From positions 1-64,000 of the IMG/VR virus record IMGVR_UViG_3300025030_000053: a stretch of 64,000 nucleotides of DNA. The stretch is one strand, 5' to 3'. The translations under genes were made by a program, and so were the position numbers. Below the pieces are notes generated by a model. That model searched no databases and was not told where the DNA came from. It worked only from the letters and a program-made list of their open reading frames with translations. Source of the stretch: a virus. Shown piece after piece: positions 1 to 64,000 of the stretch; positions within the stretch are counted from its first letter, which is position 1; every line of letters starts with the position of its first letter.

Positions 1-332
1 GGGGGATTCACGAAGATCAAGACGAGCCGAAATCAATATATGACATAAGATCAAGGAGGCGCCCAGGTTGGAGTTATGAAGATATGGGATGGCGGCGAGC
101 GGACGAACAAATGTTGAGGGAGCATTTCACAGAGAGGTATCCAGGACTAAGGGCGTGGGAACATCCGCATTCGGTATGGTTTGGAGAAAATCCATCTGAA
201 ACAGCAGAAAATATAGAAAAGGGTGCCAGAAAATTATCAAAAATATACAAAATTCCGCAAGAAGAAATTGAGCGCAGGATTAGGAATCTGATGAGGAGAA
301 TTGGTGCCTATCCAGCATACTGGGACGAATAA
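1..332 (+). CDS. Hypothetical protein, 5'-truncated by the window edge
   Basis: The frame of ORF 84..332 stays open back to position 3 (GIHEDQDEPKSIYDIRSRRRPGWSYED...). Confidence 0.6.
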   Translation, partial: GIHEDQDEPKSIYDIRSRRRPGWSYEDMGWRRADEQMLREHFTERYPGLRAWEHPHSVWFGENPSETAENIEKGARKLSKIYKIPQEEIERRIRNLMRRIGAYPAYWDE

Positions 333-502
333 ATGTTATTTTTAGCGCAAATCAATATATAGAAATATTTGAATTGCAAAGATTACTCAATTGTATAATC
401 AAATATTAGTAATCCATCTGAAAAAATAATTCTAAATATTCTTTCTTCAATCCTGAAAAACCATATGTTTCTATTTAGAACTCTACAAATAATCTGACAA
501 AA

Positions 503-907
503 TTATACTATTGATATAGATTTGTTGTTTATTTTATTATCAGATGACAGAGATATAGAATTCATTATAAAATCTGATTTTTCAAGATATTCAAATTTAC
601 CTTCATTGATTTTATCGTTCAGAACTAAAATTTTCTGTTTTCTTTTTGGATGATATGTCAATCCTAACAATCCACTTTCTAATAATTCTGCAATTTCAAT
701 TTCTATGATGATTCCTTCTTTGTGTTTTTTGGCTGGAGAAAGCAAGAAAAACGCTTCTTCTGGTTCTCTGTCATCATATTGGACCACTGATCTAAAACTT
801 GAAACTTCACCATCAAAATCCACACTTTTCACTTGGCAACCTTGATGAAGATATATCATTCCGTAATCTTTTTGTTTCCTTGATTTTCTTTTCCAAAACC
901 ATTTCAT
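503..907 (-). CDS. Hypothetical protein
   Basis: 134-aa ORF with GGAGA RBS; its start overlaps the purA stop (ATGA). Confidence 0.7.
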   Translation of the reverse strand: MKWFWKRKSRKQKDYGMIYLHQGCQVKSVDFDGEVSSFRSVVQYDDREPEEAFFLLSPAKKHKEGIIIEIEIAELLESGLLGLTYHPKRKQKILVLNDKINEGKFEYLEKSDFIMNSISLSSDNKINNKSISIV

Positions 908-2202
908 TCATTTCTCCATAATATTTGCTTTCTTTCTGGTCCCACACAAACAGAAGAAATTGTAGTTCTTACTACTCGCTCAACAAAATAAACAAATTTC
1001 TTCAATTCAGATGGCAAATCTTCAAAATTTCTGCAATTATCAATTTTTTTACCACAACTCTTCATTTCAATAAAGTTGGGAACAACAGAATAGTATTGAG
1101 TTGAATCGGCTGGAATATAGTCAATTGGAAAACCATCCAGAGAATATCCAACACATGCCTTGAATGAATCAAGTTGCGACAAAATACCCAATCCTGTCAA
1201 ACAAATTGAATCAACACCGCTGAACCTGATTGCTTCTTTCAGAGCCACCAAATCCAACCAAGCAATTCTTCTGGGACGACCAGTAGTCGTTCCATACTCA
1301 TGTGCGATCTCTCTGATGTGGTCAGCCTGAGCACCAAAAAATTCAGTAGCAACAGGCCCGCCTCCCGAACGAGATACATATGCTTTGGCAACACCATAGA
1401 CGTGGTGGATTTTCTCTGTGAAACCAGTGCCAGAAGCAATTCCACCGCAGGCTGTTGTGTTGCTGGAAGTTGTATAAGGAAACACACCTTGATCGATGTC
1501 AAGCAAGGAAGCATTCGCTCCCTCAAACAAAATTCTCTTGCCATCAATATGTGCATTTTGCAACAATCTTCTTGTGTCTGCGATTTTGAATGGGAAGGAT
1601 TGTGTCAAGTCTTCTTCAATTTGTTTGGGATCAAATTCGCTGAAAGGCTCGTCAATCAGATCTGAAAGAGCTTTCAAATACGCATTCTTGATTGTCGCAG
1701 CAAATTTCAATTTCTTTGACAATTCTGTTTGGTTTTGAATATCGCACATTCTGATTGCAGTTGAGCGATGCATCTTGTCGGCATAGCAAGGACCTATCCC
1801 TTTTGCAGTAGTTCCAACAATTTGATTCTGCTCTCTCAATTGCACTCGAAGTTTTTCTTGAAGCTGATCTTCAAACTTGTGCCAGGAAAGAACTACGTGC
1901 GCTCTGTCAGAAACATAAACATTTGGTTCAATTCCGTCTTTTTGCAGATCTTCAATTTCTTGCTTCAATTGAATTGGATCAATCACCATTCCATTACCAA
2001 GGACATTGATTTTGTCTTCCCAAAAAACACCAGAAGGAAGAAGATGGACTGCATATTTTTTGTCGTTGAATTTTATTCCATGTCCAGCATTGGCTCCTGC
2101 ATTAAACCTAACAACCACGTCATGCTGTTCAGTCAAGATGTCTATCAACGAACCTTTGCCGCAATCACCATAGGACAATCCAGATACTACACTATGCATC
2201 AT
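904..2202 (-). CDS. purA: Adenylosuccinate synthetase (PurA family, divergent motifs)
   Basis: YGDCGKG P-loop, NAGH, GTTAKGIGPCYADK, EGANASLLDID..FPYTTSS, EYGTTTGRPRRIAWLD. Confidence 0.93.
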   Translation of the reverse strand: MMHSVVSGLSYGDCGKGSLIDILTEQHDVVVRFNAGANAGHGIKFNDKKYAVHLLPSGVFWEDKINVLGNGMVIDPIQLKQEIEDLQKDGIEPNVYVSDRAHVVLSWHKFEDQLQEKLRVQLREQNQIVGTTAKGIGPCYADKMHRSTAIRMCDIQNQTELSKKLKFAATIKNAYLKALSDLIDEPFSEFDPKQIEEDLTQSFPFKIADTRRLLQNAHIDGKRILFEGANASLLDIDQGVFPYTTSSNTTACGGIASGTGFTEKIHHVYGVAKAYVSRSGGGPVATEFFGAQADHIREIAHEYGTTTGRPRRIAWLDLVALKEAIRFSGVDSICLTGLGILSQLDSFKACVGYSLDGFPIDYIPADSTQYYSVVPNFIEMKSCGKKIDNCRNFEDLPSELKKFVYFVERVVRTTISSVCVGPERKQILWRNE

Positions 2203-3464
2203 TTCATTTCTCCGATCCTAGAAAAATATAAATTGCTTATCTCGTCCCATTTCATTTTATATTTAACATCTATAACAAGTAATTCTATATTGTTGTCTTT
2301 TGCCAATTTAACTTTGGTTTCAAAATCTTTGCAGTATTTCTCAAAATTCTCAATTGGTTGTTTTGGGAATCTTCTATTGTAATCTTCCCAAGAATAATGA
2401 CATGGCTCGTTAAGTTCAACAAGTAAATTTCTTTCTTTTGAATAATAATCATATCTTAATAATCTGTTTTTATCATTTTTATTGAATATATTTTCAAAAA
2501 TTAATCTTGATACAGAATATTCGCCCTCAAAGTCGTTAAATAATTCTTCAAAAACTAAATGATATATTGATTTATTATATCTAATAATTCGTTTTGCTTT
2601 ATTAATATTTCCATCGACACGCCGTGTAATAATGTGACAATTATGACATATGGGATTCCCATCTATTCGAGTACAAATTTTTCTAATTTTATTGCACAGA
2701 AAACATGCATCTGAATTAATTTTTGATTTACAAGATGGACATATTGAAAATCCTTCTTTATTCCTACTATCAACTCGTTTTATTTCATGACAAATTGAGC
2801 ATTCCTCTGTATTCATTCTTCCCTTGCAATTAGAACAAATAGGATTAAAATATATATCTCTGGTGTCGACTGATTTGACCATATTACAGACTGAACATGG
2901 TTCTTTTTTAAATTTTCTTAAACAATTAGAACATATTGGTTCTCCAACAAAATTTCTTGTTCCAATCTTTCCAATTCTGCCGCAAGAAGAACATTGATCT
3001 TTGTGATTTCTGACATAACATTTATGACAAATTGGTTGTTTATTCTCGTCCCTGGTGGCAACTTTTCGATTTTCATTGCATTTACAACATCTTTGTTTAT
3101 TAATATCTAATCTACAATCAGAACAAATAGCATTATTTTTATCATCTCTGGTAGAAACAGGCTTGAATCTATGACAAATGATACATTCTTCATTTGATTT
3201 ATTTTTCATATAACAAGTACTACAAATTGGGTTCTTACTGGCATCTCTGGCGTCAATTCGACCAATTTTTTCACATATTACGCATTTTTCTTTTTTCAAA
3301 TTTCTTCTACAATTATGACAAACTTTTAGTTTATTATCTACTATAAGTTTTAACTCTCTACAATTAGAACAAATTTCTTTATGATTTAATCTGCATTCTT
3401 TTGAACAGAATCTATGATTGTTTCGCCTCGATTTGAATTCTTTTTTACATTCTAAGCATTCCAT
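2199..3464 (-). CDS. Zinc-finger repeat protein with C-terminal PD-(D/E)XK (Vsr/DUF559-like) nuclease; probable homing endonuclease
   Basis: Eight tandem ~32-aa CxxC...CxxC repeats, then LRYDYY..NLLVELNEPCHY..D..K...AKDNNIELLVI; AT-rich relative to purA. Confidence 0.7.
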   Translation of the reverse strand: MECLECKKEFKSRRNNHRFCSKECRLNHKEICSNCRELKLIVDNKLKVCHNCRRNLKKEKCVICEKIGRIDARDASKNPICSTCYMKNKSNEECIICHRFKPVSTRDDKNNAICSDCRLDINKQRCCKCNENRKVATRDENKQPICHKCYVRNHKDQCSSCGRIGKIGTRNFVGEPICSNCLRKFKKEPCSVCNMVKSVDTRDIYFNPICSNCKGRMNTEECSICHEIKRVDSRNKEGFSICPSCKSKINSDACFLCNKIRKICTRIDGNPICHNCHIITRRVDGNINKAKRIIRYNKSIYHLVFEELFNDFEGEYSVSRLIFENIFNKNDKNRLLRYDYYSKERNLLVELNEPCHYSWEDYNRRFPKQPIENFEKYCKDFETKVKLAKDNNIELLVIDVKYKMKWDEISNLYFSRIGEMK

Positions 3465-3533
3465 TAGTCCTCCATATCGTATTCAAGTTTTAAAAACCTA
3501 TGTTTCATTTCATTTCTCCAATTCAAATATTTA

Positions 3534-4079
3534 TTAAATTTCAGATCCCAACTTTGACAGTTCATTATCTACTATTTCTCCCATATCAAATAAAATTTGT
3601 TTTGTTTTTAATAATTTTACCATTGAATCAAAAATATCATTTTCTATGCAATAAAATTTTAATCCATAGGCTCCAACCAAAAATTTGACCTCCATTTTTT
3701 CCGGAGGAGATTCTTTAAAAATTTCTTTTTTGAGTTGACACATCAAATCATCTATATCATTTTGTTTAGGAATATCAGTTGGAGAACCTAATGTAATTAT
3801 ATAACAATAATTTTTATCTATATTTTTCATATATTCTATGATATTTTCAGTATTCAATAGTTCTGAAAATTTTTCATAAATATTATTGTTTTCTTTAATA
3901 GAAATAGGTAAATAGTCATTAGGAACTACAAATGATTGTTTGCCAATATTTTGTTGGATTACTTCTAAATTGTCTTTTAGACCATCATAAGTAATTCTAA
4001 AAGGTTCTTCTCCTATTCCAACTAGCAAACTTTTATTTTTTATATCTTCAAAACTAATTTTTTGAATTTGTATTTTCAT
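3534..4079 (-). CDS. Hypothetical protein, paralog of 4079..4591
   Basis: N-terminus MKIQIQKISFEDIKNK resembles MQIKVQKIPVENIKDK; similar length. Confidence 0.7.
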   Translation of the reverse strand: MKIQIQKISFEDIKNKSLLVGIGEEPFRITYDGLKDNLEVIQQNIGKQSFVVPNDYLPISIKENNNIYEKFSELLNTENIIEYMKNIDKNYCYIITLGSPTDIPKQNDIDDLMCQLKKEIFKESPPEKMEVKFLVGAYGLKFYCIENDIFDSMVKLLKTKQILFDMGEIVDNELSKLGSEI

Positions 4080-4591
4080 TATTTTTCTCCTTTGATTACA
4101 ATCATTGAATTGTCTAATTGTTTAATCATCTGATTCAATAATTCTTTCATTCTGATGATTTGATTAAAATTGCTAAAATGATCAACACAATATATTTCTA
4201 TTGGCATAACCGCAATAAGTTTATTTATTTTATATTTATTAAAACTTATAATCAGTTTCAATAAATCATCATAGTATTGATCTAAATCTAACGAAATCTC
4301 AAATATATGAATGCAATCTGATGATATATCCGACATATATCGTCTCACAACCTCTGCACAATCGTCATAAGATTCACTATCTGTAATCAGGATTTCATCG
4401 GCATCGTCTCTGCACAGCAGAGACGATGCATATCCATCTGGAACTATTGCGACATTATCACTAAAATATTTGAAAGATTCTAATAGTGAATCTATTGTAT
4501 GTTGTTCAGTTGCATCTTGTCCTGATAATTCTAAAATAATAATTTTATCCTTGATGTTTTCAACTGGTATTTTTTGAACTTTGATTTGCAT
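4079..4591 (-). CDS. Hypothetical protein, paralog of 3534..4079
   Basis: AAGGAG RBS; TAATG stop/start coupling to the next gene. Confidence 0.7.
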   Translation of the reverse strand: MQIKVQKIPVENIKDKIIILELSGQDATEQHTIDSLLESFKYFSDNVAIVPDGYASSLLCRDDADEILITDSESYDDCAEVVRRYMSDISSDCIHIFEISLDLDQYYDDLLKLIISFNKYKINKLIAVMPIEIYCVDHFSNFNQIIRMKELLNQMIKQLDNSMIVIKGEK

Positions 4592-4611
4592 TATTTTTCT
4601 CCTTATTCAAT

Positions 4612-5025
4612 TCACGAACGATCTACCGCTCCTTGTAAATGATCTCTGAATCCACCTTCCTGTGTCGATCTGTCTCTTAATATTTTGATCATAGAGTCTT
4701 TGTCCTTAATGTTTTCTGCCCATTCTCCGCAAAAGAAATTGATGGTCAATGGGAAATCATCCAATGGAATATAAGCTTCCAACAAAACATCCCTCCCATC
4801 CGGAATTATCTATGGCAAATATAGTAATCCTATGTTGAATTCCTGAATAAGTGTCCGTTCCTGTTTGAATTACAACTTTATGAGTATCGCCAACAATATC
4901 AGAAATAGCATCGGAAAATTCTTGCAGAACACGATATGGTTTGGAATAAGATTCGTATTGAGTTGGTTGAATAACTTTTTTGTTAAATAACTGCTTTGGA
5001 ATACAATCTGAAAAATATTATTCAT
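4612..5025 (-). pseudogene. Doubly frameshifted ~137-aa gene (pseudogene or sequencing indels)
   Basis: Protein-like text continues across frames: MNNIF / SDCIPKQLFNKKVIQ...TIFAIDN / DGRDVLLEAYIPLDDFP...GAVDRS*; it fills the gap between its neighbours. Confidence 0.5.
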
Positions 5026-5623
5026 CATCTTTCCTTGTGTCAAACATATTTTCAATCAATGAATCAATTTCATTCTCTGAATTTTTTGATTCTTCCAGAG
5101 TGTCATGATTCTTGTTTTCCAACTGCTTGTGCATCTCAACACTATCTAATAGCAGATATTTGATCCACATTCCTGGCAAATAAACTAATGGCTCGCGATC
5201 AATAACAGGTTCTTTGCCCTTGTAGATACTGATCGTTGGTCCTTCATACAAATATTCCTGGTGAACAACTATCTGATATTCACAATTTTCTTTATTAGGG
5301 ACAAACGATGTATATCCTGAATATAAATCGAGTGACCAAATAGATAATCCGCATTCACGGAGTAGTTTTTCTGCCTCTTCGTGAGACATTCCTGATAATT
5401 TACAAAATTTTAGATAATCAAATTGGATTTTGTATAATCGTTTATCAAAAACATCCAATTTTCCATCAACCAAAATTTTATCCAACCAAATTGCCCATTT
5501 CTTCTCATATATATCAACAAGTCCATCCATGTAATCTTTTTTCAGTTTTTGGTCAATCTTTTCCAGTTTCTGTTCAAATTCAGTTTTTTGCTTTTCAGGT
5601 TTTTGCCTTCTTCTCATTTTCAT
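5018..5623 (-). CDS. Hypothetical protein
   Basis: 201-aa ORF with AGGAG RBS, in operon. Confidence 0.7.
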   Translation of the reverse strand: MKMRRRQKPEKQKTEFEQKLEKIDQKLKKDYMDGLVDIYEKKWAIWLDKILVDGKLDVFDKRLYKIQFDYLKFCKLSGMSHEEAEKLLRECGLSIWSLDLYSGYTSFVPNKENCEYQIVVHQEYLYEGPTISIYKGKEPVIDREPLVYLPGMWIKYLLLDSVEMHKQLENKNHDTLEESKNSENEIDSLIENMFDTRKDDE

Positions 5624-6260
5624 CTCCTAAATTCCAGCTCAGCCAAGGCTTCTTCCAATGTGTGGTGCCAACTTCTCCGGTTTCAAAATTGAATGTAATT
5701 GGAGTCGCTATTTGAATGTATGGAAAATCTTTTTCTGCGACTATATGGATTGCATCTTTGAGAGAAATTCCTTCCGGAAGTTCCAAATATCCAAAAATCG
5801 GTTTTCTGACAACACCCCCTTTTTCCACTTCTGAAAGATCTAAAAATTGGATTTTCCAGGAACCATCATTACCCCACACACAACCAGAAACAAAACCTTT
5901 GTCTCCCTCGAACGGAGGCATATCCTCCTCCATATCATCTGCTTTCCACTCTTGTCTGTCATAAACTGGAACATAATATTCCACAGGACAAAAACCAAAT
6001 TGGTCTCGTTCTTCTCCACCTAAATCTTTGCAATCAGGCAGGGACATCACGCGAGTAGCTGTATAGTCTTTTGAGTAAAGTGCATATTCTTTTCCGTTCT
6101 TGGTGAAAGGATAGAACGGACACACTCCGTCATAGTTGCGAACATATTCTCCCACTTTGGTGTCATCAAGGAATATTTCCACCAACAATGAATCCCATTG
6201 ATTAGGTTTGTTCTTGATTGCAGTTTTTTTGATTTTATATTTTTCAGTTATATCTATCAT
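5595..6260 (-). CDS. Hypothetical phage protein
   Basis: 221-aa ORF with GAGGTG RBS; globular composition (ALYSKDYTATRVMSLP, GFCPVEYYVP). Confidence 0.75.
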   Translation of the reverse strand: MIDITEKYKIKKTAIKNKPNQWDSLLVEIFLDDTKVGEYVRNYDGVCPFYPFTKNGKEYALYSKDYTATRVMSLPDCKDLGGEERDQFGFCPVEYYVPVYDRQEWKADDMEEDMPPFEGDKGFVSGCVWGNDGSWKIQFLDLSEVEKGGVVRKPIFGYLELPEGISLKDAIHIVAEKDFPYIQIATPITFNFETGEVGTTHWKKPWLSWNLGDENEKKAKT

Positions 6261-6287
6261 TTCATCTCACCTCACATATCAAAGACT

Positions 6288-6309
6288 ACTCATCGCAAGG
6301 TGAGTTTTT
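6288..6309 (+). terminator. Hairpin with GCAA tetraloop and T-tract, oriented for plus-strand transcription
   Basis: ACTCATC-GCAA-GGTGAGT-TTTT. Confidence 0.4.
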
Positions 6310-6330
6310 CAATCTTCGACTGGGAGAATT

Positions 6331-6558
6331 TCAGATCGCAAAATTTTTGTTCATAGCGCTGCCACTTGGTCTGATAGATTCCGCCATCAATAAATTTCTT
6401 TGAATAATTCTGATCATTTCTGCTTTCATCATTTGCAACTTGACTTCAACCATATCTATTTGTGTCAAATGATCTTTTTTCAGTTGTTTGAATCTAAATT
6501 CTAATTCTTCAAATTTTTGACGACACTCATCAAGTCTCATCACCTGCTCATCATTCAT
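6331..6558 (-). CDS. Small coiled-coil hypothetical protein
   Basis: ATG at 6558 lies in the last codons of the helicase gene; heptad-like helix. Confidence 0.6.
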   Translation of the reverse strand: MNDEQVMRLDECRQKFEELEFRFKQLKKDHLTQIDMVEVKLQMMKAEMIRIIQRNLLMAESIRPSGSAMNKNFAI

Positions 6559-9115
6559 TTTCTTCTTCATTCTCCGGTGGCACAATTTCTGCCGTTGGTT
6601 CTTCCCAGATGGTTGCGTGTTCTCTTCCCAATTGGGTGTTTCGATATTTAGCCAAGGTTGATTGTAACCATCTAAATTCATTATCAGTGGCATTTTGGAT
6701 TGGATTCCAGTTGCCTGATTGCTGTTGTCGGTCTTCCACTCTTTGCATAAACACTCTAATCATATCAGCGTCAAGTTTGTTAAAACCACATGAATCAAGA
6801 TTCCTTGCCCCGTCGCATTGACTGAGCAAATATTCCAAAGCTCTCCAAATGGCAGATTTTCTTGACATGGTAAGTGGAACGTCATGCCCCGGCTTTGGTT
6901 TTTCTACTCTATCTACTGATTGTTGGGGGCGAACAGCAGTTGTTGATTCGGATCCAAGTTGTTGATAAACTGCTGCTCTGATTTCTTCTTCGGTGCAGTC
7001 TTCAATCTTTTTCATTTCTCCATTGACAAATATTTCAGGCTCTTCGCCGGATTCGTCTCCTTGCGCTAGAATCTCTTGCACTCGCCCATCAATTGAAGCA
7101 TCGATCCATTTCTGTTTCATATCTAAAAGTTTTACAATGTGGATATCAATTGGATGATTCACTAACAATCTTATTATATTGAGTCTATCTGCTTTTTGTC
7201 CAATTCTGTTGATTCTATCTTCTGCCTGTGCATTGTCGCCGGGAGTCCATGCCATATCGACAAACAGCACACTGGCAGCCCTGGTAAGTGTGTATCCGAC
7301 ACCTCCAGCACCAATAGTCAATGCCAAACCTTTAAGTTTGCCATTCTGGAAATCAGCCACTACTTGCGATCTTTCCTCGGTTTTAATTCCTCCGTGAATT
7401 TTTGCCCACCCGTCACGATCGCCAATGATGTTCACCGGCGCAACATGGGCAGAGAATACGATCAATGGCTGATTGCGACTTTCAAAATCTTCTACAATCT
7501 TCAAGGCAGCATCAATCTTGTAGGCTGCCAAATCAGCACGTATTTTTGAAAATTCTTCGAAGGGGGGCAAATCCCCAGGAGATTCTCCATATTCATCTTC
7601 GGTGATTTCCTGATTATCATCCTGCGCTTTGGCGATCCATTCTTGTAGAGCAACATTCATTTCTTCCATCAAAGCAGGATCGTCAATATCTACCAAAACA
7701 TTTGAATATTCCTTCGGTGGCAAAGTCAGTGTGTCACTTTTCTTTCGTCTAATCATCACTTTACCTAGAATTCCAGGGACTAATGGACTTGGGGTGCCCC
7801 AGCCGGTGATGATTCTGATTCGCCCTCTGCGATCAGGCGGCGCTTCTTTTTCGTCTTCTTCTTCGTCTGTCTTCGGTTGGACTTTTTTAGCCTTTGGCGT
7901 GACATCTCCCCATATAGCCCCCATCAATTTGTTGAAAAGATCATAAGAATTTATTGTTTCTGCATCTTTTGAAAGTTTTGTAGGGCGGAAGGTTTGCTTG
8001 ATCATATCACCAACAACAAGCAACCCATACAAATCTTGTGGACGATTAGCCAAAGGGGTCCCAGTCAACATCCAACTTGAAGCAGCATATTTGCAAAGAC
8101 TTCTAACTTTGACACTTCTTCTATTTTTTAATTTTTTCACATAATGTGCTTCATCAACAATTACGCTATATCTTGAAAATGCTCTTTGCAATTCTTCATC
8201 CAAAGCATTGAAATCTCTATATTTCACTTTCTCGCCTTTGATTTCTAATGTCGTCCACGGAGGTATAAATTCATCCGGCAGGCGCTCATAACTAACGATT
8301 ACAATTTCACCAGCCTGTGGGAACCTGAAATCTTTTTTGCTTTTGATGACAATTGGCTGGAATTCTGGAACCCAGTGTTTGATTTCGGCAACCCAGGCAC
8401 TTTCGACAATCGCCAATGGACACACAACAATCGCACCTCTATTTTTAGGAAGAGACAACAAAGAAATGGCAGTCTTACCTAATCCCATGTCGTGCGCAAG
8501 CAAAGCTCTGCTCTGTTGGGACAGCCATTCGATGTCCTCTGCTTGAAATTCAAGCATACCCTTCTTCAAGGCATTTTGATAAGCCTCTCCGTGTTCGGTT
8601 ACAACAGCCTCGGCTTTTGGATCTATAGCAAAACCCAAACCTTTTAATGTTTTGACAACATGTGTCGCATTTGTTTGACTAAATGGCAATAGCCAAACAT
8701 TCGCGTATCCCTCAAATTCTTTTCTGAATGAGGCACCATCAAAACAAATCTTGATCGCCATCACAATGTCAAAATTATATGGGAAAAGTATCATTGCCAT
8801 GTTCGGACTTGTTGCGGAGAGTTTTAGTTCTTTTCTGGCAGCAGAGATAGGTGATGACGCAGATCCGGTTTCAACACCTTTTCTCTGCAGTTCTCCACGG
8901 CCAGCTTGCCACTTTTGATAACAATCTTTGTGAAAACAAAGAAAACCAGGTCCATTAGGGTTTTTTTCACAAAGCCCTTCCTGCGCCCCTACTTGTCTTC
9001 CACATTCAGGAAGAGCACATGGTCCTCCATATCTATTTGTGAAGCCTGCTAAAACTTCCTTCAAGGTGCTGAATTTCCCAGGTTTGTTGATGCCCAATGC
9101 AAATTTTAGCCACAT
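6551..9115 (-). CDS. SNF2/SWI2-family (HARP-like) helicase
   Basis: HDMGLGKT, IVDEAH, LTGTP, GVGYTLTRA, QAEDRINRIGQ; N-terminal Cys/His zinc motif. Confidence 0.9.
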   Translation of the reverse strand: MWLKFALGINKPGKFSTLKEVLAGFTNRYGGPCALPECGRQVGAQEGLCEKNPNGPGFLCFHKDCYQKWQAGRGELQRKGVETGSASSPISAARKELKLSATSPNMAMILFPYNFDIVMAIKICFDGASFRKEFEGYANVWLLPFSQTNATHVVKTLKGLGFAIDPKAEAVVTEHGEAYQNALKKGMLEFQAEDIEWLSQQSRALLAHDMGLGKTAISLLSLPKNRGAIVVCPLAIVESAWVAEIKHWVPEFQPIVIKSKKDFRFPQAGEIVIVSYERLPDEFIPPWTTLEIKGEKVKYRDFNALDEELQRAFSRYSVIVDEAHYVKKLKNRRSVKVRSLCKYAASSWMLTGTPLANRPQDLYGLLVVGDMIKQTFRPTKLSKDAETINSYDLFNKLMGAIWGDVTPKAKKVQPKTDEEEDEKEAPPDRRGRIRIITGWGTPSPLVPGILGKVMIRRKKSDTLTLPPKEYSNVLVDIDDPALMEEMNVALQEWIAKAQDDNQEITEDEYGESPGDLPPFEEFSKIRADLAAYKIDAALKIVEDFESRNQPLIVFSAHVAPVNIIGDRDGWAKIHGGIKTEERSQVVADFQNGKLKGLALTIGAGGVGYTLTRAASVLFVDMAWTPGDNAQAEDRINRIGQKADRLNIIRLLVNHPIDIHIVKLLDMKQKWIDASIDGRVQEILAQGDESGEEPEIFVNGEMKKIEDCTEEEIRAAVYQQLGSESTTAVRPQQSVDRVEKPKPGHDVPLTMSRKSAIWRALEYLLSQCDGARNLDSCGFNKLDADMIRVFMQRVEDRQQQSGNWNPIQNATDNEFRWLQSTLAKYRNTQLGREHATIWEEPTAEIVPPENEEENE

Positions 9116-9126
9116 AGTGCTTCAAA

Positions 9127-9152
9127 CTTCTAAAAATCATATTTGAATTCCT
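9127..9152 (-). promoter_or_regulatory. SigH-like promoter (variant) of the helicase gene
   Basis: Minus strand AGGA-N18-GAAG, 11 nt before an ATG that lacks an SD. Confidence 0.4.
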
Positions 9153-9157
9153 GTTTT

Positions 9158-10150
9158 TCAATCTTTTATTTCAAATTTGGCTACACAATAATCATTGATC
9201 AGAGTCAAAGCAATATATTTGAAAATAACCATTCCATATCTGAGCTGCTTTGGATCATCTGCTTCTAATTCTTGATTGTCTATTTTGATTGTAGCCATTC
9301 CAAGAGATCCAGGTCCTGCGAGTGTATAGCAAGTATTTTTGGGGACCATATAACTTTGATTGATATTTATCTTTCCAGGAATGAAATCTGATGTGTCATT
9401 CACGACTAAATTGTCTTTTTCCAAATCAAAATACTCTTCAGCTCTCTCCCACACCGAAGGATGTATCAAAATGTTATGGCAACTAACTCCGTGAGCTTTC
9501 AATTTGGCAGTTGCACTTTTGTATCCTTTTTTAACATCTTCAATATCAAATGATCCCACAAAATGATCTTTGTGTATCCAAGTAGATTGTTGCGGTATGA
9601 ATGTCTCATCCCCTTTGTCTTTAGAACCTGACAATGATAGATCAGAAATTTGGTTGCCAAGGACTTGTTCCAACAACATAACAATATGCTGGTCTTCATT
9701 TCTGGCAAGGGTTTCTACGGCTTTTTGTCGAACGGATTCTTTTCGTCCAGGGCAATCTTCTACTATTTTCCAAGTAGGATTGGTGGCCAAAGTGAAAAAC
9801 TCTGGTGATATTTCTTCAGCTTGCACAATCATATCTGGAACAGAGCCTCGTTGCGGAATTCTATAGCTCACCACAGAAAACCCTCGTTTATATACTGGTT
9901 TATCATTTAGTCCCACGTAGTCAGGTTTGAATATTTTTCTTGAAAATGGGATGTATTGATCTTCCTCAATCTCAAAATCTATCTCTGATTTGACATCATC
10001 TCGCAGAACTTCTTTGTTCAAAGCCACACGAATCACATCAGACAAAGATATTTCGCAAGAAAATGTTTCTGACATCTCTTGTGCTTTGGTTCTCAAACTT
10101 TCCAAAAGTTCTTCATCTAATCTGACATTGATTTGTTTTGTTTCACCCAT
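9158..10150 (-). CDS. Ribbon-helix-helix domain fused to a divergent major capsid protein paralog
   Basis: N-terminal KQINVRLDEELLESLR...SLSDVIRVAL (Arc/CopG-type RHH). The rest aligns with MCP 15118..15978, e.g. VVSYRIPQRGSVPDMIVQAEE vs VVSYVIPKRGSVPDMLVEAEE, plus MVPKNT, DDPKQLR and INDY. Confidence 0.85.
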   Translation of the reverse strand: MGETKQINVRLDEELLESLRTKAQEMSETFSCEISLSDVIRVALNKEVLRDDVKSEIDFEIEEDQYIPFSRKIFKPDYVGLNDKPVYKRGFSVVSYRIPQRGSVPDMIVQAEEISPEFFTLATNPTWKIVEDCPGRKESVRQKAVETLARNEDQHIVMLLEQVLGNQISDLSLSGSKDKGDETFIPQQSTWIHKDHFVGSFDIEDVKKGYKSATAKLKAHGVSCHNILIHPSVWERAEEYFDLEKDNLVVNDTSDFIPGKININQSYMVPKNTCYTLAGPGSLGMATIKIDNQELEADDPKQLRYGMVIFKYIALTLINDYCVAKFEIKD

Positions 10151-10200
10151 AATATCTCTCCATTTCGTATAACAATGTAAAGCTTCGCTATACAGATATA

Positions 10201-11331
10201 TTATATCAATTTTTTTGAGAAAACAAACAAGTTCTCATTCTTTTTTTGCACAATTCCAGATTTTGCCTTACCAGAAAGATGACTCCTGGATGTGATCAAC
10301 GGAAATTGCTCAATCAATGTCATTCCCATCTTTTCGCACACAGAAACCATATCCTTTGCCAATTCACGAGAATCAACTTCGTTGACGGCAATCATCCCGA
10401 ATTTTGCATCATCAGCCATCACCTTCAAGCAATTTTCAATTGTCATTTTCCAATATCCATCCAGCCAATCTGAATAATTCCCAAACATCTGAACACTTTG
10501 CGAAGCATCAGAAGAATAGTTTTCAAGATTGAAATAGGGCGGACAAGAGAACACAAAATCGCACACAGGAACGTCAAAGGAGTCAGTTGAGGGTTGCTTC
10601 AGAACCTCACCAGTGCCTCCAAAACAAATCAAGAGGTCATTCAGGCTGTCAGCAGTCAAAGGATCCACGGCAAAATATTCTAGCCCCTCTGACAAGGCTC
10701 CCAGTGCCCTGGCACCCCAGCCGGCAGAATAGTCAAACACCCTTTTAGAAGCATATCTGTGATAGATCCACTTGGCGACTGCGGGTTTGAACTGAGACAC
10801 AGAATAGGACAAACCAGAAGATCTCATTCCTTGAATGAGCATAGGATTTGACATCGCAAACACATATGGTCTCTCGTGCCCATCTTCCTCCATTGAACAC
10901 CACCCCATCCGATTCTGGATGACCCTCATCAATTTGGAGTCATCGTTGAACACGTCAAAACAAGAAAAAGTTTTAGAATCGCCGCGAGCAGCATAGAAAT
11001 ATTGCCCACAGAAATGTTTGACAATATCCGTGGCACATGAATCTGAATTTTTGATGCAATCATTGACAAGCACGACTGATTCGTCCTTCTCTTTCAATTT
11101 TTCGAAGGATTTATGCAATTGTTTGTTGTTCAAAAATGGTAAAGGAAAGCCAGAAGATCGAAAATAATCAAAAACCCATTGAGCCAAATCAACTCTGTCC
11201 TGTCCTGACTTAGACCAGATGTATTCAGCAGTCAATGGATTTCCTGCTGGGTCAACCAAGGAAAATTTTGAATTGGTTTCAATCAAATATGGGTTTGACG
11301 AATTCAGACAATCAAATGGAACATCATTCAT
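10201..11331 (-). CDS. SAM-dependent DNA amino-methyltransferase-like protein
   Basis: QFKPAVAK, VFDYSAGWGAR (SAM-binding), FSCPPYFNLENYS (PPY catalytic motif). Confidence 0.8.
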   Translation of the reverse strand: MNDVPFDCLNSSNPYLIETNSKFSLVDPAGNPLTAEYIWSKSGQDRVDLAQWVFDYFRSSGFPLPFLNNKQLHKSFEKLKEKDESVVLVNDCIKNSDSCATDIVKHFCGQYFYAARGDSKTFSCFDVFNDDSKLMRVIQNRMGWCSMEEDGHERPYVFAMSNPMLIQGMRSSGLSYSVSQFKPAVAKWIYHRYASKRVFDYSAGWGARALGALSEGLEYFAVDPLTADSLNDLLICFGGTGEVLKQPSTDSFDVPVCDFVFSCPPYFNLENYSSDASQSVQMFGNYSDWLDGYWKMTIENCLKVMADDAKFGMIAVNEVDSRELAKDMVSVCEKMGMTLIEQFPLITSRSHLSGKAKSGIVQKKNENLFVFSKKLI

Positions 11332-12080
11332 CTTTTTTCACTTCCAAAAAACACTTTTTTCTCCAAAAAAACTGGAAATTTTTTCTTGTATTTCAAAACA
11401 CCCCCAGAGGAAGCCCCCCAGTTGATCAGAAAAGGTTTCTGAATTTCTTTGAAAATTCTTTCAAAGGTATTGAAATCAATGAACAGGCACAGATTCCTCA
11501 ACGACACATCATTCTTCCGAATGACATATCTGAAACATCCATCGTCAGAAATTTTCGACACCACAGAATACCCCACCAACCTGCCATTCAGATAGAAGAA
11601 ATTTGACCACAAATCTTGTTTTTCAAATTCCCAGAATTTGCGGAAAAAATTGCGATCATATCCAGAATGACGCTGCCAGCCATATTTATCGCCAGACTGA
11701 TCATCCCACATATCGATCAATGACGAAACTTCGCCAAAAGAGATCGGATTGTCTTGGATGTCAATTTGTTGGTTGAAATGATTCCTGGTTTCTCTAATCT
11801 CAGAAAATTCCTTTCCTGACAAATTGAAAAATTCTTCATCAAATTCAGATAAAACAAGAATTGATGAATATGTCGAACATCTTTTGTCAAGATTTTCTTT
11901 GGACGGCAAATATCCCCAAGAAATTCTGTTAGACAATGGGAAATCTGACAAACTCACGGAATCATCGAACACAACAACTTGTTTGGAATTTTTCCAAAAA
12001 CCAGCCCAATCATCGAATGGTTTGGCGGTTTTTGACATCATTCCTTGAATTGTGTGGCGATTGATATAATCGTCAACCAT
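11328..12080 (-). CDS. DUF2156 / LPG-synthase C-terminal-like GNAT-fold transferase
   Basis: FNLSGKEFSEIRETRNHF, FYLNGRLVGYSV, IRKND...LCLFID, INWG...VLKYKKKFP resemble the aminoacyl-tRNA-dependent transferase domain. Confidence 0.55.
   Translation of the reverse strand: MVDDYINRHTIQGMMSKTAKPFDDWAGFWKNSKQVVVFDDSVSLSDFPLSNRISWGYLPSKENLDKRCSTYSSILVLSEFDEEFFNLSGKEFSEIRETRNHFNQQIDIQDNPISFGEVSSLIDMWDDQSGDKYGWQRHSGYDRNFFRKFWEFEKQDLWSNFFYLNGRLVGYSVVSKISDDGCFRYVIRKNDVSLRNLCLFIDFNTFERIFKEIQKPFLINWGASSGGVLKYKKKFPVFLEKKVFFGSEKR
11551..11657. repeat. 107-bp direct repeat, copy 1 (copy 2 at 12308..12414)
   Basis: 105/107 identical by manual alignment. Confidence 0.9.
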
Positions 12081-12816
12081 TTAGTTTTTCCTTTATGATG
12101 CACAGATATACCTCTTCAACAGATTTCACCGGGAATTTGTTCTTGTATTCCAACAATTTCTTTCCGGAAGTTCCCCAATCAATCAAAAACGGCAGTTGAA
12201 TTTCATTGAAAATTCTTTCAAAGGTCTTGAAATCCAAAAACAAAGAAAGATCTTTCAAGGAGATGTCATTTTTGCCCATCAAATAGTTGTAGCAGTTGTC
12301 CTGTCCGATTTTCGACACCACAGAATACCCCACCAACCTGCCATTCAGATAGAAGAAATTGGACCACAAATCTTGTTTTTCAGATTCCCAGAATTTGCGG
12401 AAAAAATTGCGATCTCGACCGGAGCGAATCGACTGCCAGGCAAAAGTCTCAGAACGTTGTTCATCCCATATGTCAATCAAGGACATCACGTCATTCAATG
12501 AATCAAATTCATCTCGGATTTCCACTGATGAATATCTGTTCAGTGCAGCTCGGAATTTTCTCCATCTGTGCCCCGAAAGACTCAGGAACTCAGAGTCAAT
12601 CTCTGCGATTGATTTGAAAAGTTTGTATTTTGTTGAAACACCAGGAATGAGAGATGGGTCTTTGACATCGCGGATCTGAATTTGTTGAGCAGAAATTTTC
12701 GTTGGCTGCCAAACGACAAGAGTTTTTTTCTTAGAATTTGTCCAAAAACCAGACCAATCATCGAGGGGAATGCAATTTTTCGACATCAGTGATTGAATTT
12801 CGTGCCTGGGAACCAT
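12073..12816 (-). CDS. DUF2156-like GNAT-fold transferase, paralog of 11328..12080
   Basis: LSLSGHRWRKFRAALNRY; shared block KQDLWSNFFYLNGRLVGYSVVSKI. Confidence 0.55.
   Translation of the reverse strand: MVPRHEIQSLMSKNCIPLDDWSGFWTNSKKKTLVVWQPTKISAQQIQIRDVKDPSLIPGVSTKYKLFKSIAEIDSEFLSLSGHRWRKFRAALNRYSSVEIRDEFDSLNDVMSLIDIWDEQRSETFAWQSIRSGRDRNFFRKFWESEKQDLWSNFFYLNGRLVGYSVVSKIGQDNCYNYLMGKNDISLKDLSLFLDFKTFERIFNEIQLPFLIDWGTSGKKLLEYKNKFPVKSVEEVYLCIIKEKLNG
12308..12414. repeat. 107-bp direct repeat, copy 2
   Basis: Matches 11551..11657 with 2 mismatches. Confidence 0.9.
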
Positions 12817-13980
12817 TTATTTCTCCATGTCGAACTTGTAGTACATCACCGGCGGCAATTGTTGCCAGGGAATCTGTTCTAGCAATGTGCGATATTCTGC
12901 TGCTCCGAACCAGAGCCAAAAATATTCAGAATCGTCAGAATTGTCAATCCTGGCGTCAACACCGAATTTGTCTTTGAAAAATTGAGACATCATCTTGTGA
13001 TCCTGCTCATCAAAATTGTGAGTGCAAAGTGTCAAACCAGTTCCATGACGACTTCCATCATCAGCAATCCAAATTGCGACGGACAATGGAGTGATCTTGT
13101 CCAGCCACCATTGAGAGATTACTCGCTTCTTGGAAGAAATATAGATCTTGTCGTAGATTTCCTTCCACAAGGAATGGTACGGCAAGTCGAATTTATAGAC
13201 TCGTTGAGAGATTTCTTCATCTGTCAACGAGGCTGCCATTTTCACGGAAACATGATGTCCTGACTGATCAGAAAGGTAAGTTTTTGGATGCCATCTGAGC
13301 ATTTTTTGGGATTTCCAAAAAGCATATTCTCGCTGCTTTGGACCATGCGATTCTCGAAAACAGAAATTGTTGTCTTTTTGTTTGCAGATGCAGCCATCGC
13401 CGAGCAAAGATCCAAAAATGACAGACTCCTCTTCTGGCGTGAGATCGTTTGGAAGATGTCGACGAAAAACATCCGATCTGCGTCGTTTTGTGATGACCAA
13501 TTCTTTGAGTTTGTCCCTTACGGAAAGATAGGTTTTCCCAGGAATTGATTGATTTATTTGTTTGACAGGAACCAATTCTGAATATTTTTCCAAAAGAATT
13601 TTTTCTTCATCAGGTGTCCATTGAATATTCTCCTCTATTTCTTCAAAAGATTGCTTTGTTCTGCATTGTTTGCAAAGACCATTCGAAGAATGTGGGATTT
13701 TAGATGTTCCACACTGAACGCAACAATCATGTTCTCTTGACCACATTCCTGATGGCAATTGGCTGTTGCTTCCCTTTTTTCCGCGCTTTGAATCTCCGCT
13801 TGCTTTGGCTATTTTTGCGACTCTGGGATCGGATTTGTCCTTTCCTTTCATCCAGGCTTCTCTCAATGGGTCATCTGGAAATTGCTTTTTGAATTCCCCA
13901 ACGGACAATTTGTGTGTTTGACGGACATGGGACAAAATCGATTTCTCAAAATCATTCTGGCAGATTGGACATTTCAGCAT
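12817..13980 (-). CDS. LAGLIDADG homing endonuclease with N-terminal zinc fingers and Myb-like segment
   Basis: IFGSLLGDG and VAIWIADDGS motifs; CPIC..H...H; WTPDEEKILLE. Confidence 0.85.
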   Translation of the reverse strand: MLKCPICQNDFEKSILSHVRQTHKLSVGEFKKQFPDDPLREAWMKGKDKSDPRVAKIAKASGDSKRGKKGSNSQLPSGMWSREHDCCVQCGTSKIPHSSNGLCKQCRTKQSFEEIEENIQWTPDEEKILLEKYSELVPVKQINQSIPGKTYLSVRDKLKELVITKRRRSDVFRRHLPNDLTPEEESVIFGSLLGDGCICKQKDNNFCFRESHGPKQREYAFWKSQKMLRWHPKTYLSDQSGHHVSVKMAASLTDEEISQRVYKFDLPYHSLWKEIYDKIYISSKKRVISQWWLDKITPLSVAIWIADDGSRHGTGLTLCTHNFDEQDHKMMSQFFKDKFGVDARIDNSDDSEYFWLWFGAAEYRTLLEQIPWQQLPPVMYYKFDMEK

Positions 13981-13981
13981 T

Positions 13982-15010
13982 TTAGTTTCCTTTCAAATAG
14001 TGATCTATTTTCTTCTTTTTTCGAGTCAAAAAGATTGTTGCATTGGCATACATCTTTGGAATAATCTTTGACATTTGGTTATTTCCATTGTATCTCATCC
14101 TAAAAATAGTTTTGTCTTTGTTTCTTGGAGATATTTTGGTTCGATTGACATTGCATTCAGATATCAAAAATTCTTGACAACCAGACAGGACATCCATAGT
14201 TCCTGTGATATCAAGCGAATGGCAACCACCTTCAGAATCTTGAGAATAGAATCCGCCATCTCCATCATTCAATCCCCTTACCAAGTGCCATTGCAATTCT
14301 GTGTTTTCCAAATCAACCCATTTGGCAATAAAAGTTTTTCTAGGAACAATGTCATACTTTGCAAGATCTGAACAAAGTTTGTTGTTTCTGATTTCAAGTG
14401 AGCAATGACTGGGTTTGTCATTGATTTTGTGGTCAGAATCCAAACATTGCAGCAATTTGACAAGAATTTCACGATCCTGGTTGTGAATCGTGATTCTCAA
14501 TTTTTTGGCAGCCGTTCCATAATCTCCGATGGATCCATCGGCAAGGATGAAACCAAGAAAATAAGCCTTTGCTTCTGAATCTATCGTTTCAAAAAAGTTT
14601 TCATTGCAATGGTGTTTTTTGTGGGATTCGCTATTCGTTCGAAATGGAATGTTATTTTGTTTAAGTATTTTTCTGATTGGAATTGTTGAAGTGCCAAATT
14701 TATTTGCTATCTGAATCAAAGTCATTCCAGATTGGTAGTCTAAAATCACCCGTTGTTCATCTTCGTTTGACTGAATTTTTCTCAAATGTACCACTCCAAT
14801 TCTCGTTGCGTCAGATTTGTTCCTTCCTGGAATTTTGTTCAGCAACAAAATCTTGTCAATTCCTCCGGCTGTGAAATTGAATTGCGTGGCAAGTTCAAAA
14901 CAGGTTGTTTCTGTGTTTTGATAGTCATCGCAAATTTTCTGTTCATCTGCTTCTGAAATTTTCTTTTGAAAAGGCATCGAAATTTCTCCTTCGTGAAAGA
15001 GATTACTCAA
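13982..15010 (-). CDS. LAGLIDADG homing endonuclease with N-terminal HTH repeats
   Basis: KAYFLGFILADGSI and HLVRGLNDGDGG; GMTLIQIANKFG HTH. Start uncertain. Confidence 0.85.
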   Translation of the reverse strand: MSNLFHEGEISMPFQKKISEADEQKICDDYQNTETTCFELATQFNFTAGGIDKILLLNKIPGRNKSDATRIGVVHLRKIQSNEDEQRVILDYQSGMTLIQIANKFGTSTIPIRKILKQNNIPFRTNSESHKKHHCNENFFETIDSEAKAYFLGFILADGSIGDYGTAAKKLRITIHNQDREILVKLLQCLDSDHKINDKPSHCSLEIRNNKLCSDLAKYDIVPRKTFIAKWVDLENTELQWHLVRGLNDGDGGFYSQDSEGGCHSLDITGTMDVLSGCQEFLISECNVNRTKISPRNKDKTIFRMRYNGNNQMSKIIPKMYANATIFLTRKKKKIDHYLKGN

Positions 15011-15046
15011 TTTTCAAGCTGTTTTCAATGACTTTCAAGAGATTGC

Positions 15047-15084
15047 AAAAGAAAAACTTCCAGGGTTGAATCTGGAAGTTTTTC
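15047..15084 (-). terminator. Intrinsic terminator downstream of MCP
   Basis: 13-bp perfect stem GAAAAACTTCCAG/CTGGAAGTTTTTC, 8-nt loop, T-rich tail on the minus strand. Confidence 0.8.
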
Positions 15085-15117
15085 GGCAATTAGTTTCACT
15101 GATTTTTTAGGTCAGGA

Positions 15118-15978
15118 TTAGTTGTTCACGATTCTGATTTGCGCGGTTGCGTAATCGTTTATGACGGCTATTCCGAGCTCTTCGTAGATAACCCACCCAA
15201 GTCTTAGTTGTTTAGGATCATCTGATGGCAGAACTGTGATGTCCTGTCTGATAGGCATTGCACCTACAAATTCTCCCGGAGCCAACACATAGACTGTGTT
15301 CTTTGGAACCATCGTGGAAACATGTATGTCCGCGGTCCATAGGTGGCCGTAGAGACCTGACATGATGACGTCTCGTTGAGTTGCCTCATCGAAAAAGTCT
15401 TTGCCCCAAGCTCTCACGTCCTTGTATCGGAATGGATGGCAAACAACTTTTGCGCCAACCAATTCATGCTCTTCAATCAAGGCTAGTGCCAAGTTGATGT
15501 GATCAGGAGCAAGATTTCCAGCTACGGTGACAGTATGAGCGGCAGGGATGCCAGCTTGAAGAATTCGGAATACTTCCCGATCTTCCTGTCTTTGTAGAGA
15601 ATCTTTTGCTCTGATTTGAGCACGATCCACAATATAGAATCTTCGTGCGCGAATTTCTTGCAGTCTGATTGTTGGGTTACAAGCAAGTTCCCAAGTAGGA
15701 ACAAGCAGTTCTTCAGCTTCGACGAGCATGTCAGGCACGGATCCACGTTTTGGAATTACGTAAGACACGACAGCAACGTCTCTTTCGTATCTTGGAAGAG
15801 CGCCTTGGGGAAGTTCGTCAACCATCAAAAGTTTTCTACCAATTGCTTGGTATTCCAACGCAATTTTGATTGGTTCTACCATGGCCTGGGCAAGAGACAC
15901 GCGACCTTCTGGCGTATCTAGTGCTTGAGCGATGATTTCTTCTTTTTGCTCATTCACATTTCGTTTGATTAGACTCAT
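15118..15978 (-). CDS. Major capsid protein (HK97 fold, compact, no delta domain)
   Basis: GRVSLAQAMVEPI..LEYQAIGRKLLMVDELPQGALPRYERD; follows portal-protease-scaffold; strong RBS and terminator. Confidence 0.88.
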   Translation of the reverse strand: MSLIKRNVNEQKEEIIAQALDTPEGRVSLAQAMVEPIKIALEYQAIGRKLLMVDELPQGALPRYERDVAVVSYVIPKRGSVPDMLVEAEELLVPTWELACNPTIRLQEIRARRFYIVDRAQIRAKDSLQRQEDREVFRILQAGIPAAHTVTVAGNLAPDHINLALALIEEHELVGAKVVCHPFRYKDVRAWGKDFFDEATQRDVIMSGLYGHLWTADIHVSTMVPKNTVYVLAPGEFVGAMPIRQDITVLPSDDPKQLRLGWVIYEELGIAVINDYATAQIRIVNN

Positions 15979-16001
15979 TATAGTCCTCCTATTAGATTAG
16001 A

Positions 16002-16667
16002 TTAGCTCAACAGATTTTCACTCAAACCAGTAAGTCTGACGTGAAGGAATCCAGTAGTTACGGCTGGATCAATGATTCTTGCTACGACTGGACCATCAGT
16101 CCCGACAGCGTCGACAAAAACGAATTTACCGGCGTTGGTGAGGCTGTTAGCAGTTGCACCGAAAGTCAAAGGACTATCGATCGCAAATGTTGGAGCCACT
16201 GCTTGATCTTGAACGGCTGTATCAGTTGTTGAATCTGATGCATATTGATCTGTCTTCAGTCTGCTTTGTCCGCTGACCACTGCGATAGGTCTGCGAGCGG
16301 CTCTGGTAGAACCAGCAGTCCAATTTTGAACGACTGACCCAAGAGACTCATCATACAGATCTCTCAATGCTCTTTTTGGTCTAGCATAGGCTTCTGGTCC
16401 ACTAAAATCAGAGACGCTCAGCCCGGTTGTTGAATCATGTGAATAGTTGCCAGGGTTAACTGGATCAACTACTGCCATAGTATTTCCTGAAGTTGCAGTA
16501 TCATCATAGGCTACGCCCAAGAATCTAACCGTTGTATCAGCTCTATCCGATGGAACTACCACAGGACTTCCAGAACTATCATCAAGGCTCACCGCCATGC
16601 CGGAATAGATGCTGTCTGCACCTTCATAGTTGTCAATTAGAACATGTTGCAGTACGAATACTCCCAT
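16002..16667 (-). CDS. Putative capsid cement/decoration protein
   Basis: Beta-rich Ser/Thr/Gly/Val ORF immediately upstream of MCP; GGAGGT RBS. Confidence 0.55.
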   Translation of the reverse strand: MGVFVLQHVLIDNYEGADSIYSGMAVSLDDSSGSPVVVPSDRADTTVRFLGVAYDDTATSGNTMAVVDPVNPGNYSHDSTTGLSVSDFSGPEAYARPKRALRDLYDESLGSVVQNWTAGSTRAARRPIAVVSGQSRLKTDQYASDSTTDTAVQDQAVAPTFAIDSPLTFGATANSLTNAGKFVFVDAVGTDGPVVARIIDPAVTTGFLHVRLTGLSENLLS

Positions 16668-16672
16668 GTTAT

Positions 16673-18775
16673 TTACCTCCTATAAACTCTTCTGCCTTTG
16701 TCGTCGAAATCATCGACTGATGGGGCAGTGAAGAGATTTCTCAATTGATCTCCAAATGTTGCCGGACCCTCATTGACCATTGAGAAGTTTCGGGCTAACC
16801 CGGAACTTGCTGTTTTGGTCATCGATGTTGAGTGTGCGGCAACAACCGATTTTCTTTCTCTTTGTGCCAATTTGACTGCATGGTCGCAGAATGATTTCAT
16901 TGCTTCTACAGACATATTGTCATCCAAGAGTGTTTCAGCTTGTTCTTCCACGTCGGAAGAATCGATCAGACCAGCGCCGACCATTCTGGCGGCGGTTCGA
17001 TAGGCTTCAGTTTTACGTGCAGCATTTCGACTGGTCTCGGCAAGAGTTCTTTTTAGTGCTTCATTTTCGGCTTCTTTTTCGAATTCTCCAGCATTTAGTT
17101 CCATGTCGTGAGCGTTTTTATCTTTAGGCGCTCCACCTTTCTTGCCTTGTGTCTTGAACCCGCCGTCCCCATTGGGATCTCGGGTCACAGAATTGCCTTC
17201 AGCTTCACAAAGTTCCTCACCCCAATCTTCAGACCATTGCTGTCGATTGACTTCAGATTCTTTGACTAGTTGAACGGCTTTTGCGATAGTTGCTTGGCAT
17301 CCTGGGCAATACTCATCTTGAATAGCGCTTCGTGAAAGAACAAATCTTCCTTTGCAATCTTCACATTCTACAATGTGAACTTCTTCATTATTTTCTTCGT
17401 ATGCATCGCATTCTTTGTTAGCAACTTTTTGTCTCAATTTGTCTTCGTTTTGATTCTCTTTGAATCTTCTCAATGCATTTGAGGCATATTTCTTTGAGGT
17501 CAAATATTCAAATGCTGCTCTCAATTGTCCATCACTTCTGACTTCATCAAGTGTCAATTCAAGACCTTCTTCATCTTCACTTGAAGCCACGGTGACTTTT
17601 CTTTGTTTGGTTGTGTCAAGTTGTGTTGGAGTTTCAAACTCCCCAAAACTTTTCTCACCACCCTCAGATGGGACTGGAGCATTAGCAAATGTGACTGATT
17701 GTTTTGCCAGATCGCCATATTCGCCTTCAAATTTCATTTTGCCTCTTGCATTTTCTTGTTGCAAAAGTGTCCCTGCCATATCGGTGGGAGCATCGAAATA
17801 GAGATAGTTTGGATCTTTCTTGAGGCTATTGCCTTCGGATCCTTGAAGAGTCATAGTTTTTCCATCTTCACCAGGTCCGGCCACACCATGCTCTTGGCTT
17901 TGTTCCATTCTGAATGACTTCAGAGATGGGGACTCTCGTCCATCGCCAGATCTAGCGGTGTCATCACCGAGATGTCTGTCGTTAAGTTTATCGGTCTTAT
18001 ACAGCTCTTCTGCTGTGACCTTTCTCTTGCCAACAGAAGCAAGGATTTTTTGTCTTTCGGCTTCTCTTCGAGCCAACAATGCCTTTCTATCTCTTGGCAT
18101 TTCCTCTTCTCCTATTTCTCCTCTGTCCTCAGTGAGTGGCTCTCCCAATGGTTCCTCGTCTAAACCTTCTTCATCGCTTCTGAATTCATCTTCTGCGAAT
18201 TCTTCATCATCTCCGAAAGGTTCTTCCAAAGAACTAACATCTTCTACCTCTTCTCCACTTGAGGGTTCAAATACAACTCTAAGTTTTCCACCTGGAACAT
18301 CGATTTCTTCGATGAGTTCGCCTTCTTCTCCAGGTAATTCATTAACGTCTTCTAGTACGGGTTCTTCTGAATCAAGATCTAGTCCTTCTCCTCCAAAGTC
18401 TGGTTCTTCAACTTCTTCAGCATCTTCTTCAATGCCTTCAAGTCTATCATCATCCAAATCTTCTTCGAGTTCGACATGATCGTCTTCGGGTTCTTCAACT
18501 GCTGCATCGGCGTCGTCTTTGCCGGCCATTGGTAGGACTTCCTCTTTTAGATCTTCAAGTCCAGCTTCTTTTGCAAGTTGTCTTTTTAGTTCAGCATAGT
18601 ATTTGTCTCTGAGAACAGAGGCAGCAATCTTTGCGTCTTTTTCGCTGTAGTTCATTTGTTTGAAGATTTCAACGGCATCGTTGTAATCTTTTTCTTTTGT
18701 AGCTTCAGCGAGAGCCAACTTTGAAGCATATTTCTTTCTAGCTTCGGAGTTCCTTTGGCCTTTTGTAGTTGCCAT
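16673..18775 (-). CDS. Putative scaffolding/internal head protein
   Basis: Highly acidic and helical, one CxxC..CxxC motif, many K/R-x-A motifs; lies between protease and MCP. Confidence 0.6.
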   Translation of the reverse strand: MATTKGQRNSEARKKYASKLALAEATKEKDYNDAVEIFKQMNYSEKDAKIAASVLRDKYYAELKRQLAKEAGLEDLKEEVLPMAGKDDADAAVEEPEDDHVELEEDLDDDRLEGIEEDAEEVEEPDFGGEGLDLDSEEPVLEDVNELPGEEGELIEEIDVPGGKLRVVFEPSSGEEVEDVSSLEEPFGDDEEFAEDEFRSDEEGLDEEPLGEPLTEDRGEIGEEEMPRDRKALLARREAERQKILASVGKRKVTAEELYKTDKLNDRHLGDDTARSGDGRESPSLKSFRMEQSQEHGVAGPGEDGKTMTLQGSEGNSLKKDPNYLYFDAPTDMAGTLLQQENARGKMKFEGEYGDLAKQSVTFANAPVPSEGGEKSFGEFETPTQLDTTKQRKVTVASSEDEEGLELTLDEVRSDGQLRAAFEYLTSKKYASNALRRFKENQNEDKLRQKVANKECDAYEENNEEVHIVECEDCKGRFVLSRSAIQDEYCPGCQATIAKAVQLVKESEVNRQQWSEDWGEELCEAEGNSVTRDPNGDGGFKTQGKKGGAPKDKNAHDMELNAGEFEKEAENEALKRTLAETSRNAARKTEAYRTAARMVGAGLIDSSDVEEQAETLLDDNMSVEAMKSFCDHAVKLAQRERKSVVAAHSTSMTKTASSGLARNFSMVNEGPATFGDQLRNLFTAPSVDDFDDKGRRVYRR

Positions 18776-18837
18776 GTAAACACCCTCCTATCAGGTTTTG
18801 CAGTTTTGACACTTTTTGGTGTCTTGTTTTTGACTAT

Positions 18838-18886
18838 TATCTAACAAAAACAATAATTCCTTCTTTTATTGAAAATATTTTCAATA
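18838..18886 (-). promoter_or_regulatory. Possible SigH-like promoter with adjacent 20-bp palindrome
   Basis: AAAGAAGGA-N16-GATA on the minus strand; TATTGAAAATATTTTCAATA at 18867..18886. Confidence 0.4.
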
Positions 18887-18889
18887 TTC

Positions 18890-19384
18890 TTAATATTCTC
18901 CATATCCACCGCGACCTTCGGCTCTATCGGCACATCTGTCGCATTGATAACCTCTTGATTTGTCTATTTTTGTAAGTGTATTTGGCGTGCCGCATGTAGG
19001 ACATGGATAGATTCTTGGATTGCTTGAAGTTTCGGCACGAAGGGAAGATCGTCCACCTGGATCGGCAAAACCAACTCCATCAATTAAATCATCTTCGTCT
19101 TGATCATACTGATGTGCTTCCTCTTCTCGTTCATTTATTAATTCGCCATTCCCCATCCCATCATCTATTTTGTCGCACCAGTCACATAAATCATCAACGC
19201 TCAGTCGATCTCCGCAATATGAACAAAATTTTTCATCGCGAATATCATCATAATCATCATAGTCATCATCCTCATATTGTGCGATTTTCTTCATCGCCAG
19301 ATTGATCAATCTTCCTGCTTCAAGATTTCCAGATTTTTCAAAAGATCTTGCCACATTTGCCAAAGCAATCAATTGTTTTTTCAT
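18890..19384 (-). CDS. Zinc-ribbon protein with putative capsid-targeting leader
   Basis: Leader MKKQLIALAN...AMKKIAQ; CSYC/CDWC and CPTC/CDRC pairs. Confidence 0.7.
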   Translation of the reverse strand: MKKQLIALANVARSFEKSGNLEAGRLINLAMKKIAQYEDDDYDDYDDIRDEKFCSYCGDRLSVDDLCDWCDKIDDGMGNGELINEREEEAHQYDQDEDDLIDGVGFADPGGRSSLRAETSSNPRIYPCPTCGTPNTLTKIDKSRGYQCDRCADRAEGRGGYGEY

Positions 19385-19608
19385 AGTTTCTCCAATCGAT
19401 CAGAAACTGATTGTTGAACTTTTTCTTTTGCACGATCAAGTTCAACAATCAGTTTTCTTTTCTTTTTATCCATATTTGCCAAAGCAATTTTTCTTCTGTC
19501 TATCGACATCAAATATTCCAAATCATCAAGATCGCTTTTAATATTTCCAAGAGATCTTGGTTGCCTGGATGTTATATTGTCAAACAAATATTGGATGTCA
19601 TGTGCCAT
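19381..19608 (-). CDS. Small coiled-coil hypothetical protein
   Basis: 75-aa ORF with RBS, coupled to the next gene. Confidence 0.65.
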   Translation of the reverse strand: MAHDIQYLFDNITSRQPRSLGNIKSDLDDLEYLMSIDRRKIALANMDKKKRKLIVELDRAKEKVQQSVSDRLEKL

Positions 19609-19617
19609 TGGATTTCC

Positions 19618-22600
19618 TTAGATGCACCAAGTGATGTCGTTTCTGATCTTTCCATCAGAAGTCTTTGCTAATTTGACAACAGAAATAGTTGAACAAGAAT
19701 CGCAATATACATTAGTCTTGTCTACCGATGCGACTCTGACAACTCTCTCTATTTCACCGCAAGCCGGACAGACATGTCCTGCCGCCTGGGTCCCAGATTT
19801 TTCAATCTCACCTCTGTGGGTATAGGCAGTTCTCAGGAACACATCTGGATCGTCAACCCAAGAAAGTCTGGCAATCAATGGGACATCAGATGAAGCAGTC
19901 ACCACGCGGTTGAAGATGCTTCTGGCCATTGGCGTGCCTGGCATACCAGTCGGCATAGGAGCACCTTGTCCTCCCACTGCTGCTGTTCCTGCCGCAGCTC
20001 CTGCACCAGGTTGCTCAAGAGGATTCACTTCTTCTCCTGGGATCTCTTCGCCCATCTCCATTGGTTCTTCTTCACCAAGGTTTGTACCTTCTGAGAATCC
20101 TTCTGGGTTGACGATTTGAATTTGCATCGTCACCTCAAATTCAGTCGCGCAATCATTGCACTTGCCGTGACCTTCTGCAAGATCAACATCAGTTGAACCG
20201 CAAGCTGGACAAATAGAGCCTGGAGGAGCAATTTGCCCCGGAGTTGGCAATGATTCTTCTGGAGATTTTTCATCACCCATTTCATCAGATGCACCTGGTT
20301 CTCCGCCGCCTGTGATTGCTGCAATTCCAGGATCTGCGCCAGTAGCTGCGGCAGCAGGATCTGCACCGGGGTTGCCAGCCAGTCCTTCTCCCATTCCTCC
20401 AGCGCCCATTGCCTGGGCTGCCTTGACTAATGCTTCTCGCTCATCTTTTCTTGCTTGAATCACCTTGTCTGACAAAACAGAATTGGCAACTACACCGATT
20501 GCGACTGGAGCAGATTCTCTTGCCTCATTGGCAGAGAAAGTTCTCACCACTGAAGACTTGATTGTACCGCAAACATGTCCATTATCGTTGATATCCAACG
20601 AAGTGAAACTCAATGATTCAGGATCTGACAGCTCATATCCTCTGTCACCGAACAATCTAACAACATATTCTCGAATTCTTGATTCAACTTCTGGATCGTT
20701 TTTGTCACAACCGGCTTCGCTTAGATCGAATTGAACTGTGAATTCTCTTTCTGATCTGTCGGTCACCGATGCAGAAGTTTTCAACAATTTGTCAACAGCC
20801 ATGTTGATGGCTTTTTTCGTTGCTTCTGGTTTATCTTTCAAAAGATCGATGGTGTCAACTGCGCTTCGAGTGGAAACATTGTTGTCGGAGATGTTGTCAG
20901 CAATCATATTGATCAATCTTTGGGAAATATCTTCTGAGTTGAGTTCAATATTTGCTTTCTTTCCTAACCAATAATTTTTTCTTGAATTAGTTATTTTTCT
21001 TTGATTGACTAATTCTTTATCTTTTGCAAGTTCAATCTCTGAATATACTTCATTTCTGTCAAATGAATTCAGCAATCCAGTCATTTCTTCATCAGATGCT
21101 TGTTTTTCAATCAATGTTTTAGCCAGAGCAGTAATCACTGCTTTCACAGATTCTTTGGAAACTTGTGATTCTCCAGAATCTTGAGATGCCATTGCTTTCA
21201 AGAATTGCTTTCTGATTTCAGATTGTTTCACCAAATCTGGTTCAAATGATTCAATATAACTTGAAGAATTTCCAGTTCTATCAATTTCATCTTTTGCCAT
21301 TTGCCCAATCAAAGAAGCATATTTTTCTTGATTTTGTGCTTGAAGTTCTTTCAACCCGTGAACTAAATCCAAAGGCAAAACTTCTTGTGAGGCGACATCA
21401 GAAAGGTTGCCAATCAAATAAGAATCTAAATTAGTATTTTCCGAAAGAACTACTTTTCTGCCATAGAATCTCGATCGCTTGCGCAAAACTTCTCTTGCAT
21501 CTTTGTGCTCTTTGGCGGAATATTCTGAAATCACATCTGCTAAATCATCTCCACTTGAAGCGAGTTTGATCGCAGAAGAAACAACTTCTTCTGGGCTTAC
21601 CATCGCCTCAACAACTGATTTTGCTAAAGCTGCATTCACAGATTCAACAATTTTAGCAGCATCTCCTCGTGCTCGTCTTGGGCTCAGTCTATTTTCTTCA
21701 ACTTGGACATCTACACCTTCGCGTACATCTTCAAGTTGATGTTCTTTGACTCGCGGATCAACTTCTCCTCGTCCCAGATGTCCATCAGCTACACTTCTGT
21801 CTCCAAGCTGGTGTTCTTTGACTCGTGGGTCAACGCCTTGGCGAACTTCTGCAAGATCATTTTCGCGATTACTATTCAATCCCTTTCTCGCATTTTCAAC
21901 ATAATTTTCTTCTGGATATCCTGGATTGCCCAATCTTCCAACAGGCCAGGTTGCATCTTTAGACTGGAAACGTCTTTCAGTCCCCTCTGCTGGCGTTTCT
22001 GCATCTACGCTGGCAACTCTTTGGATTCTGCGATTGTCTGAATAGGCCACAACAAATTGATTTAGAAGTTCGGAGGTGACATTTGCGATTTGTCCTTCGT
22101 CGATTCTGTCAATCAAATCATCAGAAATTTCTGGTTTCCAATCAACCTGCATGCCCCTATATGACGCTTTGATGTCGCCATTAGATGCAACAGAAATTTT
22201 ATAACCACCAATTTCTTGCTCATAGGTCTCTGTTTTTTCAGCACTTTTTTGCTCTCGTAGAGTTGCGGCAAGTTTTCTGAATTCACTCATAATGCCACTT
22301 TCCTCCTTATTTGGATGTGTATTGCAAATATATTTACAAGTTTTTTCTAACTTTTCCTTTAATTTTGCTAATTTTATTATTTTTTGTTCTGTAGATGCAC
22401 CAACCTGCATACCTACTCCCTCCGGCGGAGTCGCATATTCAGGATTCCCAGTCGGAGGAGTTTGCACTGGCGCTCCCATTTGTGGAGATTGTCCAGGTGT
22501 GATAGGTACACTACCACTGATGTCAATAGATCCAGAATCAATCATGTCCTCAATTGTATCTTGAATGTCTGCCACGCTCTTGGATAAATCTCTGACATGT

Positions 22601-23841
22601 TCAAGATTGATTCCTCTAGTGTTCAGAAGGGTGACGATCACCGTGTTGATGTGCTGGATAACACCCTTCAGTGCATCAAGTGTATTGATTCCTACACCTT
22701 CTCCTGTCGATGGTGCTGTTCCATCAGGAACTGGCGGGGCAAGAGCAGCCGCAGGGTCAGCCATAGGAACTACTTGTTCTTGTTGCCCTGGTCCTGCTAA
22801 TTGATTCACCTGGCTGGCAGGATCGGCAATATCTCTTGGTGATTCTGGAAAAATTTGTGAGGATTTCAGGAATTTTGTTTCTTCTCGTTCTGCCACTTTG
22901 ACTATTTTATCTGTCAAATTCGCAACAGCAACAAACAACTCTCTTGTTTCGTCTGATTCCAAAATTTCATCTCTTTCAAGACATAATTTGATGTTTTCAT
23001 TGACATTTTTAGATTCTTTCTTGATACTTTCTGTCATTGATTTGATCATTTTTTCGTGCGGAAGAGTCAATTCAATTTCACAATTTTCATAAGCCCCATC
23101 TGACACACAAGAAAGTTCGATGAATTTCACTCCGTAGTTCTTTTCAAACACTGGTTCATCGGTGACTCTCTTGCCTTTGTTTGGTCCTTTGTCAACTACT
23201 CCACTGAATTTTCTACCCTTGAATTGTTTGATGTGACTGCAAAATTCTGATTCTTTCACTGCTTTGTTGTCGCAGATTGAGCATCGGCTATGGTCAACCG
23301 ATGCACCCATTGACACATCTTTGATATATCCTTCCTGTATGCCCCTTGCTAATTGCGGATAAGCTTCTGCATCAATATAGAATGTGCAATATACACATTT
23401 TTCATTTTTGTCCCACTCTGCGTGGACTACTTTTCCTTTGGCTTGCTCAATATCATCGTTCTTGTGATTGGTGTATATTGGAACACCTTCAAATGTTTTA
23501 TAAGTAGGAATCTTGCCCTTGTTGCCGGCATCTACTTCTTTGAGCAATTCTTCTTCGGAGAAAGAATCTCCATTTTCATTGGCTTGGTCAGCATCAATTG
23601 CCCTAGCCCTAGCCCATAAAAATGTATCCGGGCGCATTTTCATTTCTTCAAGGACTGGGGTGTCTGCGTATTTTTTGATCAATTCATCAACATCGTCTAA
23701 ATCTTTATCGGTCAATTCACCGGTGTGAGCAACCTTTACCATTTTCATTGAACCATCTGATTTTGCTATTTTGATAGTCCAAACAAAATCGAGTGGTATT
23801 TTGCCACCATATATAGTTTTTTTGAGCACTGGAATCCTCAC
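19618..23841 (-). CDS. Prohead (maturation) protease with long C-terminal scaffold-like region and zinc ribbons
   Basis: NENGDSF, TFEGVPIYTNH, DVSMG, FIELSCV (herpes/HK97-type protease His/Ser motifs); directly downstream of portal. Confidence 0.8.
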   Translation of the reverse strand: MRIPVLKKTIYGGKIPLDFVWTIKIAKSDGSMKMVKVAHTGELTDKDLDDVDELIKKYADTPVLEEMKMRPDTFLWARARAIDADQANENGDSFSEEELLKEVDAGNKGKIPTYKTFEGVPIYTNHKNDDIEQAKGKVVHAEWDKNEKCVYCTFYIDAEAYPQLARGIQEGYIKDVSMGASVDHSRCSICDNKAVKESEFCSHIKQFKGRKFSGVVDKGPNKGKRVTDEPVFEKNYGVKFIELSCVSDGAYENCEIELTLPHEKMIKSMTESIKKESKNVNENIKLCLERDEILESDETRELFVAVANLTDKIVKVAEREETKFLKSSQIFPESPRDIADPASQVNQLAGPGQQEQVVPMADPAAALAPPVPDGTAPSTGEGVGINTLDALKGVIQHINTVIVTLLNTRGINLEHVRDLSKSVADIQDTIEDMIDSGSIDISGSVPITPGQSPQMGAPVQTPPTGNPEYATPPEGVGMQVGASTEQKIIKLAKLKEKLEKTCKYICNTHPNKEESGIMSEFRKLAATLREQKSAEKTETYEQEIGGYKISVASNGDIKASYRGMQVDWKPEISDDLIDRIDEGQIANVTSELLNQFVVAYSDNRRIQRVASVDAETPAEGTERRFQSKDATWPVGRLGNPGYPEENYVENARKGLNSNRENDLAEVRQGVDPRVKEHQLGDRSVADGHLGRGEVDPRVKEHQLEDVREGVDVQVEENRLSPRRARGDAAKIVESVNAALAKSVVEAMVSPEEVVSSAIKLASSGDDLADVISEYSAKEHKDAREVLRKRSRFYGRKVVLSENTNLDSYLIGNLSDVASQEVLPLDLVHGLKELQAQNQEKYASLIGQMAKDEIDRTGNSSSYIESFEPDLVKQSEIRKQFLKAMASQDSGESQVSKESVKAVITALAKTLIEKQASDEEMTGLLNSFDRNEVYSEIELAKDKELVNQRKITNSRKNYWLGKKANIELNSEDISQRLINMIADNISDNNVSTRSAVDTIDLLKDKPEATKKAINMAVDKLLKTSASVTDRSEREFTVQFDLSEAGCDKNDPEVESRIREYVVRLFGDRGYELSDPESLSFTSLDINDNGHVCGTIKSSVVRTFSANEARESAPVAIGVVANSVLSDKVIQARKDEREALVKAAQAMGAGGMGEGLAGNPGADPAAAATGADPGIAAITGGGEPGASDEMGDEKSPEESLPTPGQIAPPGSICPACGSTDVDLAEGHGKCNDCATEFEVTMQIQIVNPEGFSEGTNLGEEEPMEMGEEIPGEEVNPLEQPGAGAAAGTAAVGGQGAPMPTGMPGTPMARSIFNRVVTASSDVPLIARLSWVDDPDVFLRTAYTHRGEIEKSGTQAAGHVCPACGEIERVVRVASVDKTNVYCDSCSTISVVKLAKTSDGKIRNDITWCI

Positions 23842-23859
23842 TTTTCTTGTGCTTATAAT

Positions 23860-23884
23860 ATTCTAAGAAAAAACAAAAAATCCT
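23860..23884 (-). promoter_or_regulatory. SigH-consensus promoter of the protease operon
   Basis: GCAGGA-N17-GAAT on the minus strand. Confidence 0.7.
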
Positions 23885-23919
23885 GCTTTATTTTGTATTT
23901 GTATGATTTTTATTTAGAA

Positions 23920-26900
23920 CTATTCTGATTGATTTTTACCTTGGTGTCTTTCCATTGCAGTTCTTGTGATCACCTTCATCACCTGATCTATCTTTTCTTT
24001 CACCTCATCTTCCGTGAATCTCAAAACTATCCATCCCATTGACCAAAGGGTTTGGTCCTTTTTCTTGTCTCTCTCAACCTGCTCAATAGACTGATGCCAA
24101 GTTTTCCCATCCACCTCGATGGCTATCTTGAGGCCAGGGAAAGCAAGATCAACCGAAAGATTATTTTGAGAGTAGGGGTAATATTGTGCAACAGAGGCAA
24201 ATGGGAGTTGCCCTGATTGATTTGCTTTCATGATTGCTTCAAACAATGCCATTTCTGCTTTGTTGAACCATTTGTGATAAGCATTGTCCTGTTTTTTATT
24301 GTCTTTACCGGCAAATCTTGCCATTTGGAAAATATCTCTCCCCACAGACACAAATGGCTGCCAGTCTGGATCAAAATCAATCATTTCCAAGTCATCTGGA
24401 ATTTCTCTGATAGATTCCTCTAATGACAAATCAGAACCAGCAACAAATTTCTTTGCCTGCGATACGGCCTCTCTGTGCATTCGAATACGATCCAAAACAG
24501 AAGCAACAGGAGGAGGTGCCCCACCAGGAACGCCCATGTCCATGGCCCCTGGCATACCTGGTGCTGGTGCCGGAGCACCTTCCCCCATAGCACCTGGCAT
24601 CTCTGTCGGCATTGCTCCGCCGACCATTGGTGGCATCCCTCCTCCTGCGCCTATCTCTCCCCCTTCTTGTACTCCCAAACCTAAATCTGGAGATGTCAGC
24701 ATATTGCCCATTTCTTCTTGCTTCAGCAATTCTACTTCAGTATCATAGTCAATGTCGAACTTGGAAAGGAGTGTCTGCAAAGAAATCTCATTCCTTTGTC
24801 GCAATTGAAGAAGATTTGCAATTTCTTGATTGTTTTCTTTCAGTCCAAGGTCATTGAAAACAATTTCTGGATAGATAATTTCTTCAATACCCTTGGGGCT
24901 GACAGATGTAAAATTATTCCATTCAGATACTGGCTTGAATATCTTTTGCTCAATCCAATGTTTGAGTTGATTTCTAAAAGTGTTCAATCTTGCAGCGAGG
25001 GCATCCAACCCTACCTGAGCAGAAGCATAATTCGGTCCTTCACCATGAACCAGCGCTTTGTTCATCTGAAAACCGGAGAGGATGTCTTCATTGATCATTT
25101 CATATTCATCTGTCAGCATCAACACTTTTCCAGCGCTGCCTTCGAATGAATTTCCTTGAATTGTTATTTTCCCATTTCTTCTGGTAACGAAAAATCCTGT
25201 TTCTGTCTCAAAACACCAAACAAAATCATTTCTTTCCACATAATTTTTATGTTCAGATTTAACTTTGGGATATTTACCCCTATTAGATTGCTCAGACCAA
25301 CTTACTCTATATTGTTGATTACCACATTCATTAGTAAATTCTGATATAAGCGGTGCATAACCTAATTTAAAAACTATTTCTTGTACATCATTGGCTAATT
25401 GTTTGGATACTGTATGATATATTCTATATCTAACTTTATATCCTTGATTATCAATTTGAGTTCTTCCATCTCCCTTCATCATAGATTCTAAAATAGTTTT
25501 TAATTTATTTTTTGGTAAATTTTTAATCCAAGATGGTATATTTTTCTCAAAACACCCAGATCCAAAATTATTTTTAAAATATATTGCTAATTTTTTATTT
25601 AGAATATCCCATGAAACTACTTTTTTATTTTCATATTCATATTTGTGATATTTAATTCCAAATTTTAACATCATATTATTAATTTCAGAATAATATTGTG
25701 AATATTTACTTTGACTAATACTAACACGATATTGTCTTGTTTCTTTTTTATATGTAGTATATCCCTCTGATAAATACCATCCTACATATTCCAAATATTT
25801 ATTTATTTCTATTTCTAAATTATCATATATACATACTGAGTCAATATCATTTCCTGGTGATTCCTTCCATTCAGACACCGCCCTGAAATGGTCCCCCGAT
25901 TTAACATTGTCAGCTATGTCAGTATGCCATTCTCCAGAACATCCTTTTTTAATTAACATCTTATGATGTTTGGTGACACATACATCCATTTTAGATGATT
26001 TAAAATTTATCATCTCTCTGTTCTTTGCTTCAAATTTAAATCTATTTTTAAAATTAGAATAATACATTTTTTCTGTATCAGTGTCAAAAATCATTATTTT
26101 TTCAAAATCTGAAACATCATCGTAAAATTTCCATCCATTTTCAGTTAAAACTTCTGTGTCAGAAGAATAGCAAAGATCAAAAGCATGATGCACAACCAAA
26201 GTCAACAACGGATCATTGGCCACTTGAGACAACTGCTCTTGCACTGCTGCCAGATCATCTTCGCTCGCTGGTCTCTGATCTGATCCTACTTTGACAATTT
26301 TGATTGGCAAAATATGTCTGTCAACAACCATCCATTGTGCCTGCCGAAGTTTGTCTCGGTAAGCCAGTGTTGGAAAAAGCCTACGAATCAAAGATGTCCC
26401 ATATGTTTCATAAGGACTTGCTGCGAATTTGAGATGTGTGGCAGCAATAGGATTTAATTTGATTTTTTGTTTAGTTTTGATTCGTTCGCGAATTTCAGGA
26501 GGAATTTGGTTATATATTTCTTCTGGCTTGCCTTTGATGCAAACATCAACCAGTTGATCATTCGGAATCCACTCAATAACAGGATCCTGAGTGCCAAGTG
26601 CTTGAGCAGAAACTTCAATGGTATTTGGGTCAAAAATTGACAACCCTCCCCAAGTAGCACCCTCATGCTCACACGGGCGACCATTATCTGGAATGTTGCC
26701 TGTTCCATGACATGTTGGGCAATCCATTTCAAGCAAAACGAAACAATCTCCATAGGCATAATATTCGTAGGCTATTTGTGGAAGCCATTTGTCTAATTGA
26801 ATTTTTTCTCTGCAAAGTTTTTCAAAATATTCTTTTACTGCTCCATTGGGACATTCTAACTTGTATCCATTCATAGAAAATGAAGAATAAAAATCTAACC

Positions 26901-27177
26901 CAGTAGCCACCAGGGCTTCATTTCGAAGCCAGTATTTTGACCATGCATACACTTCTTTGCGATTGGTTGGAATTTGCCAAGCAGATGCAGTATGCTGCGG
27001 GGCATAGAATCCTGGAGGAGTAGTTGTAATGTTGTACGAATTAGATGTTGACTGGGCAGAAACTTCTAACCCAAAAACAGGTCTCCTGGAGGCTACTACA
27101 TTGGGATTAGCGTATTGAGATTTTTGTGGAGGACCAGAATATTTGACAACTCTGGTATTGGTTTTGTTTTCAGTCAT
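23920..27177 (-). CDS. Portal protein with LAGLIDADG intein and C-terminal DUF559-like nuclease domain
   Basis: EYYAYGDCF, THLK...YGTSLIRRLF, PIKIVKVG portal motifs; intein; VDLAFPGLKIAIEVDGKTWH...RDKKKD...GWIVLRF. Confidence 0.85.
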   Translation of the reverse strand: MTENKTNTRVVKYSGPPQKSQYANPNVVASRRPVFGLEVSAQSTSNSYNITTTPPGFYAPQHTASAWQIPTNRKEVYAWSKYWLRNEALVATGLDFYSSFSMNGYKLECPNGAVKEYFEKLCREKIQLDKWLPQIAYEYYAYGDCFVLLEMDCPTCHGTGNIPDNGRPCEHEGATWGGLSIFDPNTIEVSAQALGTQDPVIEWIPNDQLVDVCIKGKPEEIYNQIPPEIRERIKTKQKIKLNPIAATHLKFAASPYETYGTSLIRRLFPTLAYRDKLRQAQWMVVDRHILPIKIVKVGSDQRPASEDDLAAVQEQLSQVANDPLLTLVVHHAFDLCYSSDTEVLTENGWKFYDDVSDFEKIMIFDTDTEKMYYSNFKNRFKFEAKNREMINFKSSKMDVCVTKHHKMLIKKGCSGEWHTDIADNVKSGDHFRAVSEWKESPGNDIDSVCIYDNLEIEINKYLEYVGWYLSEGYTTYKKETRQYRVSISQSKYSQYYSEINNMMLKFGIKYHKYEYENKKVVSWDILNKKLAIYFKNNFGSGCFEKNIPSWIKNLPKNKLKTILESMMKGDGRTQIDNQGYKVRYRIYHTVSKQLANDVQEIVFKLGYAPLISEFTNECGNQQYRVSWSEQSNRGKYPKVKSEHKNYVERNDFVWCFETETGFFVTRRNGKITIQGNSFEGSAGKVLMLTDEYEMINEDILSGFQMNKALVHGEGPNYASAQVGLDALAARLNTFRNQLKHWIEQKIFKPVSEWNNFTSVSPKGIEEIIYPEIVFNDLGLKENNQEIANLLQLRQRNEISLQTLLSKFDIDYDTEVELLKQEEMGNMLTSPDLGLGVQEGGEIGAGGGMPPMVGGAMPTEMPGAMGEGAPAPAPGMPGAMDMGVPGGAPPPVASVLDRIRMHREAVSQAKKFVAGSDLSLEESIREIPDDLEMIDFDPDWQPFVSVGRDIFQMARFAGKDNKKQDNAYHKWFNKAEMALFEAIMKANQSGQLPFASVAQYYPYSQNNLSVDLAFPGLKIAIEVDGKTWHQSIEQVERDKKKDQTLWSMGWIVLRFTEDEVKEKIDQVMKVITRTAMERHQGKNQSE
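25150..26172 (-). mobile_element. Intein (341 aa) with LAGLIDADG endonuclease, in portal
   Basis: CYSSDTEVLTENGWK, TKHH, VGWYLSEG, MKGDG, VWCFET...ITIQGN|S; AT-rich. Confidence 0.92.
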
Positions 27178-27214
27178 ATTTCATCCTTCACAAACTATTA
27201 TATCAATTAATTGT

Positions 27215-28816
27215 CTAAATATTAAACATTTCTCTTGGATGCATAAAACTTCTTGTATTGTTGTTTATTCGAGAATCGCCCTTGGATTTTTGAGCCAAAT
27301 CTACATCTTCACCCCATATTTGTTCACCAGTGGCGTGTGGTGCCAAACCTTCAGGTGGAGCAACAATTGCTGATCCATTATTCTCCTGCATATGCTGTGT
27401 GGGTTGACTATCTTCGAAATCAATTTCATCACGAAGGCGATCTTCATGGCTCCTCCACGTATCAGGACTCAACTGGTGTTCAGTGCTTGAAAATAATCTT
27501 GGATCCCTATCTTGTCCATTATTTTCTTCTAAAAAACCTTCTTCTGGACCCTCTTTATGCGGAATCAGTCCGAGATCTGTTTCTTTACCCTTGATTCCAC
27601 CGCCAATCGCAGCAGTTTTCAAGGTTTTTTCATCATTCCTATCTTTTTCAAGAATAACTTCATATACTCTATCAAAAAATTCATCTTTATGCCGATCATC
27701 ATCTGCAAGTCTTGATTCTGTATTTTTCAATCTTATTTTTTCATCGCGTTTTTCAGAAAGTCTACTTTCTGAATTACTTTCTAATTTGGTGTCTGAATCT
27801 TCCCGCAGCAAGGCTTCGATAGATTTCCCCTCTTTGATTTCTCTTCTGCCAGCTAATTTCTTTTCAAGGGCATCTAATCTTGTTTCTATGTTGTCGAGCA
27901 CTGAATGTGTCGTATGATTAGCATCTTTCTCAATCATTCTTGTTTCTGATGATTTTAGAACTTCTCTTGTTGGATTAGATCTCTCACCATCTGGAATTCG
28001 AAGTTTCATCAATTCATTGTCTGGGCTTTTGTGTTCCTCAAGGCGATTCATAGCCTGAACGTGAGATTCTCCAACCTGTTTGAGCCATTTTTGGTAATTA
28101 TAAGGAGCAGGCCCATTTTCCCGAACTCTATCATCTTGTGTCAATTGTCCTTCGTGATCATCATCAGTGATGTAATAAGCCGTTCTGATGAATTGATCAA
28201 GTTTTGAAGAAATTTTATCTATATTTTCTTCTGATGAAATATCTACATACACATCTTCCAAGGATTCAAGTTCTTGATCTGGCAGTGTATATTTTGTAGG
28301 TTCAATCAAAGTCAATATGTGGTCTTGACTATATTGTGATGTTTTAGCCATTCTTCGAGCCAAATCTAAATCTGCTCTCACACGATGCCAATCTTCACCA
28401 CCAGAAACTTGCGTTGGAACTAAAATCTGTTTGTTAGGCATAAAACTTTCCTCCTCATCGAATGCACTAACTTCACCACATTGACAATGTTCCTGCCCAC
28501 AGCCAGGACACAATGATTCACCAAAATCTTCCTCAATTGCCTCATCCAAATCGTCCACGCTTTCATCAAGGTCGCCGACTACTCTGTCCAATAGGTCTCC
28601 TGGATTGTCAAACATATCACCCATCGCATCAAAAATATCATCAAAATTTGTGTCAATTTCCTCTGGTCTCAATTCTCTTGATTCGATATGAACATCTGGA
28701 CCATGTTTTTCAATTTTCTGCTCAAACCCCCTAGCGAAAGATTGTGCATCATCATGCATTTGTCCTTTGATGTTGTCTAACAAATTTGCAGTTGTTTTTT
28801 TAAGATTGAACATCAT
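27215..28816 (-). CDS. Putative internal head protein with E-x-x-L repeats
   Basis: Start MMFNLKKTTA; acidic; CPGC zinc motif; SETRM, IETRL, SESRL, TESRL, TEHQL repeats. Confidence 0.65.
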   Translation of the reverse strand: MMFNLKKTTANLLDNIKGQMHDDAQSFARGFEQKIEKHGPDVHIESRELRPEEIDTNFDDIFDAMGDMFDNPGDLLDRVVGDLDESVDDLDEAIEEDFGESLCPGCGQEHCQCGEVSAFDEEESFMPNKQILVPTQVSGGEDWHRVRADLDLARRMAKTSQYSQDHILTLIEPTKYTLPDQELESLEDVYVDISSEENIDKISSKLDQFIRTAYYITDDDHEGQLTQDDRVRENGPAPYNYQKWLKQVGESHVQAMNRLEEHKSPDNELMKLRIPDGERSNPTREVLKSSETRMIEKDANHTTHSVLDNIETRLDALEKKLAGRREIKEGKSIEALLREDSDTKLESNSESRLSEKRDEKIRLKNTESRLADDDRHKDEFFDRVYEVILEKDRNDEKTLKTAAIGGGIKGKETDLGLIPHKEGPEEGFLEENNGQDRDPRLFSSTEHQLSPDTWRSHEDRLRDEIDFEDSQPTQHMQENNGSAIVAPPEGLAPHATGEQIWGEDVDLAQKSKGDSRINNNTRSFMHPREMFNI

Positions 28817-29960
28817 AATCCTCTTCGTCTTCCTCAACATTGGTTTCGAATGGATAGTATCTATCTGATTTGACTATTTTCTTGGCGTCTTCTACATCTT
28901 TATCTGACCAACCTCTGTTTTTCAATGCAGAAACTACCTTCGTGATTTCTTCTGAAACCGAAGATAAATTCCCCTTCGGACCATTTGTTCGAGTATCATT
29001 ATCTGAAGCTTCATCGAAGTTGCTGGCACATTCAAGATAGTATAACCTTGATTGTAGTTCCCTGGTTGATTTTTTCTGAAAATCTTGTTCAATGTCATAT
29101 ATCCCACCTAATTCAACTTTTCTTTCTGCTCGTTCTATGGCAGTAGCTGCAAATACTTCTTTTAGATTGAAAGATCTAGATTTTTTTTCTATTCTATCTC
29201 TTTCTTTCTTCTTGTTATATTGTTTCATTATTTTGACGCATTCTTTTATCGTTTTGGCTTGAAATTTAGTATGCCTTTTGACGTGCCTCACGACATCTTG
29301 CTGATTCCATCCTTTATCAAGAAGTTTTCCAACAATTCCCATCAACACACGGAAAGGATTTCCACCCTTGCCTTTTCTTTTTTCTTTTTCAGTTTGCTCT
29401 TTTTCATATGAAGTTTTGGGACCTTTTGCTTCCTCTTCATCTTTTTCAGCAGAAAACTTTTTGAAATTATATTTTTCAGATGCCATCTTTGAATCTCCGT
29501 TTATATATTTTAATAATGCCTGTCTATATATTTCTGCTTGTTCTTGATTTTTACCTTTATCTCCAAACAATACTGGTGAGTTATTTTGTATTTTTGCGAG
29601 TATAAAATTATAGAATGCAGTGAGATCTCCCTCATTCCCAATCATAGCGCTCAATTTAGCAAATTCTGGACCATTTGATGTCAATAATTGATCCATTTCT
29701 TCTTTCAATTGTGGATCTATTCTGGTAGAATCTAATAATTGCCCTGTATGTGCAATTTCTCCCAGGGCACGAAGAATTGTGTTCATCTTCAATGGCTCAA
29801 AACCTTGGTCATCGTTCAAGGTTATTGGAGTGCCTACACCATCACCGACATTTTGTTGTGGTGCTCCCTTGCCATTTTTGATGACTGCCCCCGGTTCCTT
29901 TTCAAAACGTTGTTGGTAAGGATCCCCGGGGGTTTGTGATGCTTTAAACAAATTGAACAT
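28800..29960 (-). CDS. Putative virion/head protein
   Basis: MFNLFKASQ leader; GNPFRVLMGIVGKLLDKG domain; in the head operon. Confidence 0.65.
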   Translation of the reverse strand: MFNLFKASQTPGDPYQQRFEKEPGAVIKNGKGAPQQNVGDGVGTPITLNDDQGFEPLKMNTILRALGEIAHTGQLLDSTRIDPQLKEEMDQLLTSNGPEFAKLSAMIGNEGDLTAFYNFILAKIQNNSPVLFGDKGKNQEQAEIYRQALLKYINGDSKMASEKYNFKKFSAEKDEEEAKGPKTSYEKEQTEKEKRKGKGGNPFRVLMGIVGKLLDKGWNQQDVVRHVKRHTKFQAKTIKECVKIMKQYNKKKERDRIEKKSRSFNLKEVFAATAIERAERKVELGGIYDIEQDFQKKSTRELQSRLYYLECASNFDEASDNDTRTNGPKGNLSSVSEEITKVVSALKNRGWSDKDVEDAKKIVKSDRYYPFETNVEEDEEDYDVQS

Positions 29961-30832
29961 TATTTTCTCATTGCTGATTGAAGTCCATTTATGATAGGAG
30001 AATTGCTATACTTGTCTTGAATCGATACGCCGCGCTGGAGGTCATAATCTTCCCAAGCATCTCTTTTTTCTTCTTCGGATATAGATGCTCTTTTAATTCC
30101 CTTTGATCTATCTATTTTGGCTTCTTTGCCGATATTTCTAAGTCGTTCTTTTCTTTCCATCTGTTCTTGGTCAAAAATTCCGAATTTATTGCCCACCTTG
30201 GCTTCATTAGCTGTTTTTCTGATTTTAGAGGCAGATAAGTCTGCGAAATTCAAACCCTCAAAGGCAGAATCTTCACCAAAAGTAGATTCTCTAACTCTGT
30301 CTTGTCTGGATTCCATCTCCCCTCTTCTAGCCATTGCCATTTCTTCTTTTCTTTGAGATGCAGTCGCAACAGCTTGTTTTTTGAGTTCTTTTTCAAGAAG
30401 AATTTCACTGAGAAGTTCTGGATCATAGAGCACACCAGTAGCTCCTTGTGTGAAATATCTCTGAGACAAATTTTGAAGACTATCTTCCGAGTTTTCATAT
30501 CCGCTTCTTTTGATACTTCTTTGGTTGGAAGCATACATATTCATATTCTCGAAGTCTTCTTCGTCTCTCACCTCTGAGAATTCAGACTCATGTCCAGCAT
30601 GTTTAGTTGAATGCATTCGAGATTCAAAATCATACTCAGATTCTTTCTTGGAGGAAAATCTTTGTTGCTCTTGTTTATATTGAGCCTGAGCAGATTTTTT
30701 CTTTGCTTCCATAGCATCCAACACACGTTGGGCTTTGTCAATTCTTGAATCAGAGACACTGGCAATTCTATTAGTTGCCATATCTTCTCCTGACTCCCAA
30801 GTATCGATATTCGATAGTTTAAATTTAGCCAT
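29960..30832 (-). CDS. Putative internal head protein
   Basis: Charged, helical 290-aa ORF with GGAG RBS. Confidence 0.65.
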   Translation of the reverse strand: MAKFKLSNIDTWESGEDMATNRIASVSDSRIDKAQRVLDAMEAKKKSAQAQYKQEQQRFSSKKESEYDFESRMHSTKHAGHESEFSEVRDEEDFENMNMYASNQRSIKRSGYENSEDSLQNLSQRYFTQGATGVLYDPELLSEILLEKELKKQAVATASQRKEEMAMARRGEMESRQDRVRESTFGEDSAFEGLNFADLSASKIRKTANEAKVGNKFGIFDQEQMERKERLRNIGKEAKIDRSKGIKRASISEEEKRDAWEDYDLQRGVSIQDKYSNSPIINGLQSAMRK

Positions 30833-30841
30833 TATTGACTC

Positions 30842-31036
30842 CTATTTTCCTTTTAGATATGCCAAGTTAATTCCTTGACTTGCAGAAACAATAACAGGCA
30901 TTGCTCTTTCATCATCTGGATTGAATGATGCGACATTCCTTTTGATATCTGCTGAAGCCTTTTTTTGAAATTCTTCAATATTTTCCAAATATCTATCCAA
31001 AACTTTTTGCCGTCCATCGATCCTTGACACTCTCAT
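30842..31036 (-). CDS. Small hypothetical protein
   Basis: 64-aa ORF filling an operon gap. Confidence 0.6.
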   Translation of the reverse strand: MRVSRIDGRQKVLDRYLENIEEFQKKASADIKRNVASFNPDDERAMPVIVSASQGINLAYLKGK

Positions 31037-31039
31037 ATT

Positions 31040-31993
31040 TTAATTCCCATCTTTATCGTAATTTGTCACCAAATCATCAACCCATTCCTTGTCCTGGTAT
31101 CCAAGCTCATTAGCCCAGTAATCTCGCAATCTGCTGCGATCAGCTTCGTCGAGTTTAGCTTCCTTAATCCAAGAATTAAAAAGAGCAGTTTTATTTACTT
31201 TTGGCATTTTAGTTTTAGCAAGTTTATCAACAAATTCTGGAACTTTTTCTTCATTTGAGGTATTCAATGCGTATTTAGTATATAGATTTGCCATTTGAGG
31301 ATCTAATCCTGCTTTGACTAATCTTTTTCTAACTATTTCTTTGGTCAATGAATTCATATCTTTTGCTCCTACAAAATCTGAAATTTCTTTTCTTGCCGGA
31401 ACTGTTTTTGTATTTTTAATACTTTTTGCAAGAATTGCATTTCTTTTCTGCTTTCTTTCTTCAACTTCTCTCTTCGTGACTGAAGCAATAATTTCTTGTC
31501 TTTCATTTTGACGAGAAGCGATCACTTCTTGTCGATCCTCTTCTGCATCAACGACGGCAGCCAGCTTGGACAGATAATTCTTTCGGAAAGCAGATCGGAC
31601 TTTCAAAGCCTCTTCTTTGGCTTTCCAATCACCTCTTGCCTCAGCTTCACGAATATATTTCGCGCTTGGGATTGCAAAACCCTTGGGAGATGATGCTTTC
31701 TTGCTTGGCATTCCACATTTGCATCCATCGGCGCACTTGCATTCACCTTCACATTTGCAACCATCTGCACAGCGGCAACCATGCCCAGATTTTTTGTCCA
31801 TTTTTTCTTCTACTGATTTTTTCTTTTTCTCAAAAGGCACAAAGCCTTTCCTTTTTTCTTCTTGTGGCTCTTTTTCGTCCACTTTTGCAGTTTTGCCTAA
31901 TGTTGCTGCAACTTTGTCCAAGTCGATCAGTGCGATGTTATTGTCATTTTCCACAGCACTATTGACAGATCCTGGCATAATCCTACTTGTCAT
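31040..31993 (-). CDS. Putative internal head protein with Cys-x-Cys cluster
   Basis: AGGAGG RBS; basic helical protein containing CRCADGCKCEGECKCADGCKC. Confidence 0.7.
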   Translation of the reverse strand: MTSRIMPGSVNSAVENDNNIALIDLDKVAATLGKTAKVDEKEPQEEKRKGFVPFEKKKKSVEEKMDKKSGHGCRCADGCKCEGECKCADGCKCGMPSKKASSPKGFAIPSAKYIREAEARGDWKAKEEALKVRSAFRKNYLSKLAAVVDAEEDRQEVIASRQNERQEIIASVTKREVEERKQKRNAILAKSIKNTKTVPARKEISDFVGAKDMNSLTKEIVRKRLVKAGLDPQMANLYTKYALNTSNEEKVPEFVDKLAKTKMPKVNKTALFNSWIKEAKLDEADRSRLRDYWANELGYQDKEWVDDLVTNYDKDGN

Positions 31994-32387
31994 TAGATTT
32001 TCCTCCTAAATGATGCTTGACGACCAGAGAATCCGATTCTGGATCGAAATCTATGTAATCATCTATATCTACAAAATTATTTTCTATTATTCCTGCTTCT
32101 TTTTTTATTTCTATAACATATTTAATTTCCCTGCTTTTTGGGTATATTGGATTTTCAGAATTTGCTTCCATTTCTCCGAAATCTACCACCTTGAAGTGAT
32201 CATTCAAAAAAATCAAAGAAAGATCGAAACCAACATTTTTGTTCCAAAATCCGTGGCATCCAGCAGATGGAAATATGAAAAAAGCACATTGATTGTTGGC
32301 GATTTGTCTGTTCATCAAACCCTTTTTTCTTTTTTCATCAGTATCGCACAAATATTTTATATTAATTTTTAAATCTTTTTTGCTCAT
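31983..32387 (-). CDS. DUF192-family protein
   Basis: CDTDEKRKKGLMNR, FWNKNVGFDLSLIFLN, KYVIEI. Confidence 0.8.
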   Translation of the reverse strand: MSKKDLKINIKYLCDTDEKRKKGLMNRQIANNQCAFFIFPSAGCHGFWNKNVGFDLSLIFLNDHFKVVDFGEMEANSENPIYPKSREIKYVIEIKKEAGIIENNFVDIDDYIDFDPESDSLVVKHHLGGKSNDK

Positions 32388-34489
32388 TTAAGCACTCTGA
32401 ATTTAGATTTTAAAGAAATTTCTGCAAATTTTTGTTTTTTGGATGATTGTGAAAGATTTATGCTATTAAATCCCTGATTGATTGCCGGTCCTTCAGATTG
32501 GCTGTCAAAATATCCTTCATTCTCTAATTCCTCTATAGCTAATTTATGAAAATCTAATGGTTCGCCCGTCTCTAAATCTAAGAAGATGTATCCGGGAGGA
32601 AATGAAAAACTAGCCAGTTTGACTCGTCGAGAAGAAGATGAAGTAGTCTCTTGGTCTTCATCCTCCTCCAATGGTTCTTCTAGTAATCCTTCTGGCAAGG
32701 AACGACCTAATCTTCTTGCCTGTTCTCTCATCCAATCTTCACCTGTCTGTTTTTGCCTTGTTTGCCTTGGTGGAGTAGCTGAAACTATTTCGGACTTAAC
32801 CTCTGCGGTGTTGGATTGGACAGCATTATATCTATTAGATAAGTAAGTATCGATTTCATCTGGAGTGACCAATGAAATCCCATTGACTTCTTGTTCTTTA
32901 ACTAGTGCTAAGTAGCTTTTTTGAGTTGGCTCTAAGAATATACCTGGATAAACTTTATGTAAATCACCAGTAGGAATCCAAATATAATTATTTGATGACG
33001 GATCAAAATTATTAAGTACTTTTGGTTCCCCAGCATACCCAGCATAAGCGGTTTCAATCACCCAAGAATCACCATACCCAGCATGACCTTCTTGTAATTT
33101 TTCCAAATTTCCTAATAAGTAAGCATTTTCATCCCTTGATGTCATTTGCACAGATGCTAAACCATCTCTCATCTCCAAAGAATGTCTTGTTATATATCTT
33201 GACTCATTTAATTTTTTAACATTAACTAACCTTACAGAAGAACTATCCGTATTTGCACCTATTTTTTCTTTATATATAGATAAAGTTTTTTGTTGTATTT
33301 CATTAGCATATTCATCAGGATCTTTTCCTTCATTTTCGTATTGTTCTGCAACAATACTTTTATATATATTGTTAACAACATATAATTGTAGTATTTCTGA
33401 TATCTGAAAAGGAACAGCAGCACTATAAAAATTTTTTGACTTTGGATCAATATCTTTATTTTGATTCTCTAATTTTTCTACCACCAGATCTCTCAAAACT
33501 TGAGGATTGTAATTTCTGTTTTTTGTGGCTCTTCTTCCACGAGATTCATGTACTGGATTGATATCTTCTACCGATCCCCAAAAAAGCATCATAGCGTATT
33601 TTAATGTATATAAATATTGCGGCCTTCCACCTCTCGATATATCATCTGTATATTTCATATAGGCTTTGATATATATTGATTTAATATATTCTTGAGCATA
33701 ATTTGCCATATCTAAAGATTGTATTAAACTAATTAATTTTATTCTATTATCTTGAGATTCTTCCATATCTCTGACACCAATATCCATATATCCATCATTT
33801 TTAGATTCATATATTTTTTTTAGTTCATCAAATGGAAATTGATTATAATCTTCTTCATTTTTATATAAAGCTGACAACAGACTATAGTCATCTACCTCAC
33901 TGGGGTTGACCGCAGTGTCATCTCTGATCTGATCACCTATCGTGGCAGACCCTTCTTCTGTTCCTATTGGCTGATCAGCAGAAGTTTCATGCTTATGTCT
34001 GCTAGATAATTCGTTAATCATGTCTACAACATCAGTACTTACTACCTGATTGATAAATGATATTGGAGATGCTACTTCTTTTCCTGAAATCCTAGATTTA
34101 AATAATTTAGAAAATACAATTACTTTTTTTATTGATGTTTTGTTAAATGGATTATATTTAGATAATATGTCTTTTAATGTTTTATCTACTATAGTTCCTA
34201 TATCATCTTCATTTGCCACAGACCCTTTAGATTGCTTCCTTACTGATCTTTCTATTGAAGATCTTACTTCTCTGAATGATGAGTCACCAGCTAAATTAAT
34301 ATCCTCTGTAGTCAAAAATCCCTGCTGCATCGCATAAATACTAATGGACATCTTTGCTTCTTCTGAATTTTCTGAATTTTCCATATCAGACATAAAATCA
34401 CCAATGTCATATGGTCTTTCCTGTGCTATTTTTAAAAAATTATCTGATACTAAATTTAGTTTCATTATATCTCTCCCAAGAATCATCAA
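32384..34489 (-). CDS. Large hypothetical protein with a sigma region 3.2-like motif
   Basis: 701-aa ORF; LKIAQ leader; SADQPIGTEEGSATIGDQIRD. Confidence 0.65.
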   Translation of the reverse strand: MMILGRDIMKLNLVSDNFLKIAQERPYDIGDFMSDMENSENSEEAKMSISIYAMQQGFLTTEDINLAGDSSFREVRSSIERSVRKQSKGSVANEDDIGTIVDKTLKDILSKYNPFNKTSIKKVIVFSKLFKSRISGKEVASPISFINQVVSTDVVDMINELSSRHKHETSADQPIGTEEGSATIGDQIRDDTAVNPSEVDDYSLLSALYKNEEDYNQFPFDELKKIYESKNDGYMDIGVRDMEESQDNRIKLISLIQSLDMANYAQEYIKSIYIKAYMKYTDDISRGGRPQYLYTLKYAMMLFWGSVEDINPVHESRGRRATKNRNYNPQVLRDLVVEKLENQNKDIDPKSKNFYSAAVPFQISEILQLYVVNNIYKSIVAEQYENEGKDPDEYANEIQQKTLSIYKEKIGANTDSSSVRLVNVKKLNESRYITRHSLEMRDGLASVQMTSRDENAYLLGNLEKLQEGHAGYGDSWVIETAYAGYAGEPKVLNNFDPSSNNYIWIPTGDLHKVYPGIFLEPTQKSYLALVKEQEVNGISLVTPDEIDTYLSNRYNAVQSNTAEVKSEIVSATPPRQTRQKQTGEDWMREQARRLGRSLPEGLLEEPLEEDEDQETTSSSSRRVKLASFSFPPGYIFLDLETGEPLDFHKLAIEELENEGYFDSQSEGPAINQGFNSINLSQSSKKQKFAEISLKSKFRVLK

Positions 34490-35163
34490 GAAATCATTTC
34501 TTCCAAGTCAAGATCTTCATCAGAATATTGAGGTTCTGCTGTTTCTAGTCCAAGTAGTTGAAGAATTTCAGGAGTCAATTCTTCAACTTGGTTGAAATCT
34601 TCCATATCTGCATCAATGGCTTCTTCTCTATCTTCAATTCCAGATTGCATTTCTTCTAATTGAGGAATTTTGTCCTGAAGATCATCCTGCGGAAGCCCGG
34701 TTCTTGGTCCTTTTCTGATCCCACCAACTGCTTGCGAAAAAACAAATTTTTGTTTTGTTTTGTTTTTTTCAAATTCAGATTGCTGCTCCATTATTTCTAT
34801 TCCCAAAGCCATTTTTCCCGAATTAGTAAAAGCAACATGGCGATTTCCCTTGTTTGTGATCAATCCATCTGTCACCAATTTCACAACATCATAATTTGAC
34901 ACATCTTCTGGCAAAGGATAAACTATATCAGAAACTTTCAAAACTTTTTGTGCTTCTATGTTTTTAGAATTTTTATTATTCCATATAGTCATCAGAATTT
35001 CTTTGCTTTTTTTATCGAAAACTTTTTTCTTTGCTTCCCTAACAATTCCCTCGTCGAATCTGTTCTGAATGACAGATTTTGGCAGCATCAATGAAAGCGG
35101 ATTTGAAAACAAAGCCGGAATATTATCAGATGTCTCGCGAACTGGTCTAATTTGGTATGGCAT
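34486..35163 (-). CDS. Hypothetical protein, possible winged-helix domain
   Basis: DVVKLVTDGLITNKGNRHVAFTNSGK; AGGAG RBS. Confidence 0.6.
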   Translation of the reverse strand: MPYQIRPVRETSDNIPALFSNPLSLMLPKSVIQNRFDEGIVREAKKKVFDKKSKEILMTIWNNKNSKNIEAQKVLKVSDIVYPLPEDVSNYDVVKLVTDGLITNKGNRHVAFTNSGKMALGIEIMEQQSEFEKNKTKQKFVFSQAVGGIRKGPRTGLPQDDLQDKIPQLEEMQSGIEDREEAIDADMEDFNQVEELTPEILQLLGLETAEPQYSDEDLDLEEMIS

Positions 35164-35201
35164 TTAAAATTCTCCTGAGTTATATTTTCAAAAATTATTC
35201 T

Positions 35202-35984
35202 CTATTCCTCTTTTGAGAATATAATTATTTCTTTAGATTTCTTTTCATAAGTGTGTTTCATAGAGTAATTTATATTAATTTCTATAATTTTATATTCTGA
35301 ATATAATTTTTTAATTTTTTCACTATTATTATATGACATCATCCAATTTGATTTATTTTTTAATATTTTATATAATTTATGATGATCAAAATATCTGTGA
35401 GCATGTCCTTTATTTCCATACAAATAATTACCTCCAGTATTACCATTTTCTAGCATATATGGAGGATCTAAATATATAAATTCATTTTTAATATTATACA
35501 AAGATTCCTCAAAATCACTAATATTAACTTTTAAGTTTGTACATTGAAATATTTTTACAAAATCTATAGAAGATTTGGTAAATGATGGATGATTTTTAAT
35601 CATTCCAGCAGCTAGTCCTCCACCACCAAAAGAACTACGATTCAAGGCAAAAAAATAAGCTGCATTTTCAAGAGTATTTGAATGATGATTTCTTAATATT
35701 TCTCTAATTTCATAATATTTTTCTTTAGATAGAGGAAAATATTTCATTATTTCATCATAGAGTCTGACTGAATCATTTAAGATATATTTCCAGAAATTTA
35801 TCAATGGCTCAATGATATCAAATGCTTGAACAGAATAACCTTTATTAGCAAGATAAATTTCAAATGACCCTCCACCTAAAAATGGAGAAATAATATTTCT
35901 AGTCCCATTTGGAATATATTTTTCTAATTCATTAATCAATTTCAATTTACTGCCTGGGTATTGTAGCGGAGAAATTCCTTGCAT
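35202..35984 (-). CDS. Dam/D12-class N6-adenine DNA methyltransferase
   Basis: SPLQYPGSK, SPFLGGGS, FIYLDPPY, WMMSYN; AT-rich. Confidence 0.9.
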   Translation of the reverse strand: MQGISPLQYPGSKLKLINELEKYIPNGTRNIISPFLGGGSFEIYLANKGYSVQAFDIIEPLINFWKYILNDSVRLYDEIMKYFPLSKEKYYEIREILRNHHSNTLENAAYFFALNRSSFGGGGLAAGMIKNHPSFTKSSIDFVKIFQCTNLKVNISDFEESLYNIKNEFIYLDPPYMLENGNTGGNYLYGNKGHAHRYFDHHKLYKILKNKSNWMMSYNNSEKIKKLYSEYKIIEININYSMKHTYEKKSKEIIIFSKEE

Positions 35985-35985
35985 T

Positions 35986-36708
35986 TCATCTCCTATCTTG
36001 AAATTTTTTTGCTCGATTCATCCACGAAAAAGACATCACATTTTTTTGTCTTTTCTTGATTGGAACCTTGATCACTTCGTCAAAGGAAGAATCGTCTCCT
36101 CCCGCAACCGGAGGGTTCTCTCTCAATCTCAATGATGCCTCATTCATTTGTTGCAAAACCGGGACGGGTGTGAATCTACCTCTGGGTTTTCCAGTCAAAG
36201 AATCAATTGAGTGTCGTTCTTCATTGTTCCGAATCAATTGTTGCATCAATTCGTCATCATTCTCAAACTCATCTGGTGTCATCCAGAGTGCTTTCACCGA
36301 CGCACCAGCTTTGCGTCCAATCTCAACCAATGGACGCCATCGTTTAGCAGAAAGAGTAGTTGCATCAAAAATAACATCTTTTCCAGATTTCAACAATTCA
36401 TTCAATCTTTGAAAGGCAAATTTGAAAATTGCTGAATCCAAATTTGAACTATTCCTCAAAATATCTTCTGGCACTATTTGCTTTGCTAATTCAAAGATCT
36501 CTGGATCGTTTTGCTCTAATTCTGATGGTTTTGAGCCAAATATCCTAGCATAATCAAATATGTGATTCGGTCCTGATATAGAATAATCCTGTGAAATTGC
36601 CTCACGATAATTATCAGGACTGACAACTATGTGATCTGGAAACATTTTCTTGATTGCCGTTGATTTTCCTGAGCCTGAAGACCCTATGGTAATGATTATT
36701 TCTGACAT
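35986..36708 (-). CDS. P-loop kinase (AAA_33 / polynucleotide kinase-like)
   Basis: GSSGSGKST, VSPDNYRE, VIFDATTL, RNNEER. Confidence 0.8.
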   Translation of the reverse strand: MSEIIITIGSSGSGKSTAIKKMFPDHIVVSPDNYREAISQDYSISGPNHIFDYARIFGSKPSELEQNDPEIFELAKQIVPEDILRNSSNLDSAIFKFAFQRLNELLKSGKDVIFDATTLSAKRWRPLVEIGRKAGASVKALWMTPDEFENDDELMQQLIRNNEERHSIDSLTGKPRGRFTPVPVLQQMNEASLRLRENPPVAGGDDSSFDEVIKVPIKKRQKNVMSFSWMNRAKKFQDRR

Positions 36709-37328
36709 AATTCTTCCTTCAACAATATTCCTCCCCATTGGATCGCCATAGCCTTTGCAATGCCAGGAAATGTTTTTGATCTTGCTCTAGATCTTTCTTT
36801 TGGAGGCAGCCCAGCAGTATCATATGTCCATTTTGGCATTGGAAATTTATTGCCGCCCTTGATCACTTCTCCTTGATCAACTATGTTGGTTGGAATCAAC
36901 GCCGGAAGCCCTTTCAACCATATACATGTTGTCTTCCTTGCTGAATCTCCAAACTGATATGGTTGAATGATCTGGTCTGGTTTTCTCCAAATTGTGCTCA
37001 TGATGCCGACTGGATTCTCAATAGCAACTTTTGGACACCTCAAATTAGTAAATTCCATAAAAAAATCAATACCTTGTTGTTGTCTTCCATCGGCACACTT
37101 CTTGGCAAAATGCCTAGCCCCACTCGTGGCAATGTGCGTGCAGGGTGGGAAAGCAAGAATCATGTCCCAGTCGTCATTTAGTAATGGCAATACATCTGTC
37201 TGCAAATGCCATTCTGGGTGCCCGCCTGAACAAGGTTCAATATCACAAGAAAATGATTCAATGCCGATGTGGCGCAATTCTTTGACAACTGCTTGACTTT
37301 CTTCGCAAGCAACTAATACTTTTTTCAT
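36696..37328 (-). CDS. Phage DNA cytosine methyltransferase-like protein
   Basis: KVLVACEES, AFPPCTH, AIENPVG, RSKTFPGIAKAMA.QWG. Confidence 0.8.
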   Translation of the reverse strand: MKKVLVACEESQAVVKELRHIGIESFSCDIEPCSGGHPEWHLQTDVLPLLNDDWDMILAFPPCTHIATSGARHFAKKCADGRQQQGIDFFMEFTNLRCPKVAIENPVGIMSTIWRKPDQIIQPYQFGDSARKTTCIWLKGLPALIPTNIVDQGEVIKGGNKFPMPKWTYDTAGLPPKERSRARSKTFPGIAKAMAIQWGGILLKEELCQK

Positions 37329-37335
37329 TTTCACC

Positions 37336-37983
37336 TCACATTCCAGGTTGTCCACCTTCATTCCTCCATCTGTTCCACTCGAAAGATGATAGATCTCCGT
37401 GCAATTGATCGCTCGGGTTTGGCACTCGTTCTGATTGGAAGATATAATAAAACCCAGGAACTGAGTGTCCGCGATTCACCTCAAAAATTCCTTTTTTGTT
37501 TCCTCCTGAATTTATTTCTTTACCAACTATTCTTGATTTTCCTTCTTGATCTACAAGAATCTTGAATTCCCAATTTTTCAATTGTTTGACTATGTCTTCT
37601 GCTTCAAATGGCAGATCTTCAACTCTGAATTCGCCATTTTGCTCATCAATCAACAGAAGAACTGCTTTTTCTTTGCTGTCTCCATCTTGGACAGCCATCA
37701 CGTTGATGTTATATGGATCTTTGTCGATAAAGAAATTACCTTGTTTTATTGTTTCCCATCCTTCGTCTGGAATTTCTGCCGCTTCTCCGATGATATGAAT
37801 AAATTCTGGGTGATATCGGACTTGTGATCGGATAAAGTCATCCATTCCGTTATCTCCAGAAAACGGCCACCATCTAGGGCCTCCGTATCTCGTAGACAAA
37901 GAAAAACCCTGAGTGGCAGGTCCACCGGGTGGACCCAAGCCTGCTGCCAAAACTATTTTTTTGCTCGCAAATTCCATCCACAT
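37336..37983 (-). CDS. Hypothetical protein with MW-x-x-FA leader
   Basis: 215-aa ORF directly behind a SigH-consensus promoter. Confidence 0.7.
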   Translation of the reverse strand: MWMEFASKKIVLAAGLGPPGGPATQGFSLSTRYGGPRWWPFSGDNGMDDFIRSQVRYHPEFIHIIGEAAEIPDEGWETIKQGNFFIDKDPYNINVMAVQDGDSKEKAVLLLIDEQNGEFRVEDLPFEAEDIVKQLKNWEFKILVDQEGKSRIVGKEINSGGNKKGIFEVNRGHSVPGFYYIFQSERVPNPSDQLHGDLSSFEWNRWRNEGGQPGM

Positions 37984-37991
37984 ATATGTAT

Positions 37992-38016
37992 ATTCTCTAA
38001 AATAAATCTATTTCCT
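37992..38016 (-). promoter_or_regulatory. SigH-consensus promoter, probably leaderless transcript
   Basis: GCAGGA-N17-GAAT, 8 nt before the ATG at 37983. Confidence 0.7.
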
Positions 38017-38052
38017 GCAATAGATTTTGGTTTATGATTTGAGTAATATCTT

Positions 38053-39084
38053 ATGAAGGAGTTTGTAATGGAAGAATGGCTAAAAATTGATCCACCCTTT
38101 TCAAGATATTCTGTATCTTCTGGAGGAATGGTCAGGAACGATGAAACTGACTATATATTTTCGAAACAAAAAAATATTATTGATTATCCACAAATAAATA
38201 TAATACAAGATAATGGAAAAGGAAAACAAAAATTTGTTCATGTTCTTGTGGCACAACAATTTCTTGGATACACTCCTGAAATGCAAAAAAATAGACAAAT
38301 AGTCTGTCATCATAAAGATAATGATAAACAAAATTCAAGATTATCAAATCTTGAAATAATATCTGTAAGTGAAAATAATAAATATTGTAATAATCTTAGA
38401 AAAAATTCTAAAACTATACAACAATTTAATTTAAATGGAGATTTTATAAAAGAATACAAACCTAATGATAAAATCAATAATGAATGGAAAAGAATAAATA
38501 TTAATAATTGTTGTAATAATCAACAAAAAACTGCATATGGATTTATTTGGAAATACATATCAGAAGAAAATTTAGATGGTGAAATTTGGAAAGAAATAGA
38601 ATTTAATAATAAAATAATAAAAGTTTCCAATCTTGGAAGAATAAAAATTTCTTATGATGTAATTACATCAGGATATAAAAAACAAAGTGGATATAGATCC
38701 ATAGGGATCAATGGAAAAAGAATGCAAGTCCATCGACTTGTTTGTCAGACATTCCACCCGATTGACAATCCAGAAGATTTTGTTGTGAATCACATCAACC
38801 ACGTCAAAGATGACAATCGGGCAGAAAACTTGGAATGGACTACTCAAAGGGAAAATTGCAAAAAATATTTGGAAAAGAATCCGAATCAAACATATAGAAA
38901 TGTTAGGAAATGCCCTGTTGTTGGAATTAAAAATAATGAAATTATATATTTTAAAACATCTGAGGATGCTTGCATATGGAGCAGATCAAAACACATCTCA
39001 GATGTTTGCAAGGGAAAAAGAAAATCTGCCGGTGGCTTCAAATGGATGTATCTTGAAGATTATGAAAAACTCAAATCATCTTGA
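38053..39084 (+). CDS. HNH homing endonuclease (NUMOD4/HNH/NUMOD1, tandem duplicated)
   Basis: VHVLVA..CHHKDNDKQN..NLE and [22 protein letters not shown]; TAYGFIWKY. Confidence 0.9.
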   Translation: MKEFVMEEWLKIDPPFSRYSVSSGGMVRNDETDYIFSKQKNIIDYPQINIIQDNGKGKQKFVHVLVAQQFLGYTPEMQKNRQIVCHHKDNDKQNSRLSNLEIISVSENNKYCNNLRKNSKTIQQFNLNGDFIKEYKPNDKINNEWKRININNCCNNQQKTAYGFIWKYISEENLDGEIWKEIEFNNKIIKVSNLGRIKISYDVITSGYKKQSGYRSIGINGKRMQVHRLVCQTFHPIDNPEDFVVNHINHVKDDNRAENLEWTTQRENCKKYLEKNPNQTYRNVRKCPVVGIKNNEIIYFKTSEDACIWSRSKHISDVCKGKRKSAGGFKWMYLEDYEKLKSS

Positions 39085-39241
39085 ATTCAAAAGTTTTTGA
39101 ATTTCCTCATAATAATAACTTTCAGCAGAATTAGGGATGCCAAAAGGAATTCTTTTGAGCCTGATGGCATTCAAAAATGATTGATGAACCCCTGGAAGAA
39201 TAATTCCATCTTTATAGATGAGTCTCTCATTATATAATTAT

Positions 39242-39724
39242 CTATTCCGGAATTTCAGATATATCTAATTTTCTGAACAACGATCCAGGAATATTTCCAG
39301 GTTCTTTTTCATATATCCATCCCGAACCATAACTATCAGACAAGAGATCTCTAAAATCAGGAGATTCCTGGAATTCGACTATTCCAGGATCCATATCTAA
39401 AAATTCTGTATTAGGATAATCTGTTGCCCACAGCAAGTTAGCGTTTGGATGCTCCTCAAACCATAACTCTGCTAATCTCTCAGTGGCAGCTTCAAATTCT
39501 TTCCCCTCAAAATCAGTTGAGCTATACAAAAATTTTTCATAGTTTTCTTCAAATTTTCTTTTTGACTCATCAGAAAGATCCTCATAAAATTCATAAAAAT
39601 GTTCTTGAAAATGGTCACCAAACCAACTTCCGTCAAATCCCTCTTGTATAATTTTGTATGCCCTATCCCTAGAAGTAGAATGATATGGGAAAGAGATGAC
39701 ATTTTTTGCCAATTTCATCCACAT
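39242..39724 (-). CDS. Hypothetical protein, possible ADP-ribosyltransferase-like fold
   Basis: Start MWMKLAK (TGATG coupling); YHSTSRDRAYKIIQEGF. Confidence 0.55.
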   Translation of the reverse strand: MWMKLAKNVISFPYHSTSRDRAYKIIQEGFDGSWFGDHFQEHFYEFYEDLSDESKRKFEENYEKFLYSSTDFEGKEFEAATERLAELWFEEHPNANLLWATDYPNTEFLDMDPGIVEFQESPDFRDLLSDSYGSGWIYEKEPGNIPGSLFRKLDISEIPE

Positions 39725-41181
39725 CACATCCCGCCCTTTGATGGTCCAACTCTCAATTGATCTGGGTTTTCGGTCATGTGCCAATTTTCTGTTGTGTTTT
39801 CCGCACCTTCGTGCATATCAGTTGGATCTAATCCTCGCTCTTGTTCTCTGACTCTTCTCAAAGCCTCTTCAATGGTCATTGTTTGGAAATCAAACATTGG
39901 CAGCTTGTCTGTTGGAGACATTCCCTGAGAATTGTTTTCTTCGTTTGGCGTCTCCTTCCAGTTGAACAACCCAAGATGTTCTTTGTTGATAGGATATTGT
40001 TCCAGATAATCTTTGTTGCCACCAAATGGCTCATTTTCTGTGGTCTCTCTTCGGTCAACAATCTGATCCATATATCTGCTCTCTGCACCGAAAGCCCCCG
40101 TTCCGCCGCCGTGATAGTTAGGATCTAAATTGTTTGGATCATTCGGATCACCACGTCGAGAAGGGGCAGATCCAGATTCAAAATTATACACCGCTTGTTT
40201 GTCTAGGCTCGAATATCTCCTCAATGTGTCCCATCTGACTTTATTGGGACGTTTAGTCAACAAGTTTGGACCAACAGGAGGTAGTTTCCCGTGCCATTGC
40301 GGAGTATTTTCTAGAATAGCCTGGAAACGATAATCTCTTCCTTTATCTTCTCCTTCTCTTCTGGCATTCAAAGCAGTTTCTGGTGAAGTATAATGTGATG
40401 GGTCTATGACTGCTTGTGTTCTGAGCCATTCTGGTGATCTTTGCCGATCTCTTTCCTTTTCTTCTGCTCGTTGTTGAAACATCCTTCTCAGTCTTTGAAG
40501 ATTTTTTTGTTTGATTCTTTCTCCCCAGGCAAGATTGTATTTCATTGCATTTTCATCAGCATATTTATGATTATAAAAGCCAACATTTTCCAATTTCTTT
40601 TCTGTTGATGTTCCGCCAGCAACCTTGTCATTTTTCCTGGCCATATCCAACACAGAATCAAACATTGTTTGGGATTTCCAGCCATTTCCATAGAATTGAT
40701 CTATGTCTCCGCCTTTCTGGAATGAGAAGTTTGAAAAAGATCCACCTTCACTTCCAGACATCCCACCTTGTCCACCCCATTGAGCGAATTTCAAAGTCAA
40801 AATTCCAGGATGATTCCCGTTCAACATTGACGCAAGGCTGAACATAGAATTTACATCTGGCAATGGTTCTTTTTTAGAGGCGAGATATACCAACGCTTTT
40901 TGAACATTTTCTTCAACAGACTTTCCATTTTTAAATTTCAAAGAAAGTTTTTCTAATTCATTTTTAGAATATTTTTTAGAAATAGCAGATGGAATCACTA
41001 AATTCAATTTTTCTGATTTACTTGCTATTTTTATTTCTGGCTTCAAAATGTTGATCAAAGATGAGTTATCATCAGCAGAAATTATTGACACAGACGAAGA
41101 TATTTTGATCATAATCTTGTCATCATAATGATATATACCATCTTCTGCATTCAGCAATGTCAAAATTTGCTCTATTCTCAT
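39724..41181 (-). CDS. Putative virion-associated hypothetical protein
   Basis: 485 aa; KIAS, KFAQ, KQAV motifs and E-x-x-L repeats. Confidence 0.65.
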   Translation of the reverse strand: MRIEQILTLLNAEDGIYHYDDKIMIKISSSVSIISADDNSSLINILKPEIKIASKSEKLNLVIPSAISKKYSKNELEKLSLKFKNGKSVEENVQKALVYLASKKEPLPDVNSMFSLASMLNGNHPGILTLKFAQWGGQGGMSGSEGGSFSNFSFQKGGDIDQFYGNGWKSQTMFDSVLDMARKNDKVAGGTSTEKKLENVGFYNHKYADENAMKYNLAWGERIKQKNLQRLRRMFQQRAEEKERDRQRSPEWLRTQAVIDPSHYTSPETALNARREGEDKGRDYRFQAILENTPQWHGKLPPVGPNLLTKRPNKVRWDTLRRYSSLDKQAVYNFESGSAPSRRGDPNDPNNLDPNYHGGGTGAFGAESRYMDQIVDRRETTENEPFGGNKDYLEQYPINKEHLGLFNWKETPNEENNSQGMSPTDKLPMFDFQTMTIEEALRRVREQERGLDPTDMHEGAENTTENWHMTENPDQLRVGPSKGGM

Positions 41182-41232
41182 TTTATATTAGCCTCTTGGT
41201 TGATATTTATAATATTTATGATCAAAACCTTC

Positions 41233-41278
41233 ATTCAAACAAAAAAGGATGGGATATCCCATCCTTTTTTGTTTGAAT
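41233..41278. terminator. Perfect 46-bp palindrome; bidirectional intrinsic terminator
   Basis: ATTCAAACAAAAAAGGATGGGAT|ATCCCATCCTTTTTTGTTTGAAT, just after the stop of 41295..42908. Confidence 0.8.
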
Positions 41279-41294
41279 TTGAATCAAGACTATT

Positions 41295-42908
41295 TTAGAT
41301 GTCCATACCGACAAATTCCAAAGAAACTCCTGCGAGTGAACTCTGATATACTTCATCTTCTGCTAGATAAATATTGACTTTATCTGATGGTTGAAGATCT
41401 GTATTCTCTGGAATATTAACCTCGACTGGCACAGAGAGCGCTCCAACGATATACAATTGATGGATATCAAAGAGATTCGTTACAGCACCATCCACGGTAA
41501 CCCTTACCCAATACAATTCTTCCGTAGAAGTAGTAGCAGGTGGAGTGGCTGTCAACAGCGTAGAATCTGCTGCATATTTTCTCCAATCACTTGGGATACC
41601 AGGGGCATCCCAGATAATTGTTCCATCTTGAGCGAATGAAGTCCCACCGGGACTATCAGTGCTGTCAGCAGCAGATGCCAGATTGACCCATTCAACGCCA
41701 TTCCAATAATCAGCAGAAGCAGCAACGGCATTGGCGTTGACGGTCGCACCGATGATGAAACCTATACCACCAAATGGCTGCGTATATCCTACATAAAGCT
41801 GATCAGTAGCTGCTGCCTGCATAGTCCAATTCACCAAAATTGGCGCAGCGACCGCTGAAACCTCTGTCAGAACACCACCGTCCTGCTGCACTACTGATGT
41901 GAATTTATCTGGCTGCTCGTTGCCACCACCAACAAATGTTGGCAAGCTGACTTCGGCTAAAACCTCATCACCTGGAACATATACTCTCTCAATCTCAACA
42001 TCAGCATCCAAATCATAAGAATTGACTGCTGATGTCAATGTAATTGCCACCCAGTAGACGTTATCTGTTAGTTTTGTTCCAGAATTGACGGTAGAGTGCG
42101 CAGAAGCCGTCGCATTGTATCTATCCCAATTTTCTGGTTTTTCAAACCAAGCAATTCTTCCGTTCCCTCCGAGGGAAACACCCGACCTCGAAGTTGTATC
42201 AGATACATTTTCGAATGATGTCCAACTGGACCCATTCCAATATTTGACAACATTGATTTTAGCTTGATCTACGTTAGTAGATGCAGTCATATCAATATAT
42301 ACATTATCGAATTTGAAAGTATGTCCGATGTAGATTGTATCTTGTGCATACACCATACTATCTACGGCAGTCCCGGTATCTGGAAGTCCCAAAGATGTCA
42401 ACGTTCCGTTGTCATCGATATAGGCATTGGTTGTCACTTGGGTTCCACTTCCAAAATCACCTTTGGTAACCAACAGGCTTCCTCTGTTATGGATGTAAAG
42501 GAATCCGGCGTTATTGTCTGGGGCAGCTCTTTGCCCAACTTTGGCAACAATTTTATCCAAGGACATTTTCTTTTTAGGTTGAAATTCGCCCATTACCAGA
42601 GAATCCACTGGGAAGTCCCAGGCAGCATTTGCGACATTTACATTGAATGTAGAAACTGGCATATAATTTCTTTTTGTAGTTCCTGCTATCCCTTCTAAAT
42701 AGCCTACAAAGTTTGAAGAAAGTGCAACACCATTCTCGTCAACCTCACCTAATGGTTCTACAAAACCCTGTTCAAGATAAGTCTGTGAAACAAGTCTGTT
42801 TGCTTCATTTGCTGGAACAACGAATTCATTGCCATAGGCATATGTATTGCCTCCGACACCTAGTCTTCCTGGACCTCTAAATGTGCATCTATATTTGAAG
42901 TAATTCAT
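41295..42908 (-). CDS. Beta-rich structural protein with two YWNG-W domains, paralog of 42981..44597
   Basis: Two repeats of D.(I/L)Y(I/V)G...F....YWNG..W...D.T...G.I.W..P..W...YWV. Confidence 0.75.
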   Translation of the reverse strand: MNYFKYRCTFRGPGRLGVGGNTYAYGNEFVVPANEANRLVSQTYLEQGFVEPLGEVDENGVALSSNFVGYLEGIAGTTKRNYMPVSTFNVNVANAAWDFPVDSLVMGEFQPKKKMSLDKIVAKVGQRAAPDNNAGFLYIHNRGSLLVTKGDFGSGTQVTTNAYIDDNGTLTSLGLPDTGTAVDSMVYAQDTIYIGHTFKFDNVYIDMTASTNVDQAKINVVKYWNGSSWTSFENVSDTTSRSGVSLGGNGRIAWFEKPENWDRYNATASAHSTVNSGTKLTDNVYWVAITLTSAVNSYDLDADVEIERVYVPGDEVLAEVSLPTFVGGGNEQPDKFTSVVQQDGGVLTEVSAVAAPILVNWTMQAAATDQLYVGYTQPFGGIGFIIGATVNANAVAASADYWNGVEWVNLASAADSTDSPGGTSFAQDGTIIWDAPGIPSDWRKYAADSTLLTATPPATTSTEELYWVRVTVDGAVTNLFDIHQLYIVGALSVPVEVNIPENTDLQPSDKVNIYLAEDEVYQSSLAGVSLEFVGMDI

Positions 42909-42939
42909 ATTTTTCTCCTTCTAAATTTCACTTCTTCAT

Positions 42940-42974
42940 CCTGATGGGGGAATTCAAAGAATTCCCCCATCAGG
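42940..42974. promoter_or_regulatory. 16-bp perfect stem-loop between the paralogous structural genes
   Basis: CCTGATGGGGGAATTC-AAA-GAATTCCCCCATCAGG; no U-tract. Confidence 0.6.
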
Positions 42975-42980
42975 CAGAAA

Positions 42981-44597
42981 TTAGATGTCCGCTCCGACGA
43001 GTTGAAGTGTAACGCCACTTAGCGCGTCAGTTTCACCTTCTATTTCTCCAACATAAACATTCAAGAAATCGCTCGGTGCAACCTCAACGTTAGTTGGGAC
43101 ATTGAATTCGATAGGGACTGTAGCAGATCTTATTGGATACACTCTGTTGATATCGAACAAGTTAGTTAAGTTTCCGTCCCACGTCAGTCTGACCCAGAAC
43201 AAAACACTAGTTGTTGTATCTGTGTCAAGTGTTTGACTATCCATCAATGCGGATGTAGCCGCTGTGGATCTCCAATCAGCAGGTATATTCCAAGTGACGG
43301 CACCATCAACTTTCAAGGTATCTGCAACAGAATTTGTTCCGTCGGTAGCGCCCAATGATACCCACTCTGCCCCATTCCAATAGCTCGCGGTAAGAGTAGA
43401 TACAGCATCATTGACCGTGGTCCCAACATCAACAAGAACTCCGCCAAAGATATCTGCATAACCGAGATAGAGTGCATCATCAGCGGCATTAGGTGTCGGC
43501 CAATCTGTAATCATTGCCGATGTAGACGCATAAACATCATTTAATGTAGTATCATCTTGCTGAACTACAGAATCGAATGTTTCCCTGCTCGCAATTACCT
43601 TTTCACCATCTTTGACGGCAATCATATTGATTTCAGCTAGTGGCTCATCGCCAGGCACCCAAATTCTATTGAGTTCTGTATCAGCATCAAAAGTGGTTGC
43701 TGAACCGTCGGTCAAATACTGAACGGCGACCCAATAAACATCATTTGCTAATGCTGTTCCGGAATTAACTCCTGAAACACGATGTGCAGAAGCAGTAGCA
43801 CCATCTGGATCCCAGTTTACTGGTTGTTCATACCAGGCAATCCAACCATCTCCACCGAGAGGGGCGCCGGCACGAACTGTAGTATCTGTGACATTCTCAA
43901 ATGCTGTCCAACCAGTGCCATTCCAATAGCTTACTGAATAAATGTATCCACCATTACCATTGACTGAGCCGGCGACCACATCAACATAAACACCAGAGAA
44001 TTTAGCTGTATGCCCAATATAAATTGTATCTTGAAGATATGTAAAGCTGTCAAGAACTGTAGTAGTCAAAGGAAGTCCTAGTGTTTCCAGTGTCCCGTTA
44101 TCATCAGTCCAGCCATTTGTCGTGATTTGAGTAGCTTCTCCAGAATCACCCTTGGTCAAGAGCATATGAACTCGGTTGTCTAGATTCAATGTGCCAGAAC
44201 CATCGTCAGTAGCAGGAAGTACCGCTTGATAAGATACAACTTTGTCAAGCATCAGCCTTCTTTGAACATTATAATCAGACACAACTTTTACACCAGCAGT
44301 GTCAAAAGCAGTATCTGGCAATGGTATGTCAATTGTGACAGCCGGCAGAACATTTTTGCTCAACGTCCATTGTTTACCATCAAGCAAACTTTGAATATTC
44401 GGTGAAAAATATCCGCCAGCAGTATCTACCTCGCCGAGATATTCAAGATGTTTTCCTGTTAAATCTGCTGTTTTAACTTTTCTAGCGGCTTGTTCGTCAC
44501 TGAGAACGATTACCTGTCCATATGTTGCTGGAATATCACCAACAGCAAAGAAACCAGGCCCTCTATATGTGCATCTATATGCATGAAAATTAGCCAT
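42981..44597 (-). CDS. Beta-rich structural protein with two YWNG-W domains
   Basis: Collinear with 41295..42908 (YRCT.RGPG; LL.TKGD.G..TQ.TTN; QDTIYIGHT.KF). Confidence 0.75.
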   Translation of the reverse strand: MANFHAYRCTYRGPGFFAVGDIPATYGQVIVLSDEQAARKVKTADLTGKHLEYLGEVDTAGGYFSPNIQSLLDGKQWTLSKNVLPAVTIDIPLPDTAFDTAGVKVVSDYNVQRRLMLDKVVSYQAVLPATDDGSGTLNLDNRVHMLLTKGDSGEATQITTNGWTDDNGTLETLGLPLTTTVLDSFTYLQDTIYIGHTAKFSGVYVDVVAGSVNGNGGYIYSVSYWNGTGWTAFENVTDTTVRAGAPLGGDGWIAWYEQPVNWDPDGATASAHRVSGVNSGTALANDVYWVAVQYLTDGSATTFDADTELNRIWVPGDEPLAEINMIAVKDGEKVIASRETFDSVVQQDDTTLNDVYASTSAMITDWPTPNAADDALYLGYADIFGGVLVDVGTTVNDAVSTLTASYWNGAEWVSLGATDGTNSVADTLKVDGAVTWNIPADWRSTAATSALMDSQTLDTDTTTSVLFWVRLTWDGNLTNLFDINRVYPIRSATVPIEFNVPTNVEVAPSDFLNVYVGEIEGETDALSGVTLQLVGADI

Positions 44598-44661
44598 ATA
44601 ATTTTCCTCCTAAATCCTCACAGCGAGGATGAAATTTATCCTTATTGGATTATATTTGTTT

Positions 44662-44686
44662 ATTCTTTAAAAATTTAGATATTCCT
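44662..44686 (-). promoter_or_regulatory. SigH-consensus promoter
   Basis: AAGAAGGA-N17-GAAT on the minus strand. Confidence 0.7.
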
Positions 44687-44732
44687 TCTTTTTCAAAAAT
44701 TTTTTTGGTTATTTTTTGTGGTTAGTTTTGTT

Positions 44733-46889
44733 TCACCATCCAGACTTTCCAGTACGTCGACTCCCAATAGAACCATACATCCTTTCCGCAGAGTCAATGT
44801 TCAATCTGTAAGCCCTAATTCTTGGCAAAGATGCCATAATAGTGTTTTGAAGAGACATATAGGCAGCAGCCGCTATGCAATCAGGAATGTCATCGTTATG
44901 TCCATCGGTGGCTTGAACACGGAAACCTCTCCGTCCATATTTTTTTTGCAGAAACATAAATTGATCTTTAATATCTGGCACCCAAGGACCAGATCCATAT
45001 ATTTCCAATCTCTCATCTTGCATAAGATGCAAAAGAGTTTCATATATTTTTTCTTTGAAACTTTGATTGAAAGTAGTTTGAACTGATTTGATGCCTTTTT
45101 TGTGCATTTTTTGAATGGAAGTAATAGAATTCATTTGATCATAGCTAAGAGATACTACATTAAATTTCTTTTTGCATATTTCAATAATATAATCATCAAC
45201 TTCATCAATCATTATTGCTTCAAGTTTGTTTTTTGCTTTCCACATTTCCACATGATCAACAATAACATATTTCATCAATTCATTAGTTCCGGGCATTATC
45301 CTGTCTTCTGTATGGACAACAGCCAAAGCGTAATTATCGCTAGTAGTAGCCGGATCGGCATGAGCGTAGTAATTGATTCCTGGTGTCCCGTATGGGGCCC
45401 GACGTCGTTCGGGTTTAATTGCCAAATCAATCAAAATAGGAGAAAACATAGGCTCGGAAGCACCTTCTGAGAATTTAGCCATATATTGCATTTCATAAAG
45501 TGCGGGATCTTCATTTTTCTGTTCTTGAAGCCATTGTTTATCAACGCTAGGATTACATGTCTCGGTTGCTAACTGAAACATCAATGGGTTTCTATCGTTT
45601 CTTAAGGAATTATTGTATAATTTCCATAAAATTCCTTCTTGGGCCAAAGGATTAGAAATTACGCAAATTTTTCCATACTTTCCGAATGTTGCCAATGAAG
45701 GTTTTAATTTTTTATATAATTCAGAATCACTAGTCTTTGAATCTTCCTTTTTGATCATTTCGGCAACTTCGTCGATAATAATAACTGCACATGTTTTGCC
45801 TACCTGACCACTGGCTTTTGAAGTCCCAGATTTAATTTCTATTGATCCTGGCAATGTAGGAATTCCATCCATTCTTCTTTCTTCATTTTTTCTAAGATCT
45901 TTTGGTGAAAGAAGAATCATTGATTGGTCGCTAGTTCTGTCTTTGTTTATATGTTTTTTAAAGAATGGAGAATTTATAGCCATAGATTTAATTTTGCTAA
46001 ATACAGAATCTTTTCCCTGATCTTCATTTCCGGCAACATTCATAATGGTAATCATATCATCATCAAGAAGTCCAAAATAATTTTGTGGATCATCAAGTTT
46101 GATCAGTCTGTATGCTTCATATAATGCTATTATTGCGACTAATAAGCTTTTTCCACTCCGGCGCCCAAGCACCAAAACTAAGTCTGTAAATGGCAATCCA
46201 ATCTTTCTGATTATCTGATTTCTAACTAATTCTGTATCACTCAAACTTCCTCTGGAATCTTCTATAAGATAATTTAATATTTCATCATCTAAATTCTCAT
46301 TATCTTCTATTTCACTATTCGTATTATTCTGATTATTCTGATAATGTTCTATTAGGATGTATTTGGCTTGATCATACACCATATCAGGAGGCAATCTATT
46401 GCCCTCTGGTGTCAAGTCTTGAAAAATCATCTGCATTTCACTCAAAAAATTAGATTTCAACTCTGTATTCAATTCCCATTTTTTTATCTGTGATTCAGAA
46501 AATTTTCCTATATTTATTTGTCTTTGCAGATATTCTTTTTTTAAATTTTGATCGTATAATTTGCAAGACAAACAAGGAGAATCTAATTCCTGAAGTCTAT
46601 TTTTGTTCCAAACACAATTATAGCAAGCTTCTTCTACTGGATCAAAACTGATAGATAATTTTTCATTTCCGTGCGATCCCATATAGAAAACTTTAAGAAT
46701 TAACATTTGCCAAGGATATAATTTTTGATGTAGATATCTGTCATCTTCGACAAATTTGACTATATCTACAAATTGATATTGATTTTCGTCAAAATCTATT
46801 GGGGCATCTTCCTCCATCTGCCCCAATAGTAAGTCCAACTTGTCAAAGATGACACTATTTATATTGTCTTCAAAATTGGTCTTTATCAT
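44733..46889 (-). CDS. terL: Terminase large subunit
   Basis: LYPWQ, LVLGRRSGKS (Walker A), IIIDEVAE (Walker B), ISNP, HADPA, SYDQ, HNDDIPD. Confidence 0.92.
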   Translation of the reverse strand: MIKTNFEDNINSVIFDKLDLLLGQMEEDAPIDFDENQYQFVDIVKFVEDDRYLHQKLYPWQMLILKVFYMGSHGNEKLSISFDPVEEACYNCVWNKNRLQELDSPCLSCKLYDQNLKKEYLQRQINIGKFSESQIKKWELNTELKSNFLSEMQMIFQDLTPEGNRLPPDMVYDQAKYILIEHYQNNQNNTNSEIEDNENLDDEILNYLIEDSRGSLSDTELVRNQIIRKIGLPFTDLVLVLGRRSGKSLLVAIIALYEAYRLIKLDDPQNYFGLLDDDMITIMNVAGNEDQGKDSVFSKIKSMAINSPFFKKHINKDRTSDQSMILLSPKDLRKNEERRMDGIPTLPGSIEIKSGTSKASGQVGKTCAVIIIDEVAEMIKKEDSKTSDSELYKKLKPSLATFGKYGKICVISNPLAQEGILWKLYNNSLRNDRNPLMFQLATETCNPSVDKQWLQEQKNEDPALYEMQYMAKFSEGASEPMFSPILIDLAIKPERRRAPYGTPGINYYAHADPATTSDNYALAVVHTEDRIMPGTNELMKYVIVDHVEMWKAKNKLEAIMIDEVDDYIIEICKKKFNVVSLSYDQMNSITSIQKMHKKGIKSVQTTFNQSFKEKIYETLLHLMQDERLEIYGSGPWVPDIKDQFMFLQKKYGRRGFRVQATDGHNDDIPDCIAAAAYMSLQNTIMASLPRIRAYRLNIDSAERMYGSIGSRRTGKSGW

Positions 46890-47617
46890 TTAGATTTTCT
46901 TTCTAATTTAGATTTCAAAAAATCTTGAAAATCTTTAATTCCATCTTTTATATATTCTTTGTTGTCGATTCCTGTTATTTTCTGCATTAAATCTGCCATT
47001 ACTTCTGTAAATTTGTCTGCCATTTCCATAACTGCCGATTCTGCCTCATCTCTCAGTCCAGAAATTTCATATTCCAATGTGGTAAAATTTTTGTATGTTC
47101 CAAGCAAACTATTTACTACCTGATTCACTTTTATCAACTGATCAAGATTCTTGCTTAGATCAATTGATTTCATTTCTGCAATCATGTCTATCAACATTCT
47201 TTTTCCATATCCTATTGGTTCTCTCTCGATTACAGAATATTCCTCCTTGGTATCTTGAATCCTTTGCATAAAATCAATAGAGATAGGAGTAAAATCAACA
47301 TGCTCCCTCATGTGTGTGTCCACGGTGGCCCACGACCACGATGGATTGCTGACTCCTCTCTCTTTGTCTTTTTCAATAAGCAACTTTCTGACTGGGTCTA
47401 TCTTCCTGATTTCAAGATATAATTTCTCTGCCTCATCTCTATATATTGATTGACACAGGCTACATCTATTCTCATTAAATTTTGCATATTGTGTATATTC
47501 GCCATTGTCAAGAACAACTGCTTTCAAAATTGGATTCAATTTTTTTGTTTTTTCTTTGTATTCTTCTATTTGTTGAAGAACCTTTTCATTTGACAATCTC
47601 AAATCTTCTGCTGGCAT
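46886..47617 (-). CDS. Putative terminase small subunit
   Basis: Directly upstream of terL; CSLC...H.REH zinc/HTH region followed by helices. Confidence 0.55.
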   Translation of the reverse strand: MPAEDLRLSNEKVLQQIEEYKEKTKKLNPILKAVVLDNGEYTQYAKFNENRCSLCQSIYRDEAEKLYLEIRKIDPVRKLLIEKDKERGVSNPSWSWATVDTHMREHVDFTPISIDFMQRIQDTKEEYSVIEREPIGYGKRMLIDMIAEMKSIDLSKNLDQLIKVNQVVNSLLGTYKNFTTLEYEISGLRDEAESAVMEMADKFTEVMADLMQKITGIDNKEYIKDGIKDFQDFLKSKLERKSK

Positions 47618-47644
47618 AATTTGCTCCTCTCAACTTAATTCATC

Positions 47645-47670
47645 ATTCTCAACTTAAAGTTGAGAATCCT
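47645..47670 (-). promoter_or_regulatory. SigH-like terminase promoter overlapped by an 11-bp inverted repeat
   Basis: AGGA-N18-GAAT; ATTCTCAACTT-A-AAGTTGAGAAT at 47645..47667. Confidence 0.55.
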
Positions 47671-47733
47671 TTTTTTATTTTTGAAGGAGGATTTTTTATG
47701 ATTTTATATAAAACAACGATGAGGGAAATAAAA

Positions 47734-48435
47734 ATGCTGAAACAATTAATAAAAATTGCAAATTCATTAGATGGTCATAATATGCTCAATGAATCTGAAA
47801 TTTTAGATTCTGTGATATATAAACTTGCCTACACATCTGAAATGCAAGGCACAGCATCAGAAATGGCAGCGATTGATCCAGAAAAAGCGCAATTTGAGCA
47901 TTTAGGATTGTTCAAGAAAATTTCACAACAACCAATCAATTTAGTCAGCCGACTCAGTCGTCCAGAAATAGCAATTGAATCTTTTCTAGGTGGTGCAAAT
48001 ATACAAGACATGGTGAGCAGAGCAGTAATGGAATTGAACATCCTTGCTCAACGACTCGGAGGATATGAAAAAGAAATGGGTATGCCTCGATTGCAGCAAA
48101 TGGGATCTGTTAAGGTGCTGGAAATGATGAATCATCCAGAAATAGAGGCAATATACTATTCCGACCCAGAATCCCTAGAACACGAACGAAGACACCAGCG
48201 GGGAGAAACCAAGACTCCAGAGCAAGTCAAACAGGACATTGCTTCACAATTGCAATCAGTGTTTCCGCAGGAAGTTCCGCCAGAAGAAAGACAAAGAATC
48301 ATCAGTGAATGGATGGATAATTATATTTCCAACCTTGGGAGATATTACGCACAAGGCGAAATTCCAGGAGAATTAGCTGCTGATCTTCCTACAATCACAG
48401 ATAAGGCAAAGAAAGATTTGAGTCAGATGTTTTGA
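47734..48435 (+). CDS. Hypothetical protein with helical leader and HExxH motif
   Basis: MLKQLIKIANSLD...YKLA leader; EHERRH. Confidence 0.7.
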   Translation: MLKQLIKIANSLDGHNMLNESEILDSVIYKLAYTSEMQGTASEMAAIDPEKAQFEHLGLFKKISQQPINLVSRLSRPEIAIESFLGGANIQDMVSRAVMELNILAQRLGGYEKEMGMPRLQQMGSVKVLEMMNHPEIEAIYYSDPESLEHERRHQRGETKTPEQVKQDIASQLQSVFPQEVPPEERQRIISEWMDNYISNLGRYYAQGEIPGELAADLPTITDKAKKDLSQMF

Positions 48436-48635
48436 TTGTTTTCAATTACGTCATCAACACTAAAACCAAAAAAATCAGCCAATTCTTCGATAGATGGCTG
48501 ATTCAAGTCTCGATGAATAGTATCCAAAAAAAGTCCTTGTAATCCACGATTCCCCCTGGTCATATCATTAGGATTTTGAATTAAAATTTCATCCGATGAA
48601 AAGACAGATGATTGTTTTTTATTCTTCTGTTTCAT
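48423..48635 (-). CDS. Small hypothetical protein
   Basis: 70-aa ORF overlapping the upstream gene end. Confidence 0.5.
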   Translation of the reverse strand: MKQKNKKQSSVFSSDEILIQNPNDMTRGNRGLQGLFLDTIHRDLNQPSIEELADFFGFSVDDVIENNQNI

Positions 48636-49443
48636 TTAAACTCGCTAGAATATTCTTTTGCATATTTTTAATGACATGTTCTCTATCAGTAGATTGAAGT
48701 GTAGAAATGATGTGCTCACACGGAATCTCAAAAGTTCTAAAATTACCTTCTACATATCTTGAACAAGTGCAGACTCTATTTTTTGAATCTACGCCTACCA
48801 ATTCCTTGTCATCTCTAACCGCAAAAACATTCTTTCTTTCAGTTCTTGAAATTTTGATAACTGGATATTTCACCTCTGCCAGCAAATAACTCTTCTGAAT
48901 TTCCCGATCAACGTGAGGAGACATTGCTTTGTGGAATGCATTTATAGCAGTAGGCTCATTTTTGCGATAATCAACATATCTCAATATTTCTTCAAAATTT
49001 GCTTCTTCATCTTTTGAGGAAAAAACAATCAAAGAATTTTTATATGTGTGGTCATTGGTTGCTAATTTCAAGAATTCCTTTGGGGACATAGACAATACCA
49101 ATGATTCTAGATGATCTTTAAGATCATCATATTTCTCTGGAATTTCATTTTTGACTTGTGCATATACTTCATTTGTAATTCTTTTCACATCTCCAACACT
49201 AGACCCTTCTGAAATTAACACATCCTGAGTATCGCTTTCGAAAAATCCAAGATCTTTGTATTTTTTTGCTTCCTTGAACAAATTTTCAATTTTTGTCATA
49301 GGATTGACAGAACTTTGCTTTGTCCAATTCAAATAGACATCAGATCTAACTTTTGGAAGTTTCGGCTCAACATAAACTTCTCGATTATCTTGGTTGGATT
49401 TTTTGATGAAATCCAGAATTGTGTTGTCAGTTTTTACGCTCAT
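48619..49443 (-). CDS. SWIM zinc-finger protein
   Basis: CTCSRY...PCEHII. Confidence 0.7.
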   Translation of the reverse strand: MSVKTDNTILDFIKKSNQDNREVYVEPKLPKVRSDVYLNWTKQSSVNPMTKIENLFKEAKKYKDLGFFESDTQDVLISEGSSVGDVKRITNEVYAQVKNEIPEKYDDLKDHLESLVLSMSPKEFLKLATNDHTYKNSLIVFSSKDEEANFEEILRYVDYRKNEPTAINAFHKAMSPHVDREIQKSYLLAEVKYPVIKISRTERKNVFAVRDDKELVGVDSKNRVCTCSRYVEGNFRTFEIPCEHIISTLQSTDREHVIKNMQKNILASLNETEE

Positions 49444-49469
49444 TGAAAACTCTCCTAATTAACTTTTTG

Positions 49470-49691
49470 TTATTTTCTATACTTCTGTGGGAGATTCCTT
49501 TCTTTTTTTAAATCTTTCCACCAAGTAGTTCCACAAAATGGACATTCAATTTCCCAGGAAATAACATCGCCAGATTTATCTTTGATTGCCCTAATTTCAA
49601 AAAGTCTTGAATTCATATTCGTACAAGGCTTTCCTCTTACCTCTTTTGATCTACAAGAAGTTATAACCGGTTGTTGTGGACTATTTCTCAT
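49470..49691 (-). CDS. Small zinc-ribbon protein
   Basis: C..C and ECPFCG; GGAGG RBS. Confidence 0.65.
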   Translation of the reverse strand: MRNSPQQPVITSCRSKEVRGKPCTNMNSRLFEIRAIKDKSGDVISWEIECPFCGTTWWKDLKKERNLPQKYRK

Positions 49692-50331
49692 TGTTCTCCT
49701 CCTTAAATTCTACCATCAATTCCTCCTTGGCAATCTCAATGCTGTTGGAAGTGAAAAATGCCACACAAAAACCAATAGCATCAGCTCGGTGGGTAAAAAT
49801 TCCAGTTTGTGTAATTCTACAATCTTTGAGAGAATTTGGAAAATATTCTTTTGCCTTTTTTTGAGTAGCAGTTTTCTTGTCTTTTCTAGCCATTCCTCCG
49901 GTGTTCGCAAAAACACATCCCATTGAAATTGTGTGAATGGGTTTGACCTCGGCTCCGACCATCAATGATGCAAATTTGATTATTCCGGTATTTTCCCCAA
50001 GTTTTTCTCTGGCGGGAGCATTGCCAAACCCGATAGATCTTTCCATCAATGAGGCTATAACAGGATTATATTTATTTTTTAGATCGTTTACAAAATTATA
50101 TATCGTGATCAATCTCTCTAAATCATCAGGTGGCATCAATTCTAACCCTGAGTCGATATATCTACCTTTTCCGTCTTTGTATTGCATTACTGCCCAGCCG
50201 AGATTTTTTGTTGTAGGCGGGTCAAAACCAAAAACAAAGCCTCCATCAATCAACTTGTCTTTGTTGATGATGAAGGCTGCTTGTTTATTAACTGGTGGAA
50301 TATCTCTGCTTCTGAATCTTTTCTTTCTCAT
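49681..50331 (-). CDS. ruvC: RuvC-like Holliday junction resolvase
   Basis: FGFDP..NLGWAV, LMER, ADAIG acidic catalytic motifs. Confidence 0.75.
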   Translation of the reverse strand: MRKKRFRSRDIPPVNKQAAFIINKDKLIDGGFVFGFDPPTTKNLGWAVMQYKDGKGRYIDSGLELMPPDDLERLITIYNFVNDLKNKYNPVIASLMERSIGFGNAPAREKLGENTGIIKFASLMVGAEVKPIHTISMGCVFANTGGMARKDKKTATQKKAKEYFPNSLKDCRITQTGIFTHRADAIGFCVAFFTSNSIEIAKEELMVEFKEENNEK

Positions 50332-50385
50332 AGCAAAGATATTATATAGAAAATATCAAAATATTATTGGATATATTGTATATTT

Positions 50386-51363
50386 TTAACTCAGGTCTAC
50401 TATCAGAGAATAGATTAAAAATTGATATGGAATATCTTCCCTAATTTTTTCATTATATTTTTCACATTTTTTCAAAATCTGGACGCATCTATTCAAATAT
50501 TTAGGATTTTTAAGTTTTTCGATAGTTTTATATATTCTATATGGATGAACTGAAAGTTTTGATTTTTTTTCTTCATCACCCTCTATCAAATATCCGAAAT
50601 TATTTTGCATTTGATAAACTTTTTGGAGAATCGCAGTAGGATTTTTGTTTTTCATAGAAGCTACAAGCATTCCCAACCTAGCTTCTGAAATCAGCAAACC
50701 AATGAACATCATCACATGGGTCAGATCGATCACAGTTCCATCAACTAGCGGAACGGCATCAAGAATACGCCCTTCAAAAACACAATCTATTAATTCCCAA
50801 GAATTCGCAATTTTAGATTTACATACAATTTTTTCTGCTATTTTTTCATCAATATCGTGCATCAATTTCAATTTTTCAATTTCTTGTTTAATTTTTTCTA
50901 TGTTTAATACTTTTGTTGCAACTTTGTTTCCTTTGTTGTTCTCAATATCTGCAAGGATGTATCCAGTTTTTCTGTATATTATCTGACAGATTTCATCTTC
51001 AAATCCAGATAGATTTTTGATTATATTGATGCATTTGTTTTCGTTTGATTGTTCTATATACCCACATTTAACAATTTCTTTGTTTTTGAAAAATGACAAT
51101 CTTTTGTCAATAGATTCAGAACAAATTGCTACATAATTGTTTTTAATTATATTTTTTTCAATAATTTCCAAATTAGAAATCATATCTTTGTTTGGATTTT
51201 TGATTATGTATATATTTTTTTCAAAACTAAATGGATTGATCAAATCTTCAATATCAGAAGACCGGTGCAAGAGTTTTATTTCTGCACCGGTCTCTGCCCC
51301 CCATTTTACTATTGCCGAATTTGCAATCGCAAAATCTCCTACGAAAAGTTTAATTTGACTCAT
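50386..51363 (-). CDS. holA: DNA polymerase III delta subunit-like protein
   Basis: IKQEIEKL, NSWELIDCV, VHPYRI; adjacent to dnaN and dnaX. Confidence 0.65.
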   Translation of the reverse strand: MSQIKLFVGDFAIANSAIVKWGAETGAEIKLLHRSSDIEDLINPFSFEKNIYIIKNPNKDMISNLEIIEKNIIKNNYVAICSESIDKRLSFFKNKEIVKCGYIEQSNENKCINIIKNLSGFEDEICQIIYRKTGYILADIENNKGNKVATKVLNIEKIKQEIEKLKLMHDIDEKIAEKIVCKSKIANSWELIDCVFEGRILDAVPLVDGTVIDLTHVMMFIGLLISEARLGMLVASMKNKNPTAILQKVYQMQNNFGYLIEGDEEKKSKLSVHPYRIYKTIEKLKNPKYLNRCVQILKKCEKYNEKIREDIPYQFLIYSLIVDLS

Positions 51364-52507
51364 CTTCGTCTTTCGCCAGTGTCAATATCAAATATCTCCA
51401 ATTGTCAGTTTCAAACATTACAAATAAATTCACAGATTGAATTCCAGATGGTGGTGTGATCAGACTAAATTTTACTTCCATCTCATCATATATTTTAATT
51501 CCTTCTATGATTCTGTGGAATGGGATAATTACTTTTAGATTTTCATCTTTCAATATTTCTACATCATCACAATTGATGACATCTTCCACCGAAGTTTTAG
51601 ATCCAACTGACTTGAATGCTAAATGATCTTTTTCCATAGAAAGCATCATTCTTTTCTTCAATCTATCTTCACTTCGAGTCAAAGCATCAGAAAGAGAAAG
51701 TTTATCAGTTATTTCTTTCAATGATATTGTAGCAGATGCAACCACCTCATCTGTAAAAAATACATCAAGATTGGGGAATTTTTCTCCATCTGACTCTTGG
51801 GCGCCGACATATACAAAATTGTCTTCACTTGAAAACTCCATCAGTTTGTCATCGCATCTTATTTTGACCTCGGCACCATAAGGCAACGACATAAGGTTGT
51901 CTAAACATTGTTTCGGAATGAAGCAAACAATCTCATCAAAATCACATTTGACATCAAAGTCTGTTTGAAACTTAGAAATTCTTCCAGTGTCTGTTGAATA
52001 TGTTTTCAACGATTTGTTGTCAATTGACAATCTGACACTTGTGATTGGAGATTTGTTTTTTGATGGATGAACCGAAAATGATGTTTTTTGAAGAGATTCA
52101 AGAAAATCAACAGAATTAATCTCCGCACCTTTTTCGCACATAGATGATGTATCTGGAATTTTTGGACAATGAAGGTTGTATCTACTAAATGAATATCTCC
52201 CTTTTTCTCCAGAAATACCGCACACAATTTTATCATCTTTGACAACAAATAAAATTGTATCTGATCGTATATTAGAAATAAATGCCTGAATTTCATTATA
52301 TGGCAAACACAGGATAATCTCATTGTCAGTTTTAGCTTTGTCTAGTGGATTAATCTGGCAAAAATTATTTCCATCACTAGCTACGAACTTGACTTGTCCG
52401 TCAGCAGAGATTTGCATCCAAAATACCTTGCTTTCAGATGCCCCAACAATTTTAGCAAGAGCAGATAAAGCCTCAGATATTGGGTCTTTTTCATAAGAGA
52501 ATTTCAT
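51350..52507 (-). CDS. dnaN: DNA polymerase III beta sliding clamp
   Basis: VASDG, YSTDTGRIS, FIPK, KFPN; 385 aa. Confidence 0.8.
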   Translation of the reverse strand: MKFSYEKDPISEALSALAKIVGASESKVFWMQISADGQVKFVASDGNNFCQINPLDKAKTDNEIILCLPYNEIQAFISNIRSDTILFVVKDDKIVCGISGEKGRYSFSRYNLHCPKIPDTSSMCEKGAEINSVDFLESLQKTSFSVHPSKNKSPITSVRLSIDNKSLKTYSTDTGRISKFQTDFDVKCDFDEIVCFIPKQCLDNLMSLPYGAEVKIRCDDKLMEFSSEDNFVYVGAQESDGEKFPNLDVFFTDEVVASATISLKEITDKLSLSDALTRSEDRLKKRMMLSMEKDHLAFKSVGSKTSVEDVINCDDVEILKDENLKVIIPFHRIIEGIKIYDEMEVKFSLITPPSGIQSVNLFVMFETDNWRYLILTLAKDEDESN

Positions 52508-52518
52508 TTCATTTTCCT

Positions 52519-53382
52519 TTATTGTCTTTTTTTAGAACGATATATAATCGTAGATATAGATGTCGGATCAATTTCACTAAAAATTTTACTTGCTTTTTTT
52601 CTAATTCTTCCAAGACTATTATCAACACATTTTACGGATATTTCAAGTTTTTCTGCAATTTCTCTGTATGGGTCGCCACGGTCATACCCATCGAGCACCG
52701 CGCATTCCAATTGCGTCAATTCTGAGTCTAAAAAGTGTCTAATTTTATATTTTTCTTCATTTTCTATAATCATTTGCAATGGATCCATATCAGAAGATTC
52801 TATTAGATCGCCAATAGTTTGAGAAGAATTTTCTTCCTGGCTGGATACTACTTGAACGTCAAGAGATGTAGCAGTATTTAATGGAATAGATTTTTGTCTT
52901 TTTATAGACCTATCAAGTTGAGTTAATATTCCTCTTTTGACACATAATCTTATTGCGAAATTTTCAAACGAAATATTTTTGTCATATAAATAGTCTCTTG
53001 CCGCATTATATAATATTATTCTTGATTCCTGAAATAAATCTTCTTGATCTTTACCTTGAACATAATATTTTTTGCAGATAGATTTGATGTATTGCTCCAT
53101 ATATTTTATTAATTGATCAAATGAATCTTCATCATATCCTGATATAATTTTTTCTGATTTATATTTTCCAACTATTTTTGATACTACAAATTTATCTTTG
53201 TTGTTTGATTCTTCAAATCTGTGTTTGATATCGGAATCAATAATATATACTATTTTCCGTCCTGATTTATATTCTACGCATAAAACATCATTGACTATTG
53301 AATATTTAGATATTCGAGATCCTTGTTTAATGTTTTCAACAAGTTTCAAAATTTTATCACTGGAATATTTGCGAAATGCCAT
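52519..53382 (-). CDS. SigH-like RNA polymerase sigma factor with ~80-aa N-terminal extension
   Basis: YYVQGKDQEDLFQE..LYNAARDY..SFENFA..RQKSIPLNTATSLD; LTQLE..YREIAEKLEISVKCVDNSLGRIRKK. Confidence 0.88.
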   Translation of the reverse strand: MAFRKYSSDKILKLVENIKQGSRISKYSIVNDVLCVEYKSGRKIVYIIDSDIKHRFEESNNKDKFVVSKIVGKYKSEKIISGYDEDSFDQLIKYMEQYIKSICKKYYVQGKDQEDLFQESRIILYNAARDYLYDKNISFENFAIRLCVKRGILTQLDRSIKRQKSIPLNTATSLDVQVVSSQEENSSQTIGDLIESSDMDPLQMIIENEEKYKIRHFLDSELTQLECAVLDGYDRGDPYREIAEKLEISVKCVDNSLGRIRKKASKIFSEIDPTSISTIIYRSKKRQ

Positions 53383-54489
53383 TCAGTCCTCCAAAAATTC
53401 ATCATCTCTCAAAGCTAATGAGAGATCTATCAAACCATTTGTGAGTACAAGATCCTTGGCAACATTTCTATAATTAATTGCCTCAAACAAGGATATAATA
53501 ACCTTCGAAGCTTTGCGAATCCTCTTTTTCAAAGATTTTTGTGGAATATTTTTCAAAATCGATTCCATTTTAGATATAGAAACTGGATCAACATCTAATT
53601 TTACCCCAGCGATGAACCGAATCAGATTCGACACATCCAAACTCAATTGTTTCAAAACTAAAATCAAATTTTTCCCTTGGGAATTCAGGATGTCGACAAT
53701 GTTGATCAGATATTCTATATTCCCACTTGAAGCCCCTAAAAGAATGTCCAAACTCAAAGCCCTGGGTGTAATTTTCAAAATAGTTTCTACATTATCTACA
53801 TTGATTTCGTCGCTGCATATCTGCTCCAACAACTTTATTGATTTTCTTGGAGAGCCATCAGAGACCATCGCAATCATTTTCAATGCTTCTGCTGAATATT
53901 CAAAATTTTCTTGCTGACATATCTTTTCAAGATTTTCTGTCAATACTTCTTCGGAAACTCTGTCAAATGACCACTCTTGAGCCCGGCAGGAAATTGTGTC
54001 AATGATCTTGTCTACCTCTGTTGTGCAAAGAATGAAAACTACATGATCTGGCGCTTCTTCGAGCGGTTTCAAAAGGGCATTTTGTCCTTGTGATGAAAGA
54101 CAATGTGCCTCATCGAGCAGGAATACTCTGTACTTTCCCAATACTGGCATCAAATGATATTTTTCATCAATCATTCTTCGTACATCATCAATTCCTGTTT
54201 TTTCTGCAACATTGATCTCTTCGACATCCATAGAAGTAGATTGTGCTATTCTCTTGCAGCTTTCGCACGATCCGCAAGGCTCTTGATCATCTGATAAATT
54301 CTGACAATTCAAAGCCATCGCATATAGCCTCGCCAAAGACGTTTTACCAATTCCAGTCCAACCTGTGAATATCAATGTATTTGGAATTCTTTGATATTTG
54401 ATTGAATTTTTCAATGCTTTGACAATGTGTGGTTGAAACATATCGTCAAATTTTTTAGGACGATATTTCAAATCAAGTGGAACGTTCAA
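53383..54489 (-). CDS. dnaX: DNA polymerase III gamma/tau clamp-loader ATPase
   Basis: LKYRPKKF, GIGKTSLAR, PCGSCESC, LDEAH, NALLKPLEE. Confidence 0.93.
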   Translation of the reverse strand: MNVPLDLKYRPKKFDDMFQPHIVKALKNSIKYQRIPNTLIFTGWTGIGKTSLARLYAMALNCQNLSDDQEPCGSCESCKRIAQSTSMDVEEINVAEKTGIDDVRRMIDEKYHLMPVLGKYRVFLLDEAHCLSSQGQNALLKPLEEAPDHVVFILCTTEVDKIIDTISCRAQEWSFDRVSEEVLTENLEKICQQENFEYSAEALKMIAMVSDGSPRKSIKLLEQICSDEINVDNVETILKITPRALSLDILLGASSGNIEYLINIVDILNSQGKNLILVLKQLSLDVSNLIRFIAGVKLDVDPVSISKMESILKNIPQKSLKKRIRKASKVIISLFEAINYRNVAKDLVLTNGLIDLSLALRDDEFLED

Positions 54490-54500
54490 TTCATTTTCTC

Positions 54501-54743
54501 CTAATTAATCGGATGTTCGTGCATATATTTTGTAATTTTATAGGAATATTCTGGAATATCAAAAATTAATTCTTCAGGTACTCCTATGTCTATCAATCCA
54601 TCTTTGAAAGATTGATTTGCAGAATAATAATCATAATTATTTTTAGATATAAAATATTTAATTAAATATATATCAATCAGGGATTCTCTTCCGGATTGTG
54701 TCGGAAGAGCATTAAGCACGACACTCTTCAAATCACTCATCAT
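54501..54743 (-). CDS. Hypothetical protein
   Basis: AAGGAG RBS; start overlaps the upstream stop. Confidence 0.6.
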   Translation of the reverse strand: MMSDLKSVVLNALPTQSGRESLIDIYLIKYFISKNNYDYYSANQSFKDGLIDIGVPEELIFDIPEYSYKITKYMHEHPIN

Positions 54744-54925
54744 TTTCTCCTTTGATTCTCTTCTCTGGCAATGTCTTTGAATTCTTTCCAAGCTCTATCA
54801 CTCAATTCTGGCAGTTTTTCTTTGACTTTATTCAAAAATTTTTTTTCAGATGGGAGGGCTCCCCCGGCATATTTTACTGCTTGCAGCACACCAGATTCAA
54901 GTCCCCAGTCGAAATTCTCTTCCAT
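54740..54925 (-). CDS. Small hypothetical protein
   Basis: GGAGG RBS; 61 aa. Confidence 0.6.
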   Translation of the reverse strand: MEENFDWGLESGVLQAVKYAGGALPSEKKFLNKVKEKLPELSDRAWKEFKDIAREENQRRK

Positions 54926-54957
54926 AATTGCCTCCGAATAGATATTCTACTCAATTA

Positions 54958-55437
54958 TTAAGGAATTTTAAATGATGAAAATTTAGTCTCATTTCCGTCA
55001 TTTTTGAAAATAACTATTGCCAAAGGTTGCGGTAATCCATGTGTGGCACTACAAAATTTAGGACGGCCTTCAATAAATCTTACTTCTGACGCCCTCATGC
55101 AATAATTATGCCACCATTTGGTATTTGTTCTGGATGGAATTAACATCACAACGACACAATCTAATCTTCTAGATTCATCATATGATTTTTTGACCCATTT
55201 CTGTAAAGAATGTTTTCCATAATTTCCATAAGGAGGATTCAACCATCCTATTCCAGCCCATGACTGCGACATCGCATCTTTCTTCTCGTCAAAAAATACT
55301 CCACATTTAGAATTATTTTCATCAGCAGCTAAATCTATATCAAATTTAAATTCTTGATCAAGAAGAAAATAAATATTATTAGGAGTTATCCAATCTTGTT
55401 TTTTACTATTGAATCTTCCATTTTTAAAGTCAGCCAT
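54958..55437 (-). CDS. Phage N6-adenine DNA methyltransferase
   Basis: DWITP, FDIDLAA, WLNPPYG, LIPSRTNTKWWH, VRFIEGR. Confidence 0.88.
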   Translation of the reverse strand: MADFKNGRFNSKKQDWITPNNIYFLLDQEFKFDIDLAADENNSKCGVFFDEKKDAMSQSWAGIGWLNPPYGNYGKHSLQKWVKKSYDESRRLDCVVVMLIPSRTNTKWWHNYCMRASEVRFIEGRPKFCSATHGLPQPLAIVIFKNDGNETKFSSFKIP

Positions 55438-56565
55438 TCAAATTCCTTTTCTTCCTGTTAATTTCTCTTGTTCCAATGATTTCTCAATTTTTATTTTCGC
55501 CTCATCAATCATTGGCTGGTTTCCCCAAATCCATCTAAAATTTTTGTAAATTTTACCAGAATTACAAGCTGATGTAATTCTGCCACATGCATTCGATGGT
55601 TTTAGTCCTATTTCTTGACCCGCATCTGTCATAGATTTATATTCTTTTTTATTTCCATTTTGATCTATTCTTAGAACAGATTTTTTGTATTGATTTCTTA
55701 ATTTATTAATACCAGGATTCATTGCAAAAAATGCTTTGCAATTTTCCTTTTGAGTCATCCATTCCAAGTTCTCTGCTCGATTGTCATATTTGATGTGATT
55801 GATGTGATTCACGACGAAATCTTCTGGATTGTCAATTGGGTGGAAGGCTTGACAAACGAGACGATGACATTTTATTCTTAAATGTTTTTGAGAAAACATC
55901 ATATATCCATTTTTACATTTAGACCCAAATGTTCTAGATAATTTTTTATTTTCATATCTTCCCATATTAGATATTTTCCATATGTATTCTCTATAAAATA
56001 TTTCTTTCCAAATTTCCCCATCTAAATCTTCATCAATTTTATATTTCCAAATAAATCCATATGCAGTTTTTTCTCGCCCACTAGCGGCGGCAGAAATTAA
56101 GGATACTGCACGTTTTGAATGTGGACGAACTGCCATCGTAGCCTCTTTAATAGAGGAATATTCTTTGATAAATATATAATGAAGATCATATTGCATGACA
56201 CTTCTGATATATTTATCTTTTTTATTTTTAATACTTAATTGTGAATTTTCTCTTTTAGTAGTTATTTTTAAATTATAAAATTCACAATTACTTCTGTTAG
56301 AATCTATATGATGAATAACTAAATTATCATCTTTTATTTGTTCATCAGTATAATTTAAAAAATATTTTGCTACTAAAATATGTGTCTGTTTAAAATAATA
56401 TTTTTTATCAGATCCGTATAGAGAATTTACTATATATCCTAATGAATTTTTGCTTTTGATATGAATATAATTATTGTTATTACTTCTTATATATCCATTA
56501 TTAGAAATAGAATATTTCTCAAATGGATATTCCATATTTTTCCATTCTATTTTTTGCCCTTCCAT
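55438..56565 (-). CDS. HNH homing endonuclease (NUMOD4/HNH/NUMOD1)
   Basis: Two HNH domains; TAYGFIWKY; paralog of 38053..39084. Confidence 0.9.
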
Positions 56566-56737
56566 TAGAATCCTCCAAAAATCGTTCAATTTCGGAGATT
56601 CTATATCTGCGATGCCCACCAGCAGTTCTTAATGCTATAAATTTACCAGAATTATCCCATTTTAATAATGTATCAGGATGTACCCCTAGTAATTTTGCTG
56701 CTTTGCTTACTGATATCAGTATTGAATCATTTTCCAT
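56519..56737 (-). CDS. MerR-type HTH protein (IS607 TnpA N-terminus-like)
   Basis: [21 protein letters not shown]....RTAGGHRRY. Confidence 0.85.
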
Positions 56738-56795
56738 ACTTAATCTCCGTATATATTATACTATGATTTTCAGAGAAATACCTACTTTTAATATT

Positions 56796-57095
56796 TTATA
56801 TTAGAATCCCATCTACAACTTCTTGCCTATAAACTTCTAAATCTTCTATGCCGCCGGGAAAATCTCGATGAATCCTTGGTTCTGCAAGAGGGTCCTTGAT
56901 AGTCATCATCAAACAAACATCTTTTGAGGGAGGATCTTCTGGTTTGTCGTATTGGGTTTTGATTTCTGCACCATTCTTCCAAGTTTGCACTACTGCTGTC
57001 TCCCACGCTTCAGGCAATGTATCTGCCACAACGTGTAGGACTGGCAACGTCAAACCAGGTACGCAAAAATATACTGCTTCATTTTTTGTTTTCAT
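56796..57095 (-). pseudogene. N-terminal fragment of an archaeal-type thymidylate synthase-like gene
   Basis: TLPEAWETAV..W..G..IKTQYD...SKD...I.DPLAEPRIH..FPGG..L..Y.QEVVDGI, then a stop at an AT-rich cassette; no catalytic PPC motif. Confidence 0.6.
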
Positions 57096-57432
57096 TGTAT
57101 TTTTCTGTCAGCCAAATATCGTGTTCTTGGTCAAATTTTTTACATTTAATTTCATCAGCATATATAGTATGCATCAATGTATCTATAAATTCTGATGACA
57201 TAAGATATTCTTTTAATTCTTCTTCTGTACTCAAATATTTAATATCCATAGATACTATCCAACTTTTACATTTTGGATCGTATTTGGCTATCGCCATTCC
57301 AGGAGCGATTCCACCAGTGAAATATTTATTAATCATTCTAACAATATATTCTCTGCACTTATATGGTTTATTGGTATCAACTAATTTATTATCTTTTCTG
57401 CTCGAAACTCTATATTCTTCAAATACATTCAT
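57079..57432 (-). CDS. Hypothetical protein
   Basis: 117-aa ORF with AGGAG RBS. Confidence 0.65.
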   Translation of the reverse strand: MNVFEEYRVSSRKDNKLVDTNKPYKCREYIVRMINKYFTGGIAPGMAIAKYDPKCKSWIVSMDIKYLSTEEELKEYLMSSEFIDTLMHTIYADEIKCKKFDQEHDIWLTEKYNENKK

Positions 57433-57442
57433 TTCATTTCTC

Positions 57443-57961
57443 CTAATTCTGTTTCAAAAGTTTCACTTTTGGCTGCTCTCTAATTTCCTCAACTTCTTCT
57501 TCCTCCTCAGTTTCCTGTCCTGGAAGAGCCATCTTTTCAGAAACCTCATCTGAAAGCAATTCTGGAAGAACATTCCCAATGTCTGCTTCTAATTCCCAAT
57601 TCCATCCAAGCAACTCAAACACACAGGAATGCCCAACAATGTCTGGTTTTATTTTTGCTATTTGTAGCAATGATTCAAAAACTTTCCATTCTTTCTTCTG
57701 TTTTGACCAGGAATCCCATTTTTCATCCCACACTGCTAAACAAAACAACTTCTTGGTGTGTTTTTGCACCCATTGTTTGGAATTTTTGTCAATATACACA
57801 TCTTGTGAATTTTTCGGTTTATTTCCAGCAATCAACGCACACCATATATCACTAGGATCCACATATTCTTCACCCATAGAACTTCCATATTTTTGAGTGA
57901 TTTCTTCAAGGATGTCAGCCATTTCAGTACATTCGTAAAATTGTCTTTGTTGTCGAGCCAT
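57443..57961 (-). CDS. Phage putative metallopeptidase-like protein, HELxH motif degenerate
   Basis: FCLAVWDEKWDSWSKQKKEWKVFESLLQI..KPDI pattern. Confidence 0.5.
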   Translation of the reverse strand: MARQQRQFYECTEMADILEEITQKYGSSMGEEYVDPSDIWCALIAGNKPKNSQDVYIDKNSKQWVQKHTKKLFCLAVWDEKWDSWSKQKKEWKVFESLLQIAKIKPDIVGHSCVFELLGWNWELEADIGNVLPELLSDEVSEKMALPGQETEEEEEVEEIREQPKVKLLKQN

Positions 57962-58027
57962 TTCATTTCCCTTTCGTCAATTCAAAATCTCAATGCTGTT
58001 ATAGATTACTGGGGACTGATGGCAAAA

Positions 58028-58921
58028 TCAAGAGCGTTTTCTTGTTGGATCGCCAACCCGGATGTCGTGCTGTCCTCTGGCTTGCATGACTTTGTTCACG
58101 GATTTGAAAAATCTTTCAAAAATAGGTTTCAAAACATCTCTTTGCCATTCTTTAATTTTTTCATTTAATTCTAATAATCTTTTTTTCTCTGATTGTTCAA
58201 CATATCTTCTACGAACCTGACCATGCTCTTGAAAAGTCTTTTTATAATCAGGACTCAATTCTGACAAGTCTAATAATCTTTTTTGCTGATCTGGACTCAT
58301 TCTGATATGCTCTGCTGAACTTTCCTGAAGTTTCCTTAGCCTATCCAATTTGTCTTGGCGCCCCCGGAGTGGATACAAAGATGATTCTTCCTGTTGTCTT
58401 AGTACATCATCAATTGGTTTTTTCCATTTCCAAATCTGAGCAGTTTTCAAAAATTCATTGAAACTTGAAGATTCTTTATGAATCACTCGTTCCTTTGCAA
58501 AATCTATTGCCTTGTTCTTGTTATGAAGAATATTTCTTATTAATTTTGCATATATCTCTTTTTCATTATTTCTTTCAGTTTTTTTAAACATTTCATAAAG
58601 TCTATCTGTGATAAATTTTAATTCTCTATTGAATTGTGATATTACAGCATCTAAATAAGACTCTGCTCCTTTTCCTTTGACACCACTGATCCCAGAAACA
58701 CCAGAAATCCAATCTTGTCCACCAATATATCCCAGTCCTTCAAGTCCTTTTCTTTTCAACCTTTGAAATAAATTTTGAGCAATCTTTTCCATAAAATCAT
58801 CAGATTGCTCAAAATTGGAATCAAAATCTAATTGTTCAGAAAATATTATATCTTTTTGCATAGCAACTAATATTTTATTTAAATCAAATAATATTCCTAC
58901 AATTAATCCAAAATTTTCCAA
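58028..58921 (-). CDS. Hypothetical protein with leader ending KIAQ (start probably 58861)
   Basis: SEQLDFDSNFEQSDDFMEKIAQ; internal LKTAQ. Confidence 0.65.
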   Translation of the reverse strand: MENFGLIVGILFDLNKILVAMQKDIIFSEQLDFDSNFEQSDDFMEKIAQNLFQRLKRKGLEGLGYIGGQDWISGVSGISGVKGKGAESYLDAVISQFNRELKFITDRLYEMFKKTERNNEKEIYAKLIRNILHNKNKAIDFAKERVIHKESSSFNEFLKTAQIWKWKKPIDDVLRQQEESSLYPLRGRQDKLDRLRKLQESSAEHIRMSPDQQKRLLDLSELSPDYKKTFQEHGQVRRRYVEQSEKKRLLELNEKIKEWQRDVLKPIFERFFKSVNKVMQARGQHDIRVGDPTRKRS

Positions 58922-59718
58922 AGAATATCAACAGATTTAACCAGCAACAATCTGGCTACTTCTTCCCCAGCACTTATCTGCTGGGTTGTCGTCCCAGATC
59001 CTTTACCAAAATGATAGACATGTACAACCAATTCTTCATCATCACTGGACAGCACCAATTGTGGAGCGCTGACTATTGTAATGTTCTTGTCTTTTACAAT
59101 ACGTGGATTTGGTACTACCATTCCTACATATCCATCAGGAATTCTAACAGACAATCCGGTTGAGACAACTGAAGAAACTCCAGGACGAAGCATCACATTA
59201 ATCACAGATTTCAAAGAAACTACCCCAGAATCAATTTGCGGATAAACTGATAAAGGATCTAAAAGTAATATTTCACCAAAATGCTGACTTGAATCTGTTT
59301 TATTATCCAAAGATGCTTGTGATGGTTTAGTTTCTATTTCAACATTATTTTTTGTCATATTTATATCCTCTCTGAGATACGCCTTTCCATATTTCTTTTC
59401 CCAATACGGTTTCAAAATTGCGGAAACTTTGCTCATGCGAAATTGAGTCAGTATGGCTACTGAAGCCATATCATGATCAAAACTTTCACCTTGGGAATGA
59501 TCGTTAAAAACTTGCAGCATATTATGCTGATCAGTTTGTCTTATTTCTCTATCTCTTGATTTATATATTTCTTTACCACTATCATCTTTCTTGCGAAGAT
59601 GGTATCTGACGCTCTCATCTGAGCCTAATTCGAAAAATTCTGCAATTTCTGAAATAGTTTTCTCTTGAACATAATATTTGATCAACAAATCAGATTTTTG
59701 TATTTTTGATTTTGACAT
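58903..59718 (-). CDS. HTH domain fused to a degenerate trimeric-dUTPase fold
   Basis: YYVQEKTISEIAEFF..SVRYHL HTH; LRPG...VSTGLSVRIPDGYVGMVVP..., ISAGEEVARLLL. Confidence 0.7.
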   Translation of the reverse strand: MSKSKIQKSDLLIKYYVQEKTISEIAEFFELGSDESVRYHLRKKDDSGKEIYKSRDREIRQTDQHNMLQVFNDHSQGESFDHDMASVAILTQFRMSKVSAILKPYWEKKYGKAYLREDINMTKNNVEIETKPSQASLDNKTDSSQHFGEILLLDPLSVYPQIDSGVVSLKSVINVMLRPGVSSVVSTGLSVRIPDGYVGMVVPNPRIVKDKNITIVSAPQLVLSSDDEELVVHVYHFGKGSGTTTQQISAGEEVARLLLVKSVDILWKILD

Positions 59719-59783
59719 TTCATATCCTCCAGACTTAATTATATTATATAGAATATATGACTACTTTTACTATTTTGACTATT

Positions 59784-62700
59784 TTATTGACCACACGACC
59801 CACTTGAAAAATTACATCGCTTGCATCTCAAAACACAACTTTTCTCTTTGACCATATCGAGGCTTCCGCAGGCAGGACACTGCTCTAATGAAGGTTTTTC
59901 TTTAGACGAAATTCTTATAATTTCATTTGAAACAGAAAAATCTACTGATTCTATTTCTTCTGCATATATTTTTTTAACCTGTTCTATTTTCTCAACAGAA
60001 GATACTTCAACAGCATTGACGTCATTGTCGTATTCATAGGATCCAATTTTTCCTATCACATCATAGATTGATTTAGCTATTTTTACGTTCGGATGCAACA
60101 CCTGCCCGCTTGGATCTTGGGCTATAGATCTCAACATAGAGAAATATTCCTCTTGGGGGACTCCGTGTTGCAATCCAATTGACACAGAACGCCCCAGTGC
60201 TCCTAGCGCAGTCCTTGTTGCTGCATCTTCTTCGGCATAATCAATGAATATTTCACCAAGAGTCCCATCTTCATATTCGCCCGTTCTCAAGAATATTTTA
60301 TGATACGGGCCACCAAAAGGACCAATTTGAAATTCATGTGTCTGTCCGAACCTCTTGTTCGGAAGTTTCCTTCGCTGAGCAACAAAGATATTTTTCTCTT
60401 CAACTTCAATTGACTGATTCAAATCGGTCAAAAATTCTACTGACTTGGAGAGTGTATTCAATGGTTGTGAAAGTTTACAACCATCGCGATAGAGTGCCAC
60501 ACATTTAACACCCAAATCGTGTGCCAGCCAATAACAATTTTCTACATCTTCAATAGTCGCATCTTCGAAGAGATTAATTGTTTTGCTTGATGCCCCACTT
60601 AGAAAAGATTGAGCAGCAGCCAATGCTTTGATGTGAGCATTATGATGAATATATCTGTTCCCATTTCCTGCTGGGACAGCACAATCAAACACTGGATAAT
60701 GCTCTTCTTTCACATGCGGTGCCCCTTCAATTGTTTGGTTGCCACAAATATAAATATTAGCTTGTTCTACTTCTTTATCTGTAAATCCCATCGATTTCAA
60801 TATTTGTTTTCCTATATCCATAGAATATAATTGTTCTTCTGGAATCCCAATCTCGATGCAATATTCTCGCCCGAGGGTGTGAGTGTTAAACGATTGGGAA
60901 ATATGAGAGAGTGATGGCAAAGAATCTTCAATATTTGCTAATTGTTCTTCGGACATAAGCTCCAATAAACTTTCCTCATCTAATCCGAAGTCTGGTAATT
61001 GTCCATGTCCTACAATATATTTTTCAATATCATCTATTTGCTCTGAAGTGTATCCAAGTTTTAGCAGTGCTTTAGACACCATTCTATTGACTATCTTGAT
61101 ATATCCTCCACCGGCCAATTTTTTGTGTTTCACTAGCGAAAAATCTGGTTCTATGCCGGTTGTATCACATGACATCAAAAGACCAATGGTGCCACAAGGG
61201 GCCAAAAGTGTCGTCTGGGCATTTCTAAAACCATATTTTTCACCTTCAGAAAGTACTTTGTCCCATACTTTTTGCGCATAGTTTAAAAGATATTCAGGAC
61301 AAAAATTAGGATCAATACCCATCGGTGGGACATTCAACATCTCATATTCATCTATCTTAGAATTATATGTTGCTCGTCTATGATTTCTAATAATTCTAAT
61401 CATGTGTTCTTGATTAGCTTCATATCGGTTGAATGGTATTTTTTCTTTTGCCATTTCTATTGAAGTCATATAAGATTCTCCTGTCAAAATAGCAGTCAAT
61501 ACGCCGATCCAAGCCCTAGACCTGTCAGAATCATATGGAATTCCTTGAAGCATCATCAAAGCTCCAATATCAGTATATCCCAATCCAAGTGTTCGGTAAT
61601 CCTCTACGCCTTTGGCGATAGCTGGTGTTGGAAGCAAAGCAGATTCTATTGTCATCTCTAATACAGAAGTCATCAAATGAACTACATGTCTGAATTGTTT
61701 AAGATCAAATTTGCCATTCTTTTCATCAAAGAATTTAGTTAGCCTGATAGACGCCAAATTGCACGCCGAAGAATCGAGCCATACAAATTCCGAGCATTGC
61801 GAAATTAAAATACCATTTGCATATACCAAATTATTTATAGGTTCTGTAAGATTATATGTATCTTCTTTACCACTATACTCAATTGATTGAATTACTATTT
61901 GATTATTAAAATTTCTTAATTTATATTTATTATTTTCTTTAATTATAATTGTTTTTTTATTAAAACAATCTATAATTTTTTGTGCTAATCTACATTCTTT
62001 TTCATCATCGAAATCTATTATTTCATATTCATTATTTAAATTAAAATATTTAGAATCCAATTGTATATTATTTTGTAAATTATCTATTAATTTAGATTTA
62101 TTATCTTTAATTGATATATCACTAAATAATGAAATAGGCATCCCTATTTTTAGATTTTTAGTTTGAATTTTTTCTCCATTAATATACCAATTATGATTTT
62201 CTGTACATTTAATTTCTCTACCATCAGAAAGAGTAATTTTATAAACATCATTCACTCCCGTGTACATATACGCCACTGGTCGACTAACAACGCCACCTTT
62301 GGTATATACCTCAGTCATAATTCCTAAATAAGACTTTTTTACTAACTCCTCAATTGTAATTAAACCATCTGGTGTAGCAATGCGTGTATCACCAGTAAAG
62401 CATGGATTGGTTGCGTGTATTTCACCATCATTCAAACAAGTATTCCAAGAGTTCATCGTATCTTTGTAATGAACTCCCGGATCAGCGCTCAACCATGCAG
62501 AGTAGCACAGCTTGTTCCACAACAAATTAGCGTCAATTGTTTTATAAATTTTTCCATCTGTTCTATTAGTCAGATTCCATTCTGAATTCTTTTTTACAGA
62601 ATTTAGAAAATTATCTGTTATGCAGATAGAATTATTAGAATTTTGTCCAGATATTGTATGATATGCCTCATCATTGAAATCATTAGTTAATTGAATAAAT

Positions 62701-64000
62701 TCCATTTTATTTTTACCTTGTTTGGCTATGTCTATGGCTCTTTTTATATAATTTATTTCAATATTATGAGATAATGCAAGGTTTATTAGATTTTTAATTT
62801 TTTTATGTTTATAAGAAGCATTTTTGCCCAATTCTTGCCAACATCTAATTATTTCGTTCAGAATTTGATCATTAGATTTAGACCCGGACAGCATTGACGC
62901 CACTTTCTGTTCCTCATTCACTTTCCAATCGATGAATTCTTCAATTTCTGGATGATCAATGTCCAAACTTACCATCTTCGCAGATCTTCTCGTATTAAAT
63001 ACAGCTATGCCAGATCCAGATATCTCAGAGGTAGACCAGATTACGAAATTATGCCCACTTTGTGGACTTTTGTCATCTGGCGTTTCGCACTCAACCTCAA
63101 TATCATATACCGGCATAATTCCTATATTTTCTACAGAAATTACTTTATGATTATTTTTATATACTTCTTTGACAAAATTATTATAATTTCCAAAATTATT
63201 ATTTATTTTCTCTTTTAATTGTTTAATAGATCCTATTCTTCCAATAACTATTTTTCGTCCATAAACATATTCTTCAAATTCATTAATAGAATATCCACTA
63301 TTTATTATTTTATATGCAAGATTCATCATTTTAAACTTTATAGATTCTTTTTGCATATCCGTGGATCTACAGGAAGATATTAAAATTTTAGATTGTTTTT
63401 CTTTAAATTTATGAACTCTATTAGTATCTTTCCAAAATTTTGAAGATTTATGCATTCCATTATTTTCACCACTATGGTCAAATTTAATCATTTGAAATGT
63501 ATGTTTACCCTCTTTAGATAAGCCCAATCCGTGCAATCGTGCATGCTGAGATTGTGTCATAATTTCAAAATTAGACGGATGATTATTGTATATGTTGCCA
63601 TCTTTATGGTGAATAATTTTTCCATCAAGTTCAATACCCATAAGATCTCTGGCAACCATTCGGTGCCAATCTTCTTTACCAGAAAATCCATCTCTTCTTT
63701 CTATCCTAGCATATCCATCTTTGCGTTTGTTCATATGGCAAGCAAATAAAGAATTTCCAGGAATCAAATTACCAGCTAATACCATTTTCCCATCAGACAA
63801 TTTTACCGGATGATCAAATGATAATTCGAATTGACCTTTATCTGTAATAATTCTGACTACTTCTTTTTCTCCCGAGTACCATGCTTCAGCCCATTTGGCC
63901 TTATATCGTTTTGCTGGAGGATCATAACTAATGACAACAAATTTATTTTTTTGATCAGATAATGTTTTAATCGGAATTGGACCTTTTTCAGTATAAACCA
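59784..64000 (-). CDS. nrdJ: Class II (B12-dependent) ribonucleotide reductase, 5'-truncated, with two inteins
   Basis: TRRSAKM..LDIDHPEI, SGQNSNNS, ADPG, NP|CSE..ACNLAS, RTLGLG, RNAQ..LAPCGTI, YRDGCK, C-terminal zinc ribbon; frame open to the window edge. Confidence 0.95.
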   Translation of the reverse strand, partial: VYTEKGPIPIKTLSDQKNKFVVISYDPPAKRYKAKWAEAWYSGEKEVVRIITDKGQFELSFDHPVKLSDGKMVLAGNLIPGNSLFACHMNKRKDGYARIERRDGFSGKEDWHRMVARDLMGIELDGKIIHHKDGNIYNNHPSNFEIMTQSQHARLHGLGLSKEGKHTFQMIKFDHSGENNGMHKSSKFWKDTNRVHKFKEKQSKILISSCRSTDMQKESIKFKMMNLAYKIINSGYSINEFEEYVYGRKIVIGRIGSIKQLKEKINNNFGNYNNFVKEVYKNNHKVISVENIGIMPVYDIEVECETPDDKSPQSGHNFVIWSTSEISGSGIAVFNTRRSAKMVSLDIDHPEIEEFIDWKVNEEQKVASMLSGSKSNDQILNEIIRCWQELGKNASYKHKKIKNLINLALSHNIEINYIKRAIDIAKQGKNKMEFIQLTNDFNDEAYHTISGQNSNNSICITDNFLNSVKKNSEWNLTNRTDGKIYKTIDANLLWNKLCYSAWLSADPGVHYKDTMNSWNTCLNDGEIHATNPCFTGDTRIATPDGLITIEELVKKSYLGIMTEVYTKGGVVSRPVAYMYTGVNDVYKITLSDGREIKCTENHNWYINGEKIQTKNLKIGMPISLFSDISIKDNKSKLIDNLQNNIQLDSKYFNLNNEYEIIDFDDEKECRLAQKIIDCFNKKTIIIKENNKYKLRNFNNQIVIQSIEYSGKEDTYNLTEPINNLVYANGILISQCSEFVWLDSSACNLASIRLTKFFDEKNGKFDLKQFRHVVHLMTSVLEMTIESALLPTPAIAKGVEDYRTLGLGYTDIGALMMLQGIPYDSDRSRAWIGVLTAILTGESYMTSIEMAKEKIPFNRYEANQEHMIRIIRNHRRATYNSKIDEYEMLNVPPMGIDPNFCPEYLLNYAQKVWDKVLSEGEKYGFRNAQTTLLAPCGTIGLLMSCDTTGIEPDFSLVKHKKLAGGGYIKIVNRMVSKALLKLGYTSEQIDDIEKYIVGHGQLPDFGLDEESLLELMSEEQLANIEDSLPSLSHISQSFNTHTLGREYCIEIGIPEEQLYSMDIGKQILKSMGFTDKEVEQANIYICGNQTIEGAPHVKEEHYPVFDCAVPAGNGNRYIHHNAHIKALAAAQSFLSGASSKTINLFEDATIEDVENCYWLAHDLGVKCVALYRDGCKLSQPLNTLSKSVEFLTDLNQSIEVEEKNIFVAQRRKLPNKRFGQTHEFQIGPFGGPYHKIFLRTGEYEDGTLGEIFIDYAEEDAATRTALGALGRSVSIGLQHGVPQEEYFSMLRSIAQDPSGQVLHPNVKIAKSIYDVIGKIGSYEYDNDVNAVEVSSVEKIEQVKKIYAEEIESVDFSVSNEIIRISSKEKPSLEQCPACGSLDMVKEKSCVLRCKRCNFSSGSCGQ
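61797..62402 (-). mobile_element. Mini-intein (202 aa) ending in Gln, in the RNR active-site NPC motif
   Basis: NP|CFTGDTRIATPDG, CTENH, TYNLTEP..YANGILISQ|CSE. Confidence 0.9.
62994..64000 (-). mobile_element. HNH-containing intein in RNR (first residues outside the window)
   Basis: VYTEKGPIPIK, SFDH, WHRMVA..IHHKDGNIYNN.PSN, VYDIEV..HNF..AVFN|T. Confidence 0.88.

Follow-up and report, generated by a model that had tools for sequence, protein, structure and literature searches.

A phage gene adjoining purA encodes a tandem array of predicted treble-clef zinc fingers joined to a predicted Vsr-like nuclease domain

Directly upstream of a purA-like gene in a phage genome lies an open reading frame for a protein of cysteine-rich repeats followed by what appears to be a nuclease, and the question that this locus raises is what such a protein does: whether the repeats direct the nuclease to particular DNA and whether the enzyme serves the phage or itself. 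The window analyzed here is the whole stretch of 64,000 nucleotides, positions 1 to 64,000 of IMG/VR record IMGVR_UViG_3300025030_000053, and the locus within it consists of the following.

2199..3464, minus strand: zinc-finger-array nuclease gene, whole; open reading frame encoding 421 aa
904..2202, minus strand: adenylosuccinate synthetase homolog (purA-like), the downstream neighbor
2199..2202, minus strand: ATGA overlap of the nuclease stop codon and the purA start codon

The original prediction had placed the nuclease gene directly before purA, and the overlap at 2199-2202 bears this out. The ATGA arrangement implies co-transcription and translational coupling of the 2 genes, and a scan for promoters and terminators gave no signal above shuffled background. 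The nuclease gene is an open reading frame of its own, outside any intron or intein; an intron-encoded reading was rejected on the basis of an Rfam intron search of positions 1-6000, which returned no match around the gene. purA-like genes are of the conserved kind beside which free-standing homing endonuclease genes sit. The GC content of the nuclease gene is 0.28, compared with a median of 0.355 for the open reading frames of the genome, and it ranks 16th lowest among the 96 of them; its low GC is not unique in its own genome, and the signal is only moderate.

The part of the protein that precedes the nuclease domain is made up of 3 kinds of cysteine-bearing unit and a predicted linker.

3393..3458, minus strand: N-terminal unit CxxC-x13-CxxxC, residues 3-24, ending F-C-S-K-E-C
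3309..3371, minus strand: short C4 unit C-x2-C-x13-C-x2-C, residues 32-52
2637..3284, minus strand: seven canonical fingers, residues 61-276, with a period of 32-33 aa (from sequence and model)
2574..2636, minus strand: predicted helical linker from the array to the nuclease domain, residues 277-297 (from the model)

There are 40 Cys in the protein, and 35 of them fall within 17 CxxC motifs and one CxxxC. The seven canonical C-x2-C-x16-C-x2-C units start at residues 61, 94, 126, 158, 190, 222, and 254, with x15 in place of x16 in the last, and with the short unit they make eight C4 units; the N-terminal unit, which is kept in family members as xYCSxxC and which we take to resemble FCS/TRASH-type fingers, brings the total to nine putative zinc sites. 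The expectation of eight tandem C4 repeats of about 32 aa thus held, with the N-terminal CxxC-x13-CxxxC unit in addition, and the consensus (I/V)-x-x-R(D/N)...PIC proposed at the same time proved correct: position 10 of the finger is V or I, position 13 is R, position 14 is D or N, and positions 19-21 are P-I-C. DNA-level repeats within the gene are spaced at multiples of 96 nt, and the finger unit recurs nearly throughout the best 150 of 532 relatives, so this repeat pattern is not a product of chance. The net charge of the array is +28.

The fold of these units was assessed in a full-length model (pLDDT 84.6, pTM 0.47). In every finger, DSSP assigns to this model a knuckle, a beta-hairpin, and a helix that opens at the second CxxC, as in the example where strands at residues 67-73 and 79-81 and a helix at 82-87 are arranged around C61, C64, C81, and C84. 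The fingers are predicted from this geometry to be treble clefs of GATA/LIM-like shape; GATA and LIM domains, also of C4 type, show the same succession of knuckle, hairpin, and helix, the helix starting from the second CxxC. Matches of the Pfam DZR and DZR_2 profiles had suggested a zinc-ribbon label (DZR_2 matched 18 of 104 relatives, this protein not being among them), and this label was rejected because in all units of the predicted model a helix begins at the second CxxC. A Foldseek search with the array gave weak matches to LIM tandems such as PINCH1 and LMO4 (E 2e-3 to 2e-2) and to GATA3, with no match in the PDB at E<=1e-3 for either the full-length or the nuclease-domain model, and a profile search of PDB sequences gave weak finger matches only, to ribosomal S29 and a GATA3 chain (E 0.076). 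The spacing R-D-x-x-G-x-x-[IL]-C ahead of the second CxxC in GATA fingers is the same as here, judging by sequence and alignment, whereas GATA fingers have a loop of 17 residues (C-x2-C-x17-C-x2-C) and occur once or twice per factor, compared with a loop of 16 and eight units in this protein. The Pfam GATA profile PF00320 found no match in the phage record at E<=10.

In the original prediction, a variable dipeptide at a fixed place in each repeat was singled out as a possible code for base specificity. The listed pairs (DA, ST, AT, GT, DT, DS, and CT) do occupy positions 11-12 of the seven units, but these positions are not uniquely variable: with entropies of 3.10 and 3.17 bits they are unexceptional among ten positions of at least 3.1 bits, namely 9, 11, 12, 15, 18, 22, 23, 25, 26, and 28 (3.1-3.4 bits). 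With some ten positions of each finger varying to the same degree, a dipeptide code is unsupported, and a TALE-like (RVD-like) code in one dipeptide was rejected. Nor are these near-identical repeats that differ chiefly at one dipeptide, since the fingers of the protein are mutually only 22-41% identical. The comparison of homologs that had been proposed gave between 1 and 17 fingers per protein together with this unexceptional dipeptide entropy. To our knowledge, there is no recognition code for C4 treble-clef fingers of this kind.

The C-terminal part of the protein carries the predicted catalytic domain and its conserved residues.

2202..2573, minus strand: predicted Vsr-like nuclease domain (PD-(D/E)XK superfamily), residues 298-421, 124 aa (from predicted structure)
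2520..2522, minus strand: E315, invariant; candidate equivalent of Vsr E25 and I-Bth0305I E170
2448..2450, minus strand: D339, in the invariant L-R-Y-D-Y; candidate metal-binding Asp, corresponding to Vsr D51 and I-Bth0305I D196
2397..2417, minus strand: E350-L-N352-E353-P-C-H356, the invariant E-x-N-E-x-x-H motif, in which N352 and H356 are candidate equivalents of I-Bth0305I N208 and H213 (general base)
2313..2315, minus strand: K384, invariant, located in the helix that precedes the final core strand, roughly at the site of Vsr D97; putative role

An AlphaFold model of this domain (pLDDT 91.8) has an alpha-beta-beta-beta-alpha-beta core, with elements in the DSSP order H23-31, E36-40, E60-65, E70-75, H94-113, and E117-122 (domain numbering), and D62 on strand 2 and E73 on strand 3 provide the acidic residues of a PD-(D/E)XK core. 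The canonical (D/E)-x-K is not found on strand 3, which reads E-L-N, and an invariant Lys lies on the following helix; a third strand without E-x-K is also seen in the Vsr branch. In structural comparisons with VIA-align, the best matches of the model included Vsr (1cw0 at Z 8.0-8.3, with an rmsd of 3.3 over 110 residues at Z 8.0, and 1vsr at Z 8.0) and I-Bth0305I (3r3p, Z 7.2-7.8). RAP domains of mitochondrial RNA-binding proteins were among the top fold matches as well (Z 8.5-8.9), and other PD-(D/E)XK nucleases formed the tail of the matches at Z<=6.3. A search of BFVD gave 51 matches at E<=1e-3, including phage proteins named homing endonuclease, group I intron protein, and DUF559, and ESM Atlas scores (<=0.80) were uninformative.

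Sequence profiles did not detect this domain. A Pfam scan of the protein (E<=1) found no Vsr or DUF559 match and nothing significant, a PHROGs search with the protein likewise found nothing significant, the profiles PF04480 and PF03852 (DUF559 and Vsr) did not match the nuclease gene when run against the phage record, and hhalign of the nuclease-domain alignment with E. coli Vsr found no similarity (probability 0.1%). The assignment as a nuclease therefore rests on the predicted fold, for which a Z of about 8 is a middling value, and at that level the model supports a Vsr-like nuclease fold for the C-terminal domain. The only match of the DUF559 profile in the phage record was the C-terminus of the portal protein. 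What had been described as a Vsr/DUF559-like nuclease is thus upheld in its Vsr fold, through the high pLDDT and the matches to 1cw0 and 3r3p, and not in its membership of Vsr or DUF559 by sequence; the same model and matches support the overall architecture of a finger array joined to a Vsr-like nuclease.

E315, D339, E350, N352, E353, H356, and K384 are invariant in 10-14 homologs, and E315, D339, N352, and H356 stand in the same order as the corresponding residues of the EDxHD composite motif, which in I-Bth0305I consists of E170, D196, N208, H213, and D222 (PMC3239194). Both proteins also have an extra acidic residue 2 positions before the Asn. The fifth residue of the motif, an Asp, has no clear equivalent here; E353, K384, and D399 are candidates. 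I-Bth0305I and the EDxHD family offer the closest parallel in being two-part phage enzymes, in which a DNA-binding region at the N-terminus precedes a Vsr-like catalytic domain (PMC3239194), both parts being predicted in our case. I-Bth0305I, however, is intron-encoded and carries two NUMOD/HTH motifs, where the present protein has a nine-unit zinc-finger array and a free-standing gene, and the present protein departs further from the EDxHD family in having no detectable Vsr/DUF559 profile similarity and in bearing the invariant K384 on the helix that corresponds to the final Asp.

Vsr-like homing endonucleases are already known, as are phage nucleases bearing a single zinc finger or ribbon. 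Proteins that combine a treble-clef (DUF4379) or zinc-ribbon module with a DUF559/Vsr-like nuclease, such as those of Listeria phage P70 and Klosneuvirus in BFVD, share a zinc-binding N-terminal module and the same nuclease fold; one of them, encoded by L001, is 35% identical to residues 318-398. They have one or two zinc units, which in the L001 example are of a different family, in contrast to the tandem 7-9 homologous fingers found here. Engineered ZFNs (a C2H2 array plus FokI) and R2 retrotransposon proteins follow the same logic of a zinc-finger string plus a nuclease domain, and the R2 nuclease, which was among the weak fold matches of this analysis, is also of PD-(D/E)XK type. ZFN fingers are C2H2 beta-beta-alpha units of 28-30 aa, whereas those described here are C4 units of 32 aa, predicted treble clefs, natural, and prokaryotic-viral. 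Zinc-ribbon HNH nicking endonucleases, with one or two zinc sites (four in one fusion) and specificities of 3-7 bp, are also phage-encoded, and their extra zinc modules are thought to extend specificity (Xu and Gupta, PMC3592412), but they use HNH catalysis and have no periodic array, whereas here an array is joined to a Vsr-like domain.

The distribution of the array beyond this protein bears on what it might do. Matches to the protein at E<=0.001 comprise 532 cluster representatives, and in the best 150 of these, which we examined, the finger array is present in nearly all. The number of fingers differs widely among them, and the array is joined to HNH subtypes, LAGLIDADG, tyrosine recombinases (some with GIY-YIG), a DDE transposase, and MerR HTH domains. 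Net charge is about +3 per finger, and the charge of the array is positive in 147 of the 147 proteins checked. These array-bearing proteins are labeled merely "hypothetical" in the source databases, and a tblastn search of GenBank phages with the nuclease protein and protein P0004 returned no match, to which low-complexity filtering may have contributed. A literature search, with some journals outside its coverage, brought up no account of 7-17 homologous C4 fingers that serve in a periodic array as a targeting part, or of an array common to HNH, LAGLIDADG, and Vsr-like nucleases, tyrosine recombinases, and a transposase. The fusions to DNA enzymes and the charge per finger lend indirect support to the view that the array is a DNA-targeting module, reusable across DNA-cutting and DNA-joining enzymes, and to this extent the DNA reader of the original prediction is retained while its dipeptide code is not.

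The same phage record contains a second copy directly upstream of dnaE, 45% identical overall; its nuclease domain is 64% identical, and its fingers are 22-53% identical with no recognizable finger-to-finger orthology. Homologs are found in phage contigs with hardly any other genes in common with this phage, where most of them neighbor conserved genes (purF, a gyrB-like gene, a DEAD helicase, and an AAA ATPase) and one copy lies between glycosyltransferase genes. In the contigs examined, their GC (0.16-0.33) is always below that of their flanks (0.32-0.40), and the copy in L016/L017 is broken by frameshifts. Patchy distribution, atypical composition, and a decayed copy are features of free-standing phage homing endonuclease genes. 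A HEG-less allele of the locus was not found: searches of IMG/VR and of GenBank phages with the purA and dnaE products turned up no close relative of this phage, and the best PurA among the GenBank phages was 41% identical.

The gene product is probably a free-standing, homing-type, site-specific phage endonuclease with a new DNA-binding array, for which we infer zinc binding, DNA binding, cleavage, a target, and mobility. If this is how the protein works, the basic nine-finger array would lie along DNA and select a long target, and the Vsr-like domain would cut nearby, with metal bound by D339, H356 serving as the base, and E315, E350, N352, and E353 assisting, in parallel to I-Bth0305I with its targeting by NUMOD/HTH motifs. 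By cutting the corresponding locus in relatives without the gene, it could then propagate itself or keep out competing phages. The target locus would most plausibly lie in purA or next to it, or, in the case of the paralog, at dnaE.

The contribution of the array to specificity could be smaller than this. If it binds DNA as a non-specific clamp, ruler, or spacer, the nuclease domain would supply most of the specificity, close to the cut; I-TevI indeed uses its one zinc finger as a distance determinant. The high and uniform positive charge would suit contact with the backbone, the pTM of 0.47 hints at fingers strung flexibly like beads, and the specificity of I-Bth0305I is concentrated around its cleavage site (PMC3239194). 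We nevertheless consider a clamp unlikely: divergence between the 2 paralogs is far greater in the arrays (22-53% identity per finger) than in the nuclease domains (64%), finger number varies between 1 and 17 within the family, and about ten hypervariable positions per finger sit on a fixed scaffold, which together form the pattern expected of a specificity module. It is also conceivable that the array does not recognize a DNA sequence at all and is a LIM-like protein-protein scaffold recruiting the nuclease to a phage or host complex, since LIM domains, its best fold match, bind proteins rather than DNA. This seems very improbable to us, as the LIM tandem matches that favor it are weak and have GATA3 among them, the net charge of the array is strongly positive, and the array is joined to many unrelated DNA enzymes, each of which would need a DNA-targeting part.

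A separate consideration is whether the nuclease is selfish. It might serve the phage, for example by degrading the DNA of the host or of competitors, with a modification shielding that of the phage, or it might be an RNA-directed, RAP-like endonuclease with RNA-binding fingers, and both the placing of RAP domains among the top fold matches and the translational coupling to purA could be understood in this way. Such roles are nonetheless improbable given that the array's partners (HNH, LAGLIDADG, recombinase, and transposase) are DNA-acting enzymes characteristic of mobile elements, that occurrence is patchy in unrelated phages and includes one decayed copy, and that two diverged copies adjoin two different conserved genes.

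Beyond the reading as a homing-type endonuclease lies a bolder one, about which we are doubtful: the 32-aa treble-clef finger may be a modular DNA reader, each unit reading a few base pairs through its variable hairpin and helix positions, which nature would have combined with at least 4 nuclease classes, tyrosine recombinases, and a transposase. If so, it would constitute a compact, protein-only, re-targetable DNA-recognition platform of phages and bacteria, unlike C2H2 fingers and TALEs, and an array reading DNA finger by finger would be the third natural modular protein code for DNA after those two, and a small one at about 96 nt of gene per finger. Even without finger-by-finger reading, the array would be a widespread, unannotated DNA-targeting domain of mobile elements, represented by the 532 clusters, and the protein would also define a new branch of Vsr-like nucleases; recognition of this domain and this nuclease branch would improve the annotation of phage and actinobacterial genomes.

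The array of C4 repeats described in the original prediction is confirmed in a 421-aa ORF on the minus strand, where CxxC pairs hold almost all of the 40 cysteines, the seven-unit array has a period of 32-33 aa, and short repeats in the DNA are spaced by multiples of 96 nt. The finger consensus was also correct (V/I at unit position 10, R at 13, D/N at 14 and P-I-C at 19-21), as was the placement of the gene directly before purA: its stop codon overlaps the start codon of the purA homologue as ATGA. The repeat observation is real and the architectural reading largely right.

Repeat anatomy of the window gene and the adjoining purA homologue
2199-3464 (-): window gene, ORF of 421 aa
Residues 3-24 of its protein: N-terminal unit CxxC-x13-CxxxC
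Residues 32-52: short C4 unit
First residues 61, 94, 126, 158, 190, 222 and 254: seven C-x2-C-x16-C-x2-C units, the final one with x15
904-2202 (-): purA homologue

The purA homologue matches both Pfam adenylosuccinate synthetase (5e-133) and the PHROG of PurZ-type enzymes (2.5e-90); its product could be either PurA or a PurZ-like variant. Two adjacent small ORFs at 3534-4079 (-) and 4079-4591 (-), with GC of 0.24 and 0.28, share a low-GC stretch with the window gene; the two are weakly paralogous to one another (21% identity, E 0.008), and neither has a family match.

In the full-length AlphaFold model (pLDDT 84.6, pTM 0.47), each unit begins as a knuckle holding the first CxxC and continues into a beta-hairpin; the hairpin runs up to the third Cys, where a helix bearing the fourth Cys takes over. 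The predicted topology is thus the treble clef seen in GATA and LIM fingers, and a zinc ribbon was rejected on the position of this helix. The best Foldseek matches to the array, all weak, were LIM tandems and the two-finger GATA3 DNA-binding domain, and a PDB-sequence profile search also picked up GATA3 weakly. The R-D-x-x-G-x-x-I-C spacing ahead of the second CxxC is identical to that of GATA, although the window gene gives no match to the Pfam GATA profile. The array carries a net charge of +28, and related arrays were positive in 147 of the 147 checked (median +3.25 per finger).

If the variable dipeptide at unit positions 11-12 encoded base specificity, as had been suggested, the expectation would be variability concentrated at that pair. 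Among 46 units from the family, these positions have entropies of 3.10 and 3.17 bits, but positions 9, 15, 18, 22, 23, 25, 26 and 28 are equally variable, while C1, C4, V10, R13, G17, I20, C21 and C24 are fixed. Unlike TALE repeats, the fingers of the window protein are only 22-41% identical to one another and vary over many positions. A TALE-like dipeptide code is therefore speculation that these data do not favor, and if there is a code, it would be spread across hairpin and helix.

Neither Pfam nor PHROGs names a family for the C-terminal domain (residues 298-421). Its AlphaFold model, built with 13 homologues as input, has a pLDDT of 91.8 and an alpha-beta-beta-beta-alpha-beta core. In an exhaustive structural comparison the top match was a RAP domain (9g6k, Z 8.5), followed by E. 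coli Vsr bound to DNA (1cw0, Z 8.0, rmsd 3.3 over 110 residues) and the catalytic domain of I-Bth0305I (3r3p, Z 7.2), with DUF559, VRR_NUC, TnsA, Hjc and restriction enzymes lower; this order was unchanged with the full-length model as query. By the tool's own scale a Z near 8 counts as middling, but two things strengthen these matches: Vsr, I-Bth0305I and RAP, which belong to one structural subgroup, jointly top the list, and the conserved residues of the domain agree with them. Predicted viral structures gave 51 matches at E<=1e-3, and some of these are phage proteins that carry the labels homing endonuclease, group I intron protein, DUF559 or DUF2726.

The family keeps residues E315, D339, E350, N352, E353, H356 and K384 without exception. 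The EDxHD motif of I-Bth0305I comprises E170, D196, N208, H213 and D222, and a conserved acidic residue two positions ahead of the Asn is also noted (PMC3239194). E315, D339, E350-x-N352 and H356 fit this pattern, whereas the final Asp has no obvious equivalent. Of the proposed Vsr/DUF559-like nuclease, the predicted Vsr-like fold stands, resting on the model and the Vsr and I-Bth0305I matches, and membership in either sequence family falls: neither the Vsr nor the DUF559 profile matches the window gene, and we therefore call the domain a new branch of the Vsr-like fold outside those Pfam families. The window gene is best described as a putative variant of the Vsr-like (EDxHD-type) homing endonucleases, with a tandem treble-clef zinc-finger array in place of the usual NUMOD/HTH targeting region. 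The same phage has a second Vsr-superfamily nuclease domain from another sequence family, a DUF559 match at 23962-24156 (-) (E 1.6e-11, above the curated cut-off), at the C-terminus of a 1085-aa ORF (23920-27177).

The window is part of a 105.8-kb IMG/VR virus record (G000) that holds a paralogue outside the window:
G000:C1:75575-76762 (= locus L009:7576-8763) (-): paralogue of the window gene, 395 aa, 45% identical

It shares the N-terminal unit and nuclease domain, has seven fingers, and overlaps the start of the DNA polymerase III alpha gene (dnaE) by about 35 nt. The two nuclease domains are 64% identical, whereas the fingers (22-53% identity) lack one-to-one correspondence. Within the paralogue, 80% identity between two neighboring 96-nt units suggests that one of them arose by recent duplication. 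GC is 0.28 in the window gene and 0.23 in the paralogue versus a median of 0.355, low but not unique in the genome.

Homologues occur on eight metagenome loci and on two contigs binned as a Candidatus Woesebacteria MAG, and these contigs have almost no other genes in common with the window phage. The homologue is in every case the AT-richest gene of its neighborhood. Copies adjoin purF, a gyrB-like gene, a DEAD helicase and an AAA ATPase, among others, and one is flanked on both sides by glycosyltransferase genes. Another, found in two separate metagenome assemblies (L016:8738-9797 and L017:31-1090), lies immediately ahead of a GyrB-like ATPase gene; at least two frameshifts spread it over three reading frames, and it is probably a decaying copy. 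No intron RNA was detected around the window gene. Judged from sequence, this setting is typical of free-standing phage homing endonuclease genes. Our search found no close relative of the window phage, and therefore no empty site, so purA as the homing target is speculation. On a 5-kb viral contig, three separate nuclease-domain matches within 2 kb (L002:1596-3404) could represent clustered genes for related nucleases. The two Woesebacteria (CPR) contigs, L020 and L021 (LBWB01000019.1 and LBWB01000018.1), carry phage-like genes and equal metagenome contigs L011 and L015 in size; they could be phage contigs assigned to the wrong bin, or a CPR-bacteria phage carrying two copies.

A HMMER scan of 1.84 billion cluster representatives gave 532 matches to the window protein (E<=1e-3). 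The array is present in nearly all of the 150 best of these, with 1 to 17 fingers per protein, a comparison of repeat number that the original prediction had proposed.

Partners of the array among the 150 best of 532 matches
Vsr-like domain as in the window protein: 14 proteins
Two families with HNH-type tails: 25 proteins in one, whose assignment draws partly on its motif, and 10 in the other
Single HNH variants: several covered by PHROG 1035 "endonuclease VII"
Tail family of about 42 proteins: members with Pfam hits are tyrosine recombinases, some with a C-terminal GIY-YIG
DDE transposase: one protein
MerR-type HTH: one protein

One further protein, P0016 (L013:356-1735 (+)), combines LAGLIDADG_2, two fingers and the Vsr-like domain; its gene adjoins that of a 1231-aa DEAD-box helicase. 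Some array proteins of 866-1071 aa have 11-17 fingers like those of the window protein; of these, P0036 and P0039 add a tyrosine recombinase and a C-terminal GIY-YIG domain. The related P0014 cluster, from Propionibacteriaceae and Micrococcales MAGs, has 8 fingers and their tail family, and Pfam does not match a recombinase in it. We found no published description of this finger-recombinase-GIY-YIG architecture or of the array domain itself, and where sources name array-bearing proteins, it is only as "hypothetical". The array is a widespread domain on mobile-element enzymes. Every one of its partners is a DNA-acting protein, mostly of a sort common in mobile elements, and this argues, indirectly but strongly, that the array would serve as a portable DNA-targeting module.

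Follow-up and report, generated by a model that had tools for sequence, protein, structure and literature searches.

A ribbon-helix-helix domain fused to a phage-G-type capsid fold: a diverged second capsid protein copy of uncultured phages as a candidate DNA-binding regulator

The window, i.e. the whole stretch of 64,000 nucleotides that was analysed, covers positions 1 to 64,000 of an IMG/VR virus record (IMGVR_UViG_3300025030_000053) that is 105.8 kb long and has an estimated completeness of 30%. Its minus strand carries a gene for a protein, herein termed RHH-MCP2, in which an Arc/CopG-type ribbon-helix-helix (RHH) domain precedes a complete HK97-fold body, the two being connected by a linker that is short and acidic. 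This body descends from a major capsid protein (MCP) of the phage G type and has lost its N-arm. A canonical MCP is encoded on the same strand, and the features of the region are as follows.

9158 to 10150, minus strand: RHH-MCP2 gene, 330 amino acids, ATG start, coordinates including the stop codon
9992 to 10150, minus strand: RHH domain, residues 1-53, with the beta-strand KQINVRL (5-11), helix A (13-30) and helix B (36-53)
9959 to 9991, minus strand: acidic linker, residues 54-64, in place of the MCP N-arm, modelled with low confidence (pLDDT about 53)
9161 to 9958, minus strand: HK97-fold body, residues 65-330, collinear with MCP residues 42-283
9812 to 9874, minus strand: E-loop hairpin block, residues 93-113, identical to the resident MCP in 17 of 21 residues
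9560 to 9655, minus strand: lineage-specific insertion of 32 residues (166-197) after the spine helix, predicted to be disordered
10156 to 10161, minus strand: ribosome-binding site (RBS) GGAGAG, 5 nt before the ATG
12817 to 15010, minus strand: two LAGLIDADG-type homing endonuclease genes, between the MCP gene and the RHH-MCP2 gene
15118 to 15978, minus strand: canonical MCP of the phage G gp27 type (phrog_2522 at 3e-66, PDB 6wkk at 1e-94)

The AlphaFold2 model of RHH-MCP2 (pLDDT 88, based on a 58-sequence alignment) has an extended stretch at residues 1-12 and helices at 13-30 and 36-53, followed by the low-confidence linker and then by an HK97 fold in which the insertion 166-197 is disordered; the pLDDT reaches about 95 over residues 11-40. 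In Foldseek, the best matches of this model are HK97, other phage capsids and encapsulins (about 1e-10), and the protein itself matches PDB 6wkk at 8e-14 and phrog_2522 at 1.6e-6. E-loop, spine helix, P-domain and A-domain are all found in the body. To the resident MCP, it aligns in BLASTP with 29% identity over 273 residues (E 2e-30), and as residue 65 of RHH-MCP2 pairs with MCP residue 42, the MCP N-arm (residues 1-41) has no counterpart; its motif AQAL..EGR..LAQAMVEPI was likewise absent from RHH-MCP2 in this alignment. In HK97-type shells, the N-arm ties capsomers together. A preliminary description, made from the DNA without database searches, had already recognized the collinearity with the MCP, the lacking N-terminal helix, the block of 17 identities in 21 residues and a set of shared short motifs, and the alignment to the MCP bears out each of these points.

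The resident MCP is 52% identical to gp27 of Bacillus phage G and, judged by this and by its profile matches, is a genuine MCP. A portal-like gene, a protease fusion and two more head-region genes lie upstream of it. Since the canonical MCP is of the phage G type and is accompanied by these head-region genes, the phage of the window can be regarded as an uncultured relative of megaphage G. In a tree of the capsid domain, RHH-MCP2 joins two related fusion proteins (P0002 and P0003, support 96) and thus stands apart from the MCP of its own phage, which falls among the canonical MCPs that possess an N-arm. Terminal branches of the tree are long. By these placements, RHH-MCP2 is an old paralogue and no recent duplicate of the resident MCP, a point that the preliminary description had not recognized.

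The fusion is no assembly artefact, as a 493-nt contig from a different study spans the junction (9875-10367) with zero differences and as the architecture recurs in many relatives; the preliminary description had listed such an artefact among the results that would overturn it. Contigs from other runs are 100% identical over the region, the same sequence occurs in samples from several studies, and an identical protein (P0067) is encoded on 9 public contigs. The sites where this phage is found include groundwater. In an exhaustive HMMER search, 66 of 1.84 billion representatives matched, and at least 22 of these (protein clusters at 50% identity) have, by inspection and alignment, an N-terminal strand-helix-helix in front of the MCP-like body. 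The fusions come in a short-linker form (RHH-MCP2 itself, P0002-7, P0009, P0029, P0025 and P0044) and in a long-linker form of 358-408 residues, and they make up two clades in the capsid-domain tree. A profile of the family matches PDB 6wkk at 6.7e-61. The occurrence of the architecture in related phages, for which the preliminary description had proposed to search, is thus established for at least 22 clusters and in addition for three IMG/VR records, which places RHH-MCP2 as one member of a large and diverse family, a point that goes beyond that first reading.

This family occurs only in uncultured relatives of phage G, with a canonical MCP alongside wherever enough sequence is available. It is apparently undescribed: the impression that an RHH-HK97 fusion had not been reported before holds, as no description was found in the published full-text literature. 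Among 50,697 phage records, tblastn with RHH-MCP2 gave nothing, two of its relatives (P0004 and P0031) matched canonical MCPs only, and no isolated phage with such a fusion came up. Scans of IMG/VR with single proteins (RHH-MCP2, P0002, P0004, P0005 and P0029) had no match, a word-index protein search found none, and a first metagenome scan with alignment A3 returned zero relatives. When 185,579 species genomes were scanned with the type B alignment, there were three matches only, all of them canonical MCPs in contigs of metagenome-assembled genomes.

How well is the RHH domain supported? For RHH-MCP2 as a single sequence, the assignment is weak. Pfam RHH_1 matches with an E-value of 0.025 (15 bits, with a cutoff of 20.5), CopG_antitoxin (0.011) and a PHROG Arc-like repressor (0.0035) are likewise below thresholds, and a PDB search with residues 1-54 of the single sequence gave only chance-level matches to designed proteins. 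At the level of the family, the assignment is stronger, and its individual signals, while still weak, are consistent. Among 22 family members, Pfam matches go down to 1.3e-4 for RHH_1 and to 4.3e-6 for CopG_antitoxin, there is an RHH_3 match at 0.013, and P0029 matches the PHROG Arc-like repressor at 4.6e-4. When the family profile was compared with the PDB, four of the five best matches behind the capsid protein were RHH proteins, namely NikR, two CopG entries and ORF56, all on profile positions 5-54, at weak E-values (NikR 0.065, CopG 0.48, ORF56 0.64) and with an unrelated RNA polymerase subunit at a similar E-value among them. The strand-helix-helix topology of about 45 residues is present in the AlphaFold2 model, and its pattern is kept in 22 aligned fusions. 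The N-terminal RHH domain recognized in the preliminary description is supported, weakly for this protein alone and better at the level of the family. A predicted complex of two copies of residues 1-62 scored 0.15, with the mark at 0.42, which speaks neither in favour of dimerisation nor against it. Polar residues alternate on the strand, with Q6, N8 and R10 of RHH-MCP2 facing outward; the pattern Q-x-N-x-R is found in RHH-MCP2, P0002, P0003, P0029 and the copy of the closest relative described below, and S/T-x-R/K in others. We take the former pattern to resemble QFNLR of Arc in phage P22, presumably as a lead only. RHH-MCP2 would probably bind DNA, with its strand being expected to read the sequence; the indications for this are these residues and the repeats at the promoters of the fusion genes described below.

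In IMG/VR, the full-length fusion is present in three records, each of which also has a canonical MCP. The closest relative of the window (G021) has an MCP that is 86% identical to the resident one and, some 1.3 kb further downstream, a second copy with an RHH domain. In another relative (G023), with an MCP of 76% identity, a second copy without RHH domain occupies the same position and carries a C-terminal extension with many heptad-like repeats. The order MCP, homing endonuclease, second copy is common to the window, G021 and G023. As the second copies of G021 and G023 are only 21% and 25% identical to that of the window, respectively, the second copy evolves, judged from these identities, much faster than the MCP. 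The fusion gene of more distant phages is located far from the head genes: in a 138-kb genome that is rated complete (G001) and whose phage was also found in a second sample, fusion and MCP are 67 kb apart, and in G015 the distance to the canonical MCP is 18 kb. One further record (G022) contains several more MCP-derived paralogues and fragments. Phage G, the 485-kb LR745208 and Tunturi_5 have a single MCP each. Among 33 related IMG/VR records with a length of 100 kb or more, a second MCP-like copy occurs in just 5, and of seven records that are at least 90% complete, six have one MCP copy; the second copy is accessory.

The RHH-MCP2 gene of the window is flanked by a methyltransferase-like gene and an SNF2 helicase. 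In distant carriers of the fusion, it adjoins a helicase and a Ser/Thr kinase (L094), an endonuclease (L016) or a methyltransferase from which it is divergently transcribed (L007). A conserved gene neighbourhood with these three carriers was considered and rejected, as BLASTP found no homologous neighbour.

In the E-loop, the conserved block VVSYRIPQRGSVPDMIVQAEE has the above-mentioned 17 of 21 residues in common with the resident MCP. Within this block, the identity averages 0.40 over the short-linker relatives and 0.27 over other canonical MCPs, and 16-17 of 21 residues match the phage's own MCP. On the DNA level, the block is 44/63 identical, and the same codon is used at only 6 of the 17 identical residues. 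A recent gene conversion can thus be dismissed as the origin of the block, and since the synonymous sites are scrambled, it appears to be selection that keeps the match to the resident MCP. The fusion of G001 resembles the MCP of its own lineage in 12 of 21 E-loop residues, and the E-loops of the copies in G015, G021 and G023 are degenerate. The E-loop match of RHH-MCP2 to its own MCP suggests a contact with MCP-type subunits, but such a match is not found throughout the family.

A further group of features lies directly upstream of the gene.

10200 to 10208, minus strand: extended -10 promoter element TGATATAAT, about 50 nt upstream of the RHH-MCP2 ATG
10195 to 10207, no strand assigned: perfect 6+1+6 palindrome GATATA-N-TATATC, a candidate operator, overlapping the -10 element and the sole exact copy in the window
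10167 to 10193, minus strand: GTATAGC (10187-10193) and GTTATAC (10167-10173) in the leader, 20 bp apart, candidate operator half-sites

The two candidate half-sites are degenerate copies of a GTTATAGC unit that is iterated upstream of the fusion gene of the closest relative, G021. There, 6.8 tandem 12-bp units with GTTATAGC lie between TATAAT and the RBS of the fusion gene (TRF score 115), and this array of 82 bp (L167:10848-10929) is unique within the 183-kb record. Other repeats or palindromes are found at the fusion genes of the distant carriers: in L007, TATAAT is closely followed by a 12-bp palindrome and TAGTA repeats within a divergent intergenic region of 55 bp, in L094, three tandem TGTAATC[G/T] units precede the RBS, and in L016 the palindrome TGTATAATACA lies over the -10 element, with a second copy at a neighbouring promoter. 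In the window itself, the loose motif of GTATAGC/GTTATAC has 16 occurrences on both strands of the 64 kb, and short AT-rich palindromes are frequent in this DNA (46 palindromes with 6-nt arms in 64 kb). Part of the 13-bp palindrome may be plain promoter sequence, with the TTGATATAATA core being common to the portal-like gene, before which it is found at 27196-27206. Other head genes have AGGA-N17-GAAT sites, and because the extended -10 core is shared with the portal-like gene while other head genes differ, the promoter class was dropped as a timing clue and gives no assignment to early or late expression.

For the palindromes at about 18867 and 47645, which the preliminary description had put forward as candidate operators at late promoters, the outcome was negative: no sequence is common to the two, nor is any shared between them and the elements adjacent to the gene, and there is no enrichment, the palindrome at 47648 occurring once in the window and thus no more than expected by chance. 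The elements in the gene's own 5' region (10167-10207) are the better operator candidates.

What could be the function of a capsid fold behind an RHH domain? We consider it most likely that RHH-MCP2 acts as a DNA-binding regulator and not as a building block of the shell. More specifically, we would give about even chances to an autoregulated RHH DNA-binding protein that has co-opted the capsid fold for oligomerisation or for sensing of the MCP. RHH dimers would bind to the repeated sites in the promoter and leader of their own gene, resulting in autoregulation, and the capsid-fold body would provide a capsomer-like higher-order oligomerisation or would bind the resident MCP. Repression by RHH-MCP2 could then track the capsid-protein pool. 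DNA binding, autoregulation, oligomeric state and any coupling to the MCP are what we infer here. A regulator is favoured over a fixed component of the lattice because an RHH domain with putative DNA-reading residues is conserved and repeats are present at the promoters of the fusion genes, and also because the distribution is patchy, the divergence greatly exceeds that of the MCP, the N-arm is lost, and the gene lies off the head genes in distant phages. The absent N-arm together with the presence of the disordered 32-residue insertion was counted in the same direction, and in favour of the regulator we also counted the E-loop match to the phage's own MCP, as it would suit a contact with MCP-type subunits. 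The preliminary description had offered four functional options, a minor capsid subunit that tethers the genome, a repressor titrated by the MCP, an inhibitor of the assembly of competing phages and an encapsulin-like DNA-binding shell. The repressor type fits best with the repeats at the gene's own promoter, the accessory nature, the fast divergence and the distance from head genes in distant phages, the genome-tethering subunit is its main rival, and the encapsulin-like shell and the assembly inhibitor are without specific support.

Several observations were counted against a regulator. There are just two degenerate motif copies and one AT-rich palindrome in the window, the TTGATATAATA core of which is shared with the portal-like gene, and the palindrome of L016 is found at a second promoter, too. 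In three phages (those of the window, G021 and G023) the gene follows closely downstream of the MCP, with only mobile or accessory genes between them, which is reminiscent of T4 gp23 and gp24, and the positional counterpart in G023 has no RHH domain. The conservation of the E-loop, which is not general, would equally suit a structural subunit that co-assembles with the MCP.

A more far-reaching form of the regulator would be an assembly-coupled transcription switch in a dsDNA phage, in which RHH-MCP2 would be a repressor that is titrated by MCP capsomers. In such a switch, a capsomer-like RHH-MCP2 oligomer would repress its own promoter and perhaps others, and as MCP accumulates, the E-loop that matches the MCP would cause RHH-MCP2 to be drawn into, or capped by, MCP capsomers, whereby the capsid-protein level or the assembly of proheads would directly reset transcription. 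The logic would resemble that of FlgM/sigma-28 or of the conditional cooperativity of toxin-antitoxin systems, here achieved with a recycled capsid fold. We regard this specific form as rather unlikely.

Which explanations compete with a DNA-binding regulator? RHH-MCP2 could be a minor or vertex capsid subunit that co-assembles with the MCP, e.g. at pentons as T4 gp24 or as a rare subunit of the lattice, with its RHH domain pointing inward and gripping the packaged DNA, or being removed by the prohead protease. We see this as possible but doubtful. The HK97 fold is complete, the E-loop block with its 17 of 21 residues shared with the resident MCP is under apparent selection, and the gene is found downstream of the MCP in three related phages. 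In addition, T4 gp24 is an MCP paralogue of similar divergence whose gene adjoins that of gp23, and N-terminal extensions of HK97-type proteins, such as the delta domain or the N-helices of encapsulins, face the interior. However, a second copy is missing from most relatives with the same type of MCP, including six of the seven records that are at least 90% complete, and identities of 21-25% between second copies where the MCPs share 76-86% are hard to reconcile with the constraints of a lattice. Moreover, the N-arm is missing, three other carriers have degenerate E-loops, G001 and G015 have the gene at a distance from their head genes, and a purely structural protein would not need repeat arrays in its own leader.

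The patchy distribution and the extreme divergence would also fit to a weapon or decoy, i.e. a capsid mimic that would disrupt assembly in related phages co-infecting the host, or would sequester MCP-recognizing sensors of the host defence, and that travels as a competition cassette with the neighbouring homing endonucleases. Homing endonuclease genes indeed lie between MCP and second copy in three phages, and the additional MCP-derived paralogues and fragments of G022 would agree with such a role, but it would leave the conserved RHH domain with its DNA-reading residues and the repeat arrays without a purpose, no defence or anti-defence gene is linked, and the reading as a whole is inferential. 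We therefore consider a weapon or decoy quite improbable. Still far less probable is a decaying duplicate without a function of its own: fast divergence and an insertion that is predicted to be disordered could be expected in such a case, but the open reading frame is intact and has an RBS and a promoter, the architecture is maintained in two clades and across 22 or more clusters (50% identity), motifs are conserved although synonymous sites are saturated, and the identical sequence recurs in samples from several studies.

The known role of HK97-fold capsid proteins, in phages, herpesviruses and encapsulins, is to build shells, and to our knowledge these proteins have not been found within DNA-binding regulators. 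As far as the sequences indicate, there is now a recurrent and diverse family of RHH proteins whose C-terminal domain is a capsid fold, with tandem operator-like arrays at the promoters of their own genes. If RHH-MCP2 is indeed a regulator, this would clearly exemplify the co-option of a structural virus protein for gene control. Alternatively, DNA would be tethered to the shell via a dedicated domain, and either outcome would be new for tailed phages and would offer a direct way to study by experiment how head production and gene expression are coordinated in giant phages. Moreover, the family marks a hotspot of duplication and repurposing of capsid genes that lies beside the MCP gene and includes homing endonucleases as well as several MCP-derived paralogues.

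How does RHH-MCP2 compare with known systems? With T4 gp24 it has in common that it is a diverged HK97-fold paralogue of the MCP, at 20-30% identity, and that its gene lies close to that of the MCP in a large myovirus. However, gp24 is a fixed virion component in T4-like phages and has no DNA-binding domain, whereas RHH-MCP2 carries an RHH domain where the N-arm would be, most relatives are without it, and it diverges far more rapidly than its MCP does; a paralogue conserved beside the MCP across the group, as gp24 would lead one to expect, is not what the 5 of 33 large records reflect. Compared with phage G gp27 (6wkk), the E-loop, spine helix, A-domain and P-domain are collinear, but RHH-MCP2 is without the first roughly 41 residues and has gained the 32-residue insertion and the RHH domain, and phage G has no second copy.

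The delta domain of HK97 gp5, N-terminally fused encapsulins and the PICI protein Ccm also combine an HK97 fold with an appendage that is expected to face the lumen, or represent MCP homologues that modulate assembly. Their appendages are scaffolds, cargo or sensors, whereas that of RHH-MCP2 is an RHH domain of the DNA-binding type. RHH-MCP2 occurs in a phage with its own canonical MCP, and no cargo genes or satellite context were seen. Where encapsulins would be found in a cellular operon with a cargo protein and without phage morphogenesis genes, the contig of the window has portal-like, protease and MCP genes. The MS2 coat protein, a translational repressor, and P4 Psu, a decoration protein that inhibits Rho, are similar in concept only, in that expression is tied to the abundance of a capsid protein; their folds and nucleic-acid targets are different, and they lack a dedicated DNA-binding domain.

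The other side of the comparison is given by the RHH proteins, such as P22 Arc, Mnt, CopG, omega, NikR and the CopG/ParD antitoxins. We know of no RHH protein with a capsid-fold C-terminal domain. A type II antitoxin would be accompanied by an adjacent toxin gene, but the neighbours of RHH-MCP2 are the methyltransferase-like gene and the SNF2 helicase, and no toxin family matched among them. As in the RHH repressors, RHH-MCP2 has an N-terminal strand-helix-helix with alternating polar residues on the strand and candidate operators in the form of palindromes or tandem repeats at its own promoter, and it follows the same logic of combining the RHH domain with a C-terminal domain for oligomerisation or partner binding, a part that the capsid fold would play here.

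In the phage-G-related group, the genes for the major capsid protein (MCP) seem to have been repeatedly duplicated and reshaped. The 178-kb record of the related phage G022 contains several extra MCP-derived ORFs, one of which has a 150-residue N-terminal extension that is not of the ribbon-helix-helix (RHH) type; another has MCP segments in an apparently changed order, and short C-terminal MCP fragments are also among them. On the stretches L165 and L166, these ORFs are located as follows:

L165:8439-9692 (+), extra MCP-derived ORF
L166:15423-16292 (+), extra MCP-derived ORF
L166:2916-3423 (-), extra MCP-derived ORF
L166:8749-9258 (-), extra MCP-derived ORF

In some relatives, the canonical MCP gene itself is found in two pieces that lie ~1 kb apart (82511-82690 and 83728-84267 in the related record G020, stretches L093 and L095), which points to interruption of the gene by an intron or by insertion of a homing endonuclease.

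The interval between MCP and its second copy, the RHH gene, and the end of that gene contain the following features in the window:

12817-15010 (-), pair of homing endonuclease genes of the LAGLIDADG type, immediately downstream of MCP
10201-12816 (-), cassette for two paralogous ~250-aa proteins and an adjoining 376-aa methyltransferase-like protein
9127-9152 (-), AGGA-N18-GAAG site, directly after the stop codon of the RHH gene

Homologous endonuclease genes occupy the equivalent site between MCP and second copy in the closest relative G021 and in the related phage G023. As the cassette is absent from this interval in G021, it looks like an insertion. The paralogous pair weakly matches LPG_synthase_C/DUF2156-like proteins (E 0.0033), and the methyltransferase-like protein matches phrog_12517 and phrog_498. 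The AGGA-N18-GAAG site lies 12 nt upstream of the SNF2 helicase gene, which is therefore probably served by its own promoter. Two perfect palindromes do not resemble the elements beside the RHH gene:

18869-18886, 18 bp, AT-only, just past the stop of gene 18890-19384
47648-47664, 17 bp, filling the spacer between AGGA and GAAT in a promoter-like site (AGGA-N18-GAAT)

Three further genes were assigned by their matches:

23920-27177 (-), portal-like protein, 1085 aa (phrog_16240, 1e-33, residues 72-332)
19618-23841 (-), 1407-aa protein with a head-maturation-protease-like domain near its N-terminus (phrog_18299, 4e-17)
904-2202 (-), PurZ-type adenylosuccinate synthetase, 432 aa (phrog_1211, 2.5e-90)

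The middle of the portal-like protein gives weak, unrelated matches (thymidylate synthase-like and PhoH-like) and may represent an inserted domain or intein. In the 1407-aa protein, the protease-like domain is followed by >1000 residues without assigned function. PurZ is the marker enzyme of 2-aminoadenine (Z-base) genomes, and the presence of a PurZ-type protein thus means that A may be replaced by Z in the DNA of this phage, as in such genomes.
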